DNA of 64,000 nt from Actinomycetota bacterium (GCA_046734755.1 JBKPRY010000369.1:1529-65528); one strand, 5' to 3'. Positions 1 through 64,000 are shown, numbered from the stretch's first letter. Numbers and translations: made by a program. The notes: a model not told the origin generated them from the sequence alone.

Positions 1-1615
1 GGCGCAGGAGCTGCAGGACCGCGCGTTCGACCAGCGCGTGCGGACGATCGACCTGCCGGCGCAGCGCGGGCAGATCCTCGATCGCAACGGAGCGCGGCTG
101 GCGCTGTCGACGCCGGCCGACGATGTGTACGCCGACCCGCAGTTGGTCGACGACCCTTGGGCCACGGCGACGCGTCTTTCGCCGCTGCTCGGCGTCGGCG
201 TCCCCGATCTCGTGCACGCGATCACCTCCGAGGGGACGTTCGTCTATCTCGCCCGGCATCTCGGCCGCGGCACCTCCGACCGGATCCAACGGCTCGCCCT
301 GCCCGGCATCGGCTTGCTCCCGACCTCGAAACGCTCGTACCCCGCGGGATCGCTCGCCTCCCAGGTGATCGGGTTCGTCGGGACCGACGGTGTCGGTCTC
401 ACGGGCCTCGAGCTCGGGTACCAGGACGCTCTCGCGGGCACGCCGGGCGAGCGCACGAACGAGCTCGGCCTGTCGGGCCAGGCGATCGTGAGCGGGGTCG
501 ACGAGGAGCGCGCCCCCGTCGCGGGCGCGAACCTGGTCACGACGATCGACCGCGAGCTCCAGTTCCAGGCGCAGGCCGCGCTCGAGCAGGCGGTCGAGGA
601 ACAGGGCGCCCGCGGGGGGACCGTGATCGTGATGGACCCGCGGACCGCCGAGGTCCTGGCGATGGCGAGCGAGCCGTCGTTCGACCCGAACGCGTTCGAG
701 GACGCGCCGAGCGCCACCTATCGCAACCGGGCCGTGACCGACGCGTACGAACCCGGTTCGACCAACAAGGTCATCACAGCCGCGGCCGCGATCCAGGAGC
801 GGGCGATCCCGCTCGACATGCGGCTCACGGTCCCCTGGACGATGCCGGTCGGCGACTACGTCATCCACGACTCGCAGGCCCACGCACCGATGCAGATGAC
901 CCTCGGAGACATCGTGGCCGAGTCCAGCAACATCGGCGCCGTCATGGTCGCGGATCGTGTCGGGGCGTCCACCCTGGCGACCTACCTGGCGCGGTTCGGG
1001 CTCGGTCGAGCGACCGGCGTCGGCTTCCCGGGGGAGTCCAACGGGATCATCCTCCCGCTCGACCAGTGGAACGACACGATCCTGGCCACGACGGCGTACG
1101 GCCAGGGGATCGCGGCCACGCCGCTCCAGATGGTCTCCGTGTTCTCGACGATCGCGAACGACGGCCGGTGGGTGCAGCCCAAGCTCGTGCGGGGGACGAT
1201 CGGCCCCGACGGGTCGCTGGACCCGATTGAGGCCGCCCCCACCAGGAGGGTCGTCTCGGCAGGGACGGCGAGGATGGTCACGCGGATGCTCGCGTACGCG
1301 GTGCAGGACGGCACCGGCACGAACGCGCAGATCCCCGGGTACCAGGTCGCCGGCAAGACCGGAACGGCGCGGATCCCGACCGGCGACGGCTCCGGTTACC
1401 TCGAGGGCCAGTACATCGCGTCGTTCATCGGCTTCCTCCCCGCGGGGGACCCGAAGGTCGTCGTCGCGGCGATCCTGGATCGTCCGGCGACCGTGTACGG
1501 CGGGCTCGCCGCGGCGCCACTCTTCAAGCGGGTCGCGCTCGCCGCTATCGCCCGCCTCGACATCGCGCCCGCCGATCGGGTGCCCCTACCGCCGCACGCC
1601 CAGCCGATCGGATGA
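1..1615 (+). CDS. ftsI: Class B penicillin-binding protein / division transpeptidase FtsI (5' partial; the frame is open to the window edge)
   Basis: The frame continues upstream of the ORF-track Met at 38 (AQELQDRAFDQRVRTIDLPAQRGQILDRNG). Transpeptidase motifs are STNK (SxxK), SSN (SxN) and KTGTA (KTG). It is the first gene of the mur/fts cluster. Confidence 0.9.
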   Translation, partial: AQELQDRAFDQRVRTIDLPAQRGQILDRNGARLALSTPADDVYADPQLVDDPWATATRLSPLLGVGVPDLVHAITSEGTFVYLARHLGRGTSDRIQRLALPGIGLLPTSKRSYPAGSLASQVIGFVGTDGVGLTGLELGYQDALAGTPGERTNELGLSGQAIVSGVDEERAPVAGANLVTTIDRELQFQAQAALEQAVEEQGARGGTVIVMDPRTAEVLAMASEPSFDPNAFEDAPSATYRNRAVTDAYEPGSTNKVITAAAAIQERAIPLDMRLTVPWTMPVGDYVIHDSQAHAPMQMTLGDIVAESSNIGAVMVADRVGASTLATYLARFGLGRATGVGFPGESNGIILPLDQWNDTILATTAYGQGIAATPLQMVSVFSTIANDGRWVQPKLVRGTIGPDGSLDPIEAAPTRRVVSAGTARMVTRMLAYAVQDGTGTNAQIPGYQVAGKTGTARIPTGDGSGYLEGQYIASFIGFLPAGDPKVVVAAILDRPATVYGGLAAAPLFKRVALAAIARLDIAPADRVPLPPHAQPIG

Positions 1616-3159
1616 GTGCCGTCACGCGGGAAGGCGCCGCCACGCAGGCGATAGGCTCAGGAACCGTGGCCCCTCCCCGCTCCCGAACGCTCCATGACCT
1701 CGTCCGTGATCTCCCCGAGGCCGAGCTCCGAGGCGGCGCAGACGTGCTCGTCGCGAGCGTCTGCTACCGATCGAACGACGCAAGGCCCGGTGCACTCTTC
1801 TTCTGCGTGCCGGGGAGCACGGCCGACGGTCATGTCTTCGCTGGCGAAGCGGTCGCGCGCGGGTCCGCAGTGATCGTCGTCGATCGCTGGCTCGAGCTCG
1901 ACGTATCCCAGGTGAAGGTGCCGGACGTGCGCGGCGCGATGGGTCCGATCTCGGCGGCGTTCTACGGACGGCCGGCGGACGGTATGACGGTCGTGGGTGT
2001 CACCGGCACGAACGGGAAGACCACGACGACGTACCTGCTCGAGGCGATCCTCCGGGCGGACGGCCGCACCCCCGGCGTGATCGGCACCACGGGCGTGCGG
2101 ATCGATGGCCGGCCCGAGCCCTTCCCGAGGACGACGCCGGAAGCACCGGACCTGCAGCGGCTCGTGGCCACCATGGCCGACGAGGGCGTGACCGCGGTCG
2201 CGATGGAGGTCTCCTCGCACGGGCTGCATCAGCACCGCGTCGACGGCATCCGGTACTCGGTCGCGGTGTTCACCAACCTCACCCAGGATCACCTGGACTA
2301 CCACCCGTCGATGCGGGAGTACTTCCTCGCCAAGTCGCGGCTGTTCACGCCGGCCATGAGCGATCGCGCCGTTGTGAACCTCGACGACCGGTGGGGCCGT
2401 GAGCTGGCCGGTTCGGGTCTGCCGACGATCACGTACGGGCTCGCGCCCGAGTCGGACGTGCGAGCCACGGATGTGGAGTCGACGGCCGAGGGGATCAGCT
2501 TCCTCGCGGACGGGGTCCCGATCCGCTCGGAGCTGCGCGGGTCGTTCAACGTCGAGAACGCCCTGGCCGCGTTTGCCACCGCGCGATGGCTCGGGATCGA
2601 GGACAGCACCGCGGCGGAGGCCATCTCGTCGGTCCGGGTCGTCCCCGGACGCGTGGAGTCGGTCGAGGTGGGACAGGGCTTCCTCGTGTTGGTGGATTAC
2701 GCCCATACGCCCGACAGCGTGGAGAACGTGTTGCGCGCGGCCCGATCGCTCACCGGGGGCCGGTTGATCGTGGTGCTCGGGGCGGGCGGCGACCGGGACC
2801 GTAGCAAGCGACCGCTCATGGGTCGCGCGGCCACGGCGAACGCCGACCTCGCGGTCATCACGAGCGACAACCCGCGCGGCGAGGACCCGCTCGAGATCAT
2901 CGCGGAGATCATGCCGGGCGCCGAACGCGGAGCGGAGGAAGAAGGTGGCCGCTTCGTCGTCGAGCCGGATCGGCGCGCCGCGATCCGGCTCGCGATGGAG
3001 GAGGCCTCACCCGGCGACGTCGTCGTGATCGCCGGCAAGGGCCACGAGCACTACCAAGAGCTCGCGGATCGCAGGATCCCGTTCGACGACCGAGCGGTCG
3101 CCGAGGACGAGCTGCGATCGATCGGGAAGGCCACCCGCCCGCTGGGGGCGGCGCGGTGA
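1612..3159 (+). CDS. murE: UDP-MurNAc-L-Ala-D-Glu:meso-diaminopimelate ligase
   Basis: Mur ligase P-loop GVTGTNGKTTTTYLL. A DNPRGEDP (DNPR) motif is typical of DAP-adding MurE. ATGA overlap with the ftsI stop. Confidence 0.95.
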   Translation: MSAVTREGAATQAIGSGTVAPPRSRTLHDLVRDLPEAELRGGADVLVASVCYRSNDARPGALFFCVPGSTADGHVFAGEAVARGSAVIVVDRWLELDVSQVKVPDVRGAMGPISAAFYGRPADGMTVVGVTGTNGKTTTTYLLEAILRADGRTPGVIGTTGVRIDGRPEPFPRTTPEAPDLQRLVATMADEGVTAVAMEVSSHGLHQHRVDGIRYSVAVFTNLTQDHLDYHPSMREYFLAKSRLFTPAMSDRAVVNLDDRWGRELAGSGLPTITYGLAPESDVRATDVESTAEGISFLADGVPIRSELRGSFNVENALAAFATARWLGIEDSTAAEAISSVRVVPGRVESVEVGQGFLVLVDYAHTPDSVENVLRAARSLTGGRLIVVLGAGGDRDRSKRPLMGRAATANADLAVITSDNPRGEDPLEIIAEIMPGAERGAEEEGGRFVVEPDRRAAIRLAMEEASPGDVVVIAGKGHEHYQELADRRIPFDDRAVAEDELRSIGKATRPLGAAR

Positions 3160-4517
3160 TCGAACGCCGCCTCTCGGAGATCGCGTCGGCCGTGCGCGGC
3201 ACGCTGCGCGGACCGGACGCCGTTGCGTCCTCGGTGGAGACGGACTCGCGCGCCGTCGGACCGGGAGGCCTGTTCGTCGCGATCGAGGGGGAGCGCCTGG
3301 ATGGTCACGCGTTCGTCGGCGACGCGGTGGCGCGCGGGGCCATCGCCGCGGTCGTGCATCGTCCCGGGATCGACGGGACGGTGATCGAGGTTCCCCACAC
3401 GGGGCGCGCGCTGCTTGACCTCGCGACCGACGAGCGCGACCGCATGACCGGCACCCGGGTGGTCGGGATCACCGGCTCGAACGGGAAGACCTCCGTCAAG
3501 GATCTCGCCGCCGCGGTGGTGGGCACGCGTCTGCGGACCCACGCCAGCCCTGCGTCGTTCAACAACGAGGTCGGGCTCCCGATGACGCTGCTGGGCGTCG
3601 ATCGCGGGATCGAGGTCGTGGTCGCGGAGATGGGCGCGCGACGCGAGGGGGACGTTCGGTTGCTGTGCGACATCGCCCGGCCCGACGCCGTCGTCGTGAC
3701 GAACGTCGGGACGGCGCACCTCGGGATCTTCGGGTCGTGGGAGGCGATCGTCCGGGCGGGGTCCGAGCCGGTCGAGTGGCTCGATGCGGACGGTACCGCG
3801 ATCGTGAACGCCGACGACCCCGTCGCGCGGGCATACGCCGACGAGACCGGCGCCGCGGTGATCACGTTCGGCCTGGATCCGGGCGCCGATGTCCGGGCGG
3901 AGGACGTCGAGCTCGGTCCCGATGCGCGAGCGACGTTCACGCTGTGGTCGGCGGGCGAGCGCGAGCCGGTCGAACTCGCGGTCCCCGGCGACCACATGGT
4001 GTCGAACGCCCTCGCCGCCGCGGCGGTCGGGCGCTGGGCCGGCGTGACACTCGCCGAAACCTCGACGGCGCTCAAGGGCGCGAGCGTCGCGCGCTGGCGG
4101 ATGGAGACCTCCACCGGATCCTCGGGGATCGTGGTCCTGAATGACGCCTACAACGCGAACCCCGAGTCGATGGCGGCCGCGTTGAAGTCCGCTCGTTGGA
4201 TGGCCAAGGGCCAGCGTCTGATCGCGGTGCTCGGGCACATGGCCGAGCTCGGGCCGGTCGAGTTCGAGGAGCACGAGAAGCTGGGGCGGCTGGTGGTCAG
4301 GATCGGCGTCGAGCGGCTGATCACGGTGGGGGAGCAGGCGCGAACGATCGCCCGCGCCGCGATCCGCGAGGGACAGCTTCCCGAGGACGTCGAGTCGTAC
4401 GAGGACCCGGCGGAGGCCGCCGCCGACGTCCGTGCGTGGGCGAGGCCCGGCGACGTGGTGCTCGTGAAGGGGTCCCGGGTGGCGGGTCTGGAACGCGTGG
4501 CGGAGGCCCTGGGATGA
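3156..4517 (+). CDS. murF: UDP-MurNAc-tripeptide:D-Ala-D-Ala ligase
   Basis: Mur ligase P-loop GITGSNGKTSVKDL, and a VLNDAYNANPESM motif typical of MurF. GTGA overlap with the murE stop. Confidence 0.93.
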   Translation: MIERRLSEIASAVRGTLRGPDAVASSVETDSRAVGPGGLFVAIEGERLDGHAFVGDAVARGAIAAVVHRPGIDGTVIEVPHTGRALLDLATDERDRMTGTRVVGITGSNGKTSVKDLAAAVVGTRLRTHASPASFNNEVGLPMTLLGVDRGIEVVVAEMGARREGDVRLLCDIARPDAVVVTNVGTAHLGIFGSWEAIVRAGSEPVEWLDADGTAIVNADDPVARAYADETGAAVITFGLDPGADVRAEDVELGPDARATFTLWSAGEREPVELAVPGDHMVSNALAAAAVGRWAGVTLAETSTALKGASVARWRMETSTGSSGIVVLNDAYNANPESMAAALKSARWMAKGQRLIAVLGHMAELGPVEFEEHEKLGRLVVRIGVERLITVGEQARTIARAAIREGQLPEDVESYEDPAEAAADVRAWARPGDVVLVKGSRVAGLERVAEALG

Positions 4518-4548
4518 AGGCGAGTCGCGACCGCAACGAGGCGCGCGC

Positions 4549-5604
4549 GTGAGGCAGATCCTGATCGCCGCCGCGGTGGGCCTCTCGGTGACGCTGTTCG
4601 GTACACCGATCGCCATCCGACTGTTCGGGCTGTGGGGGTGGGGTCAACGGATCCGCGAAGACGGGCCGCACACCCACCTGGAGAAGATGGGCACGCCGAC
4701 GATGGGCGGGACGGTGATCATCGCGGGGATCGTCGCCGGCTACGTCGCGACCCGCATCGTGTTCACGACCGTCACCGCCGCCGGGGTCTCGGTGCTCCTC
4801 GCGACGGTGCTCCTCGGACTGCTCGGGTTCATGGACGACTTCATCAAGGTGCGGCGGCGGAGGTCGCTCGGCCTGTCGAAGACCGCGAAGATCGCGGGAC
4901 AGGCCGTGATCGCCCTGATCTTCGGGATGGTGGCCGTCCGGGCGGCGGGCGTTCCGACCGAGCTGAGCTTCATCCGCGCCACCGGCATCGAGCTGGGGCT
5001 CCTGTTCTACCTGTGGGTGTTCGTGATCCTCGCCGCGTCCTCCAACGCCGTGAACCTGACCGACGGCTTGGACGGCCTCGCCTCCGGCGCGTCGATCCTC
5101 GTGCTCTCCGCCTTCGTCTTCATCGCGTTCTGGCAGTTCCGGCATACCTGCGAGATGATCGCCGGCGCCGCGTGCTACCCGATCGACGTCAACGCCGCGC
5201 TCGATCTGGCGATCGTCGCGGGCGCAGGGGTCGGGGCGACCGCCGGATTCCTGTGGTGGAACGCCGCGCCGGCCCGGATCTTCATGGGAGACACCGGCTC
5301 GCTCGCCCTCGGGGGGCTGATGGGGGCGCTCGCGATCGTGACCAACACCCAGTTGCTGCTGGTCGTCCTGGGGGGGCTGTTCGTGATCGAGGCGGCGTCC
5401 GTGATCGCCCAGGTGATCGCGTTCCGCGGCTTCAAGCGGCGGATCTTCCGGATGTCGCCGATCCACCACCACTTCGAGCTCGCCGGCTGGCCCGAATTCA
5501 CGGTGATCGTGCGCTTCTGGATCGTCACCGGTCTGTTGGTCGCGGTGGGGCTCGGGTTGTTCTACACGGATTTCGTCAGCCGCGGTGGACTGGGGCTCGA
5601 GTGA
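4549..5604 (+). CDS. mraY: Phospho-MurNAc-pentapeptide translocase
   Basis: Polytopic membrane protein with MraY signatures (KxGTPTMGG, NAVNLTDGLDGLA, MGDTGSLALGG, HHHFEL). Position matches the dcw cluster order. Confidence 0.95.
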   Translation: MRQILIAAAVGLSVTLFGTPIAIRLFGLWGWGQRIREDGPHTHLEKMGTPTMGGTVIIAGIVAGYVATRIVFTTVTAAGVSVLLATVLLGLLGFMDDFIKVRRRRSLGLSKTAKIAGQAVIALIFGMVAVRAAGVPTELSFIRATGIELGLLFYLWVFVILAASSNAVNLTDGLDGLASGASILVLSAFVFIAFWQFRHTCEMIAGAACYPIDVNAALDLAIVAGAGVGATAGFLWWNAAPARIFMGDTGSLALGGLMGALAIVTNTQLLLVVLGGLFVIEAASVIAQVIAFRGFKRRIFRMSPIHHHFELAGWPEFTVIVRFWIVTGLLVAVGLGLFYTDFVSRGGLGLE

Positions 5605-6938
5605 TGGGTGCGTTCGACGGCGAGCATGTAGTCGTGGTCGGCGCCGGTGTGGCCGGGTCGGCGGCTGCGCGCGTCCTGCTCGCGGAGGGCGCGACGGTCC
5701 GTGTGAGCGATTCCGGTCGCGCGACGCGCGGCATCGCGGACCTGCGTGCGGAGGGGATCGAGGTGCTCGAGGGTGGTCACGCCCCCGACCATCTCGACGG
5801 CGCGACCCTGATCGTGACAAGCCCGGGGGTTCCGCCGCACGCCGACATCCTTCGGTGGGCCCACGATCGGATGCTTCCCGTGTGGGGCGAGCTGGAGCTC
5901 GGCGCCCGGCTCGCCCGGGTGCCGTACCTCGCGGTGACCGGGACGAACGGCAAGACGACCACCACCGGCCTGCTCGCCGCATGTTTGCGGTCGGCCGGAC
6001 TGGACGCGGTCGCGTGTGGCAACATCGGGAGGCCGTTCCCGACGGCGGCCGGGGAGCCCCACGACGCGCTCGTCGTCGAGGTCTCCTCCTTCCAGCTCGC
6101 GACGCAGACGTCCTTCCACCCCAGGGTCTCCGTGCTGCTCAACCTGGCGCCGGACCACCTGGATTGGCACGGCTCGTTCGACGCCTACGCGGCGGCGAAG
6201 GCGCGAGTCTTCGCGCTCCAGGGTGGAGCCGACGTCCACGTCGGGAACCTCGACGACGAGGCGTCCGCCGCGATCTCGCGCTCGGCCCCGTGCGAGGTGC
6301 GGTGGTTCACGCTTGGTGAGCCTTCGGAAGACGGCGCGGGCGTCCGTGACGGCCGGCTGACCGCCGGATGGAGCGGCGCGGATCTCGGTGCGCTCTCGCT
6401 GGACACGCCTGCGATGCGCGCCGACGCCGCGGCGGCCGCCACGGCGGCCCACGCGTTCGCGATCGGCGACCACGCGATCGCGGAGGCGATCGTGACGTTC
6501 GCCCCGGAACCCCATCGGGGCGAAGCCGTCGCAACCGTCGAAGGCGTCCGGTTCCTCGACAACTCCAAGGCGACGAACCCGCACGCGGCGATCGCCGCGG
6601 TCGGGGATGCCGAGGGAGTCGTCCTGATCGCCGGGGGCGACGCCAAGGGCGTCGATCTCACACCGCTCGGGTCGGTCGCGCCCCGCCTGGCCGGGGTCGT
6701 CGCGATCGGCGCCTCGGCGGGGGAGGTCCGCGCGCTGTTCGAGGGTCGTGTCCCCGTTCGGGAGGCCGGGTCGGTCGAGGAGGCGGCAAGGCTCGCGTTC
6801 TCGATGGCGTCAGGCACAGGCACGGTCTTGCTCGCCCCCGCCTGCGCGAGTTGGGACATGTTCCGCGACTACACCGAACGCGGGGATCGGTTCGCCGCCG
6901 CCGCCCGCGCGCTCGAGAAGGAGGGCGCGCGGACGTGA
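5604..6938 (+). CDS. murD: UDP-MurNAc-L-Ala:D-Glu ligase
   Basis: Re-picked start (ATG 5604, overlapping the mraY TGA) inside ORF-track entry 4632..6938. Rossmann-like VVVVGAGVAGSAAARVLL and P-loop VTGTNGKTTTTGLL. Confidence 0.92.
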   Translation: MGAFDGEHVVVVGAGVAGSAAARVLLAEGATVRVSDSGRATRGIADLRAEGIEVLEGGHAPDHLDGATLIVTSPGVPPHADILRWAHDRMLPVWGELELGARLARVPYLAVTGTNGKTTTTGLLAACLRSAGLDAVACGNIGRPFPTAAGEPHDALVVEVSSFQLATQTSFHPRVSVLLNLAPDHLDWHGSFDAYAAAKARVFALQGGADVHVGNLDDEASAAISRSAPCEVRWFTLGEPSEDGAGVRDGRLTAGWSGADLGALSLDTPAMRADAAAAATAAHAFAIGDHAIAEAIVTFAPEPHRGEAVATVEGVRFLDNSKATNPHAAIAAVGDAEGVVLIAGGDAKGVDLTPLGSVAPRLAGVVAIGASAGEVRALFEGRVPVREAGSVEEAARLAFSMASGTGTVLLAPACASWDMFRDYTERGDRFAAAARALEKEGART

Positions 6939-8161
6939 GCGGGATCGGCGCCGCTTCCCCCCGGCCGAGGACCCTGCGGCTGGTCCGGCCGGACGAACGC
7001 CCGATCTCACGGGCGCGGACCGACCTGAGGACCCGCCGCACCCTCGCGTTGCTGTTGGGCTCGACCGCGTTCCTCGTGGGGTCGGGACTCGTGATGGTCC
7101 TGTCGGCGAGCTCGGTCTCGGCGTTCGCCGAGTACGGGGACAGCTTCCTGTTCGTCCAGCGACAAGCCGTCTACGCGGTGGTGGGCGTCCTCGCGCTGCT
7201 CGTGACCTCGCGGATGCGATACCACGCGTGGAGGCGTCTGGCCGGTCCGCTCCTGCTCGTCACGATGGCGATGCTCGTGCTGGTCCTGATCCCGGCGCAC
7301 GGCATCGAGGCCTACGGCTCCTCGCGGTGGTTCCAGCTCGGTCCGGTGACCGTGCAGCCCTCCGAGCTCGCGAAGCTCACGCTGATCGTGTTCGCGGCGG
7401 CGACCCTCTCGCGGAATAGAACCAAGGTGGACGACGTTCGCCAGCTCGCCGTGCCCCTCCTGCCGATCTCGGTCCTTGTGTGCGGGCTCGTGATGATGCA
7501 GCCCGACCTCGGTACCACCGTGATCATCGCCGTGACGATGTTCGCGCTGGCATTCGCCGCCGGAGTGAGACTCAGCTACCTGGCGTGCACGAGCCTCGTG
7601 GGCGCGCTGATCGGGACGGGTCTGATCATGAGCGCGGACTACCGCAGGGTGCGGTTCCTCGCCTTCCTGCATCCATGGGCCGACGTGAAGAACACCGGGT
7701 ACCAGTTGGCGCAGTCGCTCTACGCCCTCGGTTCGGGAGGATGGATGGGCGTCGGACTCGGCGCCTCGCGCCAGAAGTGGCAGTACGTGCCGAACGCGCA
7801 CACCGACTTCATCTTCTCGATCCTGGGCGAAGAGCTTGGTCTGCTCGGCGAGCTCGTGGTCCTCGTCGCGTTCGGCACGCTGATCTTCGCGGGCATTCGG
7901 ATCGCGGCGAACGCGAAGGACGTGTTCGGCCGGTTGCTGGCGGCCGGGATCGTGTCGTGGTTCGGCCTGCAGACGCTGATCAACCTCGGGGCGGTCACCG
8001 GCCTGCTCCCGGTCACCGGCGTCCCCCTCCCGTTCCTCTCATATGGGGGGTCCTCGCTCGTGGTCTCGCTCGCGGCGGTGGGCGTGTTAGTGAGCATCGC
8101 CCGCGCGTCCGCCCGCGCTCCGGCCCGTTCTTTGGCCCGCGCCCGAGGCTCGTCGCGATGA
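6935..8161 (+). CDS. ftsW: SEDS-family peptidoglycan glycosyltransferase / divisome protein FtsW
   Basis: GTG 6935 forms a GTGA overlap with the murD stop and is in frame with ORF 6368..8161. Polytopic protein with SEDS motifs (SASSV, QPSELAKL, PDLGT, HTDFIFS, GVPLPFLSYGGSS). Confidence 0.9.
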   Translation: MSGIGAASPRPRTLRLVRPDERPISRARTDLRTRRTLALLLGSTAFLVGSGLVMVLSASSVSAFAEYGDSFLFVQRQAVYAVVGVLALLVTSRMRYHAWRRLAGPLLLVTMAMLVLVLIPAHGIEAYGSSRWFQLGPVTVQPSELAKLTLIVFAAATLSRNRTKVDDVRQLAVPLLPISVLVCGLVMMQPDLGTTVIIAVTMFALAFAAGVRLSYLACTSLVGALIGTGLIMSADYRRVRFLAFLHPWADVKNTGYQLAQSLYALGSGGWMGVGLGASRQKWQYVPNAHTDFIFSILGEELGLLGELVVLVAFGTLIFAGIRIAANAKDVFGRLLAAGIVSWFGLQTLINLGAVTGLLPVTGVPLPFLSYGGSSLVVSLAAVGVLVSIARASARAPARSLARARGSSR

Positions 8162-9261
8162 AGGTGCTCCTCGCAGGCGGGGGTACGGCGGGTCACGTCT
8201 TCCCCGCGATCGCGCTCGCCCGGGAGATCGTGTCGATCGGTCACGAGGTGCGCTTCGTCGGCACGTCCGGTGGGCAGGAGGGACGCCTGGTGTCGGAGGC
8301 CGGGTTCGAGCTGGTGAGCGTGGAGGCGCGCCCGTTCGAGCGCCGGGTCTCGCTCAGGGCGGTGATGGCGCCTATCGCGGCCGTCCGGTCGGTCAAGGCC
8401 TGCCGCCCCCTGGTCGAGGCCGTCGACGTCGTGGTGGGGATGGGCGGCTACGTGAGCGTCCCGGTGGTGCTTGCCGCCCTTCGATCGCGGCGGCCGGTGG
8501 TCCTGCACGAGCAGAACGCCGTCCCCGGGCTCGCCAACCGGGCCTTTGCTCGGCCGGCGCGGACGGTGGCCCTGGCGTTCGCCGAGGCGCGCCGAGCCCT
8601 CCCGCGGCGCGCGCGAACGGTGCTCACCGGCAACCCCGTCCGCGCCGACATCCTCGCGGTCGCGACCGACCGCGAGCGGCTGGCGAAGGAAGCGCGCGTT
8701 GAGCTCGAGCTGGAGGAGGGCAAGCGGACGGTCGTCGTGTTCGGCGGAAGCCAGGGTGCGCTCCACCTGAACCGCGCGTTCGCCGACGCGTTGCGCGTCT
8801 TGGATCGCTCGGATCTGCAGGTGGTGCTGATGACCGGTCCGGCTCACGCCGAGGCCGTTCGCGAATCGCTCCCGGTCGGCGGCACCATCACCGTGCGGGT
8901 GCAAGGTTTCCTCGAACGGATGGAGCTCGCGTACGCGGTCGCCGACGCCGTCGTCGCTCGCGCTGGCGCGACGACGATCGCGGAGATCGGCGTCAGCGGG
9001 CTTCCGTCGCTGCTCGTCCCGTACCCGTACGCGACGGGCCGACATCAGGAGGCGAACGCCCGGGCTCTCCAGCGCGCGGGCGCCGCGACGATGCTGCTCG
9101 ACGACGAGCTCGACGGACGCGTCCTCGCGGACCGGATCAAGTGGCTGCTCGCCGACGACCGGCGCCTGCGGTCGATGGGCGAGCGCGCTCGCGCATGGTC
9201 GAAACCGGACGCCGCGAACGCGCTCGCGCGGACGGTCCTGGCGGCGGGGGATGGGAGATGA
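8158..9261 (+). CDS. murG: Lipid II synthase (UDP-GlcNAc:MurNAc-pentapeptide-PP-undecaprenol GlcNAc transferase)
   Basis: ATG 8158 (ATGA overlap with ftsW). N-terminal MKVLLAGGGTAGHVFPAIALA, and C-terminal HQEANA motif typical of MurG. Confidence 0.93.
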   Translation: MKVLLAGGGTAGHVFPAIALAREIVSIGHEVRFVGTSGGQEGRLVSEAGFELVSVEARPFERRVSLRAVMAPIAAVRSVKACRPLVEAVDVVVGMGGYVSVPVVLAALRSRRPVVLHEQNAVPGLANRAFARPARTVALAFAEARRALPRRARTVLTGNPVRADILAVATDRERLAKEARVELELEEGKRTVVVFGGSQGALHLNRAFADALRVLDRSDLQVVLMTGPAHAEAVRESLPVGGTITVRVQGFLERMELAYAVADAVVARAGATTIAEIGVSGLPSLLVPYPYATGRHQEANARALQRAGAATMLLDDELDGRVLADRIKWLLADDRRLRSMGERARAWSKPDAANALARTVLAAGDGR

Positions 9262-10679
9262 GCGGCTACCGCCCACCGCACGGTTCGATCCCGACGCTGG
9301 AGGTGCCGGACCTCGCCGACGTCCGGAGCGTGCACATGATCGGCATCGGCGGCGCGGGCATGCGCAACCTCGCCCGGCTGTTCCTCGCCAGGGGCGTGGG
9401 CGTGACGGGTTCGGACCTGAAGGACTCGGATGGCGTGCAGGAGCTCCGGGCGCTCGGGGCAGCGATCGCCACCGGTCACGCGGGGGAGAACGTTGGTGAT
9501 GCCGATGCCATCGTCGTCTCGAGCGCGATCCGCGACGACAATCCCGAGCTCGTCGAGGCGCGACGTCGCGGGATCCCGACGTGGGCGAGGGCGCAGGCTC
9601 TCGCTGCCGCCGCCACCGACCGGCGAGAGATCGCCGTCGCGGGGACGCACGGCAAGACGACCACGACCGCGATGATCGCCCTGGTCTTGGAACGCGCGGG
9701 GTTGGACCCGACCTACGTGATCGGCGGGGAGATGAACGAGTCCGGCAGTGGGGCGAACGCGGGGTCGGGTGAGCTGTTCGTCAGCGAGGCGGACGAGAGC
9801 GACGGTTCGTTCCTCCTCGGTCGCCCCGCCGTCGGCGTGATCACCAACATCGAGCTTGATCACGTCGACTTCTACGTCGGTGGGCTCGAGGAGATCGAAA
9901 GCGCTTTCACCGCGTTCGCCGGACGATGCGCCCACGTCGTTGTGTGCGCCGACGACCCGGCGGCGATGCGCGCGGTCGAGGCGGCGGGCCGGCCGGTCAC
10001 GACGTACGGCAGGCGATCGGACGCGGAGATACGGGTGGACGTCGCCTCGGTCGGCCCGGGGGGCGCCTCCGCGAAGCTGGACGCCGGCGGACAGTCTCAC
10101 GATCTCCGGTTGGCCGTGGACGGCGCACACAACCTGCTGAATGCCGCCGCCGCGGTGGCGGCCGCCGAGGCGGTCGGGGTCTCCGCCGCCGTGGCGGTGG
10201 AGACGCTCGCCGGGTTCGCCGGGGTCCACCGCCGCTTCGAGCGCCGGGGATCGGTGCGCGGCGCCGACTTCTACGACGACTACGGCCACGTTCCGACCGA
10301 GCTCGAGGTCACGCTGGACGTCGCTCGCCGAACCGACCACCGCCGGGTCCTCGCGGTGTTCCAGCCACACCGGTACTCCAGAACGCAGGCACTGTGGAAG
10401 GAGCTCGGAGCGAGCCTGGTCGGTGCCGACGTCATCGTGGTGACCGATATCTACGGCGCCGCGCAGGAGCCGATCCCCGGCGTGACCGGCAAGCTGGTGA
10501 TCGAGGGCATCGCGCGAACGGGTTGCGACCGTCGGGTCGTCTACCTGCCGCACCGCAACGACGTCGTGGAGTTCCTCGCCCGCGAGGTCCGTCGGGGCGA
10601 CCTGGTCCTGACGATGGGGTGCGGCGACGTCTGGATGTTGGGCGACGCCGCGCTCGAACGGATCGAGGAGGCGTCGTGA
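9258..10679 (+). CDS. murC: UDP-MurNAc:L-alanine ligase
   Basis: ATG 9258 (ATGA overlap with murG). HMIGIGGAGM dinucleotide-fold motif and P-loop VAGTHGKTTTTAMI. Confidence 0.93.
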   Translation: MSGYRPPHGSIPTLEVPDLADVRSVHMIGIGGAGMRNLARLFLARGVGVTGSDLKDSDGVQELRALGAAIATGHAGENVGDADAIVVSSAIRDDNPELVEARRRGIPTWARAQALAAAATDRREIAVAGTHGKTTTTAMIALVLERAGLDPTYVIGGEMNESGSGANAGSGELFVSEADESDGSFLLGRPAVGVITNIELDHVDFYVGGLEEIESAFTAFAGRCAHVVVCADDPAAMRAVEAAGRPVTTYGRRSDAEIRVDVASVGPGGASAKLDAGGQSHDLRLAVDGAHNLLNAAAAVAAAEAVGVSAAVAVETLAGFAGVHRRFERRGSVRGADFYDDYGHVPTELEVTLDVARRTDHRRVLAVFQPHRYSRTQALWKELGASLVGADVIVVTDIYGAAQEPIPGVTGKLVIEGIARTGCDRRVVYLPHRNDVVEFLAREVRRGDLVLTMGCGDVWMLGDAALERIEEAS

Positions 10680-11617
10680 CGGTCACCGACGACATGGTCG
10701 GCCGGGCGGAGGCGATCCTGCGGGCGGCGTGCGGCGAGCGGGTCCGCACGCGGTTCGAGCTCGCGGCGCTCACCACGTTCCGGATCGGCGGGCCCGCCGC
10801 CCTCTTCCTGGAACCCGAGTCACAGTCCGATCTGGTCGCGGTCTCCGAGGCCGTTCGCCAGACGGGCATCCGAGTGGCGGTGCTCGGGAAGGGCTCGAAC
10901 GTCCTGATCGCCGACGAGGGCTTTCCCGGCCTCGTGTTGCGCCTCGGGCGGAGCTACCGCTGGTCGGCTCGCGACGGGGAGCGGCTCACCGCCGGCGCCG
11001 CGATGCCGCTGCCGGCGCTGGCCGGGGTGGCCCTCGCGCACGGACTATCGGGGCTTGAGTTCGGGGTGGCGATCCCGGCCTCGCTGGGCGGCGCCGTTCG
11101 GATGAACGCCGGCGCCCACGGCGGGACGCTCGCGGACGTCGTCGAGTCCGTCGACGTCTTCGGCCTCGGTGATGGGGCGGGGCACCGCGTGAGCGCGGAC
11201 GACGCGGGCTTCTCCTATCGGCGGTCGGAGCTCGCCCCCGGCGCCGTCATCGTGGGCGCCACGGTCCGGCTGCGATCAGGCGATCCCATCGAGATCCGGG
11301 CTCGGATGGAGGAGGCTCGCGATTGGCGCCGTCGAACGCAACCGCTCGCCGAACCGAACTGTGGGAGCGTCTTCAAGAATCCGCCCGGCGACCACGCCGC
11401 CCGTCTGATCGAGGAGGCGGGGGCCAAGGGTCGTCGTCTCGGCCTCGCCTCGATCTCCACCAAACACGCGAACTTCATCATCGCGGCCCACGGCGCAACG
11501 GCCGCCGACGTCCTGTCGCTGATCCGCGAGGTCCAAGACCTCGTTGCGGACCGATCGGGCGTCCGTCTCGAACCGGAGGTGCATCTGCTTGGGGGTCTCG
11601 ACCTCGCTTCCCGCTGA
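10676..11617 (+). CDS. murB: UDP-N-acetylenolpyruvoylglucosamine reductase
   Basis: GTG 10676 (GTGA overlap with murC). FAD-binding LTTFRIGGPA ... GKGSNVLI, and C-terminal GSVFKNP motif typical of MurB. Confidence 0.9.
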   Translation: MTVTDDMVGRAEAILRAACGERVRTRFELAALTTFRIGGPAALFLEPESQSDLVAVSEAVRQTGIRVAVLGKGSNVLIADEGFPGLVLRLGRSYRWSARDGERLTAGAAMPLPALAGVALAHGLSGLEFGVAIPASLGGAVRMNAGAHGGTLADVVESVDVFGLGDGAGHRVSADDAGFSYRRSELAPGAVIVGATVRLRSGDPIEIRARMEEARDWRRRTQPLAEPNCGSVFKNPPGDHAARLIEEAGAKGRRLGLASISTKHANFIIAAHGATAADVLSLIREVQDLVADRSGVRLEPEVHLLGGLDLASR

Positions 11618-12332
11618 GTGGTTCCGGTCGCTCCGTCGCCGTCGCCGAAGGGCGTTGATCGCCGTGGGATCGGTCGCGCTCGTGATCGGTGGGGTGGCCG
11701 CGTCACGGACGTCCTTGTTCGACGTTCGCGGGATCGATGTGTCGGGTGCCGATCATCTGCATCGGCCCCAGATCGTTCGGATCGCCGGCGTCTCGAATAC
11801 GACCAACGCGCTCTGGCTGGACGAGGGCGTCGCCGAGCGCCGTCTCGAGGCCGAGCCGTGGATCGCGGACGCCGACGTCCGCGTGACCCTCCCGCTGACC
11901 GTGGAGATCGTCGTCCACGAACGCGTGCCGGTTGCCGTCGCGCGGGGAACGGTGACCTCGTTGATGGCCGCGGACGGGACCGTCCTCGGATCGGGGACGG
12001 TCGCTCGTGGCCTCCCGGTGATCGAACTCGGTGATGCGGGGAGCGTCGAGGGGATCCGACCGAGCCCGATCGGCGCCGCAAGGGCGTTGGGCGCGATGGA
12101 GCCCGCCCTGCGGGCGCAGGTTGCCCGGGTCCGCGTCCTGCTGGACGGGACACTCGAGATGCGTCTGCGGGATGGCCCGAGGGTCCGCTTCGGCACGCCG
12201 GAGGACGCCGAGCGCAAGGCCGAGACGATCCGGCAGATGCTCGCATGGGCCGGGAGCGAGGGGACGCCCCTGCGAACGATCTCGGTCGTCTCCGCGCTCG
12301 CGCCGGCGGCGACGTTCGTCGCTCCTGCCTGA
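11544..12332 (+). CDS. ftsQ: Cell division protein FtsQ/DivIB (start uncertain: ATG 11544 overlaps murB; TTG 11589 is an alternative)
   Basis: Basic N-terminus, one TM helix (ALIAVGSVALVIGGVAA), and a POTRA-like segment (FDVRGIDVSGADHLHRPQIVRIAGV). It lies between murB and ftsZ. Confidence 0.75.
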   Translation: MRTDRASVSNRRCICLGVSTSLPAEWFRSLRRRRRRALIAVGSVALVIGGVAASRTSLFDVRGIDVSGADHLHRPQIVRIAGVSNTTNALWLDEGVAERRLEAEPWIADADVRVTLPLTVEIVVHERVPVAVARGTVTSLMAADGTVLGSGTVARGLPVIELGDAGSVEGIRPSPIGAARALGAMEPALRAQVARVRVLLDGTLEMRLRDGPRVRFGTPEDAERKAETIRQMLAWAGSEGTPLRTISVVSALAPAATFVAPA

Positions 12333-12339
12333 CCCGGCG

Positions 12340-12470
12340 CTTGTTACACACACGACTAACGAGACCTGTGGGGATATTGACGGACCTGGGCTTTGATAGT
12401 AGCGTGCCGTAGTCAACGTCAAGTAGATATAACAATCAACGTTCAGTTGAGGTTCAGTCATTCGGGAGAC
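12340..12470 (+). promoter_or_regulatory. AT-rich (~47% GC) putative ftsZ promoter/operator island with direct and inverted repeats
   Basis: Counted 61 G+C in 130 nt, against ~70% in the flanks. TCAACGT occurs at 12413-12419 and 12436-12442. GTTCAGT occurs at 12441-12447 and 12452-12458 (11-bp register). Inverted repeat TCAAC-N5-GTTGA at 12436-12450. TTGACG at 12377-12382. Confidence 0.35.
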
Positions 12471-12525
12471 ACAACGGCGTTTCCCCAGGTAGACCGGGGG
12501 CTTCACCCGGGGAGCGGAGATCTCG

Positions 12526-13719
12526 GTGATGGATTCTCCTCAGAACTACCTCGCCGTCATCAAAGTGGTCGGGATCGGCGGGGGCGGTGTGAACGCGGTC
12601 AACCGCATGATCGAAGGCGGCCTGCGAGGGGTCGAGTTCATCGCGGTGAACACGGACGCGCAGACGCTGTTGATGTCGGATGCGGAGGTCAAGCTCGACA
12701 TCGGCCGGGAGACGACGCGCGGCCTCGGTGCGGGTTCGGACCCAGAGGTCGGTCGCCGGGCCGTCGAGGAGCACCGTGACGAGATCGAGGAGATCCTCAA
12801 GGGCGCCGACATGGTGTTCGTCACGGCGGGCGAGGGCGGGGGCACCGGGACCGGTGGCGCACCCATCGTCGCCGAGATCGCGCGCGCGCTCGACGCGCTC
12901 ACGATCGGAGTCGTGACGCGGCCGTTCGGGTTCGAGGGTCGTCTGCGCGCGACGCAGGCGGACCTCGGGATCAGCGAGCTGAAGAAGGCCGTCGACACGT
13001 TGATCGTCGTACCGAACGATCGCCTACTCCAGGTCTCCGACCCCAGTACTCCGATGATCGACGCGTTCCGCACGGCGGACCAGGTCCTCTTCCAGGGCGT
13101 GGACGGCATCACGTCGCTCATCACGACGCCGGGCCTGATCAACCTCGACTTCGCCGACGTCAGGTCGGTCATGACGGGGGCGGGGTCCGCGTTGATGGGG
13201 ATCGGTCAGGGCTCGGGCGAGGACCGCGCCGAGGAGGCCGCTCGATCGGCGATCTCCTCGCCGCTGCTGGAATCCTCGATCGAGGGGGCACGGGGGCTGC
13301 TGCTGTCGGTCGCCGGGCCCACCGGCCTCACCCTGCACGAGGTGAACAAGGCCGCGGACGCGATCACCCGAGTGGCGCACCCCGATGCGAACATCATCTT
13401 CGGCGCCGTGATCGACGACGCCCTGGGCGAGGAGATCCGCGTGACGGTGATCGCCGCCGGGTTCGACAAGGCGCTCACCGCGCCCACGTCGTCAAGGTTC
13501 GCGGAGAGCCGGCTGTCGCGCCTGCTGGAGGAGCCCGAGACCCTGGTGGTGATCGAGCCGTCCCCGGCGGCATCCTCGCCGATCGAGGACGAGGACGACG
13601 TCTTGCCGATGCCGTCGATCCTGGTCGAGGAGGAGGACGAGATCTTCAAGCCCGCACAGGAGCGGGTCGCGTTCGACGCCGAGGAGGATCTCGACATCCC
13701 GGACTTCTTGAAGAGCTAG
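12526..13719 (+). CDS. ftsZ: Tubulin-like division GTPase FtsZ (ATG 12529 is an alternative start)
   Basis: [13 protein letters not shown] and tubulin signature [10 protein letters not shown]. Conserved C-terminal peptide [20 protein letters not shown] lies upstream. Confidence 0.97.
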
Positions 13720-13910
13720 AGGGTGGAACGTTCGCCCCGCACCGTGGGGCGGGATCGTGTTCGAGCGGTCAGAGGCGCCCTTCCCCCGCCTCTGGGGCCC
13801 GGGATCCCGCCCCCTTCTCTGTCCCCGTAGACGGATTTTCCCGGATGCCGCCCGAATGGTGGTGATGTTCTTCGTGTGCCTCCTGTTCTTGACTGTGGGC
13901 TTCTGTTACC

Positions 13911-14630
13911 TTGCGTGACGTGCCGGCCGACCCGACGCCCGATGCCCTCCTCGCGAACCTGACGACGATCCGCGACCAGATCGCGGGTGCGTGCGAACGC
14001 GCCGGGCGAGACCCCGAGGAGGTCCGCATCGTGGCCGCGGCCAAGACCTTCGAGCCCGAGGCGATCGAACGCGTCCGCGACGCGGGCGTCCGCGAGGTGG
14101 GGGAGAACTACGTCAAGGAGCTTCGCCGCAAACGGGATCGGGTGGACGGGATCGTCTGGCATTTCATCGGAACCGTGCAGAGCCACTCGGCGCACCACGT
14201 CGCCGAGCTCGCCGACGTTGTCGAGACCGTCGTCCCAGGACGGGCGACGGACCGACTCGCGCGGCGCGCGCTCGACATCGGCCGCTCGATCCCGGTGCTG
14301 ATCGAGGTGGACTTCACGGGCGAGCGAACGGGCGTCGCCCCCGACGAGGTAGGGGTCGCGGCCGACGAGGTCGCCGAGACCAACGGCGTGGATCTCGTCG
14401 GCCTGATGACCCTGCCGCCGATGCCGTCCGTCGCCGAAGACTCCCGTCCCTTCTTCCGCCGCCTGCGGGAGCTTCGGAACGGGGTGGCGGCGCACCATCC
14501 CGAGGCGGCGGAGCTCTCCATGGGAATGTCCCTCGATTACCCGGTTGCGGTGGAGGAAGGCGCTACGATGGTCCGGATCGGCACGGCCTTGTTCGGAGCA
14601 CGGCGCCCGGAAGATACAGGGAGGACGTGA
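13911..14630 (+). CDS. yggS: YggS-family pyridoxal-phosphate homeostasis protein
   Basis: VRIVAAAKTF (PLP lysine context), HFIGTVQSHSA, and C-terminal MVRIGTALFG. This is the canonical position after ftsZ in Actinobacteria. Confidence 0.85.
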   Translation: MRDVPADPTPDALLANLTTIRDQIAGACERAGRDPEEVRIVAAAKTFEPEAIERVRDAGVREVGENYVKELRRKRDRVDGIVWHFIGTVQSHSAHHVAELADVVETVVPGRATDRLARRALDIGRSIPVLIEVDFTGERTGVAPDEVGVAADEVAETNGVDLVGLMTLPPMPSVAEDSRPFFRRLRELRNGVAAHHPEAAELSMGMSLDYPVAVEEGATMVRIGTALFGARRPEDTGRT

Positions 14631-15109
14631 TGCCAGGCGTGTGGAAGAAGACGCTCACCTATCTCGGTCTCGTCGAGGACGACGAGTTCGAGCAGCTCGA
14701 CGAGGTCGGCGCCGCCCCCGAGACCGCCGAGGTCCGTCGCTTCCAGCGACCGCAGGCCCTGCGCGAGGTGGAGCTCGAGCCCGAGCACGAGGGGATCGTG
14801 CGCACCATCCCGTCGAGTCGCCCCGCGACCGCGGGCTCGATCCACAAGTCGGAACCGCGCCGTTTCAACGAGGCGCGGGACATCGCCGATCGGTTCAAGG
14901 ACGGGATCCCGGTCATCATGAACCTGCAGAGCACCGACGACACGATCGCTCGAAGGCTCGTCGACTTCGCGTCGGGGCTGGTGTACGGGCTCGACGGGAA
15001 GATCGAGATGGTCGCCAATCGCGTCTACCTGTTGACGCCCGCGAACGTGGACGTGTCCGCCGAGGACCGCGAGCGCATCGCCGGCGGCGACCTCTACAAC
15101 CAGTTCTGA
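14630..15109 (+). CDS. sepF: FtsZ-interacting division protein SepF
   Basis: ATG 14630 overlaps the yggS TGA. N-terminal MPGVWKKTLTYLGL amphipathic helix. Conserved core GIPVIMNLQSTDDTIARRLVDFASGLVYGLDGKIEMVANRVYLLTP. Confidence 0.88.
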   Translation: MPGVWKKTLTYLGLVEDDEFEQLDEVGAAPETAEVRRFQRPQALREVELEPEHEGIVRTIPSSRPATAGSIHKSEPRRFNEARDIADRFKDGIPVIMNLQSTDDTIARRLVDFASGLVYGLDGKIEMVANRVYLLTPANVDVSAEDRERIAGGDLYNQF

Positions 15110-15137
15110 CGCCGCTCGATCGCTTCACCTCACCGAG

Positions 15138-15431
15138 ATGACCGCCGCCGAGAACGCGCTGCTCAGCCTCCTGTGCGTCGTCCTGACGGTCTACACGATC
15201 CTGCTGTTCGTCCGCGTGATCATCTCGTGGGCGTACATGTTCGGGTTCCGCCCGCCGTATTCCGGGCCGCTTCGGACGATCCTGGATCTGATCGACGACG
15301 TCACCGAGCCGGTCCTGCGCCCCCTCCGGGCGCTGATCCCACCGATCCGGGCGGGCGGCGTCGGGCTCGACATCTCCATCCTTATCGCGTTCGTTATCCT
15401 TGCGGTCCTGCGGGCCGCGCTGAACTGCTGA
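15138..15431 (+). CDS. YggT-family small membrane protein
   Basis: 97 aa with two hydrophobic helices and a central EPVLRPLR motif typical of YggT. It sits between sepF and divIVA. Confidence 0.8.
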   Translation: MTAAENALLSLLCVVLTVYTILLFVRVIISWAYMFGFRPPYSGPLRTILDLIDDVTEPVLRPLRALIPPIRAGGVGLDISILIAFVILAVLRAALNC

Positions 15432-15448
15432 CGGAGGGGGACGACTGC

Positions 15449-16201
15449 ATGCGGAGGAAGAAGGGAACGGATGACGCCCCGGCGACCGGCGCCCGGATCA
15501 CGCCGGAAGAGGTGCAGCAGGTGGAGTTCCGCCTGGCGTTCCGGGGGTACAACGAGCGCGACGTCGATGCGTTTCTTGACCGGATCACCGAGGGACTGTC
15601 CTCCTACCTCGAGGAGCTCGAGCGGATGCGGCTCGTGGGCCAGCACCCTCAGGGTGTCGCCGGCTCGACCGGCGACGCGGGCGAGACGGTAGCTCGTGCA
15701 CGGGCCGAGGCCGACGAGATCGTCCGACATGCGCACGAGCAGGCCGCGGGGATCCGGGCGGCCGCGGGCGCGGGCTCGGGCGACACTCGGGGCGTCGTGG
15801 CCCCGTTCCTGAACCAGGAACGGGAATTCCTCCAGAGCCTCGGCGGTCTCGTGCAGACGCACGCGGAAGAGATCAAGCAGATGGTGCTCGCGATCCGCGA
15901 GCGGGCCGAGGCGTCCCCGGTGCCCGACGAACGAGCGACCGCATCGAGCGCTCCCCAGAGGTCCGCCGCGGTGGCCCCGGAGGTCATCGAGCCGGCCTCG
16001 GCCGCCGAGATCCGTGAGCGGCTCCAGGCGAGCGAGCCGCCGGTCGAGATCGGGCCGGCGGACGAGGACGACCTGCCGTCGGACTCGACGCCGCCGATCG
16101 TGGTCGAGTCCGGGACCGAGCCCGTCTACTCCAGGGACGGGGCGCCCGCGACCGAGCGACGCGAACGCTCCCTGCGCGAGCTCTTCTGGGGCGAGGACTG
16201 A
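15449..16201 (+). CDS. divIVA: DivIVA/Wag31-family polar growth and division protein
   Basis: ATG 15449 is preceded by GGAGGGGG. N-terminal DivIVA signature ITPEEVQQVEFRLAFRGYNERDVDAFLDRI, followed by coiled-coil-like sequence. Confidence 0.85.
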   Translation: MRRKKGTDDAPATGARITPEEVQQVEFRLAFRGYNERDVDAFLDRITEGLSSYLEELERMRLVGQHPQGVAGSTGDAGETVARARAEADEIVRHAHEQAAGIRAAAGAGSGDTRGVVAPFLNQEREFLQSLGGLVQTHAEEIKQMVLAIRERAEASPVPDERATASSAPQRSAAVAPEVIEPASAAEIRERLQASEPPVEIGPADEDDLPSDSTPPIVVESGTEPVYSRDGAPATERRERSLRELFWGED

Positions 16202-16228
16202 GCCGAACGCTCCTAGCGCTCGAGGTCT

Positions 16229-16253
16229 GAGCCGGGCGTCTCGGCTCCGGCTC
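16229..16253. terminator. Candidate bidirectional stem-loop between convergent divIVA and ileS
   Basis: GAGCCGG (16229-16235) pairs with CCGGCTC (16247-16253). There is no U-tract and it overlaps the ileS stop. Confidence 0.3.
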
Positions 16254-19200
16254 ACGCCAGCCGGAGGCTGACCACCAGGCGAGCACCCTCGATCTCGAAG
16301 GTCTGCTCGAACGCCGAGTCGGGCGCGGTTCCGTCGACGATCTCCACGGCGAGGGTCTCTCCGGCGATCCAAGGGCGATGCGGGTCGAGCGCCTGGGCGG
16401 CTGGACCCTCTACCTGGAGGCCGAGAACGATCCGATCGCCGACCTCCAGCCCGGCGGCCTTGCGCGCGTCTTGCACCGCGCGAACCACTTCGCGGGCGAG
16501 GCCCTCGGCACGAAGCTCTGGCGTCAGCTCGAGCTCGAGCGCGACGGTGATACCGCCATCGCTCGCCACCCCCCACCCCTCGACGGTCTCCTGCACGAGG
16601 TCGACATCGGCGGGGGCGAGCTCGACCTGCTCGCTCCCCAGGTCGAGCCGGACTGGATCGCCGTGCGCGAGCGCGGCGGCGAGCGACCCGTCGTCCCGCT
16701 CGAGCGCCGTGGCCACCGCCTTGACCCGGGATCCCAGCCGGGGGCCGAGGACCTTGAAGTTCGGCTTGGCGCGCCACCGACCGAGCTGCTCGGCGGACTC
16801 CGCGAACAGCACCTGCTTCACGTTGAGCTCCTCGCCGACCAGATCGAGCAACGGTTCGAGGGCCGCGTGGTCGCCGGCGTAGTGCACGGCGGCCTCGAGC
16901 AAGGGCTGCCGCACGCGCACCTTGGTCTCGGTCCGGACGCGCCGCCCGAGCTCCACGATCTGGCGCACGGCGGCCATCGCGTCGTCGAGCCTCGGATCCA
17001 CCAGTCGCTCGTCCGCGGTCGGGTAGTCCGACAGGTGCACGGAGTCCGGTGCGCCGTTGCGGCCGGCGGCCAGGTTGCGCCACAGGGCCTCCGCGAGGAA
17101 CGGTGTGAAGGGCGCGAGCAGCTGCGAGAGGCTGACGAGGCACGCGTGCAGCGTGAGGAAGGCCGCGCGGACGTCGTCACCTCCTTCGCCGGAGGGATCC
17201 CAGAACCGCCGGCGGGCGCGCCGGACGTACCAGTTCGACAGGTCGTCCACGAAGTCGGCGATCCGCCGGCCCGCGCCGGTCGCGTCGTACGCCTCGAGGC
17301 CGTCGCGGGCGACGACCTCGGTCCGTGAGAGCTGCGAGAGCACCCATCGATCCAGGAGCGCCCGCTGCGCGACGGGCACGTTCTCGCCCTCGGCCGGGTC
17401 GAACCTGCTCGCGTTCGCGTACGTGACGAAGAACGCGTACACGTTCCGTAAGGGGAGCAGGAATTGCCGGACGACGTCGTCGAACATCTCCATGCTGACC
17501 CGGCGAGACGACCACGGCGAACCGCCCGTGAGCAGGAACCAGCGGAGCGCGTCCGCCCCCTGCCGGTCCATCACCTCGAACGCGTCCACGGTGTTGCCGA
17601 GCGACTTCGACATCTTGCGCCCGTCCCGGTCGACGATGTGCCCGAGGCAGACCACGGTGCGGTAGGTCGTGGCATCGAACAGGAGCACGCCCTCGGCCAT
17701 CAGCGTGTAGAACCAGCCGCGGGTCTGGTCGATCGCCTCGGCGATGAAGTCGGCGGGGAAGCGCTCCCCGAAACGCTCGAGTCCGCGCCCGAGCTGGGGG
17801 TGGTAGCCCCACTGCGCGTAGGGCATCGCGCCGGAGTCGTACCACGTATCGATCACCTCAGGGACCCTGGTCGAGACACCGCCGCAGGTGGGACACGGGA
17901 TCATCACCTCGTCGATCGCGGGACGATGCGGGTCGATCCCGGTCACGTCGCGGCGTGCAAGATCTGAGAGTTCTGAGAGCGACCCGATCGCGGTGTCGTG
18001 TCCCTGGTCGCATCGCCAGATCGGCAGCGGTGTGCCCCAGTAACGTTCGCGAGACAGCGCCCAGTCGACGTTGTTCTCGAGCCAGTCGCCATATCGCCCG
18101 TGCTTGATGTGCTCCGGATACCAGTCGACCTCCTCGTTCACCGCGAGCAGCCGGTCCTTGACGGCGGTCGTTCGCACGTACCAGGAGCTCCGCGCGATGT
18201 AGATCAACGGCGTGTCGCACCGCCAACACAGCGGATAGCTGTGGACGAGGGCCTCCGCTCGCAGCAGCAGCCCGCGCGACCGCAAATCGGCGATGATGGC
18301 TTCGTCCGCGTCCTTGAAGAACGTGCCGCGGACGAACGCCGGCGCCTCGTCGGTGAACCGGCCCTCGCCGTCGAGCGGCTTGAAGGTCGTCCACCCCTCG
18401 CGCCTGCCGATCTCGAGGTCCTCGGCGCCGAAGGCGGGCGCCAGGTGGACGACGCCGGTCCCGTCCTCGAGGGAGACGAAGTCGGCCGCCACGACGCGGT
18501 GGGCGCCCTCGACGTTCGGGTACAGCGGCTCGTACCGGATCCCGATCAACGCGCTCCCCGGCACCGAGCCCGCCACGACCGGCGCATCCGGCAGGACCGC
18601 GTCGCGCAGCGCCTCGGCCAGGACCAGCCGCTCTCCCTTCCGCTCGACCACCACGTACGCGGCGTCCTCCTTCACCGCGAGCCCGGTGTTGGAGATCAGC
18701 GTCCAAGGCGTCGTCGTCCACCCGAGCATCGAGGCTCCGACGAGTGAGGGGTCGGCCGCCTCGAGGATGCGGAACAGGATGTAGACGCTCGGGTCCTCGA
18801 CATCGGCGTAGCCCATCGCCACCTCGGCGTCGGACAGCGGCGTGCCGCATCGCGGGCAGTAGGTCGTGATGCGATCGTCCTGGACCAACAACCCCTTCCC
18901 GTGAAGCTGCTTGAGCGACCACCACACGCTCTCGATGTACTCGGTGTCCATGGTCCAGTACGCGTCGTCCGTATCGATCCAGAAGCCCAGGCGCTCCGTC
19001 TGGCGTTCGAATTCGCCCACGTACCGCTGGACCGACTCCCGACACAGCCGGTTGAACTCGGCGATCCCGAACGCCTCGATGTCCCGCTTGGTCTTCGTCC
19101 CGATCTCCCTCTCGACCTCGAGCTCGACCGGGAGGCCATGGCAGTCCCAACCCGCCTTGCGCGGAACGTAGTGCCCCGTCATCGCCTTGAAGCGGGGATA

Positions 19201-19401
19201 GACGTCCTTGAACGTCCGGGACTCGGTGTGGTGGATCGCGGGCTGCCCGTTCGCGGTCGGCGGGCCCTCGTAGAAGACCCAGAGCGGGCCGTCCTTGCGC
19301 AGCTCGAGCTGGCGGTGGAACACGTCGGCCTCGCGCCAAAACGCGAGCACCGCGCGCTCGAGTTCGGGGAAGTTGGCCCTCTGATCGACCGGTTCGAACA
19401 T
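16252..19401 (-). CDS. ileS: Isoleucyl-tRNA synthetase (long, ~1049 aa form)
   Basis: Start re-picked at MFEPVDQRANFPELE (ATG 19401-19399), preceded by GGAGGTGG. HIGH-region PPTANGQPAIHH and KMSKS motif RKMSKSLGN. The upstream 136 codons of the ORF-track entry are the T-box leader, not protein. Confidence 0.96.
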   Translation of the reverse strand: MFEPVDQRANFPELERAVLAFWREADVFHRQLELRKDGPLWVFYEGPPTANGQPAIHHTESRTFKDVYPRFKAMTGHYVPRKAGWDCHGLPVELEVEREIGTKTKRDIEAFGIAEFNRLCRESVQRYVGEFERQTERLGFWIDTDDAYWTMDTEYIESVWWSLKQLHGKGLLVQDDRITTYCPRCGTPLSDAEVAMGYADVEDPSVYILFRILEAADPSLVGASMLGWTTTPWTLISNTGLAVKEDAAYVVVERKGERLVLAEALRDAVLPDAPVVAGSVPGSALIGIRYEPLYPNVEGAHRVVAADFVSLEDGTGVVHLAPAFGAEDLEIGRREGWTTFKPLDGEGRFTDEAPAFVRGTFFKDADEAIIADLRSRGLLLRAEALVHSYPLCWRCDTPLIYIARSSWYVRTTAVKDRLLAVNEEVDWYPEHIKHGRYGDWLENNVDWALSRERYWGTPLPIWRCDQGHDTAIGSLSELSDLARRDVTGIDPHRPAIDEVMIPCPTCGGVSTRVPEVIDTWYDSGAMPYAQWGYHPQLGRGLERFGERFPADFIAEAIDQTRGWFYTLMAEGVLLFDATTYRTVVCLGHIVDRDGRKMSKSLGNTVDAFEVMDRQGADALRWFLLTGGSPWSSRRVSMEMFDDVVRQFLLPLRNVYAFFVTYANASRFDPAEGENVPVAQRALLDRWVLSQLSRTEVVARDGLEAYDATGAGRRIADFVDDLSNWYVRRARRRFWDPSGEGGDDVRAAFLTLHACLVSLSQLLAPFTPFLAEALWRNLAAGRNGAPDSVHLSDYPTADERLVDPRLDDAMAAVRQIVELGRRVRTETKVRVRQPLLEAAVHYAGDHAALEPLLDLVGEELNVKQVLFAESAEQLGRWRAKPNFKVLGPRLGSRVKAVATALERDDGSLAAALAHGDPVRLDLGSEQVELAPADVDLVQETVEGWGVASDGGITVALELELTPELRAEGLAREVVRAVQDARKAAGLEVGDRIVLGLQVEGPAAQALDPHRPWIAGETLAVEIVDGTAPDSAFEQTFEIEGARLVVSLRLA

Positions 19402-19695
19402 CGCCACCTCCGAAAAACACGAAACGCCCCGTCCCCGTTGCAGGGACGAGGCGTGGGCCCCGCGGTACCACCCCGCGTTGCCGGGCTTGCCGGCCCGGCC
19501 GCTCATCGGCTGCATCCACAGCCCACCGCTGTCACGGGCGGACCCGGCCGCGCCTACTGCGGGCGCGTGGCACGCGCCCGGTTCGGGCGGCGGCTCGGGG
19601 ATGATGTTCGGAGGGGCCTCGCCGCCGGGCTCACACCATCCCCGGCTCGCTCGGGCTCGGGATCCCTCGTACTCCTTCCCGTCATCGCCTTCGGG
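19402..19695 (-). promoter_or_regulatory. T-box riboswitch leader (Ile specifier) controlling ileS
   Basis: Minus strand carries the T-box core GGGUGGUACCGCGG (19473-19460). A GA/K-turn-like start GCGAUGAC..GGAGUAC is at 19688-19665. AGCGA and GAUGGUGUGA elements resemble the AG bulge and distal loop. GAACAUCAUCC has AUC (Ile) followed by A at 19605-19602. A terminator lies downstream. Confidence 0.75.
19413..19458 (-). terminator. Intrinsic terminator of the ileS T-box leader
   Basis: Minus strand: CGCCUCGUCCC / loop UGCAACG / GGGACGGGGCG (11 bp, one G.U), followed by UUUCGUGUUUUU. The SD GGAGGUGG and the ATG lie downstream of the hairpin. Confidence 0.65.
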
Positions 19696-19846
19696 AGCGA
19701 TGCTACACGGCCGGATGGGTCTGGTCACCGTTCGCCTGGTTCCGAAGGCGGGCCGGCCTCGGCCAATCCGAGGCGGAGATGCGCCTTCGGGCAACGGAGG
19801 GCCACTCATTGCCGCCCTGAGCCGCCGATGCTAGGTTCCTCCGACC

Positions 19847-20233
19847 ATGGCCGGGAAGATCACCCACAGCAAGAAGGAACTCGACGAACTGCGCCAGCGC
19901 CTCGAGGCCGAACGCGCAGAGCTGCAGGTACAACTGACGACCATCGAGGAGACCTCGTTCGCCACCTCGCAATCCGATATCTCGGGCGAGGTGTCGTTCG
20001 ACGAGGAGAACGCCGACGCCGGCACCTTCACGTTCGAGCGGGAACGGGACCTTTCCATCGAGAACAACGTCCGCGACCTCATGGGCAAGATCGACCGCGC
20101 GCTCGCCCGGATGGTGGACGGCACGTACGGGATCTGCTCGCGCTGCGGCAAGCCCATCGAGAAGGCACGGCTGAATGCCCTGCCGTACGCCGATCTCTGC
20201 ATCAAGGACGCGCAAGCCCAATCCCGGCGGTAG
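19847..20233 (+). CDS. DksA/TraR-family zinc-finger protein
   Basis: N-terminal coiled-coil-like region plus C-terminal CSRCGKPIEKARLNALPYADLCIKD (CxxC-N17-CxxD). The gene sits directly upstream of lspA, as in many Actinobacteria. Confidence 0.8.
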   Translation: MAGKITHSKKELDELRQRLEAERAELQVQLTTIEETSFATSQSDISGEVSFDEENADAGTFTFERERDLSIENNVRDLMGKIDRALARMVDGTYGICSRCGKPIEKARLNALPYADLCIKDAQAQSRR

Positions 20234-20237
20234 GAGA

Positions 20238-20768
20238 GTGAGCGCCGCTCGGCGTTCGGCGATCCTGCTGTACACGGTCGCCGCGGCAGCGCTGCTTCTG
20301 GACCAGCTGACCAAGGCCTGGGTCGAACACGCGCTCTCCGGAAGGCCCCCGATCCGCGTGATCCCCGGCGTCCTTTCGCTCACCTACACCACGAATTCGG
20401 GCGGTGCGTTCGGGTTCGGCGAGAGCGCGCCGTGGTTGTTCGCGGGCGCGACGATCGTGGTCTCCGCGGTGATCGTGGTCGTCTCGACCCGGCCGGTGCG
20501 CCCATGGATCGCCGTGTCGCTCGGCCTGATCCTCGGCGGTGCCCTGGGGAACCTCGCGGACCGGGTCGCGAACGGTTCCGGGTTCAGCGGGCGGGTGACC
20601 GACTTCATCGACCTGCAGGTCTGGCCGATCTTCAACCTCGCCGACACCGCCATCGTGCTCGGGGCGGCGATCCTGGCCGTGGCGAGCTTCGACGGCGCCG
20701 ACGACCACGTCGAGCCGTCGGGGGCGTCGGGGCCGGCGGCCACCGGATCCGGTGGCGCCGAGCCGTGA
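20238..20768 (+). CDS. lspA: Lipoprotein signal peptidase II (start uncertain: GTG 20238 or ATG 20175)
   Basis: DQLTKAWV, NSGGAFG and FNLADTAIVLG motifs, with four hydrophobic helices. Confidence 0.85.
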   Translation: MSAARRSAILLYTVAAAALLLDQLTKAWVEHALSGRPPIRVIPGVLSLTYTTNSGGAFGFGESAPWLFAGATIVVSAVIVVVSTRPVRPWIAVSLGLILGGALGNLADRVANGSGFSGRVTDFIDLQVWPIFNLADTAIVLGAAILAVASFDGADDHVEPSGASGPAATGSGGAEP

Positions 20769-21661
20769 GTGAGGCGTTCGAGGCCGAGGCCGGCCGCCTG
20801 GATTCGGTGGTGTCGGCTCGACTCGGCGTGCCTCGGGCGGAGGTCCAGCGCGCGATCGCCGCCGGTGCCGTGCTCGTCGACGGGTCTCCGCGGGAGAAGT
20901 CGCACCGGCTCTCGGGTGGCGAACGGGTCGAGGTGGATCTCGCGCCGTCGGCGGAGCTCCCCGTCGAGGGGCCGCCGCTCGAACTCGTATGGCGGGACGA
21001 GTACCTGCTCGTCGTCCGCAAGCCCGCCGGGGTGCCGACCCACCCGACCGAGAACCGCCGCGGCGGAACCATGGTCAATCGGCTCCTGGGCATGGGGATC
21101 CCACTGGCGCCGCGCGGCGGGCCCCTGCGTCCGGGGATCGTCCATCGGCTCGATGCGGGGACCAGCGGCCTGCTGGTGGTGGCGAGCGACGACGAGACGT
21201 TCGAGCGTCTCAGTGTGACGTTCAAGCGGCACGAGGCCGTCCGCGCCTACCTCGCGCTCGTGCGTGGTTCGATCCCCCACGAACGATTCGAGGTGGACGC
21301 GCCGCTCGGCCGGTCGGGGGCGAGGATCCGCGTGGACGCCACCGCCGGCCGCGCGGCCTCCACGGCCTTCGAGGTGCGCGAGCGGTTCGACCGGGCGACG
21401 CTGGTCGAGGCCGAGCCCCGGACGGGGCGGACGCACCAGATCCGGGTCCACCTCTCCTCGATCGGGCACCCGATCCTCGGAGACCGGCGCTACGGCGGGG
21501 GAGGGGACGACGCGCGCGAGCTCGGGCTTGAGCGTCCGTTCCTGCACGCATGGCGGATCGCATTCGACCACCCGATCACGGGCGAGCGCATCCACCTGGA
21601 GGACCCGCTGCCACTCGATCTCCGGCGCGCGCTCGAGCGGGCGAGGCGCGGCCCGGCCTGA
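20765..21661 (+). CDS. rluD: RluA-family 23S rRNA pseudouridine synthase (RluD-like)
   Basis: GTG 20765 (GTGA overlap with lspA). S4-like N-terminus (RLDSVVSARLGVPRAEVQRAIAAG), catalytic HRLDAGTSGLLVVA, and GRTHQIRVH. Confidence 0.9.
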   Translation: MSEAFEAEAGRLDSVVSARLGVPRAEVQRAIAAGAVLVDGSPREKSHRLSGGERVEVDLAPSAELPVEGPPLELVWRDEYLLVVRKPAGVPTHPTENRRGGTMVNRLLGMGIPLAPRGGPLRPGIVHRLDAGTSGLLVVASDDETFERLSVTFKRHEAVRAYLALVRGSIPHERFEVDAPLGRSGARIRVDATAGRAASTAFEVRERFDRATLVEAEPRTGRTHQIRVHLSSIGHPILGDRRYGGGGDDARELGLERPFLHAWRIAFDHPITGERIHLEDPLPLDLRRALERARRGPA

Positions 21662-22789
21662 TCAGCGTCGGGCGCGCTCGGCCTCGCGAAGATAGAGCGC
21701 GTGCTGCGTCCGGACCTCCTCGCGCGATGCGAGCAGGGCGTCCTCGACGCCGGGGGAGAGTGACCGCGACTCGATCAGCGCGTTGAGCTTCGTCGGGTCG
21801 ACCGAGAGCACGTGTTCCCACAGGCCGAGCGGCTCGAGGATCTCGCGCACCTCCTCCTCGACCGGGGCCGTCACGTGCTGCGCGCGGCGGTCGATCGCCG
21901 CGCCGTCGGAGCCGAACAGGCGCCGGTATCCGTGCTCGTCAGCGAATGCGTTGATCAGCGGTACCAGCTCATCGAACCGCCGGTACGCCGCGCGGGTCTC
22001 GCGCTTCAGCCTGATCCATTCGTCCACCATCTCGGTCACGCGCGGGGTCGGGTCGCCCTGCTCCTTCTCGTATCGGTGGCGGAACAACGGGCACAGGGCC
22101 TGGTACTCGCACCAGTCGCAGAGCGGGTTCTGCCGCGCCTCGAACTTCCCGGCCTCGATCCGCTCGGCGACCACCGCGATCCGCCGGCGGAGCTCGTCGA
22201 CGTCGGCGGGCGTTCGGACCGTCGTCATCCGTTGGCCGGGGAGCAGGTAGTACAGCGTGAGGCGCTCGGGCTCGATGCCCCAGATCTGCCGCGCGGCCAT
22301 GTGGTAGATCGAGAGTTGAAGATCCTGATCGATCCGCGACTGCGGCGGCAGTCGCCGGTTGGTCTTGTAGTCGACGATCTCGTACCCGCCGCCGGGGATC
22401 CGGTCCATCCGGTCGATCACGCCGGACAGCGCGACGCCTTCGACCTCGATCGTGAAACGGAACTCGAGCGCGGCGGGGATCCGGTACGCGTCGGCGTTCT
22501 CGCGGTGGTACAGCGACAGGACCTGCCGACCGTGGTCGCGGTAGGTCTGCTCCTCCGACGCGTCGCCGAATCCCTCGGAGACCCAGGACGCCTCGAGCAT
22601 GTCGTGGAGCTCGCCGATCGAGGGCGGGACCGGCACCGGCCGGTTGTGGAACAGGTACAGGGCTCGGTGGAGCGAGTCGCCGAACGAGAGCGCCGCGGAA
22701 CGCGCCTGCGGCACGCGGTCCTCGTACTGGAACTTGAACTTGGCGGGGCAGGTTTCATAGGTGTTGATGCTCGAATACGAGAGCCGCAT
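21662..22789 (-). CDS. Cas4/AddB-like PD-(D/E)XK nuclease with a 4-Cys cluster (stand-alone RecB-family exonuclease)
   Basis: Start re-picked at MRLSYSSINTYETCP (ATG 22789-22787, SD GGAGGG). Nuclease core GVIDRMDR...YEIVDYKT and a QLSIYHMAA motif. Cys pattern C(14)...CDWCEYQALC (C-x2-C-x5-C). Confidence 0.75.
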   Translation of the reverse strand: MRLSYSSINTYETCPAKFKFQYEDRVPQARSAALSFGDSLHRALYLFHNRPVPVPPSIGELHDMLEASWVSEGFGDASEEQTYRDHGRQVLSLYHRENADAYRIPAALEFRFTIEVEGVALSGVIDRMDRIPGGGYEIVDYKTNRRLPPQSRIDQDLQLSIYHMAARQIWGIEPERLTLYYLLPGQRMTTVRTPADVDELRRRIAVVAERIEAGKFEARQNPLCDWCEYQALCPLFRHRYEKEQGDPTPRVTEMVDEWIRLKRETRAAYRRFDELVPLINAFADEHGYRRLFGSDGAAIDRRAQHVTAPVEEEVREILEPLGLWEHVLSVDPTKLNALIESRSLSPGVEDALLASREEVRTQHALYLREAERARR

Positions 22790-22906
22790 CTGCCCTCCGA
22801 GGCCTGTTACGTAGCGCCCGAGTCTACGACCACGGAACCGGCAATTACAAGCGTGTAGTTCTCCACACGAGATCCCCACCCAAGCGGCCCTGGGAAACGA
22901 TGTGGA

Positions 22907-25900
22907 TTGCCGTGGGATAAGTTACATGGTTGTAAGCCGCCGCCCGATCCGTTCTATACTCGGCGGGCTTTGGCCGGTCGGGACTCCTTCGTTCACCTCC
23001 ACGTGCACTCCGAGTTCTCCCTGCTGGACGGTGCCGCCCGGATCAAGGCGCTGTTCGAGCGGGCCGTCGAGTTCCGGATGCCGGCGCTGGCGCTCACCGA
23101 CCACGGAGCGATGTTCGGGGCCTTGCAGTTCTACGAGGCGGGGGTGGCGGCAGGGGTCAAGCCGATCCTCGGCGTGGAGACCTACGTGGCACCGAGCTCC
23201 CGGTTCGAGCGGGCGCCGGGTGAGAGCGAAGAGAAATATCGCCACCTCACGATCCTTGCCCGCAACGAGATCGGGTACCGCAACCTCCTCAAGCTGGTCA
23301 CGGACGCGCATCTCGAGGGCTTCTACCACCGGCCCCGCGTGGACAAGGAGCTCCTGGCCGAGCATGGCGAGGGACTCATCGGGCTCTCGGGGTGCCTCGC
23401 GTCCGAGGTCTCGCAGCTCCTCCTCGGGGGTCAGCCCGCCAAGGCGGACGAGGTGGCCGCGACGTACGCCGACATCTTCGGGGCCGGGAACTTCTTCATC
23501 GAGCTGCAGGATCACGGCCTCTCCGAGCAGCGGGAGATCCTCCCCAAACTGGTCGAGCTCGCGAGCCGCACCGGCCTGCCGCTCGTGGCCACGAACGACC
23601 TGCACTACACGCAGCGCGAGGACGCGAAGCCCCACGACGTCCTGCTCTGTATCCAGCAGCAGAAGCTGCAGTCGGACACGAACCGGCTGCGCTTCGACTC
23701 CGCCGAGTTCTACCTGAAGACCGCCGAGGAGATGCGCGAGGTCTTCCGCGAGCTGCCCGCGGCCTGCGACGCGACGCTGCAGATCGCCGAGATGTGCGAG
23801 CTGAAGCTCGTCTACGGGGGCTCGGCGCCGCCCGAGGAACGCTTCCACGTCCCGCGGTTCGAGCCACCGGAGGGCAAGGACCGCGATGCCTACCTGCACG
23901 AGCTCGTGATGCAGGGCGCGCGGGAGCGGTACGGGACGCTGACACCTCCCATCCTCGAACGCATCGAGCAGGAGCTCGGCGTGATCACGTCGATGGGCTT
24001 CTCCGGCTACTTCCTGATCGTGTGGGACCTGATCCGGTTCGCGCGCGAGAACGGCATCCGCGTCGGACCCGGACGTGGCTCGGCGGCCGGCTCGGTGGTC
24101 TCGTACTCGCTGCGGATCACCGATCTCGATCCGCTGCGGTACGACCTGATCTTCGAGCGATTCCTGAACCCCGGGCGGATCCAGATGCCCGACATCGACA
24201 TGGACTTCGACGAGCGCCGGCGCGACGAGGTGATCCGGTACGTGGCCTCGAAGTACGGATCCGATCGTGTGGCGCAGATCATCACGTTCCAGACGATCAA
24301 GGGGAAGCAGGGGATCCGCGACGCCGCGCGCGTCCTCGGGTTCCCCGCGAGCGTCGGCGACCGCCTCTGCAAGATGTACCCGGCGGCGATCATGGGGCGC
24401 GACGAGCCGATCGAGAAGGCGCTCCGGCTCTCGCACGAGCTCCGTGACGCCTACGAGCGGGAGCCCGAGGCCCGCGAGATCGTTGACACGGCGCGGGCGC
24501 TCGAGGGCCTTCGGCGCGAGGACTCCGTCCACGCGGCCGGGGTGGTGATCGGCGATGCACCGCTCGTGGCCTACCTGCCGCTCAAGCTCTCCAAAGATTC
24601 CCGCGACGACTCCCGCCGGATCGTCACGCAGTTCGACATGCACGGCGTGGAGGAGCTCGGCTTGCTCAAGATGGATTTCCTCGGTCTGCGGACGCTGTCG
24701 GTGATCGAGGACACCCTCTCGCACCTGCGGCGCAGGGACGTCGAGCTCGACATCGACCACGTGCCGCTCGACGACGCCGACACCTACGCGATGCTGTGCC
24801 GGGCGGACACGACCGGCGTCTTCCAGCTCGAGGGCGGCGGGATGCGCTCGCTGATCAAACAACTCGCCCCCGACCGGTTCGAGGACCTGATGGCGCTGGT
24901 GGCGCTGTACCGGCCGGGGCCGCTCAGCGCGGGGATGCACGTCGAGTACGCCGAACGCAAGCACGGGCGCCGCCCGGTGTCGTACCCGCACACGGATCTC
25001 GCGGAGATTCTCGCTCCGACGTACGGGATCATGGTGTACCAGGAGCAGGTGATGCAGATCGCGGTGCGGATGGCGGGGTACTCGATGCCCGAGGCCGACA
25101 TGCTCCGGCAGGCGATGGGCAAGAAGATCCGCGCCAAGCTGATGGTCCACCGCGAGAAGTTCATCCAGGGCTGCGTCGACAACGGCTATCCGGACCGGCT
25201 CGGCACGGACCTGTTCGACCTGATGGAGCCGTTCGCCGACTACGGGTTCAACGCCTCGCACGCGTGCGCGTACGGGTACATCGCGTACCAGACGGCGTAC
25301 CTCAAGGCGCATTACCCCGTCGAGTACATGGCGGCGATTCTGACGAGCGTCCGCGACGACAAGGACCGCAAGCCCTTCTACCTGAACGCGTGCCGCCTCA
25401 TGGGCCTCGAGGTCCTGCCTCCGGACGTGAACGAATCGGAACAGGACTTCGCGCCGGTGACGAGTGGCGAGCCCAGGATCCGATACGGGCTCTCCGCCGT
25501 TCGCAACGTGGGTTCGGGCGCGGTGCAGCAGATCATCGAGGCTCGTCGCGCGAAGGGTTCGTTCACCGGCTACGCGGACTACTGCCGCAAGGTGGATCCC
25601 TCGGTCCTGACGAAGAAGGTGCTCGAGAGCCTGATCTACGCGGGTGCGTTCGACTCGTTCGGGTACCGGCGCCGCGGGCTCGTCGAGAACCAGGACAAGA
25701 TCTCGACCCCGATCTCGGCCGAGCGCAAGGCCGAGGCCGCGGGACAGTTCTCGCTGTTCGGGGGTGGCGAGCAGGCGGCGAACGAGATCGACGAGGGTGT
25801 GATCACGTCCGACGAGTACGACCGGCGGACCCTCCTCCGTTTGGAGAAGGAGGTGCTCGGCCAGTTCGTGACCGACCACCCACTCCTGGGCGTGAAGGAG

Positions 25901-26527
25901 CGGCTGGCCGCGCTCGCCGACATGGAAATCGCCGAGACCGAGGGCCTGGGCGACGGCGATCTCGTCACGGTCGCGGGGATCGTCGCCTCGGTCTCGCGCC
26001 GCTACACGAAGAAGGGGGAGCCCTACGCGCAGTTCCGCCTCGAGGACCTGGCCGGCGGCGTCACGGTGGTCGTGTTCCCCGGCCAGTACGAGAGCCTGCA
26101 GCACCTGCTCGAGCACGACTCGATCCTGCTGGTGAAGGGTCGCGCCGACCGCCGGGGTCGCGGCGAGGAGCTGCAGCTTCGCGCCGTCGAGGTCTCCGAA
26201 CCCGATCTGGGTGACGGCGGGCGGCCGGCCCCTCCGAGCGGCCGCCTCGTGATCGACCTTACCGCGCAGAGCTGCACCGGCACGGTGATCGCGACGCTCA
26301 AGGAGCTGCTCGCGGCGCACAAGGGCTCGTCGCCGGTCCAGGTGCGCTTCCATTCCTCTGCGGGCGTGCGCCCGTTCGACGTCGGCACGTTCCGCGTGGA
26401 ACCCGGCGCCGGGCTGCTCTCCGAGCTGCGGGTCCTGCTCGGCACCGAGGCCGTTCGTCTGGCGTCGCTCGAAGCGGACGACGTGGTCGCCCTGCCGACG
26501 TCCAGCGTCCCCGCGCCCATCGGGTAG
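22907..26527 (+). CDS. dnaE: DNA polymerase III alpha subunit (start uncertain: TTG 22907 or TTG 22970)
   Basis: PHP domain FVHLHVHSEFSLLDGA and polymerase core (PDIDMDF, GLLKMDFLGLRTL). Length is ~1185-1206 aa. Confidence 0.95.
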   Translation: MPWDKLHGCKPPPDPFYTRRALAGRDSFVHLHVHSEFSLLDGAARIKALFERAVEFRMPALALTDHGAMFGALQFYEAGVAAGVKPILGVETYVAPSSRFERAPGESEEKYRHLTILARNEIGYRNLLKLVTDAHLEGFYHRPRVDKELLAEHGEGLIGLSGCLASEVSQLLLGGQPAKADEVAATYADIFGAGNFFIELQDHGLSEQREILPKLVELASRTGLPLVATNDLHYTQREDAKPHDVLLCIQQQKLQSDTNRLRFDSAEFYLKTAEEMREVFRELPAACDATLQIAEMCELKLVYGGSAPPEERFHVPRFEPPEGKDRDAYLHELVMQGARERYGTLTPPILERIEQELGVITSMGFSGYFLIVWDLIRFARENGIRVGPGRGSAAGSVVSYSLRITDLDPLRYDLIFERFLNPGRIQMPDIDMDFDERRRDEVIRYVASKYGSDRVAQIITFQTIKGKQGIRDAARVLGFPASVGDRLCKMYPAAIMGRDEPIEKALRLSHELRDAYEREPEAREIVDTARALEGLRREDSVHAAGVVIGDAPLVAYLPLKLSKDSRDDSRRIVTQFDMHGVEELGLLKMDFLGLRTLSVIEDTLSHLRRRDVELDIDHVPLDDADTYAMLCRADTTGVFQLEGGGMRSLIKQLAPDRFEDLMALVALYRPGPLSAGMHVEYAERKHGRRPVSYPHTDLAEILAPTYGIMVYQEQVMQIAVRMAGYSMPEADMLRQAMGKKIRAKLMVHREKFIQGCVDNGYPDRLGTDLFDLMEPFADYGFNASHACAYGYIAYQTAYLKAHYPVEYMAAILTSVRDDKDRKPFYLNACRLMGLEVLPPDVNESEQDFAPVTSGEPRIRYGLSAVRNVGSGAVQQIIEARRAKGSFTGYADYCRKVDPSVLTKKVLESLIYAGAFDSFGYRRRGLVENQDKISTPISAERKAEAAGQFSLFGGGEQAANEIDEGVITSDEYDRRTLLRLEKEVLGQFVTDHPLLGVKERLAALADMEIAETEGLGDGDLVTVAGIVASVSRRYTKKGEPYAQFRLEDLAGGVTVVVFPGQYESLQHLLEHDSILLVKGRADRRGRGEELQLRAVEVSEPDLGDGGRPAPPSGRLVIDLTAQSCTGTVIATLKELLAAHKGSSPVQVRFHSSAGVRPFDVGTFRVEPGAGLLSELRVLLGTEAVRLASLEADDVVALPTSSVPAPIG
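22930..22960 (+). promoter_or_regulatory. Candidate dnaE promoter (TTGTAA-N19-TATACT)
   Basis: TATACT at 22955-22960 is a near-consensus -10 box in a 70% GC background. TTGTAA at 22930-22935. An in-frame TTG at 22970 lies 9 nt downstream. Confidence 0.35.
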
Positions 26528-26538
26528 CGTTCGGACCC

Positions 26539-27252
26539 ATGGCCCTCGAGGTCATCCCGGCGCTCGACGTCGCCGGCGGCGGACTCGTCCACGTCATGGG
26601 GTCGGCCGAGGTCGCCGCGGTGGGGTTCGGGGGCGACCCATTGGCGGCCGCGGAGGCGTTCGTGGGTGCCGGTGCCGCGCGTCTGCATGTCGTCGACGTC
26701 GATCTCGCACGCTCGGGCGAGGTCGGGAACGCCGACGTCCTCGCCGCCGTGTGCCGGCTCGGGGTGCCTGTGCAGGCGAGCGGGGGCGTCCGTACGGGGG
26801 AGCAGGTCGACGCGCTGCTCAACCGGGGGGCCGACCGGGTCGTGCTCGGCTCGGCCGCGTTGCACGATCGCCGCGGGGCGGAGGGGCTCGTCCGGCGGTT
26901 CGACGATCGGCTCGTCGTGGGGATCGAGGCGGACGGCGACAGCGTGCGGGCGCGGGGCACCGAGCTCGAGCTGCCCTTGGTGGACCTCCTCGTCTGGCTG
27001 GCAGGTCTCGAGGTCCGCCGGTACCTGTTCACCCAAGTGCGGCGCGCCGGCGGGCTCCAGGGTCCGGGTCTCGATGCGATCGAGGCGTTCGCGGAGCACT
27101 CGCCCGTGCCGGTCGTCGTGGCGGGCGGGATCCGGGGCGTCGAGGACCTGCGAGCGATCGCCGCGCTCGACGGCCGGATCGAGGGGGCGGTGATCGGCCG
27201 GGCGCTGTACGAGGGGCTCGACCTGCGCTCCCTGATCGCCGCCGTCGCCTGA
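26539..27252 (+). CDS. HisA/PriA-family (beta-alpha)8 phosphoribosyl isomerase homologue with divergent active-site motifs
   Basis: IPALDV, SGGVR, VVLGSAAL, AGGIRGVEDLRAI and AVIGRALYEG all align with HisA/PriA. The beta5 GxD reads GIE, and the beta6 TD(I/V)xxDG reads TQVRRAGG. It sits directly upstream of trpC. Confidence 0.8.
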   Translation: MALEVIPALDVAGGGLVHVMGSAEVAAVGFGGDPLAAAEAFVGAGAARLHVVDVDLARSGEVGNADVLAAVCRLGVPVQASGGVRTGEQVDALLNRGADRVVLGSAALHDRRGAEGLVRRFDDRLVVGIEADGDSVRARGTELELPLVDLLVWLAGLEVRRYLFTQVRRAGGLQGPGLDAIEAFAEHSPVPVVVAGGIRGVEDLRAIAALDGRIEGAVIGRALYEGLDLRSLIAAVA

Positions 27253-27293
27253 CTCGCGGGCGGCGCCGTTCGCGTGCGTAGACTTGCGCCTCC

Positions 27294-28064
27294 ATGGGTT
27301 TCCTGACCGACCTCCTCGACGACCTGCGGCGTCGCCTCGAACGCGACCCGCTCGACGAGTCGGGATTGCTGGCCGTCGCGATGCACCTGCCGCCACCCCG
27401 GCCGTTCGAGGACGCTCTTCGAGCGGCGCCGCCGGCGCTGATCGCCGAGTACAAACGCTCGTCCCCGTCGGCCGGGGCGATCGCCGACCCGGACATCGCG
27501 AGCCAGGCGCGCGCCTACGAGGAGGGGGGAGCGGCGGCGATCTCGGTGTTGACCGAGCCGACGCGGTTCGACGGCGCGCTCGCGGACCTCCGCGCGGTTC
27601 GGCTCGCGGTGGGTCTCCCGATGCTGCGGAAAGACTTCCTGGTCCACCCCGCGCAGGTGATCGAGTCTCGAGCCGCGGGCGGCGACGCCGTCTTGTTGAT
27701 CGCCGCGGCCCTGTCGGAGCTCGAGCTGAAGGGGATGCTGGCGATCGCGGCCGACCTTGATCTCGACGCGCTCGTCGAGATCCATTCGGAGGAGGATCTC
27801 GCCAAGGCCCTGGCGACCGATGCGCCGGTGATCGGCGTGAACGCTCGCGACCTCGAGACGCTGGAGGTCGACGTCGAACGAGCCCTCGCGATGCTGCCGG
27901 ACGTGCCGTCGGACCGCGTGGCGGTGCTCGAGAGCGGGGTCTCGACCCGCGAGGACGTCGAGCGCGCGATCGACGCCGGCGCCGAAGCGGTGCTGGTCGG
28001 GGAGGCCCTGATGCGGTCCTCCGACCCGGGGGCCACGATCCGATCGCTGCGGGGTGCGTCGTGA
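27294..28064 (+). CDS. trpC: Indole-3-glycerol-phosphate synthase
   Basis: [36 protein letters not shown] and ESG motifs. Confidence 0.92.
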
Positions 28065-29269
28065 GCGCGCCGGCGACGCTTCCCGACGAACGGGGTCGGT
28101 TCGGTGCGTACGGGGGGCGGTACGTGCCGGAGGTGCTGATCCCCGCGCTCGACGAGCTCGCAACGGCGTGGTCGAACCTCCGGGACGACCCCGCGTTCCG
28201 GGGCGAGCTCGACGCGCTGCTCCGGGACTTCGTGGGCCGGCCCTCGGCGATGACCTTCGCGCCGCGGCTGTCCGAGTCGACCGGCTGCCACATCTACCTC
28301 AAGCGCGAGGATCTGAACCACACGGGGGCGCACAAGATCAACAACACGCTGGGCCAGGTCCTGCTCGCCCGACGCCTCGGCAAGAGGCGGATCATCGCCG
28401 AGACCGGCGCGGGGATGCACGGGGTGGCCACGGCGACGGCGTGTGCCCTGTTTGGGCTGCCGTGCGTGGTCTACATGGGCGAGGAGGACACGAAGCGGCA
28501 GGCGCCGAACGTCGCCCGGATGCAGCTGCTCGGCGCCGAGGTCGTCACGGTCACCTCCGGAAGCCGAACGCTGAAGGACGCGCTCAACGAGGCGCTGCGG
28601 GACTGGGCGGCGAGCGTGATCGACACGCATTACGTCCTCGGCTCGGTCGCGGGACCCCATCCGTTCCCCGCGCTCGTCCGCGATCTCCAACGCGTGATCG
28701 GCGACGAGGCGAGAGTGCAGCTGCGAGAGCGCGAGGGTCGCGATCCGGACGTGGTGGTGGCCTGCGTCGGCGGCGGGAGCAACGCGATCGGGATCTTCGA
28801 GGCCTTCCTCCCCGAGCCGAGTGTGGAGCTCGTCGGCGTTGAGGCCGGCGGCAGGGGCGACGGGCTCGGCGAGCACTGCAGGTCGCTCACGCTCGGCGAG
28901 CCGGGCGTGCTCCATGGGTCGTACTCCTATCTCCTGCAGGACGAGCAGGGGCAGGTCGTCCCGACGCACTCGATCTCGGCGGGGCTGGACTACCCGGGCG
29001 TTGGCCCGGAGCACGCGTACCTGCGAGAAACCGGCCGCGCCACCTACGTCTCGGTCACCGACGAGGAGGCGCTGGAGGGCTTCCACGCGCTCGCGACGCT
29101 CGAGGGGATCCTGCCGGCGCTGGAACCGGCCCATGCGATCGGCTGGCTCCTCCGGCGCCCGCTGGCGGAGGGTTCGCTCGTGCTCGTCAACCTGTCCGGT
29201 CGAGGCGACAAGGATCTCGAGACGGTACGGGCCGCCGTGGGGTCGAGGCCGGGGGCGCCGCGTGCCTGA
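28061..29269 (+). CDS. trpB: Tryptophan synthase beta subunit
   Basis: GTGA overlap with trpC. PLP-lysine motif HTGAHKINN, plus GGGSNAIG and [15 protein letters not shown]. Confidence 0.96.
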
Positions 29270-30032
29270 TCTCGAGCCGTCGCTGCGTTCGCGGCTGGAC
29301 GCGGGCGGCCGCGCGTTCGTCCCCTACGTCACCGGTGGGCTCGCGGGCGTGGACGCCGAGCTGTTGCGCGGGCTGGAGGAGGCGGGGGCCGATGCGATCG
29401 AGGTGGGCATCCCCTTCTCGGATCCCGTCATGGACGGACCGGTCATCCAGGAGGCCTCGCGGCGGGCGCTGGTGGACGGCGCCACGCCATCGAGCGTGCT
29501 CGGCTCGATCAAGGAGGCCGGGCTCGAGGTCCCCGTCGCGGTCATGACGTACGCGAACCCCGTCTGGCACGCGGGTCACGAGGCCTTCCTCGATGCGTGC
29601 GTGGATGCAGGCGTGTCCGGCGTGATCGTGCCTGACCTCCCCGTGGACGAGGCTGGGGACTGGACGCGCGCGTGCGAGCGGGCCTCGGTCGCCTCCGTGT
29701 TCCTCGCGGCCCCGGGCACCTCGGACCACCGGCTGCGAGCGATCGGCGAGAGCTCCCGGGGGTTCGTCTACTGCGTGGCGACGTACGGGGTCACGGGGGC
29801 GCGCGACCGGCTGGCCGAGACGGCGGTCGAGCTCGTGGGGCGGCTGCGGCCACTTTCGCTACGCCCGCTCCTGGTCGGGGTCGGGATCGCCGAGCCGTCG
29901 CAGGCCGCCGAGGCGTGCGGGTTCGCCGACGGCGTCGTGGTGGGGAGCGCCCTCGTCCGCCCCCTGCTCGACGGAGACACCGCTGCCGCCCTGGGGCTCG
30001 CCCGCGCGTTCCGAGCGGCGACGCCGTCGTAG
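29262..30032 (+). CDS. trpA: Tryptophan synthase alpha subunit
   Basis: GTG 29262 overlaps the trpB end by 8 nt. [25 protein letters not shown] and [13 protein letters not shown] motifs. Confidence 0.9.
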
Positions 30033-30263
30033 GCACGTGTTCGGCTGCTCATGCAGTCCGTGCGTGCTCCCGGTTTCGTACACCTTTCACGACGGTCGGC
30101 CACGAGGTAGGCAGGAACCGTCCGGTATCGGCCGGGGTGGCCCGGCACCTGCGGAATGTGATAGGTACCACCCCGACGGAATGGGAGAAAGGGGGCGATC
30201 CGCCGTTCCGTACATGCGTTCACGTACCACCACGATCGTAGGACACCTTCGGAGGGGGGTTGG

Positions 30264-31604
30264 ATGAAGAACCGCAAGTACTTCGCGATGGTGGCGCTCC
30301 TCGGAGCGCTGATGCTCGTCGCCGCTGCCTGCGGCAACGACGACAACGGTACGACCGGAGGTTCGGGAGGCACGTCCGCCACGGGTGGCGCAGTCGACTG
30401 CGCCGCGGACGAGTTCGGTTGCGTGGAGATCGCCGCGGGTGATCCGATCCAGCTGGCGTCGTTGCTCTCGATCACCGGGGACACCGCGTTCCTCGGCACC
30501 GACAGCAACCACGGCGTCCAGCTCGCGATCGACTACCTGGACGGCACCTTCGATGCCAAGGACGGCCAGCTCCTCGGGCACGACGTCACCCTCCAACAGG
30601 AGGACGACGGGTGCTCGGCCGAGGGTGGTCAGGCCGGCGCCACTGCGCTTGCGGCCAACCCGGACATCGTTGCCGTGATCGGGACTTCGTGCTCGAGCGC
30701 CGCGCTCGGTGTCGCCGACACGATCCTGAGCGACAAGGGCATCATCCTGATCTCGCCCTCGAACACGAACCCCGGCCTGACGTCGGAGGAGGCGCACCAG
30801 CCCTTCTACCTGCGCACGGCGCACAACGACAAGATCCAGGGCGCGATCGTGGCGGACTTCGTCTTCAACAAGCTGAAGGTCGACTCCGCCGCGACGATCA
30901 ACGACGAGAGCCCCTACGCCGACGGACTGGCGGCCGCCTTCCGCGACAACTTCGAGGCGCTCGGCGGCACGATCACCGACACCGAGCAGGTCAGCAGCAG
31001 CGACACGGACCTCGGTCCGGTGTTCACGAACATCGCAGCGACCGACCCCGGCGTCGTCTACGGGCCGAACTTCAACCCCGTCTGCGCCCTGAGCTACACG
31101 CAGGGTTCGGACATCCTGGCGAAGGGGACGGTCCAGATCGGCTCGGACGGTTGCCTGGAGAGCTCGTTCATCGACACGGACGGCGCCCCGATCAAGGACT
31201 ACGACTACTACGCGTCGTCGCCGGACGTGACCGCGTTCCAGGGCGGGGACTTCTACAAGAACCAGTACCTTCCCGCCTACACGGACCAGTTCGGCAAGCC
31301 GACGTCGGTGTTCAACGCGCACGCCTTCGACGCCACGAACATCCTGTTCGACGCGATCGAGGCAACGGCTGTCGACGACGGCAGCGGAAACCTGACGATC
31401 TCCCGGACCGCTCTGAAGGACGCGCTGTTCGCGACGAGCGGCTACGAGGGCGTCACGGGCACGATCACGTGCACCCCGCTCGGGGACTGCGCGACCGATG
31501 TCACGATCGGTGTCTTCAAGTACGACCACTGGCCGGTCGATGGTGGTGTGGACCCCACTGACCCGGTCTTCTCGGAGACCAAGACATTGGCCGACGTCAT
31601 CTAG
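30264..31604 (+). CDS. LIV-type (type-1 periplasmic binding fold) ABC substrate-binding lipoprotein
   Basis: Lipobox LMLVAAAC-G. Leu/Ile/Val-binding-like core (IGTSCSSAA, SPSNTNPGLT, RTAHNDKIQG, NAHAFDATNIL). First gene of the livHMGF-type operon. Confidence 0.85.
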   Translation: MKNRKYFAMVALLGALMLVAAACGNDDNGTTGGSGGTSATGGAVDCAADEFGCVEIAAGDPIQLASLLSITGDTAFLGTDSNHGVQLAIDYLDGTFDAKDGQLLGHDVTLQQEDDGCSAEGGQAGATALAANPDIVAVIGTSCSSAALGVADTILSDKGIILISPSNTNPGLTSEEAHQPFYLRTAHNDKIQGAIVADFVFNKLKVDSAATINDESPYADGLAAAFRDNFEALGGTITDTEQVSSSDTDLGPVFTNIAATDPGVVYGPNFNPVCALSYTQGSDILAKGTVQIGSDGCLESSFIDTDGAPIKDYDYYASSPDVTAFQGGDFYKNQYLPAYTDQFGKPTSVFNAHAFDATNILFDAIEATAVDDGSGNLTISRTALKDALFATSGYEGVTGTITCTPLGDCATDVTIGVFKYDHWPVDGGVDPTDPVFSETKTLADVI

Positions 31605-31612
31605 TTCCAACC

Positions 31613-31659
31613 GGCACCGCACGCTGCGGGTGGGCCTTGCGTCCACCCGCAGCGGTGCC
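31613..31659 (+). terminator. Strong intercistronic stem-loop after the binding-protein gene (U-tract-less terminator or RNA-stability hairpin)
   Basis: GGCACCGC(acg)CTGCGGGTGG / 9-nt loop / CCACCCGCAGCGGTGCC. That is 18 bp with a 3-nt bulge. It is followed by TAGGCT (31673-31678), 7 nt before the livH ATG. Confidence 0.45.
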
Positions 31660-31685
31660 TCGGGGGATGGGCTAGGCTCGCGCGA

Positions 31686-32786
31686 ATGGCCACGGCCACC
31701 GACGAACCCGTCCGCGGCGCACAGCTCGGATTGCTGGAGCGCCTCCCCTGGCGGAGGATCGTCCTGCTCATCCTGTCCATCCTGATCCTGTCGGTAGTCC
31801 TACTCGGCGCCTACAAGACACTCACGCTTCCAGCAGATCAGCGATACACCGCAGAGACCTGGAAGGACTTCATCGTTCTCGGTCTGGCGCAGGGGGCGAT
31901 CATCGCGTTGATCGCCCTCGGATACACGCTGGTTTACGGGATCTTGCGGATGATCAACTTCGCGCACGGCGAGATCTTCATGTTCGGCGCCTTCGGCGCG
32001 TTTTTCTTCTCCGATGCCTGGGAGCAGAGCGGCTTCCTCAACAGCAACCCCTGGCTCTCGATGGCGCTCCTGCTGATCATCGCGATGCTCACGTCGATGA
32101 CCGTCGCCGTCCTGCTCGAGCGCATCGCCTACCGCCCCCTCCGGAACGCCCCCCGGCTGGTGCCGCTCATCACGGCGATCGGGGCGTCGCTGTTCCTGCA
32201 GAACACCGCCCGTGGCTTCTTCGGGGCGCAGAGCCACGGGTTCGGTGTGCCGGAGGTGCTCGACGGCAAATGGACGATCCTCGGCATCGAGGTCGATCGG
32301 GTCCAGGTGATCGTGCTGGTCACCGTGATCATCGCGGTCGCCGCCCTGTCGCTGTTCGTCTCGAAGACGACCACCGGGAAGTCGATGCGCGCGGTGGCGG
32401 CCGACAGCGAGATCGCGAGCCTCATGGGGATCCGCGTTGACCGCGTGATCGTGACGACGTTCGCGATCGGGGGACTCCTAGCGGGGATCGCGGCCGTGCT
32501 GTTCTCGATCACGTTCGAGTCGGTGAGCTTCACGATGGGGGTACGGCCCGGGATCGCTGCGTTCACCGCCGCTGTGCTAGGGGGGATCGGGAGCATCTCG
32601 GGCGCCGCGCTCGGCGGCGTCCTGCTCGGGTTGCTGCAGTCGGTGGGCCCTGCGCTGATCCTGACCGGCTATGGCATCCCGTCGTCGTTCCAGCTGAAGG
32701 ACGCCTTCACGTTCCTGGTGCTGGTCCTGGTCCTCATCTTCCGGCCGGGCGGACTGCTCGGGTCGAGCGAAGCGGAGAAGGTGTGA
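31686..32786 (+). CDS. livH: Branched-chain amino-acid ABC permease (LivH family)
   Basis: Polytopic protein with the LivH-type motif GILRMINFAHGEIFMFGAF. Confidence 0.88.
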   Translation: MATATDEPVRGAQLGLLERLPWRRIVLLILSILILSVVLLGAYKTLTLPADQRYTAETWKDFIVLGLAQGAIIALIALGYTLVYGILRMINFAHGEIFMFGAFGAFFFSDAWEQSGFLNSNPWLSMALLLIIAMLTSMTVAVLLERIAYRPLRNAPRLVPLITAIGASLFLQNTARGFFGAQSHGFGVPEVLDGKWTILGIEVDRVQVIVLVTVIIAVAALSLFVSKTTTGKSMRAVAADSEIASLMGIRVDRVIVTTFAIGGLLAGIAAVLFSITFESVSFTMGVRPGIAAFTAAVLGGIGSISGAALGGVLLGLLQSVGPALILTGYGIPSSFQLKDAFTFLVLVLVLIFRPGGLLGSSEAEKV

Positions 32787-34582
32787 TGGGCGGAGTCCCG
32801 ACGCGCTCGATCGTCCGCGCGGGGCTGCTCGGCGGCGTCGGTGCGATCTACGTCGCCCTGGTCGGGCTCTACACCAAGTTCGCCGACCTCGAGCTCGTTG
32901 GTGAGCAGATCACGCTCGGCAGGGTCCTGATCGTCGCGCCTGCCTTCGTCGCCGCATATGCCGTGACCCGCCCGCGCATCGTCGCGGGCGAACGCCACTC
33001 GGTCCAGTTGCGGAGTGGCCTCGGGGTGGGTGCGGCATCCGGGCTCGTCGGCGGGGCGGTCTTCGCGACAGCGACCTGGTACGCCGACTGGTTCGGCGTC
33101 GACCGGATCCGCGAGGTCTTCGTCGCTGTCACCCAAGAGCTGATCGATTTCTTGACGTTCGACAAGGGCGTGCCGGCCGGCCTGGTGATCCTGATCGGCT
33201 TGTGCGTCGCAGGCGGCCTCGTGGGGGGGTTCGCGCGCACCGCACCTGGGGTGATCCGTCGTCCCGCGACCGCGGGGATCATCGCGGTGATCCTGTTCGG
33301 CCTCCTGCAGCGGATCATCCCGATCGTGTTCGTCGAGCTCGGGTTCGAGGCCGACTGGCTGTACGAGCGCGGGCGCGGCCTCACGATCCTCGGCGGGGTG
33401 ATCGTGTTCGTGATCGCGGCCGGCGCGAACGCGCTGTGGAACCGCGACCAGGGCCGATCGCGCGAACGGGTCCGACGCAGCGTCGAGCAGGCACCGGCCG
33501 CCAAGGTCGGCCTGTTCGTCGCGATCCTGGCCATCCTGTCGATCCTGCCCCTGCTCCTCGGTACCGTGATCTCCGAGGTGCTCGGCCAGGTCATGATCTA
33601 CGCGCTCCTCGGACTGGGCCTGAACATCGTGGTGGGGTACGCGGGACTGCTCGACCTGGGGTACGTAGCCTTCTTCGCGTTCGGTGCCTACACGACCGGT
33701 GTGCTCACCGGGGCCTTCCTGAACACCACGACCGGCGCCGCCACACCCGCGCTCTCCGCCGACCTGAACTTCTTCGTGGCCGTGTGGATCGTCGCGCTAC
33801 TCGCGGCGGGGGTCGGCCTCCTGATCGGCGCCCCGGTGCTCCGGCTGCGCGGCGACTACCTCGCGATCGTGACCCTCGGGCTGGGCGAGATCGTGAGCGT
33901 CATCACCGCGTCCAAGTGGGCCCAGCCGTTGATCGGCGGGCCGCAGGGGATGCGGGGCGTTACCAAGGCCGAGGCCCTAGGGCTGAACTTCCAGGACAAC
34001 CCGCAGCACTTCTACTACCTCGCGCTCGCCTTCGTCTTACTCGCCGCGTTCGTCTCGTGGCGATTGTCCACGTCGCGGATCGGACGGGCCTGGAACGCGA
34101 TGCGGGAGGACGAACAAGTCGCCGACGCGATGGGGGTCAGCACGACGAAGTTCAAGCTGTTGGCCTTCGCCCTCGGCGGCGCGATCGGATCGCTTGGCGG
34201 CGCGCTCTTCGCGGTCAGCATCGGATCGCTGACGCCGAACAGCTTCGAGTTCACCGTGTCGATCACGGCACTCGCCGTCGTGATCCTGGGCGGCCTCGGC
34301 AGCATCCCCGGCGTCCTGGTCGGGGCGCTCGTCCTGATCGGCCTTCCCGGGCTCCTGCGTGAGTTCGAGGAGTATCGGCCTCTGATCTACGGGGGTGCCC
34401 TGGTCGCGATCATGATCCTGCGGCCGCAGGGGTTGATCCCGAACGTCCGGCGCAGCCGGGAGCTCGAGGACGAGGAGGTCACCCAGGACGCGTGGGCAGC
34501 CAAAGCGGCCGCCGACTCCGAGGCCGTGGCGGCCGTGCTGCCAGGTGGTGGCCTCGGCGTGGAGCGGGAGGATCTGGAGTGA
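32783..34582 (+). CDS. livM: Branched-chain amino-acid ABC permease (LivM family) with a ~250-aa extra N-terminal membrane domain
   Basis: ATGA-type overlap with livH. The C-terminal ~330 aa carry the LivM core (GLNIVVGYAGLLDLGYVAFFAFGAYT). The N-terminal 250 aa form additional hydrophobic helices. Confidence 0.85.
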   Translation: MMGGVPTRSIVRAGLLGGVGAIYVALVGLYTKFADLELVGEQITLGRVLIVAPAFVAAYAVTRPRIVAGERHSVQLRSGLGVGAASGLVGGAVFATATWYADWFGVDRIREVFVAVTQELIDFLTFDKGVPAGLVILIGLCVAGGLVGGFARTAPGVIRRPATAGIIAVILFGLLQRIIPIVFVELGFEADWLYERGRGLTILGGVIVFVIAAGANALWNRDQGRSRERVRRSVEQAPAAKVGLFVAILAILSILPLLLGTVISEVLGQVMIYALLGLGLNIVVGYAGLLDLGYVAFFAFGAYTTGVLTGAFLNTTTGAATPALSADLNFFVAVWIVALLAAGVGLLIGAPVLRLRGDYLAIVTLGLGEIVSVITASKWAQPLIGGPQGMRGVTKAEALGLNFQDNPQHFYYLALAFVLLAAFVSWRLSTSRIGRAWNAMREDEQVADAMGVSTTKFKLLAFALGGAIGSLGGALFAVSIGSLTPNSFEFTVSITALAVVILGGLGSIPGVLVGALVLIGLPGLLREFEEYRPLIYGGALVAIMILRPQGLIPNVRRSRELEDEEVTQDAWAAKAAADSEAVAAVLPGGGLGVEREDLE

Positions 34583-35370
34583 GCGCGCCGGAGCACCTGC
34601 TCGAGCTCACGGACGTCGCGAAGCACTTCGGGGGCCTGTACGCCCTGTCGGGGCTCACATTCCACGTCGACCCGGGCGAGATCGTTTCGGTCATCGGCCC
34701 CAACGGGGCCGGCAAGAGCACGATGTTCAACGTCGTCACCGGCCTGTATGGGCCGGACGACGGCGGCATCCGTTTCCGTGGCGCCAACGTCGTCGGGCTG
34801 GCGCCGAACCAGGTGACCAAGCTCGGCATCGCCCGCACCTTCCAGACCGTGCACCTGTTCCCGAACATGACGATCCTGGAGAACGCGATGGTCGGCCAGC
34901 ACTGCCGGACTAGGTCCGGCGTGTTCGGCTCGGTGTTCGGCCTGCCCGGAACCCGTCGCGAGGAGGAACGGATCCGCGCGAGGGCGCGCGAGAGCCTCGG
35001 GTTCTTCGGCTCGCGCCTGGCCGGATACCGCGAGGAGCAGCCGGCCTCCGCGCTCTCGTACGCGAACCGGCGACGGCTGGAGATGGCGAGGGCGCTGGCC
35101 ACCGACCCGGCGCTCGTGATGCTGGACGAGCCCACGGCCGGCATGAACCCGCGCGAGACGCTCGAGCTTCGCGACCACATCGTGCGCATGCGCGACGAGC
35201 TCGGGCTCACCGTGCTGGTGATCGAGCACGACATGCGGGTGGTCAAGGGCGTCTCCGACCGGGTCGTGGCCCTCGACTACGGGCGCAAGATCGCGGAGGG
35301 CTCCTACGACGAGGTGGCGAACGATCCCCAGGTGATCGAGGCGTACCTCGGGACCAAGGCTGTCGGGTGA
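34579..35370 (+). CDS. livG: Branched-chain amino-acid ABC ATPase (LivG family)
   Basis: GTG 34579 (GTGA overlap). Walker A GPNGAGKST, signature/Walker B region LSYANRRRLEMARALATDPALVMLDEP, and the LivG-specific C-terminus. Confidence 0.9.
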   Translation: MSAPEHLLELTDVAKHFGGLYALSGLTFHVDPGEIVSVIGPNGAGKSTMFNVVTGLYGPDDGGIRFRGANVVGLAPNQVTKLGIARTFQTVHLFPNMTILENAMVGQHCRTRSGVFGSVFGLPGTRREEERIRARARESLGFFGSRLAGYREEQPASALSYANRRRLEMARALATDPALVMLDEPTAGMNPRETLELRDHIVRMRDELGLTVLVIEHDMRVVKGVSDRVVALDYGRKIAEGSYDEVANDPQVIEAYLGTKAVG

Positions 35371-36212
35371 GTGACGAGGGGCCGACCACCGAGACCCCCA
35401 CCCCGGATCCGGCCGAGACCGGGGTCGACATCCAGCCCGTCGACACCGCCGCGCTTCCAACCTTCGCCCAACCCACCGCGGAGGGGGACGGCCAGCGGCG
35501 CCCCGTCCTGGAGATGCGGGACGTGAGCACCCATTACGGGCTGGTCGCGGTGCTCCGCAACGTGAACGTGGAGATCTTCCCCGGCGAGATGGTGTGCCTG
35601 CTTGGGGGGAACGCCAGCGGCAAGACCACGACCCTCAAGACGATTCTCGGGTATGTCAAGCCGACCGAGGGCGACGTGGTGCTCGACGGCGAGGTGGTGA
35701 CCGGGCTGCCGACGTCGGAGGTCGTCTCCAAGGGGATCTCGATGGTCCCGGAGAACCGCCGTCTCTTCGCGAACATGACGGTCTCGGAGAACCTGGATCT
35801 CGGCGCGTACCAGCGAAAGGACAAGGCGAAGATCGCGGAGGATCGGGAGAAGGTGCTCGAGACGTTCCCGCGGATCCGCGAGCGCCTCAAGCAGAAGGCC
35901 GGGACACTGTCCGGCGGCGAGCAGCAGATGGTCGCGATGGGCCGGGCGTTGATGGCCGATCCGAAGGTCCTGCTGATGGACGAGCCCTCGATGGGGCTCG
36001 CGCCGATCCTGGTCGAGCAGGTCTTCGAGATCATCAAGCAGATCCGCGCGCTCGGCCGCACCGTCTTCGTGGTGGAGCAGAACGCGAACATGGCGCTCTC
36101 GATCGCCGATCGCGGCTATGTGATCCAGACCGGCCAGGTGGTGCTCGCGGACACGGCGAAGAACCTCCTGGACAACCCACTCATGCGAGAGGCGTACCTC
36201 GGAGAGCTCTGA
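35367..36212 (+). CDS. livF: Branched-chain amino-acid ABC ATPase (LivF family). The ~45-aa Pro/Thr/acidic N-terminal extension applies only if the GTG 35367 start is real.
   Basis: Walker A GGNASGKTT, signature LSGGEQQMVAMGRAL, and Walker B LLMDEP. GTGA overlap with livG. Confidence 0.88.
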   Translation: MSDEGPTTETPTPDPAETGVDIQPVDTAALPTFAQPTAEGDGQRRPVLEMRDVSTHYGLVAVLRNVNVEIFPGEMVCLLGGNASGKTTTLKTILGYVKPTEGDVVLDGEVVTGLPTSEVVSKGISMVPENRRLFANMTVSENLDLGAYQRKDKAKIAEDREKVLETFPRIRERLKQKAGTLSGGEQQMVAMGRALMADPKVLLMDEPSMGLAPILVEQVFEIIKQIRALGRTVFVVEQNANMALSIADRGYVIQTGQVVLADTAKNLLDNPLMREAYLGEL

Positions 36213-36265
36213 GTGATCGCTCCACGGGGACGCGACCGGGTCCTCGCGCCCGACGAGGGCTCGCT

Positions 36266-37420
36266 ATGAACCGGACCGCCGACGTCGTGGTGGTGGGGGG
36301 AGGCGTCGTTGGCGCGAGCGCCGCCTACCACCTCGCCGCCGCGGACGCCGGACGGGTCCTGGTGCTCGAGCGCGCCGACCACCTCGCGGCGGGGTCGACC
36401 GGGGCGTGCGCCGGGGGTTTCCGCTTCCAGTTCTCGAGCGCGATCAACGTCCGCCTGTCGCAGGCCAGCGTGCCCATGATCACCGGGTTCACGCGGGAGC
36501 ACGGGCTGCCGCTCGACGTCGTGCAGCACGGCTATCTGTTCCTGGTTCGCGGCGAGGAGCTGTGGCGCGACTTCCTGACGGCCAACCGCCTGCACGCGTC
36601 GCTGGGCGTCGAGGCCGAGGTCCTGACGCCCGAGCAGGCGCTCGAGCTCGCGCCGGGGATCTCGATCGAGGATCTGGTGGGCGCCACGTACGGCCCGGAG
36701 GACGGGATCGCGGACCCCTCGGGCCTCACCCACGGGTACGCGACCCTCGCGCGGCGTGCGGGCGCCGAGATCGAGCTCGGCGTCGGGGTCGACCGCGTCC
36801 GGGCGACAGACGGCCGGGTGCGGGGCGTGGACACCGACGCGGGGCCCGTCGATGCCGCGGTGGTGGTGAACGCGGCCGGTCCGTGGGCGGGCGTTCTGGC
36901 CGCCACCGCCGGCGTCGACCTCCCGCTCGAGCCGATCCCGCGCCACGTCCTGGTGACGGGGCCCTTCCCGGGGGCGCCCGAACGGCGAACCCTGGTGATC
37001 GACGCGGCGACGACGTTCTACTTCCATCGCGAGGGCGCCGGCGTGCTGATGGGGATGGGAAGTCCGTCCGAGCGACCGTCGTTCGAGACCACGGCTGACG
37101 AGTCGTTCGTCGCCGACCAGCTCCTGCCGACCGCGGTCCGGATCTTCCCTCCGCTCTCGGAGGCGTCGGTCGAGAACTCATGGGTCGGCCTGTACGAGAT
37201 GACACCCGACCGCCACCCGATCATCGGCGAGGCACCGGGGGTCGCCGGCTTCTACCTGGCCAACGGCTTCAGCGGCCACGGCTTCCAGCACGCCCCCGTG
37301 GTCGGCAAGTTGATCTCGGAGCTGGTCGTCCAGGGAGCGGCCACGACCGTTGACATCGCGGGCCTCGGGCTCGAGCGGTTCGAACGCGGAGATCTTGTCC
37401 GCGAGGGTCACGTCGTCTGA
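36266..37420 (+). CDS. FAD-dependent oxidoreductase (DAO family; sarcosine oxidase-beta / D-amino-acid oxidase-like)
   Basis: ATG 36266 lies inside ORF 35594..37420. N-terminal dinucleotide fold DVVVVGGGVVGASAAYHLA and a C-terminal GFSGHGFQHAP motif typical of the DAO family. Confidence 0.8.
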   Translation: MNRTADVVVVGGGVVGASAAYHLAAADAGRVLVLERADHLAAGSTGACAGGFRFQFSSAINVRLSQASVPMITGFTREHGLPLDVVQHGYLFLVRGEELWRDFLTANRLHASLGVEAEVLTPEQALELAPGISIEDLVGATYGPEDGIADPSGLTHGYATLARRAGAEIELGVGVDRVRATDGRVRGVDTDAGPVDAAVVVNAAGPWAGVLAATAGVDLPLEPIPRHVLVTGPFPGAPERRTLVIDAATTFYFHREGAGVLMGMGSPSERPSFETTADESFVADQLLPTAVRIFPPLSEASVENSWVGLYEMTPDRHPIIGEAPGVAGFYLANGFSGHGFQHAPVVGKLISELVVQGAATTVDIAGLGLERFERGDLVREGHVV

Positions 37421-37421
37421 G

Positions 37422-37505
37422 TGCCGGGGGCGGGATTCGAACCCGCACGCGCTTTCGCGCAATGGCTTTTGAGGCCATCATGTCTGCCAGTTCCATCACC
37501 CCGGC
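37422..37505 (-). tRNA. tRNA-Leu (anticodon CAA), class II with a long variable arm
   Basis: Manual cloverleaf: acceptor GCCGGGG/CCCCGGC, anticodon arm ATGGC-CTCAAAA-GCCAT (CAA), variable arm GCGC-GAAA-GCGC, T-arm GCGGG-TTCGAAT-CCCGC, discriminator A. No CCA is encoded. Confidence 0.9.
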
Positions 37506-37525
37506 GGAGAGGCAAGTCTACGGCG

Positions 37526-38027
37526 TCAGCTCTTGGCGCCGATGAAGGCATCGAGTGCTCCGACTGCCTCTCGGCGGGCTATCGAGATCGTGTCGAGCTT
37601 CGAGGTGGAATGAGCGATCTCGACAGCGTCGCACGCGCGCCTGAAGATCTCGAGGATGCCGGTCGAGTGGTTTGTGAAGAAGTAGCGCGGATACGCGTAT
37701 CGGTGTGATCGCGAGCCGGATCAAGTTCGGAAACCTCAGGTCTTGAACGATGCGCAATCGGTAGGCGCGAGGATCTCGCGAGAGCCAGCCGTCGCCCAGA
37801 TAGAGACCCAGTAGGTACGAGTACGCGGGTTCGTCGAGCGGTCCAGATTCGCATCTGGGGCACGAGCCTCGGGCGGCCGTCCGCGTCCGTGACGCGCGCG
37901 GGGCTCGGCCGTGACGCCAATCGAGAATCGTGCGACGGCTGATCCCCGTTCTTCGCGCGACCTCGCAATCGTTCAGGCCTTCGGTCACGAGCGAGAGTGC
38001 TCGGTCGACCTCGTATCGTGGGTGCAC
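37526..38027 (-). pseudogene. Decayed HTH + zinc-ribbon + LAGLIDADG-like gene (internal deletion and frameshift)
   Basis: The N-terminal frame (from GTG 38027) gives an HTH (LNDCEVARRTGISRRTILDW), CPRC, and YSYLLGLYLGDGW (LAGLIDADG-like). It turns into Arg-rich nonsense after ...RLRIVQDLRFPNLI. A different frame (37720-37526) encodes a plausible C-terminus, RYAYPRYFFTNHSTGILEIFRRACDAVEI...ISIARREAVGALDAFIGAKS. Local GC is ~60% against ~70% in the flanks. Confidence 0.5.
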
Positions 38028-38029
38028 CC

Positions 38030-39181
38030 ATGTCCTCCCTGCGGGTAGAGCCGACCGTATATCGCGGTAGAGACAGCGGATTGGAAGGAGCCACGCTGAA
38101 GCTCGCCCGCTGGTGGTCCCCCCTGGCGATCGCCGTGCTGCTCGCCGCGTGTGAAACCGCGGCACCGGCGTCTCCGGCGGGACCGGGGTCGCCGACGCCC
38201 GTCGTCAAGGTCGCGTTCGTCCGCGACCTGTCGACGCCCGATGCGGAGGAGCACTCGCTCCCCGCGTCGCAGGCCATCCGCCTGGCGTTCGAGACCGCGA
38301 CGCTCCAGGACCCGGGCTCCGTGCCGGTCGAGCTCGAGGAGTTCGACCTCACGCAGGACGCGGCCGACCTCGCGTCGATCGACGCCGATCCGAGCTACGT
38401 GGCCGTGATCGTGGGCCCGGGGGTGAACGCCGACGACGCCGAGCTGGACACCGACCTGCCCGTCGTCAGCCTCTCGGGTCTAGGCGTGCGCGACGGGCGC
38501 CGGGCGTGGGTCCGGATCGTGCCCCCCCTGGCTACGACCGTCGACGCGTTGGCCGGCCGGCTCCGTCGGTCGAGCGCCTGCGTCCTCGCCGAGGATCCCC
38601 CGCCGGATCCGCTGTACGAACTGCTGTCCGAGGCCTTGCCCGGCGCCACGGCACGGACCGTCGATCCCTCGGCCGCGGCGTCGGTGGCCCGCGAGGCGGG
38701 ATGCGACGTCGTGATCTGGGCCGGGGGTCCGAACGCGGGTGGGGAGGCCGTTCCCTCCCTCCAGCGGCTCGACGTCGCGTTCATCGGCGGTGATCGGCTC
38801 CTCGATCCCGACTTCCTGTCGACCGCAGGATCCGCGGCCGAGGGAGCCGTCGCGCTCTGCGCCTGCGCGAACGTATCCACGTCCACCGAGCTCGCCGCAC
38901 GCAGATTCATCCAGGACTATCAGTCCGAGCATGGCGTCGCTCCCGGGGCGTTCGCCGTCGAGGGCTGGGACGCCGCCCACCTGATCCTGCGGGCCGAAGG
39001 CGATCGGGGGATCACTCGCGCCATGGTGGCTCGCTCGCTGGGCGGGCTCACCTCGGCCGACGGTCTCCAAGGGACGCGCCGGTTCGCCGCCGACGGCGAG
39101 CCGCTGGAACCCAGAGCGCTGCTCCGCCTGTATCGGGTCGAAGGCGGGCGGTGGGTCCGGGCCGGTTGGGACGAGATCTGA
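38030..39181 (+). CDS. Orphan type-1 periplasmic-binding-fold (LivK-like) lipoprotein (start uncertain)
   Basis: Lipobox AVLLAAC-E. Peripla_BP_6-like C-terminal pattern (RRFIQDYQSEHGVAPGAFAVEGWDAAHLILRA). There are no adjacent permease or ATPase genes. Confidence 0.7.
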   Translation: MSSLRVEPTVYRGRDSGLEGATLKLARWWSPLAIAVLLAACETAAPASPAGPGSPTPVVKVAFVRDLSTPDAEEHSLPASQAIRLAFETATLQDPGSVPVELEEFDLTQDAADLASIDADPSYVAVIVGPGVNADDAELDTDLPVVSLSGLGVRDGRRAWVRIVPPLATTVDALAGRLRRSSACVLAEDPPPDPLYELLSEALPGATARTVDPSAAASVAREAGCDVVIWAGGPNAGGEAVPSLQRLDVAFIGGDRLLDPDFLSTAGSAAEGAVALCACANVSTSTELAARRFIQDYQSEHGVAPGAFAVEGWDAAHLILRAEGDRGITRAMVARSLGGLTSADGLQGTRRFAADGEPLEPRALLRLYRVEGGRWVRAGWDEI

Positions 39182-39284
39182 CGGGCACCGGTGCGTGAGG
39201 GGAGGTTGAGCGGGAGACCCGATCCGGGGGAGGATAGGTGCTTCGCACCTTCGAGCACGACCAGAACACGAGGAGGGGGACGCG

Positions 39285-40166
39285 GTGAAGCGGACGAGAG
39301 TCTGGCTGGCAGCGCTGATCGCGGTGTTCGCGCTGATCGTGGCTGCCTGCGCGAGCAACGAGGACGAGGGCCCGACCGCCGGAACGGGCGCGACGGCGGC
39401 GACGGGAACGACCGGCGCCACGGGTGCGACCGGGATCCCCGCGTTCACGACCATCGAGGAGGGCAAGCTCACCGTCGGCTCGTGCCTGGACTACCCGCCC
39501 TTCGAATCGGTCAAGGGGGGCGTCGAGACCGGGTTCGACGTGGACATCACCACCGAGATCGCCAGCCGGCTCGATCTCGAGGTCGTATGGGTGAAGGCCG
39601 ACTTCGACACGATCTTCACCGCGGTCGCGGGCAACGAGTTCGACATGGTGGCCGCCGCGTCGACGATCACCGACGAGCGCGAACAGGTCGTGGACTTCTC
39701 CGTCCCGTACTACAACGCGCTGCAGTCCCTGACGGTGAACACGCAGAAGACGCCGGATATCACCTCGACCGACCAACTCGGCCAGGGTGACGTGGTGGGC
39801 GTCCAGAAGGGCACGACGGGCAAGATCTGGGCCGAGGAGAACCTCGTGCCGCAAGGCGTCGAACTCAAGACGTTCACGGCATCCCCGGACTCGTTCCGCG
39901 ACCTCGAGGCCGGCAATGTCGTGGGCGTCATCAACGACGCAACCGCATCGATCGAGATCATCAAGGATCTGCCGGCGCTCGAAGTCGTCCAGCAGATCGA
40001 TACGAACGAGCACTACGGGCTCGCCTTCTCCCCGTCGAACCCTGATCTTCGAGAGGCGGTGAATACGGTCTTCGCGCAGATGGTCGCCGACGGGACCTAC
40101 GCCACGATCTACGAGAAGTACTTCTCGGCCGAGTCTCTGCCGCCGGAGTTCGCACCGAGCTCCTGA
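39285..40166 (+). CDS. Polar amino-acid ABC substrate-binding lipoprotein (family 3)
   Basis: Lipobox LIVAAC-A. SBP_bac_3-like core (GSCLDYPPFE, GFDVDI, FDMVAAASTITDER, GVQKGTTG). Confidence 0.85.
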   Translation: MKRTRVWLAALIAVFALIVAACASNEDEGPTAGTGATAATGTTGATGATGIPAFTTIEEGKLTVGSCLDYPPFESVKGGVETGFDVDITTEIASRLDLEVVWVKADFDTIFTAVAGNEFDMVAAASTITDEREQVVDFSVPYYNALQSLTVNTQKTPDITSTDQLGQGDVVGVQKGTTGKIWAEENLVPQGVELKTFTASPDSFRDLEAGNVVGVINDATASIEIIKDLPALEVVQQIDTNEHYGLAFSPSNPDLREAVNTVFAQMVADGTYATIYEKYFSAESLPPEFAPSS

Positions 40167-40180
40167 CGAACCGTTCGATC

Positions 40181-40215
40181 GCAAGGGCCCGCGCGAACCT
40201 CGCGCGGGCCCTTGC
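40181..40215 (+). terminator. Perfect 15-bp GC-rich stem-loop between the binding-protein and permease genes
   Basis: GCAAGGGCCCGCGCG - AACCT - CGCGCGGGCCCTTGC. It is followed by SD GGAGGTGA and ATG 40233. There is no U-tract. Confidence 0.5.
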
Positions 40216-40232
40216 ATCCATGGAGGTGACGC

Positions 40233-41384
40233 ATGGCCGCCGTACGGGAAGCCCCTTCGATCGAGCCCGAGGTCGCCCCCGACGTCCGAGGACCGACGGC
40301 CCCGTTGCCGGCCACGATCCTCGGGCTCGGTATCGCCTCCTTGGTCGTGATCACCTTAGGAGTAGTGTTCACCCAGGCGAACTACGCGCTGTCCGAACGC
40401 GTCATGACGCGGTATTGCGTCGATCAGGAGATCTCTCCGGACGACAACGGCGGGATCGGCGTGTGCAACATCATCGAGGCACTCCAGGATCCCGTCACCT
40501 CGGGAACCGTCTACACGGGGATCGTGCTCGGGGCGATCGCGCTCGTGCTCGGCGCGTCCACGTACCGCCGGATGGACTCCAAGCGCAAGCGGGACCAGGC
40601 GATCAACGGAGCCATCCTAGGATCGCAGGGGATCCTCCTCGCTGCCTTCCTCCTGTGGTTCCGCGCGGTCAGCCCGGGCCTGTTCGCTAAGCACTTCCTC
40701 AACTTCGCGGATCTGCAAGGGTACGGCGGCGCGTTCCTGCGTGGCATCCGGAACACGCTCCTGCTGGCGTTCGCGGGTGAGTTGGGTGGCATCATGATCG
40801 GCCTGATCCTCGGGGTCCTGACGCTCTCCAAGCGACGCGTCGTGCGGGCGCCTGCGCGCACGTACATCAATTTCTTCCGTGGCACACCCTTGATCTGGCA
40901 GCTCTTCACCGGGTACTTCATGCTGCTCTTCGGATTCGGCCTCCGCATATCTGCGTTCGCGATCGCGATCATCGTGTTCGCCTTGAACACGGGGGCGTAC
41001 GCGGCCGAGGTGTTCAGGGCAGGCATCCAGTCGATCGAGAGGGGGCAGATGGAGGCGGCCCGATCCCTCGGGATGAGCTACTTCCAGGCCATGCGGTACG
41101 CGATCGTGCCGCAGGCCGTGCGCCGCGTGATCCCCCCCCTCATGAACGAGTTCGTGATCCTGATCAAGGACACGGCCCTGGTGCTCGTGCTTGGGCTGAC
41201 GGAGTCCCAATACGACATCCTCACGGCCGCACGCGAGGGACAGGCGGCGACCTTCAACGCCTCCTTCTTCACCGCCGCCGCGATCGCGTATCTGGTCATC
41301 ACGCTCCCACTGATCCGGCTCGTCAACGCCGCCGAGAAGCGTCTTCGCAGTGGCCTGGTCGGGATCGCGGGGGCCGGGGCGTGA
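40233..41384 (+). CDS. Polar amino-acid ABC permease (HisM/GlnP family) with a ~150-aa N-terminal extension
   Basis: EAA-loop [34 protein letters not shown]. The extra N-terminal helices flank a Cys-containing loop (YCVDQE...GVCNI). Confidence 0.85.
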
Positions 41385-42157
41385 CCGAATCGGAGGCGAC
41401 CCTTGCTCCGGTGAAGCCCTCGGCGACCGAACCGTTGGTGCGGCTGGAAAGCATCCACAAATGGTTCGGGAACCTGCACGTCCTCAAGGGCGTGGACCTC
41501 GAGATGCACCAGCGCGACGTGTTGGTCGTCATCGGACCCTCCGGTGGTGGCAAGTCCACGCTGCTCCGGTGCACGAACCTGCTCGAGGTCCCGACGCTGG
41601 GGAAGGTCTGGTTCGAAGGCAAGGACATCACCGACGTCCGCTCGGACCTCAACGAGGTCCGGACCCATATCGGCATCGTGTTCCAGGCCTACAACCTGTT
41701 CCCGCACATGACGGCCCTTCAGAACTTGACCGTGGCGCTGGAGAAGGTCCTGAAGCTCCCCGACGACGAGGCCCACGATCGCGCCATGGATCAGCTCGCC
41801 AAGGTGGGGATGGGCCACAAGGCTGCCGCCTATCCCGGGCAGCTCTCGGGGGGGCAGCAGCAACGTGTCGCGATCGCCCGGGCCCTCGCTATGCGGCCGA
41901 AGGTCATGCTGTTCGACGAGGTCACCTCGGCGCTCGACCCCGAGCTCGTGGGGGAGGTCCTCGAGGTGATGATCCGCCTCGCCGGCGAAGGGATGACGAT
42001 GATGGTGGTCACCCACGAGATGGGCTTCGCGCGTGAGGTGGGTACGCGGATGCTCTTCCTCGACGACGGGAAGGTCGGCGAGGAGGGTGAACCCAAGGAG
42101 ATGTTCCGCAGCCCGAAGAGCGACCGCCTGCGGCAGTTCCTCGACAAGGTGCTCTAG
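41381..42157 (+). CDS. Polar amino-acid ABC ATPase (GlnQ/HisP family)
   Basis: GTGA overlap with the permease. Walker [10 protein letters not shown], signature [15 protein letters not shown], Walker [14 protein letters not shown]. Confidence 0.92.
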
Positions 42158-42169
42158 AGGGTCGTCGCG

Positions 42170-42535
42170 TTGCACTGGTCCCCGGCTCGTGTCGTCCTGG
42201 TCGCCGTCGCGGTCGTCGCCCTGGTCCTGGCGTCGGCGTTTCCGGACGACGAGGAACGCCCCTACGTCGTGACGGCGATCGACTATCACTTCCACGACGC
42301 CCATCCCACGCTGCCGATCGGTCCGGGGCGCGACCTGATCGTCCGGAACCAGGGCAGCAACGTCCACAACGTGACGATCCCGGCGCTCGGGATCTCGCGG
42401 AACGTGCGCCCCGGTGGGCAGGTCGTGATCGGCTCGATCGCGGACCGGCTCCCCCCCGGTCGTTACGAACTCTTTTGCCAGATCCACCTGGCCGCGTTCG
42501 GCATGAAGGGCGTGATCGTCATCGCATCGGAGTGA
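42170..42535 (+). CDS. Small membrane-anchored cupredoxin-like (type-1 copper) protein
   Basis: N-terminal hydrophobic anchor (VVLVAVAVVALVLASAF). Candidate copper ligands are His in NVHNVT and C-x2-H-x5-M in FCQIHLAAFGM. The gene starts 12 nt after the ABC ATPase stop. Confidence 0.6.
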   Translation: MHWSPARVVLVAVAVVALVLASAFPDDEERPYVVTAIDYHFHDAHPTLPIGPGRDLIVRNQGSNVHNVTIPALGISRNVRPGGQVVIGSIADRLPPGRYELFCQIHLAAFGMKGVIVIASE

Positions 42536-43074
42536 GGTGGAGGGTTCGTTCCCGGCGTTGGCGCAGTCGGGGCCCCCGCAACAAAGGATCGACGGGCCGA
42601 GGAACCTTTGGATCCGCTCACGCCTTCCCCATACGCGAGCGTTGTCTACTCGGTTCCTCGACCCGTCAAAAGGTGGCCCCAAGCGACCCGGACTCCCGGG
42701 AACCGGCGCCCCTCCGTCTCGTTGGAACGCTCTCGGGGACTCGCGCCCCCTCGTCCGATCCACTCGACGGAAGCGGTTTCCGCCTCCCGATCCCAGCGAC
42801 CGCTCGGGACCGGAGCGAAATGTAGCGACGAGCCTCGGGCCTGTCAACGCGATGAGAGCGGTTGGGCTGCAAGGAGATCCGAACGACGTTGCTGGTAGCG
42901 GCGCGGGCGTTGACGACGAAGAAAGAGTGACAAACGGCGACACCGTTGGTGACGCATGTCTCGGAGACGTCGTCGAAGCTTCGCCGCCGCGCCACGACCA
43001 GCGGGTATCCGTTCCGGCCCCACGTCGACGAACGAGATCCACACGTTCGATGCCTGTCGTCGAGCCGCGCTAGG

Positions 43075-45729
43075 ATGCCGCGCGTGACCCCTCGCGCCGC
43101 CGATCCGCCGAGGCGGCTGTTCCTCCTCGACGGCCACAGCCTGTCGTACCGCGCGTTCTTCGCGCTTCCACCCTCGCTGGCGACGACATCCGGCCAGGTG
43201 ACGAACGCGGTCTACGGCTTCACGTCGATGCTGATCAAGCTCCTAGCGGAGGAACGTCCGGACCTGATCGCGGTGGCCTTTGACGTCGGCAAGCCCACCG
43301 CCCGGCTCGAGAAGTACGCCGAGTACAAGGCGGGGCGGCCCGAGACGCCCGACGAGTTCCGCCAGCAGCTCGGGCTGATCGTCGAGGTGCTGGAAACCCT
43401 GCGGATCCCGGTGATCGGCATCGAGGGCCACGAGGCGGATGACGCGATCGCGACGCTCGCCCTGCGTTCGCTCGAACAGGGCATCGAGGTGGTCATCGTG
43501 ACCGCGGACCGGGACTTCTTCCAGCTCGTGCGGCCCGGGTTGACCGTGATGTTCAACGTCAAGGGCATCTCCGACATCCGCAGGTACGACGTCGAGGCGG
43601 TGACCGAGCGGTTCGGGCTCCCGCCGGAGAAGTACCTCGACTACGTGGCCCTCAAGGGGGACGCCTCGGACAACATCCCGGGGGTACCGGGGGTCGGCGA
43701 GAAGACCGCGTCGAGGCTCGTGCAGGACTTCGGCTCGGTCGAGGAGCTGCTGACCCGGACCGACGAGCTCAAGGGCAAGCTGAAGGAGTCGATCTCGGCG
43801 GCCGGCGAGCAGCTCGCCCTCAACAAGGAGCTGGCCGAGCTCAACACCGACGTCGACGTCGACCTCGAGCCGGAGGACGCGGTCATGGGGGAGTGGGACC
43901 TTGAGGCCGTGCGGCGGCTGTTCACCTCCCTAGAGTTCCGAACGCTGTTCGAGCGGCTCGAGGAGGTGGGTCGGAGCGCGAAGCCCGCCGTCGAGGTGGC
44001 CGAGCTCGACCTTCGAAAGGTCGACGTGACCGACGCGGTCACCCTCGTCGCGGCGGACGGACCGAAGGCGATCCGGCTCGATCTGGAGGACCGCGAGGTG
44101 CGAGGCGTTGCCGTCTCGGTGGGCGGGGGGCAGGCCGCCTTCGCGGACGTGCGGGACCTCGAGGCGTTCGCGGCGGCCCTCGGCAGGGACGACCTGCCGA
44201 AGTGGATCCACGACGCCAAGGACCTCGAGACGGCGGTCGTCGCGGAGGGCCGGTCGCTCGCCGGCGTCCGGACGGACACGATGCTGGCGGCCTACCTGCT
44301 CGACCCGGCCGCCCCGAGCTTCGAGCTTCAACCGTTGAGCGAGCAGTACCTCGGGACCGACGTGCTCGGCTCGGTCGCCGAGGAGGTCGAAGGCGAACTG
44401 TTCGGCGAGGCCTGGCGGCGGACCGCGGCCGAGGCCGCGGCGGTGGCGCTGCTCGCTCCGGTGCTCGACGAACGCATCGACAAGGCCGGGCTCCGTCGCC
44501 TGCTCGACGAGGTCGAGCTCCCGCTGTCCTCGGTCCTGGCGCGGATGCAGGCGAACGGCGTCGCGCTGGACGTCGCCTACCTCGAGGAGATGGCCGAGGG
44601 CGTGCGGGACACGATGAGGACACTGCAGGTCCGGATCTACGACCTTGCCGGGGAGGAGTTCAACCTGAACTCGCCCCCACAGCTCCGCGCGATCTTGTAC
44701 GACAAGCTCCAGCTCTCACCGGGCAAGAAGACGCCCAAGGGGCAGCTCTCCACCGACGCGAGCGTTCTCGAGAAGCTCCGCGACGTCCATCCGATCGTGG
44801 ACGCGATCCTGTCCTGGCGCGAGCTCGACAAGCTGAACTCGACGTACCTCGACGCCCTGCCCAAACAGGTGGATCCGCGGGACGGGCGCGTCCACACCAC
44901 CTTCAACCAGACGGGCGCGGCGACCGGGCGGTTGTCCTCGACCAACCCGAACCTGCAGAACATCCCGGTCCGCGGTGAGCTGGGTCGCCAGATCCGTCGG
45001 GCGTTCGTGCCGGGTTCGAAGGGCGACCTGTTGCTCGTCGCCGACTACTCGCAGATCGAGCTCCGGGTCCTCGCACACCTCGCCGACGACCGGGGACTGA
45101 AGGCGGCCTTCGAGTCCGGGGCCGACATCCACACGGCGACGTCGGCCCGCGTGTTCGGGCTGCCCGAGGACCAGGTCGACCCGGCCACACGCAGCCGCGC
45201 CAAGATGATCAACTACGGGCTCGCCTACGGGATGAACGCGTTCGGCTTGGCGTCGCGGCTCGAGATCACGCCGGACGAGGCTCAGGAGTTCATCGATTCC
45301 TACTTCGCGGCCTTCCCGCAGATCCGCGACTTCCTGGACCGGCAGGTCGCGCGCGCGGCGGCCGAGGGGTTCACCGAGACGCTGCTGGGGCGCCGACGGT
45401 ACATCCCCGAGCTCCAGGCGGCCAATCCCCGAGTCCGTGACATGGGCCGGCGGATGGCGCTCAATGCGCCGATCCAGGGGAGCGCGGCCGACGTCTTCAA
45501 GCTCGGCATGATCGGGGTGGACGCCGCGCTCCGGGGCTCCGACCTGGAGTGCCGCATGCTCCTCACCGTGCACGACGAGCTGGTGTTCGAGGTCTCCGAG
45601 CGGCGCGTGGAGCAAGCGGCCCACCTCGTCAAGCGCGCGATGGAGGCCGCCTACGAGCTGGACGTGCCGCTGCGGGCCGACATCGGCTGGGGAGCGAACT
45701 GGGCCGAGGCCGTCCCCGCCGGGCACTGA
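43075..45729 (+). CDS. polA: DNA polymerase I (start ATG 43075, or possibly leaderless GTG 43084)
   Basis: 5'-nuclease N-terminus (LFLLDGHSLSYRAFFAL, GVPGVGEKTA). Pol A motifs DYSQIELRVLAH, RSRAKMINYGLAYG and QVHDE-like TVHDELVFE. TAGGAT at 43071-43076 is a -10-like box. Confidence 0.95.
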   Translation: MPRVTPRAADPPRRLFLLDGHSLSYRAFFALPPSLATTSGQVTNAVYGFTSMLIKLLAEERPDLIAVAFDVGKPTARLEKYAEYKAGRPETPDEFRQQLGLIVEVLETLRIPVIGIEGHEADDAIATLALRSLEQGIEVVIVTADRDFFQLVRPGLTVMFNVKGISDIRRYDVEAVTERFGLPPEKYLDYVALKGDASDNIPGVPGVGEKTASRLVQDFGSVEELLTRTDELKGKLKESISAAGEQLALNKELAELNTDVDVDLEPEDAVMGEWDLEAVRRLFTSLEFRTLFERLEEVGRSAKPAVEVAELDLRKVDVTDAVTLVAADGPKAIRLDLEDREVRGVAVSVGGGQAAFADVRDLEAFAAALGRDDLPKWIHDAKDLETAVVAEGRSLAGVRTDTMLAAYLLDPAAPSFELQPLSEQYLGTDVLGSVAEEVEGELFGEAWRRTAAEAAAVALLAPVLDERIDKAGLRRLLDEVELPLSSVLARMQANGVALDVAYLEEMAEGVRDTMRTLQVRIYDLAGEEFNLNSPPQLRAILYDKLQLSPGKKTPKGQLSTDASVLEKLRDVHPIVDAILSWRELDKLNSTYLDALPKQVDPRDGRVHTTFNQTGAATGRLSSTNPNLQNIPVRGELGRQIRRAFVPGSKGDLLLVADYSQIELRVLAHLADDRGLKAAFESGADIHTATSARVFGLPEDQVDPATRSRAKMINYGLAYGMNAFGLASRLEITPDEAQEFIDSYFAAFPQIRDFLDRQVARAAAEGFTETLLGRRRYIPELQAANPRVRDMGRRMALNAPIQGSAADVFKLGMIGVDAALRGSDLECRMLLTVHDELVFEVSERRVEQAAHLVKRAMEAAYELDVPLRADIGWGANWAEAVPAGH

Positions 45730-45823
45730 TTCGGTCACGGCGTTGACGCCGTTTCCGCTGGTCACCTACCATCCCTGAGCCGCGAGGCGCACCAGCACCC
45801 CGGCGAATCCCAAGGGTCGGTCG

Positions 45824-47368
45824 GTGCGCGCTTCGTGCGCGGAGGGAGTGATTCAGATCGAGACGGCGAGTGAGATGCGGGACTTCACCCCCGACGAGCT
45901 CCGTGAGGCCATCGAGGCCTCGCTTCGGGACTTCAAGGAGGGCGACATCCTCGAGGGGACGGTCGTGAAGATCGACCGCGACGAGGTCCTGCTGGATATC
46001 GGCTACAAGTCCGAGGGCGTCATCCCCACCAAGGAACTGTCGATCCGCCACGACGTCGACCCCGGCCAGGTCGTCAAGGTCGGCGACGAGGTCGAGGCCC
46101 TCGTGCTCCAGAAGGAGGACAAGGAGGGCCGCCTGATCCTTTCGAAGAAGCGCGCGCAGTATGAGCGCGCCTGGGGCCGGATCGAGGAGGTCATGCAGTC
46201 GGGCGGCACCATCAAGGGGCCCGTGATCGAGGTCGTCAAGGGCGGCCTGATCCTGGACATCGGGCTCCGCGGGTTCCTGCCCGCCTCGCTCGTCGACCTC
46301 CGCAGAGTCCGGGACCTGCATCCGTTCGTGGGGACCGAGCTCGAGGCCAAGATCATCGAGCTCGATCGCAACCGCAACAACGTGGTGCTGTCGCGCCGCG
46401 CCTTCCTGGAGGAGTCGCAGAGCGAGGGCCGGAAGAAGTTCCTCGAGTCGCTGCAGAAGGGCGAGCGCCGCAAGGGCACGGTCTCCTCGATCGTGAACTT
46501 CGGTGCGTTCGTGGATCTCGGCGGCGTCGACGGGCTCGTGCACGTCTCCGAGCTCTCGTGGAAGCACGTCGACCACCCCAGCGAGGTCGTTCAGGTCGGC
46601 CAGGAGGTCGAGGTCGAGGTGCTCGATGTCGATCTCGAGCGCGAGCGCGTCTCGCTCTCGCTCAAGGCGACGCAGGAGGACCCGTGGAAGGAGTTCGAGC
46701 GGAAGTACTCGGCCGGCGAGATCATCGACGGCCAGGTCACCAAGCTCGTGCCGTTCGGCGCGTTCGTCCGCGTGGCCGCCGGGATCGAGGGTCTCGTGCA
46801 CATCTCCGAGATCTCCGAGCAGCACATCGAGACCCCCGAGAGCGTTCTCTCGGTCGGCGACGAAGTGCGCGTCAAGGTGATCGAGGTGGACGTGCCGCGC
46901 CGGCGCATCAGCCTTTCGATGCGTCAGGTCGGAGGCGCGATGCCTCGGCCCGCGAGCGAGATCGAGGAGGAGGCCGCCGAGGCGGTGCCGGTGGCGGCGG
47001 GGGCGGGCTCGGCTTCGCCTTCTTCGGCGCAGCTCGCTTCGCCCGCCTCGGGGGTCGCCGAGACCGAGATCACGACCGTCGGGGGCGCGGGGTCGGGCGC
47101 CTCCGAGCCCGCCCCCGCCGAGGTTGCCGCACCCGCCGGGACGGCGGTCGCGGCGCAGGCGGAGGGTCCGATCGGCGACCCGTCGACGCCCGAAGCGGCA
47201 CCGAGCACGGACGCCGCCGTCGACGAAGAGCCGACGGAGCCTGCCGCTGGAGCCGCGGCCGAGCCTGCCACGGAGGAGGCCGGGGAAGGCGAAGGGGCGA
47301 GCGAGGAGGATATCTCGCTCGAGGCGATCCTGGAGGACCTGAAGCGCCGCGAAGGGCGCTCGGACTAG
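45824..47368 (+). CDS. rpsA: 30S ribosomal protein S1 with an Ala/Glu/Pro-rich C-terminal tail (start uncertain)
   Basis: Four S1 repeats (GDILEGTVVKIDRDEVLLDIGYKSEG; GPVIEVVKGGLILDIG; GTVSSIVNFGAFVDLGGVDGLVHVSELS; GQVTKLVPFGAFVRV). polA-rpsA-coaE synteny matches mycobacteria. Confidence 0.93.
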   Translation: MRASCAEGVIQIETASEMRDFTPDELREAIEASLRDFKEGDILEGTVVKIDRDEVLLDIGYKSEGVIPTKELSIRHDVDPGQVVKVGDEVEALVLQKEDKEGRLILSKKRAQYERAWGRIEEVMQSGGTIKGPVIEVVKGGLILDIGLRGFLPASLVDLRRVRDLHPFVGTELEAKIIELDRNRNNVVLSRRAFLEESQSEGRKKFLESLQKGERRKGTVSSIVNFGAFVDLGGVDGLVHVSELSWKHVDHPSEVVQVGQEVEVEVLDVDLERERVSLSLKATQEDPWKEFERKYSAGEIIDGQVTKLVPFGAFVRVAAGIEGLVHISEISEQHIETPESVLSVGDEVRVKVIEVDVPRRRISLSMRQVGGAMPRPASEIEEEAAEAVPVAAGAGSASPSSAQLASPASGVAETEITTVGGAGSGASEPAPAEVAAPAGTAVAAQAEGPIGDPSTPEAAPSTDAAVDEEPTEPAAGAAAEPATEEAGEGEGASEEDISLEAILEDLKRREGRSD

Positions 47369-47372
47369 CTCG

Positions 47373-47975
47373 GTGCTGCTCGTCGGGCTGACCGGCGGGA
47401 TCGGGTCGGGCAAGTCGACCGTGGCTCGCCTGCTGGAGAAGCGGGGCGCCGTCGTCTTCGACGCGGATCTGCTCGCGCGCGAGGCGGTCGAACCCGGCAC
47501 CGCGGGTCATGCCGCCGTGATCGAACGGTTCGGCGCGGACGTCCTCGCGCCGGGTGGTGAACTCGATCGCGAGGCACTCGCGAGCATCGTGTTCGCGGAC
47601 CCCTCGGCCCGACGAGATCTCGAGGAGATCGTCCACCCCGAGGTCCGGCGGCTCTTCGCCGAGAGCTCCGAGGCGTACCGGAACACCGATCGGGTCGTGG
47701 TGTTCAGCGCCCCCCTGCTCGTCGAGACCGGGATGCATACGGCCTTCGAGATCCTCGTCGTCGTCTCGGCCACGGTCGCGACGCAGATCGAGCGCCTGAT
47801 GCGCCAACGCGGCATGTCAGAGGCCTCGATCCGCGCACGGATCGAGGCCCAGGCGCCGCTCGAGGACAAGGCCGCGGTGGCGGACTTCCTCGTCGACAAC
47901 GAGGGCACGCTCGACGAACTCGAGAGCCAGGTCGATCGGCTCTGGAACGACCTGTCCGCACGCCCGGTCGCCTGA
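47373..47975 (+). CDS. coaE: Dephospho-CoA kinase
   Basis: P-loop VGLTGGIGSGKST at the N-terminus, ~200 aa, located downstream of rpsA. Confidence 0.9.
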   Translation: MLLVGLTGGIGSGKSTVARLLEKRGAVVFDADLLAREAVEPGTAGHAAVIERFGADVLAPGGELDREALASIVFADPSARRDLEEIVHPEVRRLFAESSEAYRNTDRVVVFSAPLLVETGMHTAFEILVVVSATVATQIERLMRQRGMSEASIRARIEAQAPLEDKAAVADFLVDNEGTLDELESQVDRLWNDLSARPVA

Positions 47976-48018
47976 GCGGCGGACGGGACCGCGGCCGCTC
48001 CGTCGCTATCCTGGTGCC

Positions 48019-48729
48019 GTGACCTCCACGGGGTACGCGGCGGTGTTCTTCGACGCCGGCGAGACGCTCGTCCACCCGCACCCCACCTTCCCCGACCTGT
48101 TCGCCGAGATCCTGCGCCGAGAGGGGTACGACGTCTCGCCCGAGACGATCCACGAGCGCGGGCACGTCGTGTTCGATCGGTTCCGCGCGGCGGCCGAGGC
48201 GCACGAGCTCTGGACCACCTCGCCCGAACGCTCGCGCCGGTTCTGGCACGACGTGTACGGCATCTTCCTGCGCGAGCTCGGGATCCCCGATGCCAACGGT
48301 CTGATCGACCTCGTGTACACCGAGTTCACCGACCTCGGGAACTATCGTCTGTTCGATGACGTTACGCCCGTCCTCGATCGGCTGCGCGACGCCGGCCTAC
48401 TGCTCGGCGTGGTGTCGAACTTCGAGGAGTGGCTCGAGCGGCTCCTCGAGGATCTCGGCGTCCGTGGGTACTTCCGGGTGAGCGTCGTGTCGGGCGTCGA
48501 GGGGTTCGAGAAGCCCGACCCGCGGATCTTCCGGCTCGCGATGACCAGGGCGGGGGTGGCGCCCGAGCGGTCGGTCTACGTCGGGGACAACCCGGAGTTC
48601 GACGTCGACCCGGCGCGCGCGGTCGGCATGTTCCCCGTGCTGATCGATCGGCGCGAGCGCTTCGCCGGCGCGCCCGGAGCGCGCATCACCGCGCTGGACC
48701 AGTTGCCGGCACTGCTCGGGGTGGGGTGA
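48019..48729 (+). CDS. HAD-superfamily hydrolase (subfamily IA-like)
   Basis: Motif I FFDAGETL, motif II VVSNF, motif IV YVGDNPEFD. TATCCT (48007-48012) lies 6 nt before GTG 48019. Confidence 0.8.
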   Translation: MTSTGYAAVFFDAGETLVHPHPTFPDLFAEILRREGYDVSPETIHERGHVVFDRFRAAAEAHELWTTSPERSRRFWHDVYGIFLRELGIPDANGLIDLVYTEFTDLGNYRLFDDVTPVLDRLRDAGLLLGVVSNFEEWLERLLEDLGVRGYFRVSVVSGVEGFEKPDPRIFRLAMTRAGVAPERSVYVGDNPEFDVDPARAVGMFPVLIDRRERFAGAPGARITALDQLPALLGVG

Positions 48730-49103
48730 TGTCCGAGGAGCGTTCGTACGACGTCGAGGAGGCCAACGCGATGCTGCCCGAGCTCAGGGAGCGGCTGGCG
48801 AGGATCCGCGACGCCCGGCAGGTGATCCTGCGGGAAGCCGAGGTGGTGAGGGACCGGGTCGTCGCGGACGGCGGCGGGAGCCACGCGGGGCGGGAGTACT
48901 GGGACGCGAGCGTGGTGCTGCGGACAGAGCTCGAGCGCCTGGCCGCGGAGAACATCCTGCTGCGTGACCCCGAGACGGGGCTCGTGGACTTTCCAGCGGA
49001 GGTCAACGGGCAGCGCGTGTACCTCTGCTGGCGGGTGGGCGAGGAGGCCGTCGCCAACTGGCACCCGCTCGACACCGGCTTCTCCAGCCGGCGCCCGCTA
49101 TGA
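48729..49103 (+). CDS. DUF2203-family protein
   Basis: ATG 48729 overlaps the HAD stop. YDVEEANAMLPEL ... GLVDFPAEVNGQRVYLCWRVGEEAVANWH matches my recollection of the DUF2203 pattern. Confidence 0.7.
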   Translation: MSEERSYDVEEANAMLPELRERLARIRDARQVILREAEVVRDRVVADGGGSHAGREYWDASVVLRTELERLAAENILLRDPETGLVDFPAEVNGQRVYLCWRVGEEAVANWHPLDTGFSSRRPL

Positions 49104-50074
49104 GCGCCCGCGCCCGGGTGGCGGTCATGGGCGCGACCGCCGACGACCCGCCCCCGGGAATCGGAGGGATCGCCGACACCGTCGACCTCGCGTTTGCCGA
49201 CGATGTCCCGTCGCTCGCGGCCGCGCTCGAGGGCAGGGACGTCCTGTTCGCCTGGCGTCCGCAGAGCGACCTCCTCTCCGGGGCGTGGGGGAGCGCGGCC
49301 GACCTGCAATGGATCCAGTCGGCGTCCGCCGGCGTCGACAACCTGCTCTTCTCCGAGCTCGCCGCAAGCCATGTCGTCCTCACGAACGCACGCGGCGTCT
49401 ACGAGGACGCGATCGCCGAATACGTCCTCGGGTTGCTGCTCGTATTGGCGAAGGGTCTCGGCGGGGTCCTCGAGCGGCAGGGGCGCCGCGAGTGGCGACA
49501 CAAGGAGACCGAACGGCTCGACCGCAAGCGGGTCCTCGTCGTCGGCATCGGACCGATCGGACGCGCGATCGCTCGTACCTGCGCCGCGCTCCGGATGTCC
49601 GTCCGGGGCGTCGCTCGAACAGCCCGACCGGGAGACGACGTGCTGGTCGAGATCTTCGGCACCGAGCAGCTCGCCGACGCCGTCGGATCGGCCGACTACG
49701 TGATCGACGCGCTGCCCGCCACGGACGAGACCCATCATATGTTCGACCACGTAGTGTTCGAGGCGATGCAGCCGTGGACGAGGTTCGTGAACGTCGGCCG
49801 CGGGAGCACGGTCGACCAACGAGCGCTCGTCCGGGCGCTCGAGGCGGGTGCCATCGCCGGCGCCGCGCTCGACGTCTTCGAGGAGGAGCCGCTGGCCGAG
49901 GACGACCCGCTCTGGGCGATGCCGAACGTGATCGTCTCGCCCCACATGGCCGGCGACGCCGCCGGGTGGCGCGAGGGCGTGGTCGAGCTGTTCGTGCGGA
50001 ACCTCGAGCGCTATCTCACCGGTCGCCCCCTGCTGAACGTCGTCGACAAGACCCGCGGCTACGTACCGTCGTGA
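49100..50074 (+). CDS. D-isomer-specific 2-hydroxyacid dehydrogenase family protein
   Basis: ATGA overlap with the previous gene. NAD fold VLVVGIGPIGRAIAR and catalytic region NVGRGSTVDQRALVRALEAGAIAGAALDVFEEEPL...SPHMAG. Confidence 0.85.
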   Translation: MSARARVAVMGATADDPPPGIGGIADTVDLAFADDVPSLAAALEGRDVLFAWRPQSDLLSGAWGSAADLQWIQSASAGVDNLLFSELAASHVVLTNARGVYEDAIAEYVLGLLLVLAKGLGGVLERQGRREWRHKETERLDRKRVLVVGIGPIGRAIARTCAALRMSVRGVARTARPGDDVLVEIFGTEQLADAVGSADYVIDALPATDETHHMFDHVVFEAMQPWTRFVNVGRGSTVDQRALVRALEAGAIAGAALDVFEEEPLAEDDPLWAMPNVIVSPHMAGDAAGWREGVVELFVRNLERYLTGRPLLNVVDKTRGYVPS

Positions 50075-50091
50075 GTGGATAGCCTGCGAGG

Positions 50092-51003
50092 ATGAGCGAC
50101 CGAGCGATCGAGGTCAAAGGTCTTCGGAAGACCTACGGGGATCTCGATGCGGTCGCCGGGATCGACCTGGCCGTCGATGTGGGCGAGGTGTTCGCGCTCC
50201 TCGGTCCGAACGGCGCCGGGAAGACCACCACGGTGGAGATCCTCGAGGGCTATCGGGATCGCACGTCGGGGGAGGTATCGGTGCTGGGGCATGACCCGGC
50301 GAAAGGCGAGCCCGAGCTGAAGCGCCGGATCGGCATCGTCCTGCAGTCCACCGGGATCGACCCGTTCCTCACGGTGCGCGAGACGATCGAGATGTACGCC
50401 GGCTACTACCCGAGACGTCGACCGACCGACGAGGTCATCGAGGTCGTCGGGCTGGTCGAGAAACGGGACGTGCGTGTGAACAAGCTATCCGGCGGGCAGC
50501 AACGACGCCTGGACGTCGCGATCGGAATGGCCGGCGACCCCGAGCTTCTGTTCCTGGACGAGCCCACCACCGGCTTCGACCCCGGGGCTCGCCGCAACGC
50601 CTGGGAGATCGTCAAGAACCTCTCGTCGATCGGCAAGACCGTGTTCCTCACGACCCACTACATGGACGAGGCGCAGAACCTGGCGAACCGTGTCGCCGTC
50701 ATCGCGCACGGCACCATCGTCGCTGTGGGCCCGCCCGGGAGCCTGGCTGGACGCGATCGGATGATGACGAGGATCCGTTTCCGCCTCCCGCCCGGAGTTC
50801 CCGAACCCGAACGCGCTCCCCACCGCCTGCCGGACGGGTCGTACGAGATCCGCGCCGATCAGGAGGAGACCACCAAGCTCGTCCACGATCTCACCGCGTG
50901 GGCCCTCGAGTCCGGCATCGTTCTGGACGCGCTCGAGGTCACGCCTCCGACCCTGGAGGACGTCTACCTCGAGCTCACGGCCAGCGAGGATGTGACCGCG
51001 TGA
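50092..51003 (+). CDS. ABC-2/DrrA-type exporter ATPase
   Basis: Walker A GPNGAGKTT, signature LSGGQQRRLDVAIGM, Walker B LFLDEPTTGFDP. Confidence 0.9.
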   Translation: MSDRAIEVKGLRKTYGDLDAVAGIDLAVDVGEVFALLGPNGAGKTTTVEILEGYRDRTSGEVSVLGHDPAKGEPELKRRIGIVLQSTGIDPFLTVRETIEMYAGYYPRRRPTDEVIEVVGLVEKRDVRVNKLSGGQQRRLDVAIGMAGDPELLFLDEPTTGFDPGARRNAWEIVKNLSSIGKTVFLTTHYMDEAQNLANRVAVIAHGTIVAVGPPGSLAGRDRMMTRIRFRLPPGVPEPERAPHRLPDGSYEIRADQEETTKLVHDLTAWALESGIVLDALEVTPPTLEDVYLELTASEDVTA

Positions 51004-51779
51004 GCGAGCTGACGCTGACGGCCAGGCAGATCCGCTACACGAACAAGGCGTTCTGGCGGAACCCCGCCGCCGCCTTCTTCACGTTCGTGTTCCCCCTGAT
51101 GTTCCTCGTGATCTTTGCCACGCTGCTGGGGAGCGGGACGGTTACCCTCGAGAGCGGCCGCGAGTTCAACCAGTCGACCTACTACGTCGCGAGCATGGCG
51201 GTGTTCTCGGTCATCACCGCCTGCTACACGAACCTGGCGATCGGCGTGACCTTCCAACGCGATGCCGGGATCCTCAAACGGACGCGAGGCACGCCGCTCC
51301 CCGGGAGCGCCTACTTGGGGGCGCGGGTGATCCACGTCATGATCTTGTCGATCCTGCTCGTCGTGATCTGCGCGGCCTTCGGTTGGTTGTTCTACGACGC
51401 GGACCTGCCGACCGGTATGAGCCTGATCCGATCGATCATCGTCGTCCTCGTCGGCTCCGCGAGCTTCGCGGCGCTCGGGCTGGCGCTGACGCCGGCGATA
51501 CCGAATGCAGATGCGGCGCCGCCGATCGTGAACGCGACGATCCTGCCCCTGCTGTTCATCTCGGGCATCTTCTTCCCCATCGGCCCCGATGCCCCGCAGT
51601 GGATCGAGACCCTCAGCGATATCTTCCCGGTTCGTCATCTGGTCGACGCCTTCCTCGGTTCGTTCTACGGGCCGCCTCTGTTCGACTTCTCGTGGGCTGA
51701 TGTGGGGGTCGTCGCGGCGTGGGGGGTCGTCGGGCTCACGCTCGCGATCCGCTTCTTCTCGTGGGAGCCGCGCACGTGA
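51000..51779 (+). CDS. ABC-2-type exporter permease
   Basis: GTG 51000 (GTGA overlap with the ATPase). Six hydrophobic helices in an ABC-2 membrane layout. Confidence 0.8.
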   Translation: MSELTLTARQIRYTNKAFWRNPAAAFFTFVFPLMFLVIFATLLGSGTVTLESGREFNQSTYYVASMAVFSVITACYTNLAIGVTFQRDAGILKRTRGTPLPGSAYLGARVIHVMILSILLVVICAAFGWLFYDADLPTGMSLIRSIIVVLVGSASFAALGLALTPAIPNADAAPPIVNATILPLLFISGIFFPIGPDAPQWIETLSDIFPVRHLVDAFLGSFYGPPLFDFSWADVGVVAAWGVVGLTLAIRFFSWEPRT

Positions 51780-51856
51780 AGTGCCGATCCCGGGAACCCC
51801 CGTAGAACAGGCGTGTGCTAGGCTCGCCCACTTCACGTCGGCAGGGGGTTCCGCAG

Positions 51857-52795
51857 ATGCGCAAGGTGTTCGCCTTCCTCGTGGTCGGTTCCTTGCTGTT
51901 CGCGGCCTGCGCGGAGGACAACCCGACGATCGGTGCCACCGGGGCGACGGCTACCGGCGGCACGGGCGGGACCGCCCCGGCCACGGCAGCCGAGTGCGCG
52001 ACCGCGAACGCCGACGCCTTCAAGAGTCCCGGCATGCTGACGATCGGTACCGACAATCCCGCGTTCCCGCCGTGGTTCTCGGGCGGAGAGACCGACGCCC
52101 ACAGCGAATGGAAGTTCGACGACCCTTACACGGGCAAGGGCTACGAGGCTGCTACCGCGTACGCCGTGGCCGAGTCGATGGGGTTCTCGAAGGACCAGGT
52201 GCAGTGGGTGGTGGCTCCCTTCAACCAGACCTACAAGCCCGGTGACAAGGACTACGACTTCGCGATCGAGCAGATCTCCTACTCCGCCAAGCGCGACCAG
52301 GCCGTCGACTTCAGCGAGACCTACTACGACGTCCAGCAGGCGCTCGTCGCCGTGAAGGGATCGCCGATCGCCGGGGCGACGAGCCTCGGCGACCTGGCCG
52401 GAACCACGATCGCGGCGCCGATCGGGACCACGAGCTACGACTACATCGTGGCGAACATCCCCGATGCGACCGCGGGTTCGTACACGACGCTCTCGGATAC
52501 CGTGGCAGCGTTGAACGCCGGCCAGGTCGACGCGATCGTCGTGGACGCGCCCACCGCGTACTACCTTGCAGATCCATTCGTCCAAGAGGTGAAGAACGGC
52601 GTCGTCGTGGGCTTGTTCCCGCCCGTGGGGGAGCAGGAGTACTTCGGGCTCACGTTCGTGACCGGAAGTCCCCTGGTCCAATGCGCGAACCTGGCACTCG
52701 AGGAGATCAAGGCCGACGGGACCCTCGACGCGATCCACCAGGAGTGGCTCGTCGAGAAGACGAACGTCGGCCAGGTCCCCGAGTTCACGACGTAG
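51857..52795 (+). CDS. Polar amino-acid ABC substrate-binding lipoprotein (family 3), second system
   Basis: ATG 51857 with lipobox LLFAAC-A. SBP_bac_3-like core (GTDNPAFPPWF, DFAIEQISYSAKR, VDAIVVDAPTA). Confidence 0.85.
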   Translation: MRKVFAFLVVGSLLFAACAEDNPTIGATGATATGGTGGTAPATAAECATANADAFKSPGMLTIGTDNPAFPPWFSGGETDAHSEWKFDDPYTGKGYEAATAYAVAESMGFSKDQVQWVVAPFNQTYKPGDKDYDFAIEQISYSAKRDQAVDFSETYYDVQQALVAVKGSPIAGATSLGDLAGTTIAAPIGTTSYDYIVANIPDATAGSYTTLSDTVAALNAGQVDAIVVDAPTAYYLADPFVQEVKNGVVVGLFPPVGEQEYFGLTFVTGSPLVQCANLALEEIKADGTLDAIHQEWLVEKTNVGQVPEFTT

Positions 52796-52807
52796 CCGCG
52801 GCCCCAT

Positions 52808-53713
52808 ATGGGGATGGGAGGCGGCGGGGCCCCCGAGCTGCAGCAGTACCAGCCCGGTGACCCGAGACTCCCCGAGGGGCAGCGGACGTCCCGGATCCTT
52901 GGGCCGCTCCGTGCCGAGGGCGCGCGGGGGGTGGCGATCGCCCTCATCAGCACGCTCGTCGTCCTGGCGCTGATCGTATGGGCCGTCACGTCGTCGCCGA
53001 ACTGGCCCGAAGTCAAACAGGCCTTCTTCGACCCGGAGGAGTTCAAGCGAACCTTTCCCGCTATCGCCCGGGCGTTCGTCCGCAACGTCCAGTACTTCCT
53101 CATCGCGGAGGTGTTCATCCTCGTGTGGGCGCTCGTGCTCGCGGTGGTGCGCAGCCTGCAGGGGCCGGTGTTCTTCCCCCTTCGAGCGCTCGCCATCATC
53201 TACACCGACCTGTTCCGAGGGATCCCCACCGTCCTCGTCGTGTACCTGCTGGGGTTCGGGATCCCGAGCCTGGGTCTGCCGGGTGTGCCCTCGGGCGCCG
53301 CGTTCTGGGGTGTGGTCGGTCTGATCCTGTCGTACTCCGCCTACGTCGCGGAGGTCTATCGAGCCGGCATCGAGTCCGTGCACCCGAGCCAAGCCGCTGC
53401 CGCTCGGTCGCTTGGGCTCTCACGCATGAAGACGCTCCGCTTCGTGATCATCCCGCAGGCGGTTCGCCGAGTGATCCCACCACTCCTGAACGACTTCATC
53501 GGGCTGCAGAAGGACACCGCGCTCGTGGCGTTCGTCGTGGCGATCCCCGAGGCGTTCAAACAGGGTCAGATCTACCAGGCCGCCGACTTCAACTTCACCC
53601 CGCTCCTCGGGGTCGCACTGATGTTCCTGCTCATCACCGTTCCTCTCACCCGGTTCACTGACTGGTTGCTCGAGCGCCAACGTCGACGCCGGCAGGCGGG
53701 GGCAGCCGCGTGA
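52808..53713 (+). CDS. Polar amino-acid ABC permease, second system
   Basis: EAA-loop [34 protein letters not shown]. Confidence 0.85.
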   Translation: MGMGGGGAPELQQYQPGDPRLPEGQRTSRILGPLRAEGARGVAIALISTLVVLALIVWAVTSSPNWPEVKQAFFDPEEFKRTFPAIARAFVRNVQYFLIAEVFILVWALVLAVVRSLQGPVFFPLRALAIIYTDLFRGIPTVLVVYLLGFGIPSLGLPGVPSGAAFWGVVGLILSYSAYVAEVYRAGIESVHPSQAAAARSLGLSRMKTLRFVIIPQAVRRVIPPLLNDFIGLQKDTALVAFVVAIPEAFKQGQIYQAADFNFTPLLGVALMFLLITVPLTRFTDWLLERQRRRRQAGAAA

Positions 53714-54486
53714 ACGTGGACGATCCTGCGCTCAGCGTGGACCATCCCGCCCTGAGCGTCGTCGGCGTCCACAAGTCGTTCGACGGGCTCGAGGTGCTCA
53801 AGGGCATCGATCTCGAGGTGGCCGAGCACGAGGTCATAGGTTTGATCGGCGCCTCGGGGTCCGGCAAGTCAACGCTGCTCCGCTGCATCAACCTGCTCGA
53901 ACCCGTGAACGCGGGGCACGTGTTCATCGAGGGCGAGGAGATCACCGCCCCCGGCGTGGACGTGAACCGGATCCGGCAGCGGGTGGGGATCGTCTTCCAA
54001 GCGTTCAACCTGTTCCCGCATATGACCGTGTTCCGCAATGTGACGCTCGCGCCGATCGAGGCGCTCGGCGTGTCGAGGGCCGAGGCCGACGCGCTGGCCA
54101 CGGAGCTGCTCGAACGGTTCGGGCTCGCCGACAAGCGCGACGACTACCCCGACCGCCTTTCGGGGGGACAGCAGCAGCGCGTCGCGATCGTGCGGGCGCT
54201 CGCGATGAAGCCGGACGTGATGCTGCTCGACGAGGTGACCAGCGCCCTCGACCCCGAGCTCGTCGCCGAGGTGCTGAACGTGATCCGCGAGCTCGCCGCC
54301 GGCGGGATGACGATGGTGATCGCGACCCACGAGATGGGGTTCGCACGCGACATCGCGAACCGGATCGGGTTCCTGGACGCCGGCGTGATCCTCGAGGAGG
54401 GCCCGCCGGAGGAGATCTTCACCTCGCCGCGCGAGGAGCGGACCCGGCGGTTCCTCCAGAGCATCATCGACGCCGGGCGGATGTAG
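53710..54486 (+). CDS. Polar amino-acid ABC ATPase, second system
   Basis: GTGA overlap with the permease. Walker [10 protein letters not shown], signature [15 protein letters not shown], Walker [14 protein letters not shown]. Confidence 0.92.
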
Positions 54487-54517
54487 GCGCGTCGGCAAGG
54501 GCGCCTACACTGGGTCC

Positions 54518-56530
54518 GTGCCCCCGTTCAAGATCCACGCCGACCACGTTCCGACCGGTGACCAGCCCACGGCCATCGACCACCTGGTCGAGGGCATCCG
54601 CGCCGGCGAGCCCCATATCACGTTGCTCGGGGCCACCGGCACGGGCAAGACGTTCACGATCGCCAACGTGGTCGAGCACGTCCAGCGACCCACGATCGTG
54701 ATCGCGCCCAACAAGTCGCTCGCCGCGCAGCTCGCGAACGAGTTCCGCGAGGCCTTCCCCGAGAATGCGGTGGAGTACTTCGTCTCGTACTACGACTATT
54801 ACCAGCCCGAGGCCTATGTCCCGTCGACCGACACCTACATCGAGAAGGACTCCTCGATCAACGACGAGATCGAGCGCCTGCGGCATTCGGCGACGGCCGC
54901 CCTGCTGACCCGCCGCGACGTCTTGATCGTGGCCAGCGTCTCGTGCATCTACGGTCTGGGCTCGCCCGAGGAGTACGAGGGCCAGATCCTGCGGGTCCAC
55001 AAGGGCGTCGCCACGGACATGGAGTGGTCGAAGCAACGCCTCGTGGACATCCAGTACCTGCGGAACCAGGCGAACCTCGCGCGCGGGAAGTTCCGGGTCC
55101 AGGGCGACGTCCTCGAGGTCCATCCGTCGTACGAGGAGACCGCGGTTCGGATCGAATGGTGGGGCGACACGATCGAGCGGATCACCCGGTTCGACCCGCT
55201 GACCGGAGAGGTGCTCGGCGACCTGAACGAGATCACGGTCTTCCCGGCCTCCCACTACGTGGCGTCGGACGAGCGGATGAAGCGGGCCGTCGTCTCGATC
55301 GAGGAGGAGCTGCATGATCGGCTGGCGCTGCTCGAGAGCCAGAGCAAGCTCCTGGAGGCGGAACGCCTGCGGATGCGCACGACCTACGACCTCGAGATGC
55401 TGCGCGAGGTCGGGTTCTGCTCCGGCATCGAGAACTACTCGCGCCATATCGATGGCCGCGCGCCGGGGGAGGCGCCGTACACACTGCTGGACTACTTCCC
55501 CCACGACTGGCTCTGCGTGATCGACGAGTCCCACGTCACGGTCCCCCAGATCCACGGGATGTACGAGGGCGACAAGACGCGGAAGGAGACCCTCGTCGAG
55601 TTCGGATTCCGCCTGCCGAGCGCGCTGGACAACCGGCCGCTCCGTTTCGAGGAGTTCGTGAAGAAGGTCAATCAGACCGTGTACATGTCCGCGACGCCCG
55701 GCCCCTACGAGCTCAGGACGTCCATCCGCATCGCGGAGCAGATCGTGCGCCCGACCGGCCTCGTCGACCCGGAGGTGCAGGTTCGGCCCACCCGGGGGCA
55801 GGTGGACGACCTGATCGAGGAGATCCGCAAGCGCGCGGAGGCCGGCCAGCGGGTGCTCGTCACCACGCTCACCAAGAAGATGGCCGAGGACCTGACGGAT
55901 TACCTGCTCGAGATGGGGATCCGGGTCCGGTACCTGCATTCGGAGGTCGACACGATCCAGCGGATCGAGATCGTCCGCGACCTGCGGCTGGGGGAGTTCG
56001 ACGTGTTGGTCGGGATCAACCTGCTGCGGGAGGGGCTCGACCTGCCCGAGGTCTCGCTGGTCGCGATCCTCGACGCCGATAAGGAGGGCTTCCTGCGTTC
56101 GGACACGTCGCTGATCCAGACCATCGGCCGGGCCGCGCGCAACGTCGACGGGACGGTGATCATGTACGCGGACCAGGTGACCGACTCCATGAAGCAGGCG
56201 ATCGGCGAGACGCAGCGACGTCGCAAGATCCAGATCGATTTCAACCGCGAACACGGGATCGATCCCCAGTCGATCCGAAAGAAGGTCTCGGACATCCTGC
56301 TCACGATGGCGGTCGACACGAGAGCTCCCACGCCGGAGAAGCGCCGCCGCGGGCGCGAGCACCCCGAGATGCCGACCGAGGAGCTCGAGCGGCTGATCCA
56401 ACAGCTCGAGGAGGAGATGCACGAGGCCGCCAAGGACCTGCGGTTCGAATACGCGGCCCGCCTGCGCGACGAGGTCGTCGACCTCCGCAAGGAGCTGAAG
56501 GCCCTGCGCGGCGCGGGCGTCGGCCGCTGA
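54518..56530 (+). CDS. uvrB: Excinuclease ABC subunit B
   Basis: N-terminal PTGDQP, Walker [24 protein letters not shown] box, and a C-terminal UVR domain ([17 protein letters not shown]). TACACT (54506-54511) lies 6 nt before GTG 54518. Confidence 0.97.
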
Positions 56531-56536
56531 CCAACG

Positions 56537-57568
56537 ATGTCGCTGAAGATCAAGGTCCCGGTCGCCTGGTTCGGGCCCGGCACGCTCGTGCATCACGCCG
56601 CCGTGGTCTGCGAGGGTGGTCGCGTCACGTACGCGGGACCGAGCGCGGCGGCGCCGCCGGGGGACGAGTTCCTCGAGGTCGACGGCTTCCTGATGCCGGG
56701 CGTCGCCGACCGGCACGTGCACATCCGCCTCGCGGATCCGGGAGCGGTGCTCCTCGGTGGGGTGACGGCGGTGCGCGATCTGGGATGGGTACCGGAGGAG
56801 ATCCTCGCGCTCGCGAACGCCTCCGAGCTGCCCTCGTTCACCGGTCCGGTGATCCGGGCCGCCGGGCCGATGCTCACCGCGCCGGGCGGGTATCCGACGC
56901 AGGCCACGTGGGCCCCCGCGGGCTTGGGTCGAGAGCTCGAGGGTCCCGAGGATGCGGCCGCGGTCGTGGCCGAGCTCGCGGACGCAGGCGCGGCGGCGAT
57001 CAAGGTGGCGCTGAACGCGGAGGCCGGCCCCACGCCGTCGGATTCGGAGCTCGCCACGATCGTCCAGACGGCCCACGCGCGAGCGCTCCCGGTCACCGCG
57101 CACGTCCAGGGCCCGGGGCAGGCGGAGCGTGCGGTGGGTGCGGGCATGGACGAGTTCGCGCACACACCGTGGACCGAGCGGCTGTCGGACCCGTTGCTCG
57201 AGTCCGCGGCCCGGACGATGCGGATGGTCTCGACGCTCGACGTCTTCTCATTCGGAAAGGTCACGTCCGAGCTCCGCACCGCATGCGACAACCTGGTGCG
57301 GTTCCGATCGGCGGGAGGGACCGTCGTCTACGGCACCGACCTCGGGAACGGAGCGATCCCGGCCGGGATCCATCTCCGCGAGGCGCTCCTCCTGCACGAG
57401 GCCGTTCGGATGACGCCCGAGGAGGTGCTGGGCGCCATGACGGCGGGCCCGATCGCGGTCGACGGGCCGGCCGACCTGATCGTGCTGGGCTCGGATCCCA
57501 TCATGCGGCTCGAGGCGCTCGGGGACCTTCGCGTGGTAGTTCGAGCGGGTCGGGTCGTCTCCGGCTGA
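56537..57568 (+). CDS. Amidohydrolase-superfamily metal-dependent hydrolase
   Basis: HxH (DRHVHI), AIKVAL (candidate carboxylated Lys), VTAHV, FAHT and YGTDLG correspond to the usual amidohydrolase metal ligands. Confidence 0.75.
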   Translation: MSLKIKVPVAWFGPGTLVHHAAVVCEGGRVTYAGPSAAAPPGDEFLEVDGFLMPGVADRHVHIRLADPGAVLLGGVTAVRDLGWVPEEILALANASELPSFTGPVIRAAGPMLTAPGGYPTQATWAPAGLGRELEGPEDAAAVVAELADAGAAAIKVALNAEAGPTPSDSELATIVQTAHARALPVTAHVQGPGQAERAVGAGMDEFAHTPWTERLSDPLLESAARTMRMVSTLDVFSFGKVTSELRTACDNLVRFRSAGGTVVYGTDLGNGAIPAGIHLREALLLHEAVRMTPEEVLGAMTAGPIAVDGPADLIVLGSDPIMRLEALGDLRVVVRAGRVVSG

Positions 57569-57572
57569 GTCC

Positions 57573-58166
57573 TCAGCGGGCCGCCGGGGTGATCGGCTCG
57601 CGGCCGGTCAGCAGCTCATAGAGGCCGGCGAGGGTCCGAACGTCGACGGTCTCGGGAAGCAGCGGCGCGATCTCTCCCTCGCCGACGCCCCAGGTGATGA
57701 CTTCTGCGGCCTGCTCGGTGCCTCGGTCCTTCCAGTCGTCACTCGGGTCGTTCCAGTGGGCGATCCCGCGGATGTCCATGAACCGGTTGAGGATGGCGCT
57801 CTCGATGTGGGCCTCGGTCCAGGCGTGGGCCATCTCGTGGAGCGCGAACTTCCGCTGGTACGGCTCGCTCGAGCTCGTGGTGCACAGGTCGATACGACCC
57901 GCGTGGTAGAGCCCGATGCCCTCGTTGCACGCCTCGTGCGAGCGGTGGAGGTACACGTCCAGGGACGGCATGTCCTCGAGGCCTGCCAGGCGGTAGCGGT
58001 GCAGCGCCCAGTCGACCGCCTGCTCCTCGGCGGCGTTGGCCCCGTGGATCGTGAGGGGGCGGGCGTCCGCAGGGGCGGGGCGCTGGTTCCCGAGGGTGGC
58101 CGTCGCGAAGGCCAGGCACAGGATGAGGGCGATCCGGCTGCTCCGGGTGCGGGTGGCGGTGTCCAT
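57573..58166 (-). CDS. Small secreted protein with a metzincin-spaced zinc motif (HEMAHAWTEAH)
   Basis: Signal-peptide-like N-terminus (RIALILCLAFATATLG). HExxHxxxxxH spacing is identical to HExxHxxGxxH. Two Cys residues. I recognise no family. Confidence 0.55.
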   Translation of the reverse strand: MDTATRTRSSRIALILCLAFATATLGNQRPAPADARPLTIHGANAAEEQAVDWALHRYRLAGLEDMPSLDVYLHRSHEACNEGIGLYHAGRIDLCTTSSSEPYQRKFALHEMAHAWTEAHIESAILNRFMDIRGIAHWNDPSDDWKDRGTEQAAEVITWGVGEGEIAPLLPETVDVRTLAGLYELLTGREPITPAAR

Positions 58167-58300
58167 GACCGCACCCTCGACCCGTGCCTTCGCAGCTCGG
58201 CCGCAACCCGGTCGCAGTTCGCTGGAACGTGACGCAGGTCACCCGGGCGGATGCGTGGATGCATGGCGTTCCCGGGGTGCCCGTCGTACGGTTCGCGGCG

Positions 58301-61300
58301 ATGGAATTCCGGATCCTGGGACCGCTGCAGGTGTTCGATGACTCCCGGCCGCTCGCGCTGGGGGGGCCGAAGCAGCGCGCGGTGCTCGCGCACCTGATCC
58401 TGCGCGCCAACCACACCGTGGGCGCCGAGCAACTCGTCGACGGCCTGTGGGGGGACGAGCCGCCCGAGACCGCCCGGAACACCCTGCAGACCTACGTGTA
58501 CCGCCTCCGCAAGGTCCTCGGCGAGGAGCGGCTCGGGCGGCGCGACGGCGGGTACGTCCTCACGGCGGCACCCGAAGAGGTCGATGCCGCGAGGTTCGAG
58601 GCGATCGTGAGGGACGCCAAGCGGCTGTCGGCGTCCGACCCGGCCGCGGCGGCCACGAGGTTCGGTGACGCGCTCGCCCTATGGCGCGGTGCGCCGCTCG
58701 ACGACCTGGGCCAGGAGCCGTCGTTGCGAGGCGAGATCGCCCGGCTGGAGGAGCTTCATCTGTCGGCCACGGAGCACCGGATCGGCGCCGAGATCGCGAG
58801 CGGACGCAACTCGACCGTGGTCTCCGAGCTCGAGGCCCTCACGGCCCGCTACCCGCTCCGGGAACGGATGTGGGCCAACCTGATGCTCGCGCTCTACCGG
58901 GGTGGTCGCCAGGCCGAGGCCCTGTCCACCTACCAGCGGGCCCGCGACGTCCTGATCGAGGAGCTCGGCACCGAACCCTCGACCGAGCTGCAACGTCTGC
59001 ACCAGCGGATCCTCGAACGCGATCCGTCGCTCGGCCGCACCGAGCGTGTTCGTCCGGTCGTTCGACCCAGCCGCGTGGACCTCCCGCCCGGGACCGAGTT
59101 CGCCGGCTACCGGATCGAGCGAACCCTCGGGCGCGGCGGCATGAGCGTCGTGTACCTGGCCGAGCACGACTGGCTCCAGCGCAGGGTGGCGCTCAAGGTC
59201 CTCGCACCACAGCTCGCCGAGGACGAGCGTTTCCGCGAGCGGTTCGTCCGAGAGTCCCGGCTCGCCGCGTCCCTCGACCACCCGAACGTGATCCCGATCT
59301 ACGAGGCCGGCGCGTCGGGCGGAGACCTGTTCATCGCGATGCGCTATGTGGAGGGGACCGATCTCCGCACGCTCCTGCACGAGGGCGGTGCGCTCCCACC
59401 CGCGAGGACCATCTCCATCGTTCTGCAGGTCGCGGCGGCACTCGACGCCGCGCACGAACAGGGGCTGGTGCATCGGGACGTCAAGCCGGGCAACGTGCTG
59501 CTCGCGCGCCAGCGGAGTTCGGAAGCGGAGGAGCACGTGTATCTCTCCGACTTCGGGCTCACGAAGCGCTCGGCGAGCGACTCGGGGATCACCGGGACGG
59601 GCCAGTTCGTGGGGACGCTCGACTACGCGGCCCCGGAACAGTTCAAAGGCGGCACCCCAGACGCGCGGACCGACGTCTACTCGCTCGGATGCGTCCTGTT
59701 CGAGTGCCTCACGGGCCGGACGCCCTTCACGTCCGAGAACGACGCCGGTCTGATGTACGCGCACCTGCAGGAGGGGCCGCCCTCGGTCACGGCCCAGCAG
59801 CCGGGGCTGCCGCGCGAGATCGACCGGGTCGTTGCGAGGGCGATGGCCAAGGCACCCACCGATCGTCAGCAGACGGCGGGCATACTGGCGGACGAGGCCT
59901 CCCTCGCGCTCCGGATCACGAGTGGAGTGGCCGCGGGCGCGCCCGACCGGTCACGTCTGCGCCGGCTCATCCCGGCGATCGCGGTGGCGATCGCGCTCCT
60001 GGCTGGGATCGTGCTGGCGTCGGTCTTCCGGAGTGAGCCGGAGCGAGCCCGGGACGGATCGCCTTCGTCACCGCCTGCGGTGGCGAGCCCGACGCCGTCG
60101 CCCACCTTCCGGACGGATGAGCGCCCCCTGAGAGGTGATGAGCCTCGCCTCCTCACGTACATCCCACAGGGGATCTCGGAGGATTGCCTCCCGCTGGATC
60201 GTACCGAGCCGATCCAGGGCGAGTTGGCGTCTCTGGTGTGCCGCACGGAGGACGTGGAGGTCCTGTACGAGCTCTTCCCGACTCGAGAGCTGATGGACGC
60301 CGCGTTCCAAGGCGGCGTCAACAGCCGGGTTGCGCCCGACGGCGAATGCGCTACGGACCGGCTCGCCGTCACGCCCTACACGGTCGGCGGGGTGCGGGTC
60401 GGGCGGGTCCTCTGCTACACGATCAAGCACGCGCCATCCGATTCCGTTGGGGTGGAGCATCTGCCGGAGCAGTCGCACATCGAATGGACGGACGAGAACG
60501 CCCTCATCTACGCGCACGCGCTGAGGAACGACTTGGGAGACCTCACCCTCTACGACTGGTGGCTGACCTCCGCCGGCCCGGTCGTGCCGGGGACGGAGGG
60601 CGAGAGCGTGACCGAGAAGGATCGTCCCGCCACGGCGGCCGGGCCATCTCCGCGGGACGGGACGTACTTGGTCCTTCCCCCCAAGGGGTGTGCGGGGGTC
60701 CCCGGCGCTACGTGTTCGCTCCAGATCGAGGCAGGGAGCTATCGGTTCGTGTTCACGGGCGACGCCAGCGCCGCGGAAGCGGGACGGATCCTCATCGAAA
60801 AGCCGGACACCGTCGTGTTCGCCCCTCGAACCGGGCATTGCATGCAAGGGGTAGAGAGTGGGACGTTGCGGTCGACGGATCCGGCGGGATACACATGGTC
60901 CGCGCATGGAGGAACGGTCTCCTTCGAATGGACGAGGGGCGGACATTGCGCCGGGCCGCAGAAGCTGACGAGCGAACCGTGGACCCGCGTCCCCGAGGGG
61001 GTCATCGCCGTCGGGGTCGCCTACGACATCGGCCTCATGAACGCGGGCGGGATCCTTCAACAGAAGTTCTTCATGCCGCAGACGCGTCCCAACATATTCC
61101 CGGACTGGTCCCCCGATGGTTCGCTGATCGCCTTCACGGGAGGGAGCGAGGCCGGGTTCGATGTCTACGTAATGAGCGGCGACGGCACCGATGTCACACT
61201 CCTTACCGGTACCTCGGGAGACGAGTATCAGCCCGCGTGGTCTCCAGACGGATCGCGCATCGTGTTCGCGTTCGACGATCTGGGCGATCCCGACTTCCGC

Positions 61301-61801
61301 TCCGGCGTTGCGATCATGAACAGTGACGGCTCGGCTCGGACGGATCTGGTCGTCCGGGAGAACGAGCGCGTGGAATCGCCGATGTGGTCCCCGGACGGAA
61401 CCCACATCGCGTTCACTGGTTTCAGCCAGGACGGGATCCGGCCGAACGCGTACGTGATGGACGCGGACGGAACCGAGGTCGTCAAGCTCAGTGGGGGACC
61501 GACTGTGGTGCTCGCCTGGACGCCCGACGGCAGTCAGCTCCTCGTCTCGCGGGGAGGCTCGCTGCTCACCGTCGATCCCGACGGCACGCACGAGCGAGTG
61601 TTTCTGGCGGATCCCCCGGAGGACGGCAGGCTCGAGGTCGACTGGTCACCCGATGGACGATGGTTGGTGATGTCCGCGGCCAATCCGAGCGGACATGCGA
61701 GCGGCCATTACGATGCGATGTACCTCACGCGAGTCGGGGGTGGTCAGGTCTTCTTCCTCGGCTCCGGGTCCGAGCCGGATTGGCAACCGGTGGCTCCATG
61801 A
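58301..61801 (+). CDS. Fusion protein: SARP-type winged-helix + BTAD, Hanks Ser/Thr kinase, TM helix, two Cys-containing ectodomain modules, PD40/TolB-like beta-propeller
   Basis: ATG 58301 lies inside ORF 58184..61801. aa 1-240: FRILGPLQV...TLQTYVYRLRKVLG plus BTAD (ALWRGAPL..., YPLRERMWANLMLALYRGGRQAEAL). aa 268-525: GRGGMSVVY, VALKV, HRDVKPGNVLL, DFGLTK, APEQF. aa 556-576: TM helix. aa 930-1160: five repeats of the WSPDG type. Confidence 0.85.
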   Translation: MEFRILGPLQVFDDSRPLALGGPKQRAVLAHLILRANHTVGAEQLVDGLWGDEPPETARNTLQTYVYRLRKVLGEERLGRRDGGYVLTAAPEEVDAARFEAIVRDAKRLSASDPAAAATRFGDALALWRGAPLDDLGQEPSLRGEIARLEELHLSATEHRIGAEIASGRNSTVVSELEALTARYPLRERMWANLMLALYRGGRQAEALSTYQRARDVLIEELGTEPSTELQRLHQRILERDPSLGRTERVRPVVRPSRVDLPPGTEFAGYRIERTLGRGGMSVVYLAEHDWLQRRVALKVLAPQLAEDERFRERFVRESRLAASLDHPNVIPIYEAGASGGDLFIAMRYVEGTDLRTLLHEGGALPPARTISIVLQVAAALDAAHEQGLVHRDVKPGNVLLARQRSSEAEEHVYLSDFGLTKRSASDSGITGTGQFVGTLDYAAPEQFKGGTPDARTDVYSLGCVLFECLTGRTPFTSENDAGLMYAHLQEGPPSVTAQQPGLPREIDRVVARAMAKAPTDRQQTAGILADEASLALRITSGVAAGAPDRSRLRRLIPAIAVAIALLAGIVLASVFRSEPERARDGSPSSPPAVASPTPSPTFRTDERPLRGDEPRLLTYIPQGISEDCLPLDRTEPIQGELASLVCRTEDVEVLYELFPTRELMDAAFQGGVNSRVAPDGECATDRLAVTPYTVGGVRVGRVLCYTIKHAPSDSVGVEHLPEQSHIEWTDENALIYAHALRNDLGDLTLYDWWLTSAGPVVPGTEGESVTEKDRPATAAGPSPRDGTYLVLPPKGCAGVPGATCSLQIEAGSYRFVFTGDASAAEAGRILIEKPDTVVFAPRTGHCMQGVESGTLRSTDPAGYTWSAHGGTVSFEWTRGGHCAGPQKLTSEPWTRVPEGVIAVGVAYDIGLMNAGGILQQKFFMPQTRPNIFPDWSPDGSLIAFTGGSEAGFDVYVMSGDGTDVTLLTGTSGDEYQPAWSPDGSRIVFAFDDLGDPDFRSGVAIMNSDGSARTDLVVRENERVESPMWSPDGTHIAFTGFSQDGIRPNAYVMDADGTEVVKLSGGPTVVLAWTPDGSQLLVSRGGSLLTVDPDGTHERVFLADPPEDGRLEVDWSPDGRWLVMSAANPSGHASGHYDAMYLTRVGGGQVFFLGSGSEPDWQPVAP

Positions 61802-62904
61802 GCGATGGTCCCGCAACCGCCGAACACCCTGAGGGTCTGTCCACGTCACTCGAGGTGAGCCTCGAGGAGCTCCAGCTGTCACAACGCAATCACGGGATGC
61901 AGCTCGAGGGGCTCCGGTACGACATAACCCCGGCGGGGATGCACTATCTCCTGATCCACTTCGACGTGCCCGATGGTGACGAGGCGACCTGGACGCTCTC
62001 GGTCGGCGGGCTGGTGCGTCACCCGCTCAAGCTGTCCGTGACCGAGCTCATGAACCGCCCGAGCGTCACGATGCCCGTGACGATGGAGTGCGCAGGCAAC
62101 GGCCGCGCGCGACTCGCGCCTCGTCCGATCTCGCAGCCGTGGCTCACCGAGGCCATCGGCACGGCAGCCTGGACCGGCACGCCGCTGCGGGGCCTCCTCG
62201 AGGAGGCCGGCATCGGGGACGAGGCCGTCGAGCTCGTGTTCCGCGGGGCCGATCACGGGACCCAGGGCGACGTCGAACAGGACTACGAGCGCAGCCTCTC
62301 GATCGAGGACGCCATGCGGGAGGAGGTCCTGCTCGCGTACGAGATGAACGGCGCGCCGCTGCCGCCGCAGCACGGGTTCCCGCTCCGCCTCGTCGTGCCC
62401 GGCTGGTACGGCATGACGAGCGTGAAGTGGCTGACCTCGATCACGGCGGTGGCCGAGCCGTTCGAGGGCTACCAGCAGGTCGCCTACCGCTTCCGGCAGC
62501 GGCCTGAGGACGAGGGCGAGCCGGTCACGCGCATGAGCCCGCGTTCCCTCCTCGTCCCGCCCGGGTTCCCCGACTTCATGACCCGACGTCGCTTCGTCGA
62601 CGTCGGCGACCACGTCCTCCGCGGCCGCGCCTGGTCGGGATGGGGTCCGATCGAGCGCGTCGAGGTCAGCACGGACGGCGGCGACACCTGGGAGGACGCC
62701 GCCCTCGGCGAACCCGCGTCGCCGTTCGCGTGGACGCCGTTCGACTTCGCGTGGAAGGCAACCCAGCCGGGGGAGTTCGAGCTCTGTTGCCGGGCCACGG
62801 ATGCCGAAGGCAACACGCAGCCGCTCGACCAACCCTGGAACCTCCACGGGTTCTCGAACAACATGGTCCAGCGCGTCCCCGTGGAGGTTCGGGCGCCCGC
62901 CTAG
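61798..62904 (+). CDS. Sulfite-oxidase-family molybdopterin oxidoreductase (no signal or TAT motif seen)
   Basis: ATG 61798 forms an ATGA overlap with the kinase-fusion stop. Mo-ligand cysteine motif TMECAGNGRA, GFPLRLVVPGWYGMTSVKWL, and a C-terminal Mo-co dimerisation-like domain. Confidence 0.85.
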   Translation: MSDGPATAEHPEGLSTSLEVSLEELQLSQRNHGMQLEGLRYDITPAGMHYLLIHFDVPDGDEATWTLSVGGLVRHPLKLSVTELMNRPSVTMPVTMECAGNGRARLAPRPISQPWLTEAIGTAAWTGTPLRGLLEEAGIGDEAVELVFRGADHGTQGDVEQDYERSLSIEDAMREEVLLAYEMNGAPLPPQHGFPLRLVVPGWYGMTSVKWLTSITAVAEPFEGYQQVAYRFRQRPEDEGEPVTRMSPRSLLVPPGFPDFMTRRRFVDVGDHVLRGRAWSGWGPIERVEVSTDGGDTWEDAALGEPASPFAWTPFDFAWKATQPGEFELCCRATDAEGNTQPLDQPWNLHGFSNNMVQRVPVEVRAPA

Positions 62905-62907
62905 GGT

Positions 62908-64000
62908 TCACAGCAACGAGCGAAGCTTCTCGAAGCAGCGGTCGATGTCGTCCTCCGTGTTGAAGAAGTGCGGGCTGATCCGCAGGCCGTCGCCGCGGTA
63001 GTCCGTGCACACGTGGCGTTCGAGCAGCGCGTGGCAGATCTTCCCGGCCTCCGGCCCGACGCCGACGTTCACCACGCCGCCTCGCGAAGCACGGTCACGC
63101 GGGGTTCGGACCGGCAACCCCAGCGCGTCGGCGCGGGCGATCACATGGTCGCCGAGCTCGCCCTGGCGCTCGCGGATCCGTTCGGGCGTGACCTCGGCGA
63201 TCACGTCGAGGCCGCCCTGGGCGATGAAGAACACCGGCGCGGGTGGCGTCCCGTGCTCGAACCGTCTCGCGGTCGGGTGGTACTCGAGGTGCTGGGTGTC
63301 GAACGAGAACGGCTCGGCGGTCCCGAACCATCCGGTCACCATCGGCTCGAGCGATTGGATCAGGTCTCGCCGCACGTACAGGAACGCCAGGCCCGGCCCA
63401 CCGCACAACCACTTCAGGACGCCCGCCGCGTACGCGTCGCACCCCACGTCGTGCAGGTCGAGCGGCACGATCCCGATCCCGTGGTAGTCGTCGAGGAACG
63501 ACAGCGCACCGCGCTCCCGCGCGATCCGGCAGACCTCCTTCGCGTCGACGATCGCGCTGGAGCGGTAGAGCACGCGGTTCACCATGACGACCGCCGTGCG
63601 TTCGTCGATCGCCCGGTCGTACTCCTCGAGCGGGATCGTCAGGCCGTCGGGGGAGCGGAGCCACTCGATCTCGACGCCGCGCCTTGCGTGCGCGAGCCAG
63701 ACGTGTCCGTCGGTGGGGAAGTCGAGCTCGGACATCACGACCCTGTTCCGGTTGCCGAACTCGAGCGCGGAGGCGAACGTCGACATCGCGATCGAGATGT
63801 TCGTCGTGATCGCCAGCTCGTCCGCGTCGCACCCGGCGAGTCGCGCGAAGGAGGTCTTCAACGCGCGCATGCGCGGGAAGATGTCCTCGAACCACACGTG
63901 GTCGGGGGCGCCCTTGGTCGCCCAGGCGTCGAGGTATGCGTCGAGATAGCGCCGCGAGCGGTCCGACACCGGCCCGAGGGACGCGCTGATCAGGTAGGCC
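62908..64000 (-). CDS. Class-V (fold type I) PLP-dependent aminotransferase/desulfurase/kynureninase-like enzyme (5' partial; the frame is open to the window edge)
   Basis: The frame continues past the ORF-track start (…AYLISASLGPVSDRS, typical class-V N-terminus). Candidate PLP-lysine context AAGVLKWLCGGPG. The stop is 3 nt from the convergent sulfite-oxidase stop. Confidence 0.8.
   Translation of the reverse strand, partial: AYLISASLGPVSDRSRRYLDAYLDAWATKGAPDHVWFEDIFPRMRALKTSFARLAGCDADELAITTNISIAMSTFASALEFGNRNRVVMSELDFPTDGHVWLAHARRGVEIEWLRSPDGLTIPLEEYDRAIDERTAVVMVNRVLYRSSAIVDAKEVCRIARERGALSFLDDYHGIGIVPLDLHDVGCDAYAAGVLKWLCGGPGLAFLYVRRDLIQSLEPMVTGWFGTAEPFSFDTQHLEYHPTARRFEHGTPPAPVFFIAQGGLDVIAEVTPERIRERQGELGDHVIARADALGLPVRTPRDRASRGGVVNVGVGPEAGKICHALLERHVCTDYRGDGLRISPHFFNTEDDIDRCFEKLRSLL

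What the first reader, a model, noticed from the sequence alone, without database searches (positions are those of the whole stretch)
58301..61801. Single polypeptide combining a SARP/BTAD transcription factor, an active-looking Hanks kinase, a TM helix and a TolB-like propeller (an 'EmbR + PknH in one chain', ToxR-like topology)
The N-terminal ~240 aa are a classical SARP (OmpR-type winged helix plus BTAD). They are followed directly by a kinase with all catalytic motifs intact (G-loop, VALK, HRD, DFG, APE). Then come one TM segment and ~590 extracytoplasmic residues ending in five WSPDG-type PD40 repeats. In the known paradigms these functions sit on separate proteins: M. tuberculosis PknH phosphorylating the SARP EmbR, and Streptomyces AfsK/AfsR. 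Here the DNA-binding domain would be permanently tethered to the membrane, as in ToxR/CadC, and cis-linked to its presumptive kinase. This implies either membrane-proximal transcription control or release by proteolysis. I am not aware of a characterised example of this architecture.
Basis: partly seen in the sequence, partly recalled or inferred. Interest (0 to 1): 0.72.

Follow-up and report, generated by a model that had tools for sequence, protein, structure and literature searches.

The report
Receptor kinase fused to SARP activator
One gene really does encode a membrane-spanning sensor, an intact Ser/Thr kinase and a SARP-type DNA-binding activator in one chain; it belongs to a large, uncharacterised family from uncultured soil Actinomycetota, and its probable target promoter lies next door.

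Summary
Window 58301-61801 (+) is one 1166-aa ORF: OmpR-type winged helix + BTAD (SARP), Hanks kinase, one TM helix (aa 556-576), then about 590 extracytoplasmic residues ending in five W[ST]PDG PD40 blades.

It is not an assembly artefact. More than 100 protein clusters from independent metagenomes and MAGs share the full architecture down to 44% identity. All kinase catalytic residues are invariant in 101 sequences, and the equivalents of AfsR's DNA-contact residues are conserved.

The architecture is not rare. SARP+kinase is a reusable cassette joined to other sensors, including soluble Bmp-type forms with no TM. There are several paralogs per genome, and the ectodomain diverges fast.

New here: the divergent neighbour, a small secreted HExxH protein, has a leaderless-type promoter preceded by four 11-bp-phased direct repeats. 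The last repeat lies 8 bp from the -10. That is SARP-operator geometry, and it is conserved wherever the two genes are paired.

Best reading: a single-chain receptor kinase/transcription activator acting from the membrane on the adjacent promoter. I found no published characterisation. A 2023 survey of transmembrane regulators only counts the Pkinase, BTAD and PD40 domains separately. Verdict: a new variant of known kinds, of moderate to high interest.

The parts
58301..61801 (+). SARP-kinase receptor gene (1166 aa + stop)
   Evidence: ORF; Pfam; 100% identical protein P0001 and >100 full-length homolog clusters.
58301..58570 (+). OmpR-type winged-helix DNA-binding domain (aa 1-90)
   Evidence: Trans_reg_C, E 2.9e-10. 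Aligns to AfsR residues 26-111. Equivalents of AfsR DNA contacts: W50, P55 and R70 in 101/101 homologs, T64 in 92/101, R68 in 97/101 (contact list from PMC10936776).
58580..59014 (+). BTAD (bacterial transcriptional activation domain, aa 94-238)
   Evidence: PF03704, E 4.5e-46, full-length match 1-146/146. AfsR 8hvr E 6.1e-47 and EmbR 2fez E 8.5e-42.
59108..59872 (+). Hanks-type Ser/Thr kinase domain (aa 270-524)
   Evidence: Pkinase, E 1.4e-46. Closest solved structures are PknE 2h34 (E 1.5e-64) and PknB. K299, E318, HRD, N398, DFG and APE are 101/101; activation-loop T431 is 101/101 and T433 is 98/101.
59966..60028 (+). Single transmembrane helix (aa 556-576)
   Evidence: Kyte-Doolittle maximum 2.63. 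It is the only segment above 1.7. RSRLRR lies on its N-terminal side.
60137..60577 (+). Ectodomain 1: conserved four-Cys alpha/beta domain (aa ~613-759)
   Evidence: No Pfam or PDB sequence match. AF2 model m381e40c9c84e, pLDDT 82.5. Only weak fold hits, to PsbP and to mycobacterial TiME 7cu9. Invariant Cys residues in alignment A3.
60659..60988 (+). Ectodomain 2: variable beta-barrel-like domain (aa ~787-896)
   Evidence: All-beta in the AF2 model. Weak hits to the C-terminal barrels of D-aminopeptidase 1ei5 and SurE. Least conserved part of the protein (0.52 mean column identity; 0.57 nt identity to syntenic genes).
61013..61798 (+). PD40 / Tricorn-type beta-propeller (aa ~905-1166), five W[ST]PDG blades
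   Evidence: PD40, E 3.6e-21. Precomputed Tricorn_N and Tricorn_2nd hits on homologs. TolB model scores only 86 bits against a cut-off of 343.
58287..58292 (+). TACGGT, -10-like hexamer 8 nt before the ATG; no Shine-Dalgarno, so a probable leaderless mRNA
   Evidence: A TA(C/G)(G/C)GT-type hexamer lies 7-9 nt before ATGGAGTTC in nearly all paralogs, whatever their context. The promoter assignment is inference.
58187..58227 (-). Four 11-bp-phased direct repeats (TTCCAGCG / TGCGACCG / TGCGGCCG / TGCGAAGG on the - strand): candidate SARP operator
   Evidence: Read. Lag-11 self-match is 19/33 (p~0.007 against shuffles), and lag 11 is the best of lags 6-17 in 10 of 12 loci. CGCTGGAA is invariant in 9 syntenic loci and also present in L065. 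The repeats are absent where the HExxH gene is absent. Unique in the window.
58173..58178 (-). GAGGGT, -10-like hexamer of the HExxH gene; 6 nt from its ATG and 8 nt from the last repeat
   Evidence: The A and T of the hexamer are invariant in 9 loci. The geometry matches the published SARP rule: 3' repeat 8 bp from the -10, repeats 11 or 22 bp apart (PMC10936776).
58229..58242 (.). Conserved palindrome GTGAC-N4-GTCAC next to the distal repeat
   Evidence: Both arms are kept in the aligned loci while the 4-nt centre varies. Function unknown.
57573..58166 (-). Divergent gene for a 197-aa secreted HExxH (zincin-like) protein; candidate target or partner
   Evidence: No Pfam or PDB sequence hit. 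310 homologs, all annotated 'hypothetical'. HEMAH and two Cys are invariant. AF2 pLDDT 78.7, with weak zincin fold hits to M1 peptidase, YbeY, Wss1 and astacin. Next to a SARP-kinase gene in 10 loci.
61798..62904 (+). Sulfite-oxidase-like molybdoenzyme gene, start overlapping the SARP-kinase stop (ATGA)
   Evidence: Sequence. Oxidored_molyb E 2.9e-59 and Mo-co_dimer. Directly downstream in L001, L004, L005, L007, L017 and L018, but not in L002 or L065.

Best explanation
The gene encodes a single-pass receptor Ser/Thr kinase whose cytoplasmic N-terminus carries a complete SARP transcription activator. Sensor, transducer and output are therefore in one polypeptide.

**Shown**
- All four modules are intact and under purifying selection across more than 100 homologs.
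- The chain has one TM helix. The SARP and kinase are on the cytoplasmic side. A Cys-containing, fast-evolving ectodomain ending in a PD40 propeller is outside.

**Inferred mechanism**
1. An unknown extracellular ligand, possibly a peptide or a cell-envelope fragment, binds the ectodomain.
2. Binding drives receptor dimerisation and trans-autophosphorylation of the activation loop (T431/T433), as in PknB- and PknD-type receptor kinases.
3. This places two SARP modules side by side. SARPs are monomers that dimerise on DNA, one protomer per 11-bp direct repeat. Cis/trans phosphorylation may also tune them.
4. The SARP pair then binds the 11-bp-phased direct repeats at 58187-58227 and recruits RNA polymerase to the divergent, leaderless promoter of the secreted HExxH zincin-like gene.
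5. The protein stays in the membrane. The operator is about 100 bp from its own start codon. Co-transcriptional membrane insertion of the receptor and secretion of the neighbour's product would hold that DNA at the membrane, as proposed for ToxR/CadC-type regulators.

The receptor gene itself appears to be leaderless and translationally coupled to a sulfite-oxidase-like gene.
For: - **Domains and topology:**
- **The fusion is real and conserved:**
- **Catalytic and activation-loop residues are invariant, and the equivalents of AfsR's DNA-contact residues are conserved:**, with the contact list from PMC10936776.
- **End-to-end alignment with the AfsR and EmbR SARP domains:**
- **SARPs dimerise on 11-bp direct repeats, with the 3' repeat 8 bp from the -10:** PMC10936776.
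- **That geometry is found upstream of the HExxH gene:**
- **The repeats are kept in a 52%-identical ortholog (L065).** They are missing in paralogs and orthologs that lack the HExxH neighbour.
- **The HExxH gene is paired with a SARP-kinase gene in 10 loci.** By matching contig lengths, it is probably paired on at least 11 more metagenome contigs.
- **The recognition helix differs where the repeat sequence differs.** YVYRLRK goes with CGCTGGAA-type boxes. YVSHLRK goes with CTTCAAGC-type boxes.
- **The ectodomain diverges much faster than the cytoplasmic part and the flanks,** as expected for a ligand-facing receptor surface.
Against: - There is no experiment of any kind. The organism is uncultured.
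- 11-bp direct repeats are used by the whole OmpR/PhoB superfamily (PhoP, GlnR, MtrA), so another regulator could own this operator.
- The repeat statistics are modest (p about 0.007 in one 134-bp region), and the syntenic loci are related, so they are not independent samples.
- The promoter hexamers are inferred by eye. The sigma-70 consensus scan found nothing.
- In AfsR, the phosphorylation sites used by AfsK lie mostly outside the SARP domain and barely change activation (PMC10936776). EmbR needs an FHA domain, which is absent here. Kinase-to-SARP phosphocontrol therefore has weak precedent.
- The linker (aa 241-269) and the juxtamembrane segment have no strongly conserved Ser/Thr.
- Soluble SARP-kinase-Bmp paralogs show that the cassette does not need a membrane.
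- The ligand is unknown, and both ecto-domains lack confident structural relatives.
Confidence: 0.5

Rival explanations
1. Release by regulated proteolysis. The membrane form is a latent precursor. Signal-dependent cleavage in or near the TM helix or the juxtamembrane linker frees a soluble SARP or SARP-kinase fragment that activates transcription anywhere in the genome. The neighbouring secreted HExxH protein could even act as the site-1 protease on the ectodomain.
For: - The juxtamembrane segment (aa 531-555) and the Pro/Ser-rich segment after the TM helix are poorly conserved and look flexible.
- Soluble SARP-kinase paralogs exist, so the cassette works without a membrane.
- A zincin-like secreted protein is encoded next door and co-occurs with the receptor.
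Against: - No site-2 protease or other intramembrane protease gene lies in the conserved neighbourhood.
- No conserved cleavage motif is evident.
- An operator-like site right next to the gene fits local action from the membrane at least as well.
Confidence: 0.15
2. The protein is a kinase first. The SARP module does not act as a promoter-specific activator here. It serves instead as an autoregulatory or scaffold domain (BTAD is TPR-like), or as a DNA-sensing activator of the kinase, as with the DNA-binding motif of B. subtilis YabT. The real output would then be phosphorylation of other proteins.
For: - The kinase is the best-conserved module.
- YabT is a transmembrane Hanks kinase activated by DNA binding (PMC3708118 abstract).
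- In sister architectures the SARP-kinase pair is followed by STAND NTPases, which are typical signalling hubs.
Against: - The wHTH is conserved as strongly as the kinase (0.81 mean column identity for both).
- Conserved positions include the equivalents of the base-contacting T88 and R92 of AfsR.
- A site with SARP geometry sits beside the gene and co-varies in presence with the neighbouring gene.
Confidence: 0.15
3. The architecture is right but the target is wrong. The direct repeats upstream of the HExxH gene are bound by a different OmpR-family regulator, and the SARP-kinase controls distant genes.
For: - 11-bp-phased direct repeats are generic for OmpR/PhoB-family binding (established knowledge; the AfsR site is shared with PhoP, PMC10972967).
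- Several paralogs with the same recognition helix (L006, L063) have no such repeats nearby.
- A conserved palindrome beside the repeats suggests that another, dimeric regulator also binds here.
Against: - The repeats, the HExxH gene and a SARP-kinase gene travel together in 10 loci, down to 52% protein identity.
- The repeat-to-(-10) spacing of 8 bp is the SARP-specific rule.
Confidence: 0.18
4. The fusion is an artefact of a frameshift or a chimeric assembly that joins separate SARP, kinase and propeller genes.
For: None was found. Some long-read MAG copies show frame breaks, but these split genes rather than fuse them.
Against: - The same uninterrupted architecture and length occur in more than 100 clusters from independent short- and long-read assemblies across four sources and in many MAGs.
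- Coding-type codon-position GC over the reading frame (GC3 0.85, GC2 0.51), the same signal seen in the neighbouring genes.
Confidence: 0.01

Closest known systems
AfsK/AfsR (Streptomyces) and PknH/EmbR (M. tuberculosis): Hanks kinase plus a separate SARP substrate
   Same: The same two protein families are functionally linked. The SARP module here aligns over its whole length with AfsR (E 6e-47) and EmbR (E 8.5e-42). The kinase is of the actinobacterial PknB/PknE type. PknH is likewise a single-pass receptor kinase.
   Different: Here the two are one chain, with the SARP N-terminal to the kinase. There is no FHA domain (EmbR), no NB-ARC/TPR (AfsR), no PQQ repeats (AfsK) and no PknH_C sensor. 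The gene is not in a biosynthetic cluster and is not next to arabinosyltransferase genes. It lies in a core chromosomal region.
ToxR/CadC/TcpP-type transmembrane transcription regulators (TTRs)
   Same: An N-terminal cytoplasmic OmpR-type winged helix, one TM helix and a C-terminal extracytoplasmic sensor. The candidate target lies next to the regulator gene. TTRs containing BTAD (213), PD40 (321) and Pkinase (27) domains are counted separately in a 2023 survey (PMC10269533, supplementary file 5).
   Different: A full BTAD and a catalytically intact Hanks kinase are inserted between the DNA-binding domain and the membrane. The survey does not discuss these classes. Sister proteins with the same cytoplasmic cassette are soluble.
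Bacteroides hybrid two-component systems (HTCS)
   Same: Conceptually the closest analogue: a periplasmic sensor, a TM segment, a kinase and a DNA-binding output fused in one chain. They form expanded paralog families with diversified sensor domains (PMC10269533).
   Different: The chemistry and the families differ. HTCS use a histidine kinase, a receiver and AraC-type HTH. This protein uses a Ser/Thr kinase and a SARP. The domain order is reversed, with the DNA-binding domain at the N-terminus.
Large SARPs (AfsR, PolY, SARP-LAL such as PimR)
   Same: An N-terminal SARP domain followed by a C-terminal regulatory module that gates it (PMC10936776, PMC10972967).
   Different: The regulatory module is a receptor kinase with an ectodomain rather than a cytoplasmic STAND ATPase/TPR. 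Intermediate forms (SARP-kinase-nSTAND1-...) exist in related MAGs.
YabT (B. subtilis)
   Same: A transmembrane Hanks kinase that binds DNA (PMC3708118 abstract).
   Different: YabT has a short DNA-binding motif that activates the kinase. It has no wHTH/BTAD transcription module and no ectodomain.

Membership tests
SARP (Streptomyces antibiotic regulatory protein) family | N-terminal OmpR-type winged-helix DNA-binding domain | tested here: met
   Trans_reg_C E 2.9e-10. Aligned to the AfsR ODB domain. W50, P55, T64, R68, R70 and K71 match the AfsR DNA contacts.
SARP (Streptomyces antibiotic regulatory protein) family | BTAD immediately following the DNA-binding domain | tested here: met
   PF03704, E 4.5e-46, covering 146/146 model positions.
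SARP (Streptomyces antibiotic regulatory protein) family | Binds direct repeats spaced 11/22 bp, with the 3' repeat 8 bp from the -10, and activates transcription | tested here: inconclusive
   A site with this geometry lies 100 bp upstream, at the divergent promoter. Binding and activation cannot be tested with these tools.
Hanks-type (eukaryotic-like) Ser/Thr protein kinases | Catalytic core motifs: G-loop, VAIK Lys, alphaC Glu, HRD, catalytic Asn, DFG, APE | tested here: met
   All are present and 101/101 conserved, except the third G-loop glycine, which is Ser. Pkinase E 1.4e-46. PknE and PknB are the top solved matches.
Hanks-type (eukaryotic-like) Ser/Thr protein kinases | Autophosphorylation on activation-loop Thr | not testable with these tools
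   T431 and T433 are conserved at the positions of the PknB activation-loop threonines. Activity is unmeasured.
Transmembrane transcription regulators (ToxR/CadC-like one-component systems) | DNA-binding domain and at least one TM helix in the same polypeptide, with the DNA-binding domain cytoplasmic | tested here: met
   One TM helix at aa 556-576. The N-terminal 555 aa have no signal peptide. The ectodomain has conserved Cys residues. The topology is predicted, not measured.
Transmembrane transcription regulators (ToxR/CadC-like one-component systems) | Regulates transcription while membrane-bound | not testable with these tools
   Only circumstantial: the candidate operator is adjacent to the gene.
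PknH/EmbR system | FHA domain on the SARP that docks onto the phosphorylated kinase | tested here: not met
   No FHA match in the Pfam or NCBIfam scans.
PknH/EmbR system | PknH-type extracellular sensor domain | tested here: not met
   No PknH_C or other Pfam hit on aa 576-900. The fold search gave only weak PsbP/TiME-like hits.
AfsR-type large SARP | NB-ARC/NOD ATPase plus TPR C-terminal to the SARP | tested here: not met
   The AfsR equivalog model matches only positions 30-277 (215 bits against a cut-off of 1430). No NB-ARC or TPR hits.
TolB (Tol-Pal system) | TolB N-terminal domain plus six-bladed PD40 propeller, scoring above the equivalog cut-off | tested here: not met
   TIGR02800 scores 86 bits against a cut-off of 343. 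Only propeller blades match. The propeller is PD40/Tricorn-type.

The most novel reading that the evidence does not exclude
These proteins are a bacterial counterpart of eukaryotic receptor-kinase repertoires with the transcription factor built in. A family of several paralogs per genome has rapidly diversifying ectodomains. In each member, ligand-induced dimerisation of a Hanks receptor kinase directly assembles a SARP dimer on a neighbouring promoter. That would be a complete transmembrane signalling pathway, from sensing through phospho-switching to RNA polymerase recruitment, executed by one membrane-bound polypeptide on DNA held at the membrane. The secreted HExxH zincin would be the dedicated output, and possibly a feedback protease acting on the ectodomain.
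Probability: 0.25. Interest if true: 0.78.

Novelty: new variant of a known kind. Interest (0 to 1): 0.58.

Why it matters
How Ser/Thr phosphorylation controls SARP activators is still unclear. AfsK barely changes AfsR output in vitro, and EmbR needs an FHA adaptor.

A natural fusion of an intact receptor kinase to a SARP is 'Rosetta-stone' evidence that the two act together. It offers a minimal, self-contained system of one protein, one candidate operator and one candidate target gene. That system could test whether the control is by phosphorylation, by dimerisation or by both.

It would also extend transmembrane transcription regulators to Ser/Thr-kinase-gated ones.

Finally, it points to a large, fast-evolving and entirely uncharacterised sensor family in abundant uncultured soil Actinomycetota. 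The SARPs in this family are not tied to antibiotic gene clusters.

Tried and rejected
- **Paralogs inside the window:** none (tblastn).
- **Sigma-70 promoter and terminator consensus scan:** nothing found. This is uninformative for a 70% GC actinomycete.
- **Sequence searches of the PDB with the HExxH family and ectodomain profiles:** no hits.
- **Pfam on the HExxH protein and on aa 576-900:** no hits.
- **Fold searches of both AF2 models:** only weak matches. I do not assign either ecto-domain to a known fold. I call the neighbour 'zincin-like' only on the strength of the invariant HExxH plus weak metallopeptidase hits.
- **Possible kinase-then-SARP fusions:** I first took the two-stretch hits for these. 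Pfam showed they are tandem kinases (P0254, P0306) or tandem SARPs (P0296, P0342), so that idea was dropped.
- **ECF-sigma promoter (GGAAC...CGTC) around the CGCTGGAA box:** considered, but the spacing does not fit.
- **A conserved 'CTTCC' -35-like element upstream of the paralogs' TACGGT:** its spacing varies from 13 to 19 nt, so I do not claim it.
- **Other copies of the repeat or the palindrome in the 64-kb window:** none.
- **Six full-text literature searches:** no paper on this fusion. The comma-separated architecture strings in the TTR survey supplements could not be searched.

Full report
**1. What is in the sequence**

Window 58184..61801 (+) is one uninterrupted ORF. The biologically supported start is the ATG at 58301 (MEFRILGPL...), which gives 1166 aa. 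That N-terminus is shared by every paralog examined. The DNA upstream of it is conserved as non-coding sequence, not as protein.

Pfam finds these domains:

| Domain | Residues | E-value |
|---|---|---|
| Trans_reg_C | 22-76 | 2.9e-10 |
| BTAD | 94-238 | 4.5e-46 |
| Pkinase | 270-524 | 1.4e-46 |
| PD40 repeats | C-terminal region | 3.6e-21 |

NCBIfam agrees: a PknB-type kinase, the N-terminal SARP part of AfsR, and TolB-propeller blades only, far below the TolB cut-off. A Kyte-Doolittle scan gives a single TM candidate at aa 556-576 (2.63), and nothing else exceeds 1.7. Five W[ST]PDG blades are visible in the translation.

**2. It is real and conserved**

A search of 5.8 billion proteins returned the identical protein and more than 100 clusters with the same domain set. 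Their lengths are 1149-1218 aa and identity goes down to 44%. They come from JGI, ENA, NCBI and Logan assemblies. The only names given are automatic ones, such as 'BTAD domain-containing putative transcriptional regulator [Actinomycetota bacterium]'.

In GTDB species genomes, the relatives are all soil MAGs of uncultured Actinomycetes or Actinomycetota.

In an alignment of 101 full-length members:
- K299, E318, H391-R392-D393, N398, D417-F-G and A444-P-E are invariant.
- The activation-loop threonines are conserved: T431 in 101/101 and T433 in 98/101.

The SARP part aligns end-to-end with the solved SARP domains of AfsR (8hvr/8k60, E 6e-47) and EmbR (2fez, E 8.5e-42). Of the AfsR residues that contact DNA (PMC10936776), the equivalents W50, P55 and R70 are invariant. 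The two base-contacting residues are kept as T64 (92/101) and R68 (97/101). Both enzymatic and DNA-binding functions are thus under purifying selection. A frameshift or misassembly is excluded for practical purposes.

**3. The cassette is modular and the family is large**

Related MAG loci carry the same SARP+kinase N-terminal module (70-80% identical over aa 1-537) joined to other C-termini:
- A Bmp/PnrA-type binding domain with no TM helix at all (L006, L010, L012; maximum hydropathy 1.7 or less).
- TM + DUF6923-like repeats + SBP_bac_5 (L016).
- nSTAND1 NTPase + TM + SBP_bac_1 (L019).
- A degenerate kinase (HGN, DFP) + nSTAND1 + TM + WD40 (L021, L022, L027).

In the library clustered at 50% identity, at least 39 of the best 150 representatives match aa 1 to about 530 in one stretch. 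Their lengths run from 481 to 2056 aa. Five that I checked are Trans_reg_C+BTAD+Pkinase.

Single MAGs hold at least three paralogs, sometimes two in tandem at this very locus. The fusion is therefore common in this lineage, and membrane anchoring is a subfamily trait.

**4. Genomic setting**

The window is core chromosome: FtsW, FtsZ, IleRS, DnaE, PolA, RpsA and UvrB. There is no biosynthetic cluster.

The local order is uvrB, amidohydrolase, HExxH gene (-), SARP-kinase, sulfite-oxidase-like gene, aminotransferase (-). This order is syntenic in several MAGs.

Nucleotide identity to three syntenic loci:

| Region | Nucleotide identity |
|---|---|
| uvrB | 0.86-0.95 |
| Aminotransferase | 0.85-0.93 |
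| SARP and kinase parts | 0.73-0.88 |
| TM helix to the end of the propeller | 0.56-0.68 |

The protein comparisons are mosaic. For example, against L018, aa 254-371 are 94% identical while aa 372-710 are 59%. The receptor's outside face is thus the fastest-evolving part of the neighbourhood.

The receptor's stop codon overlaps the start of the molybdoenzyme gene (ATGA).

**5. A candidate operator and target**

The 134-bp divergent intergenic region reads on the minus strand:

TTCCAGCG-aac-TGCGACCG-ggt-TGCGGCCG-agc-TGCGAAGG - 8 nt - GAGGGT - 6 nt - ATG (HExxH gene).

That is four direct repeats with an 11-bp period. The last repeat lies 8 bp from a -10-like hexamer, and that hexamer sits at the distance expected for a leaderless transcript. 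The published rule for SARP sites is exactly 'direct repeats 11 or 22 bp apart, the 3' repeat 8 bp from the -10' (PMC10936776).

Evidence for the site:
- Lag-11 self-similarity is 19/33 in the window (p about 0.007 against shuffles).
- Lag 11 is the best of lags 6-17 in 10 of 12 loci.
- CGCTGGAA and the A and T of the hexamer are invariant in nine syntenic loci.
- L001 and L002 carry two perfect copies, CGCTGGAA-n3-CGCTGGAA.
- A 52%-identical ortholog (L065) keeps the whole arrangement.
- Paralogs and orthologs without the HExxH neighbour lack the repeats.
- Loci with a different box (CTTCAAGC) have a different recognition helix, YVSHLRK instead of YVYRLRK. This is anecdotal, but it points in the right direction.

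The neighbour is a 197-aa protein with a signal-peptide-like N-terminus, an invariant HEMAH and two invariant Cys. It has no Pfam or PDB sequence relatives, 310 'hypothetical' homologs, and a confident AF2 core with only weak zincin-type fold matches.

The receptor gene itself has a conserved TACGGT 8 nt before its ATG and no Shine-Dalgarno sequence. This feature is shared by paralogs in unrelated contexts, which suggests a leaderless mRNA.

**6. The ectodomain**

An AF2 model of aa 600-905 (pLDDT 82.5) shows two parts:
- A conserved four-Cys alpha/beta domain, followed by
- A variable all-beta domain.

Neither has a confident match in the PDB. The best hits are the C-terminal barrels of D-aminopeptidase and SurE, and PsbP/TiME-like folds, all with low TM-scores. 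The ligand is unknown. PD40/Tricorn-type propellers often handle peptides, but that is only a lead.

**7. Mechanism**

*Shown:* the modules, their order, the topology prediction, their conservation, and the neighbouring repeat array.

*Inferred:*
- Ligand-driven dimerisation and activation-loop autophosphorylation, by analogy with PknB- and PknD-type receptor kinases (established knowledge).
- Side-by-side SARP dimer formation on the repeats. SARP is monomeric in solution and dimerises on DNA.
- Activation of the HExxH promoter from the membrane, with the operator kept nearby by co-transcriptional insertion.

The weak point is kinase-to-SARP phosphocontrol. AfsK sites lie mostly outside the SARP domain and barely affect AfsR activation. 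EmbR uses an FHA domain that is absent here. I therefore regard dimerisation as at least as likely a coupling mechanism as cis-phosphorylation.

Rivals are proteolytic release, a kinase-centred role for the SARP module, and ownership of the repeats by another OmpR-family regulator. They are listed with their tests.

**8. Comparison with the known, and novelty**

The protein works like a cross between three things:
- A ToxR/CadC-type transmembrane regulator.
- A PknH-type receptor kinase.
- A 'large SARP' whose regulatory module is a kinase.

The nearest conceptual analogue is the Bacteroides hybrid two-component system.

It meets the definitions of SARP, Hanks kinase and transmembrane transcription regulator. 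It fails the defining features of EmbR (FHA), AfsR (NB-ARC/TPR) and TolB.

The 2024 SARP review lists no kinase-fused or membrane-bound class. A 2005 survey of prokaryotic kinase architectures mentions BTAD only as a kinase substrate. A 2023 census of transmembrane regulators counts 213 with BTAD, 321 with PD40 and 27 with Pkinase in a supplementary table, without comment.

Within the searchable library I found no functional description. That library excludes most subscription journals, so this is absence of evidence only.

I rate it a new variant of known kinds: real, abundant and uncharacterised, with a concrete and testable operator/target hypothesis.

Noticed in passing
window 59900-61800 compared with L005, L017, L018: The extracytoplasmic half of the gene is only 56-68% identical at the nucleotide level between genomes whose flanking uvrB and aminotransferase genes are 85-95% identical. 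Protein comparisons are mosaic, with 94% blocks next to 59% blocks. This suggests diversifying selection and/or recombination among paralogs.
   Followed up: partly
L003, L011 (tandem); L007, L016, L020 (one copy on each side of the HExxH gene): Some related genomes carry two SARP-kinase genes in this same slot, with different ectodomains. The slot behaves as a variable island inside a conserved core region.
   Followed up: partly
window 58229-58242; same position in L001, L002, L005, L007, L016, L017, L018, L020, L065: A conserved palindrome GTGAC-N4-GTCAC lies directly beside the distal direct repeat. Its arms are kept while the 4-nt centre varies. It could be the site of a second, dimeric regulator.
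   Followed up: no
window 58264-58292 and upstream of ATGGAGTTC in about 25 paralog loci: A TACGGT/TAGGGT/TAGCGT hexamer lies 7-9 nt before the start codon, with a 'CTTCC' motif further upstream. Both are shared by paralogs in unrelated genomic contexts, and there is no Shine-Dalgarno sequence. This points to leaderless mRNAs and perhaps a common promoter type for the whole family.
   Followed up: partly
window 61798-61801: ATGA overlap: the SARP-kinase stop codon overlaps the start codon of a sulfite-oxidase-like molybdopterin oxidoreductase. That implies translational coupling. The linkage is kept in some syntenic loci but not all.
   Followed up: partly
L021, L022, L027: Proteins of about 1700 aa with SARP + degenerate kinase (HGN for HRD, DFP for DFG) + nSTAND1 NTPase + TM + WD40 propellers: a pseudokinase branch of the same cassette. 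The reading frame upstream of the SARP start in L022 also encodes a stretch that looks by eye like an adenylate/guanylate-cyclase domain (not scanned).
   Followed up: partly
P0296, P0342, P0254, P0306: Related proteins with two tandem SARP modules, or two tandem kinase domains in one chain. P0306 is kinase-kinase-PD40 without a SARP.
   Followed up: no
L016 2528-3486: A duplicated fragment (amidohydrolase aa 1-73 followed by uvrB aa 440-669) lies between the uvrB and amidohydrolase genes. It is either a local duplication or a long-read assembly artefact.
   Followed up: no
L063 8563-10596: The gene downstream of a 47%-identical SARP-kinase ortholog is a radical-SAM protein with weak/faint precomputed hits to intein-splicing and LAGLIDADG domains, so it may contain an intein.
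   Followed up: no
window 21665-22921 (-): A PD-(D/E)XK / Cas4-like nuclease gene lies just upstream of, and divergent from, dnaE (22859-26527).
   Followed up: no
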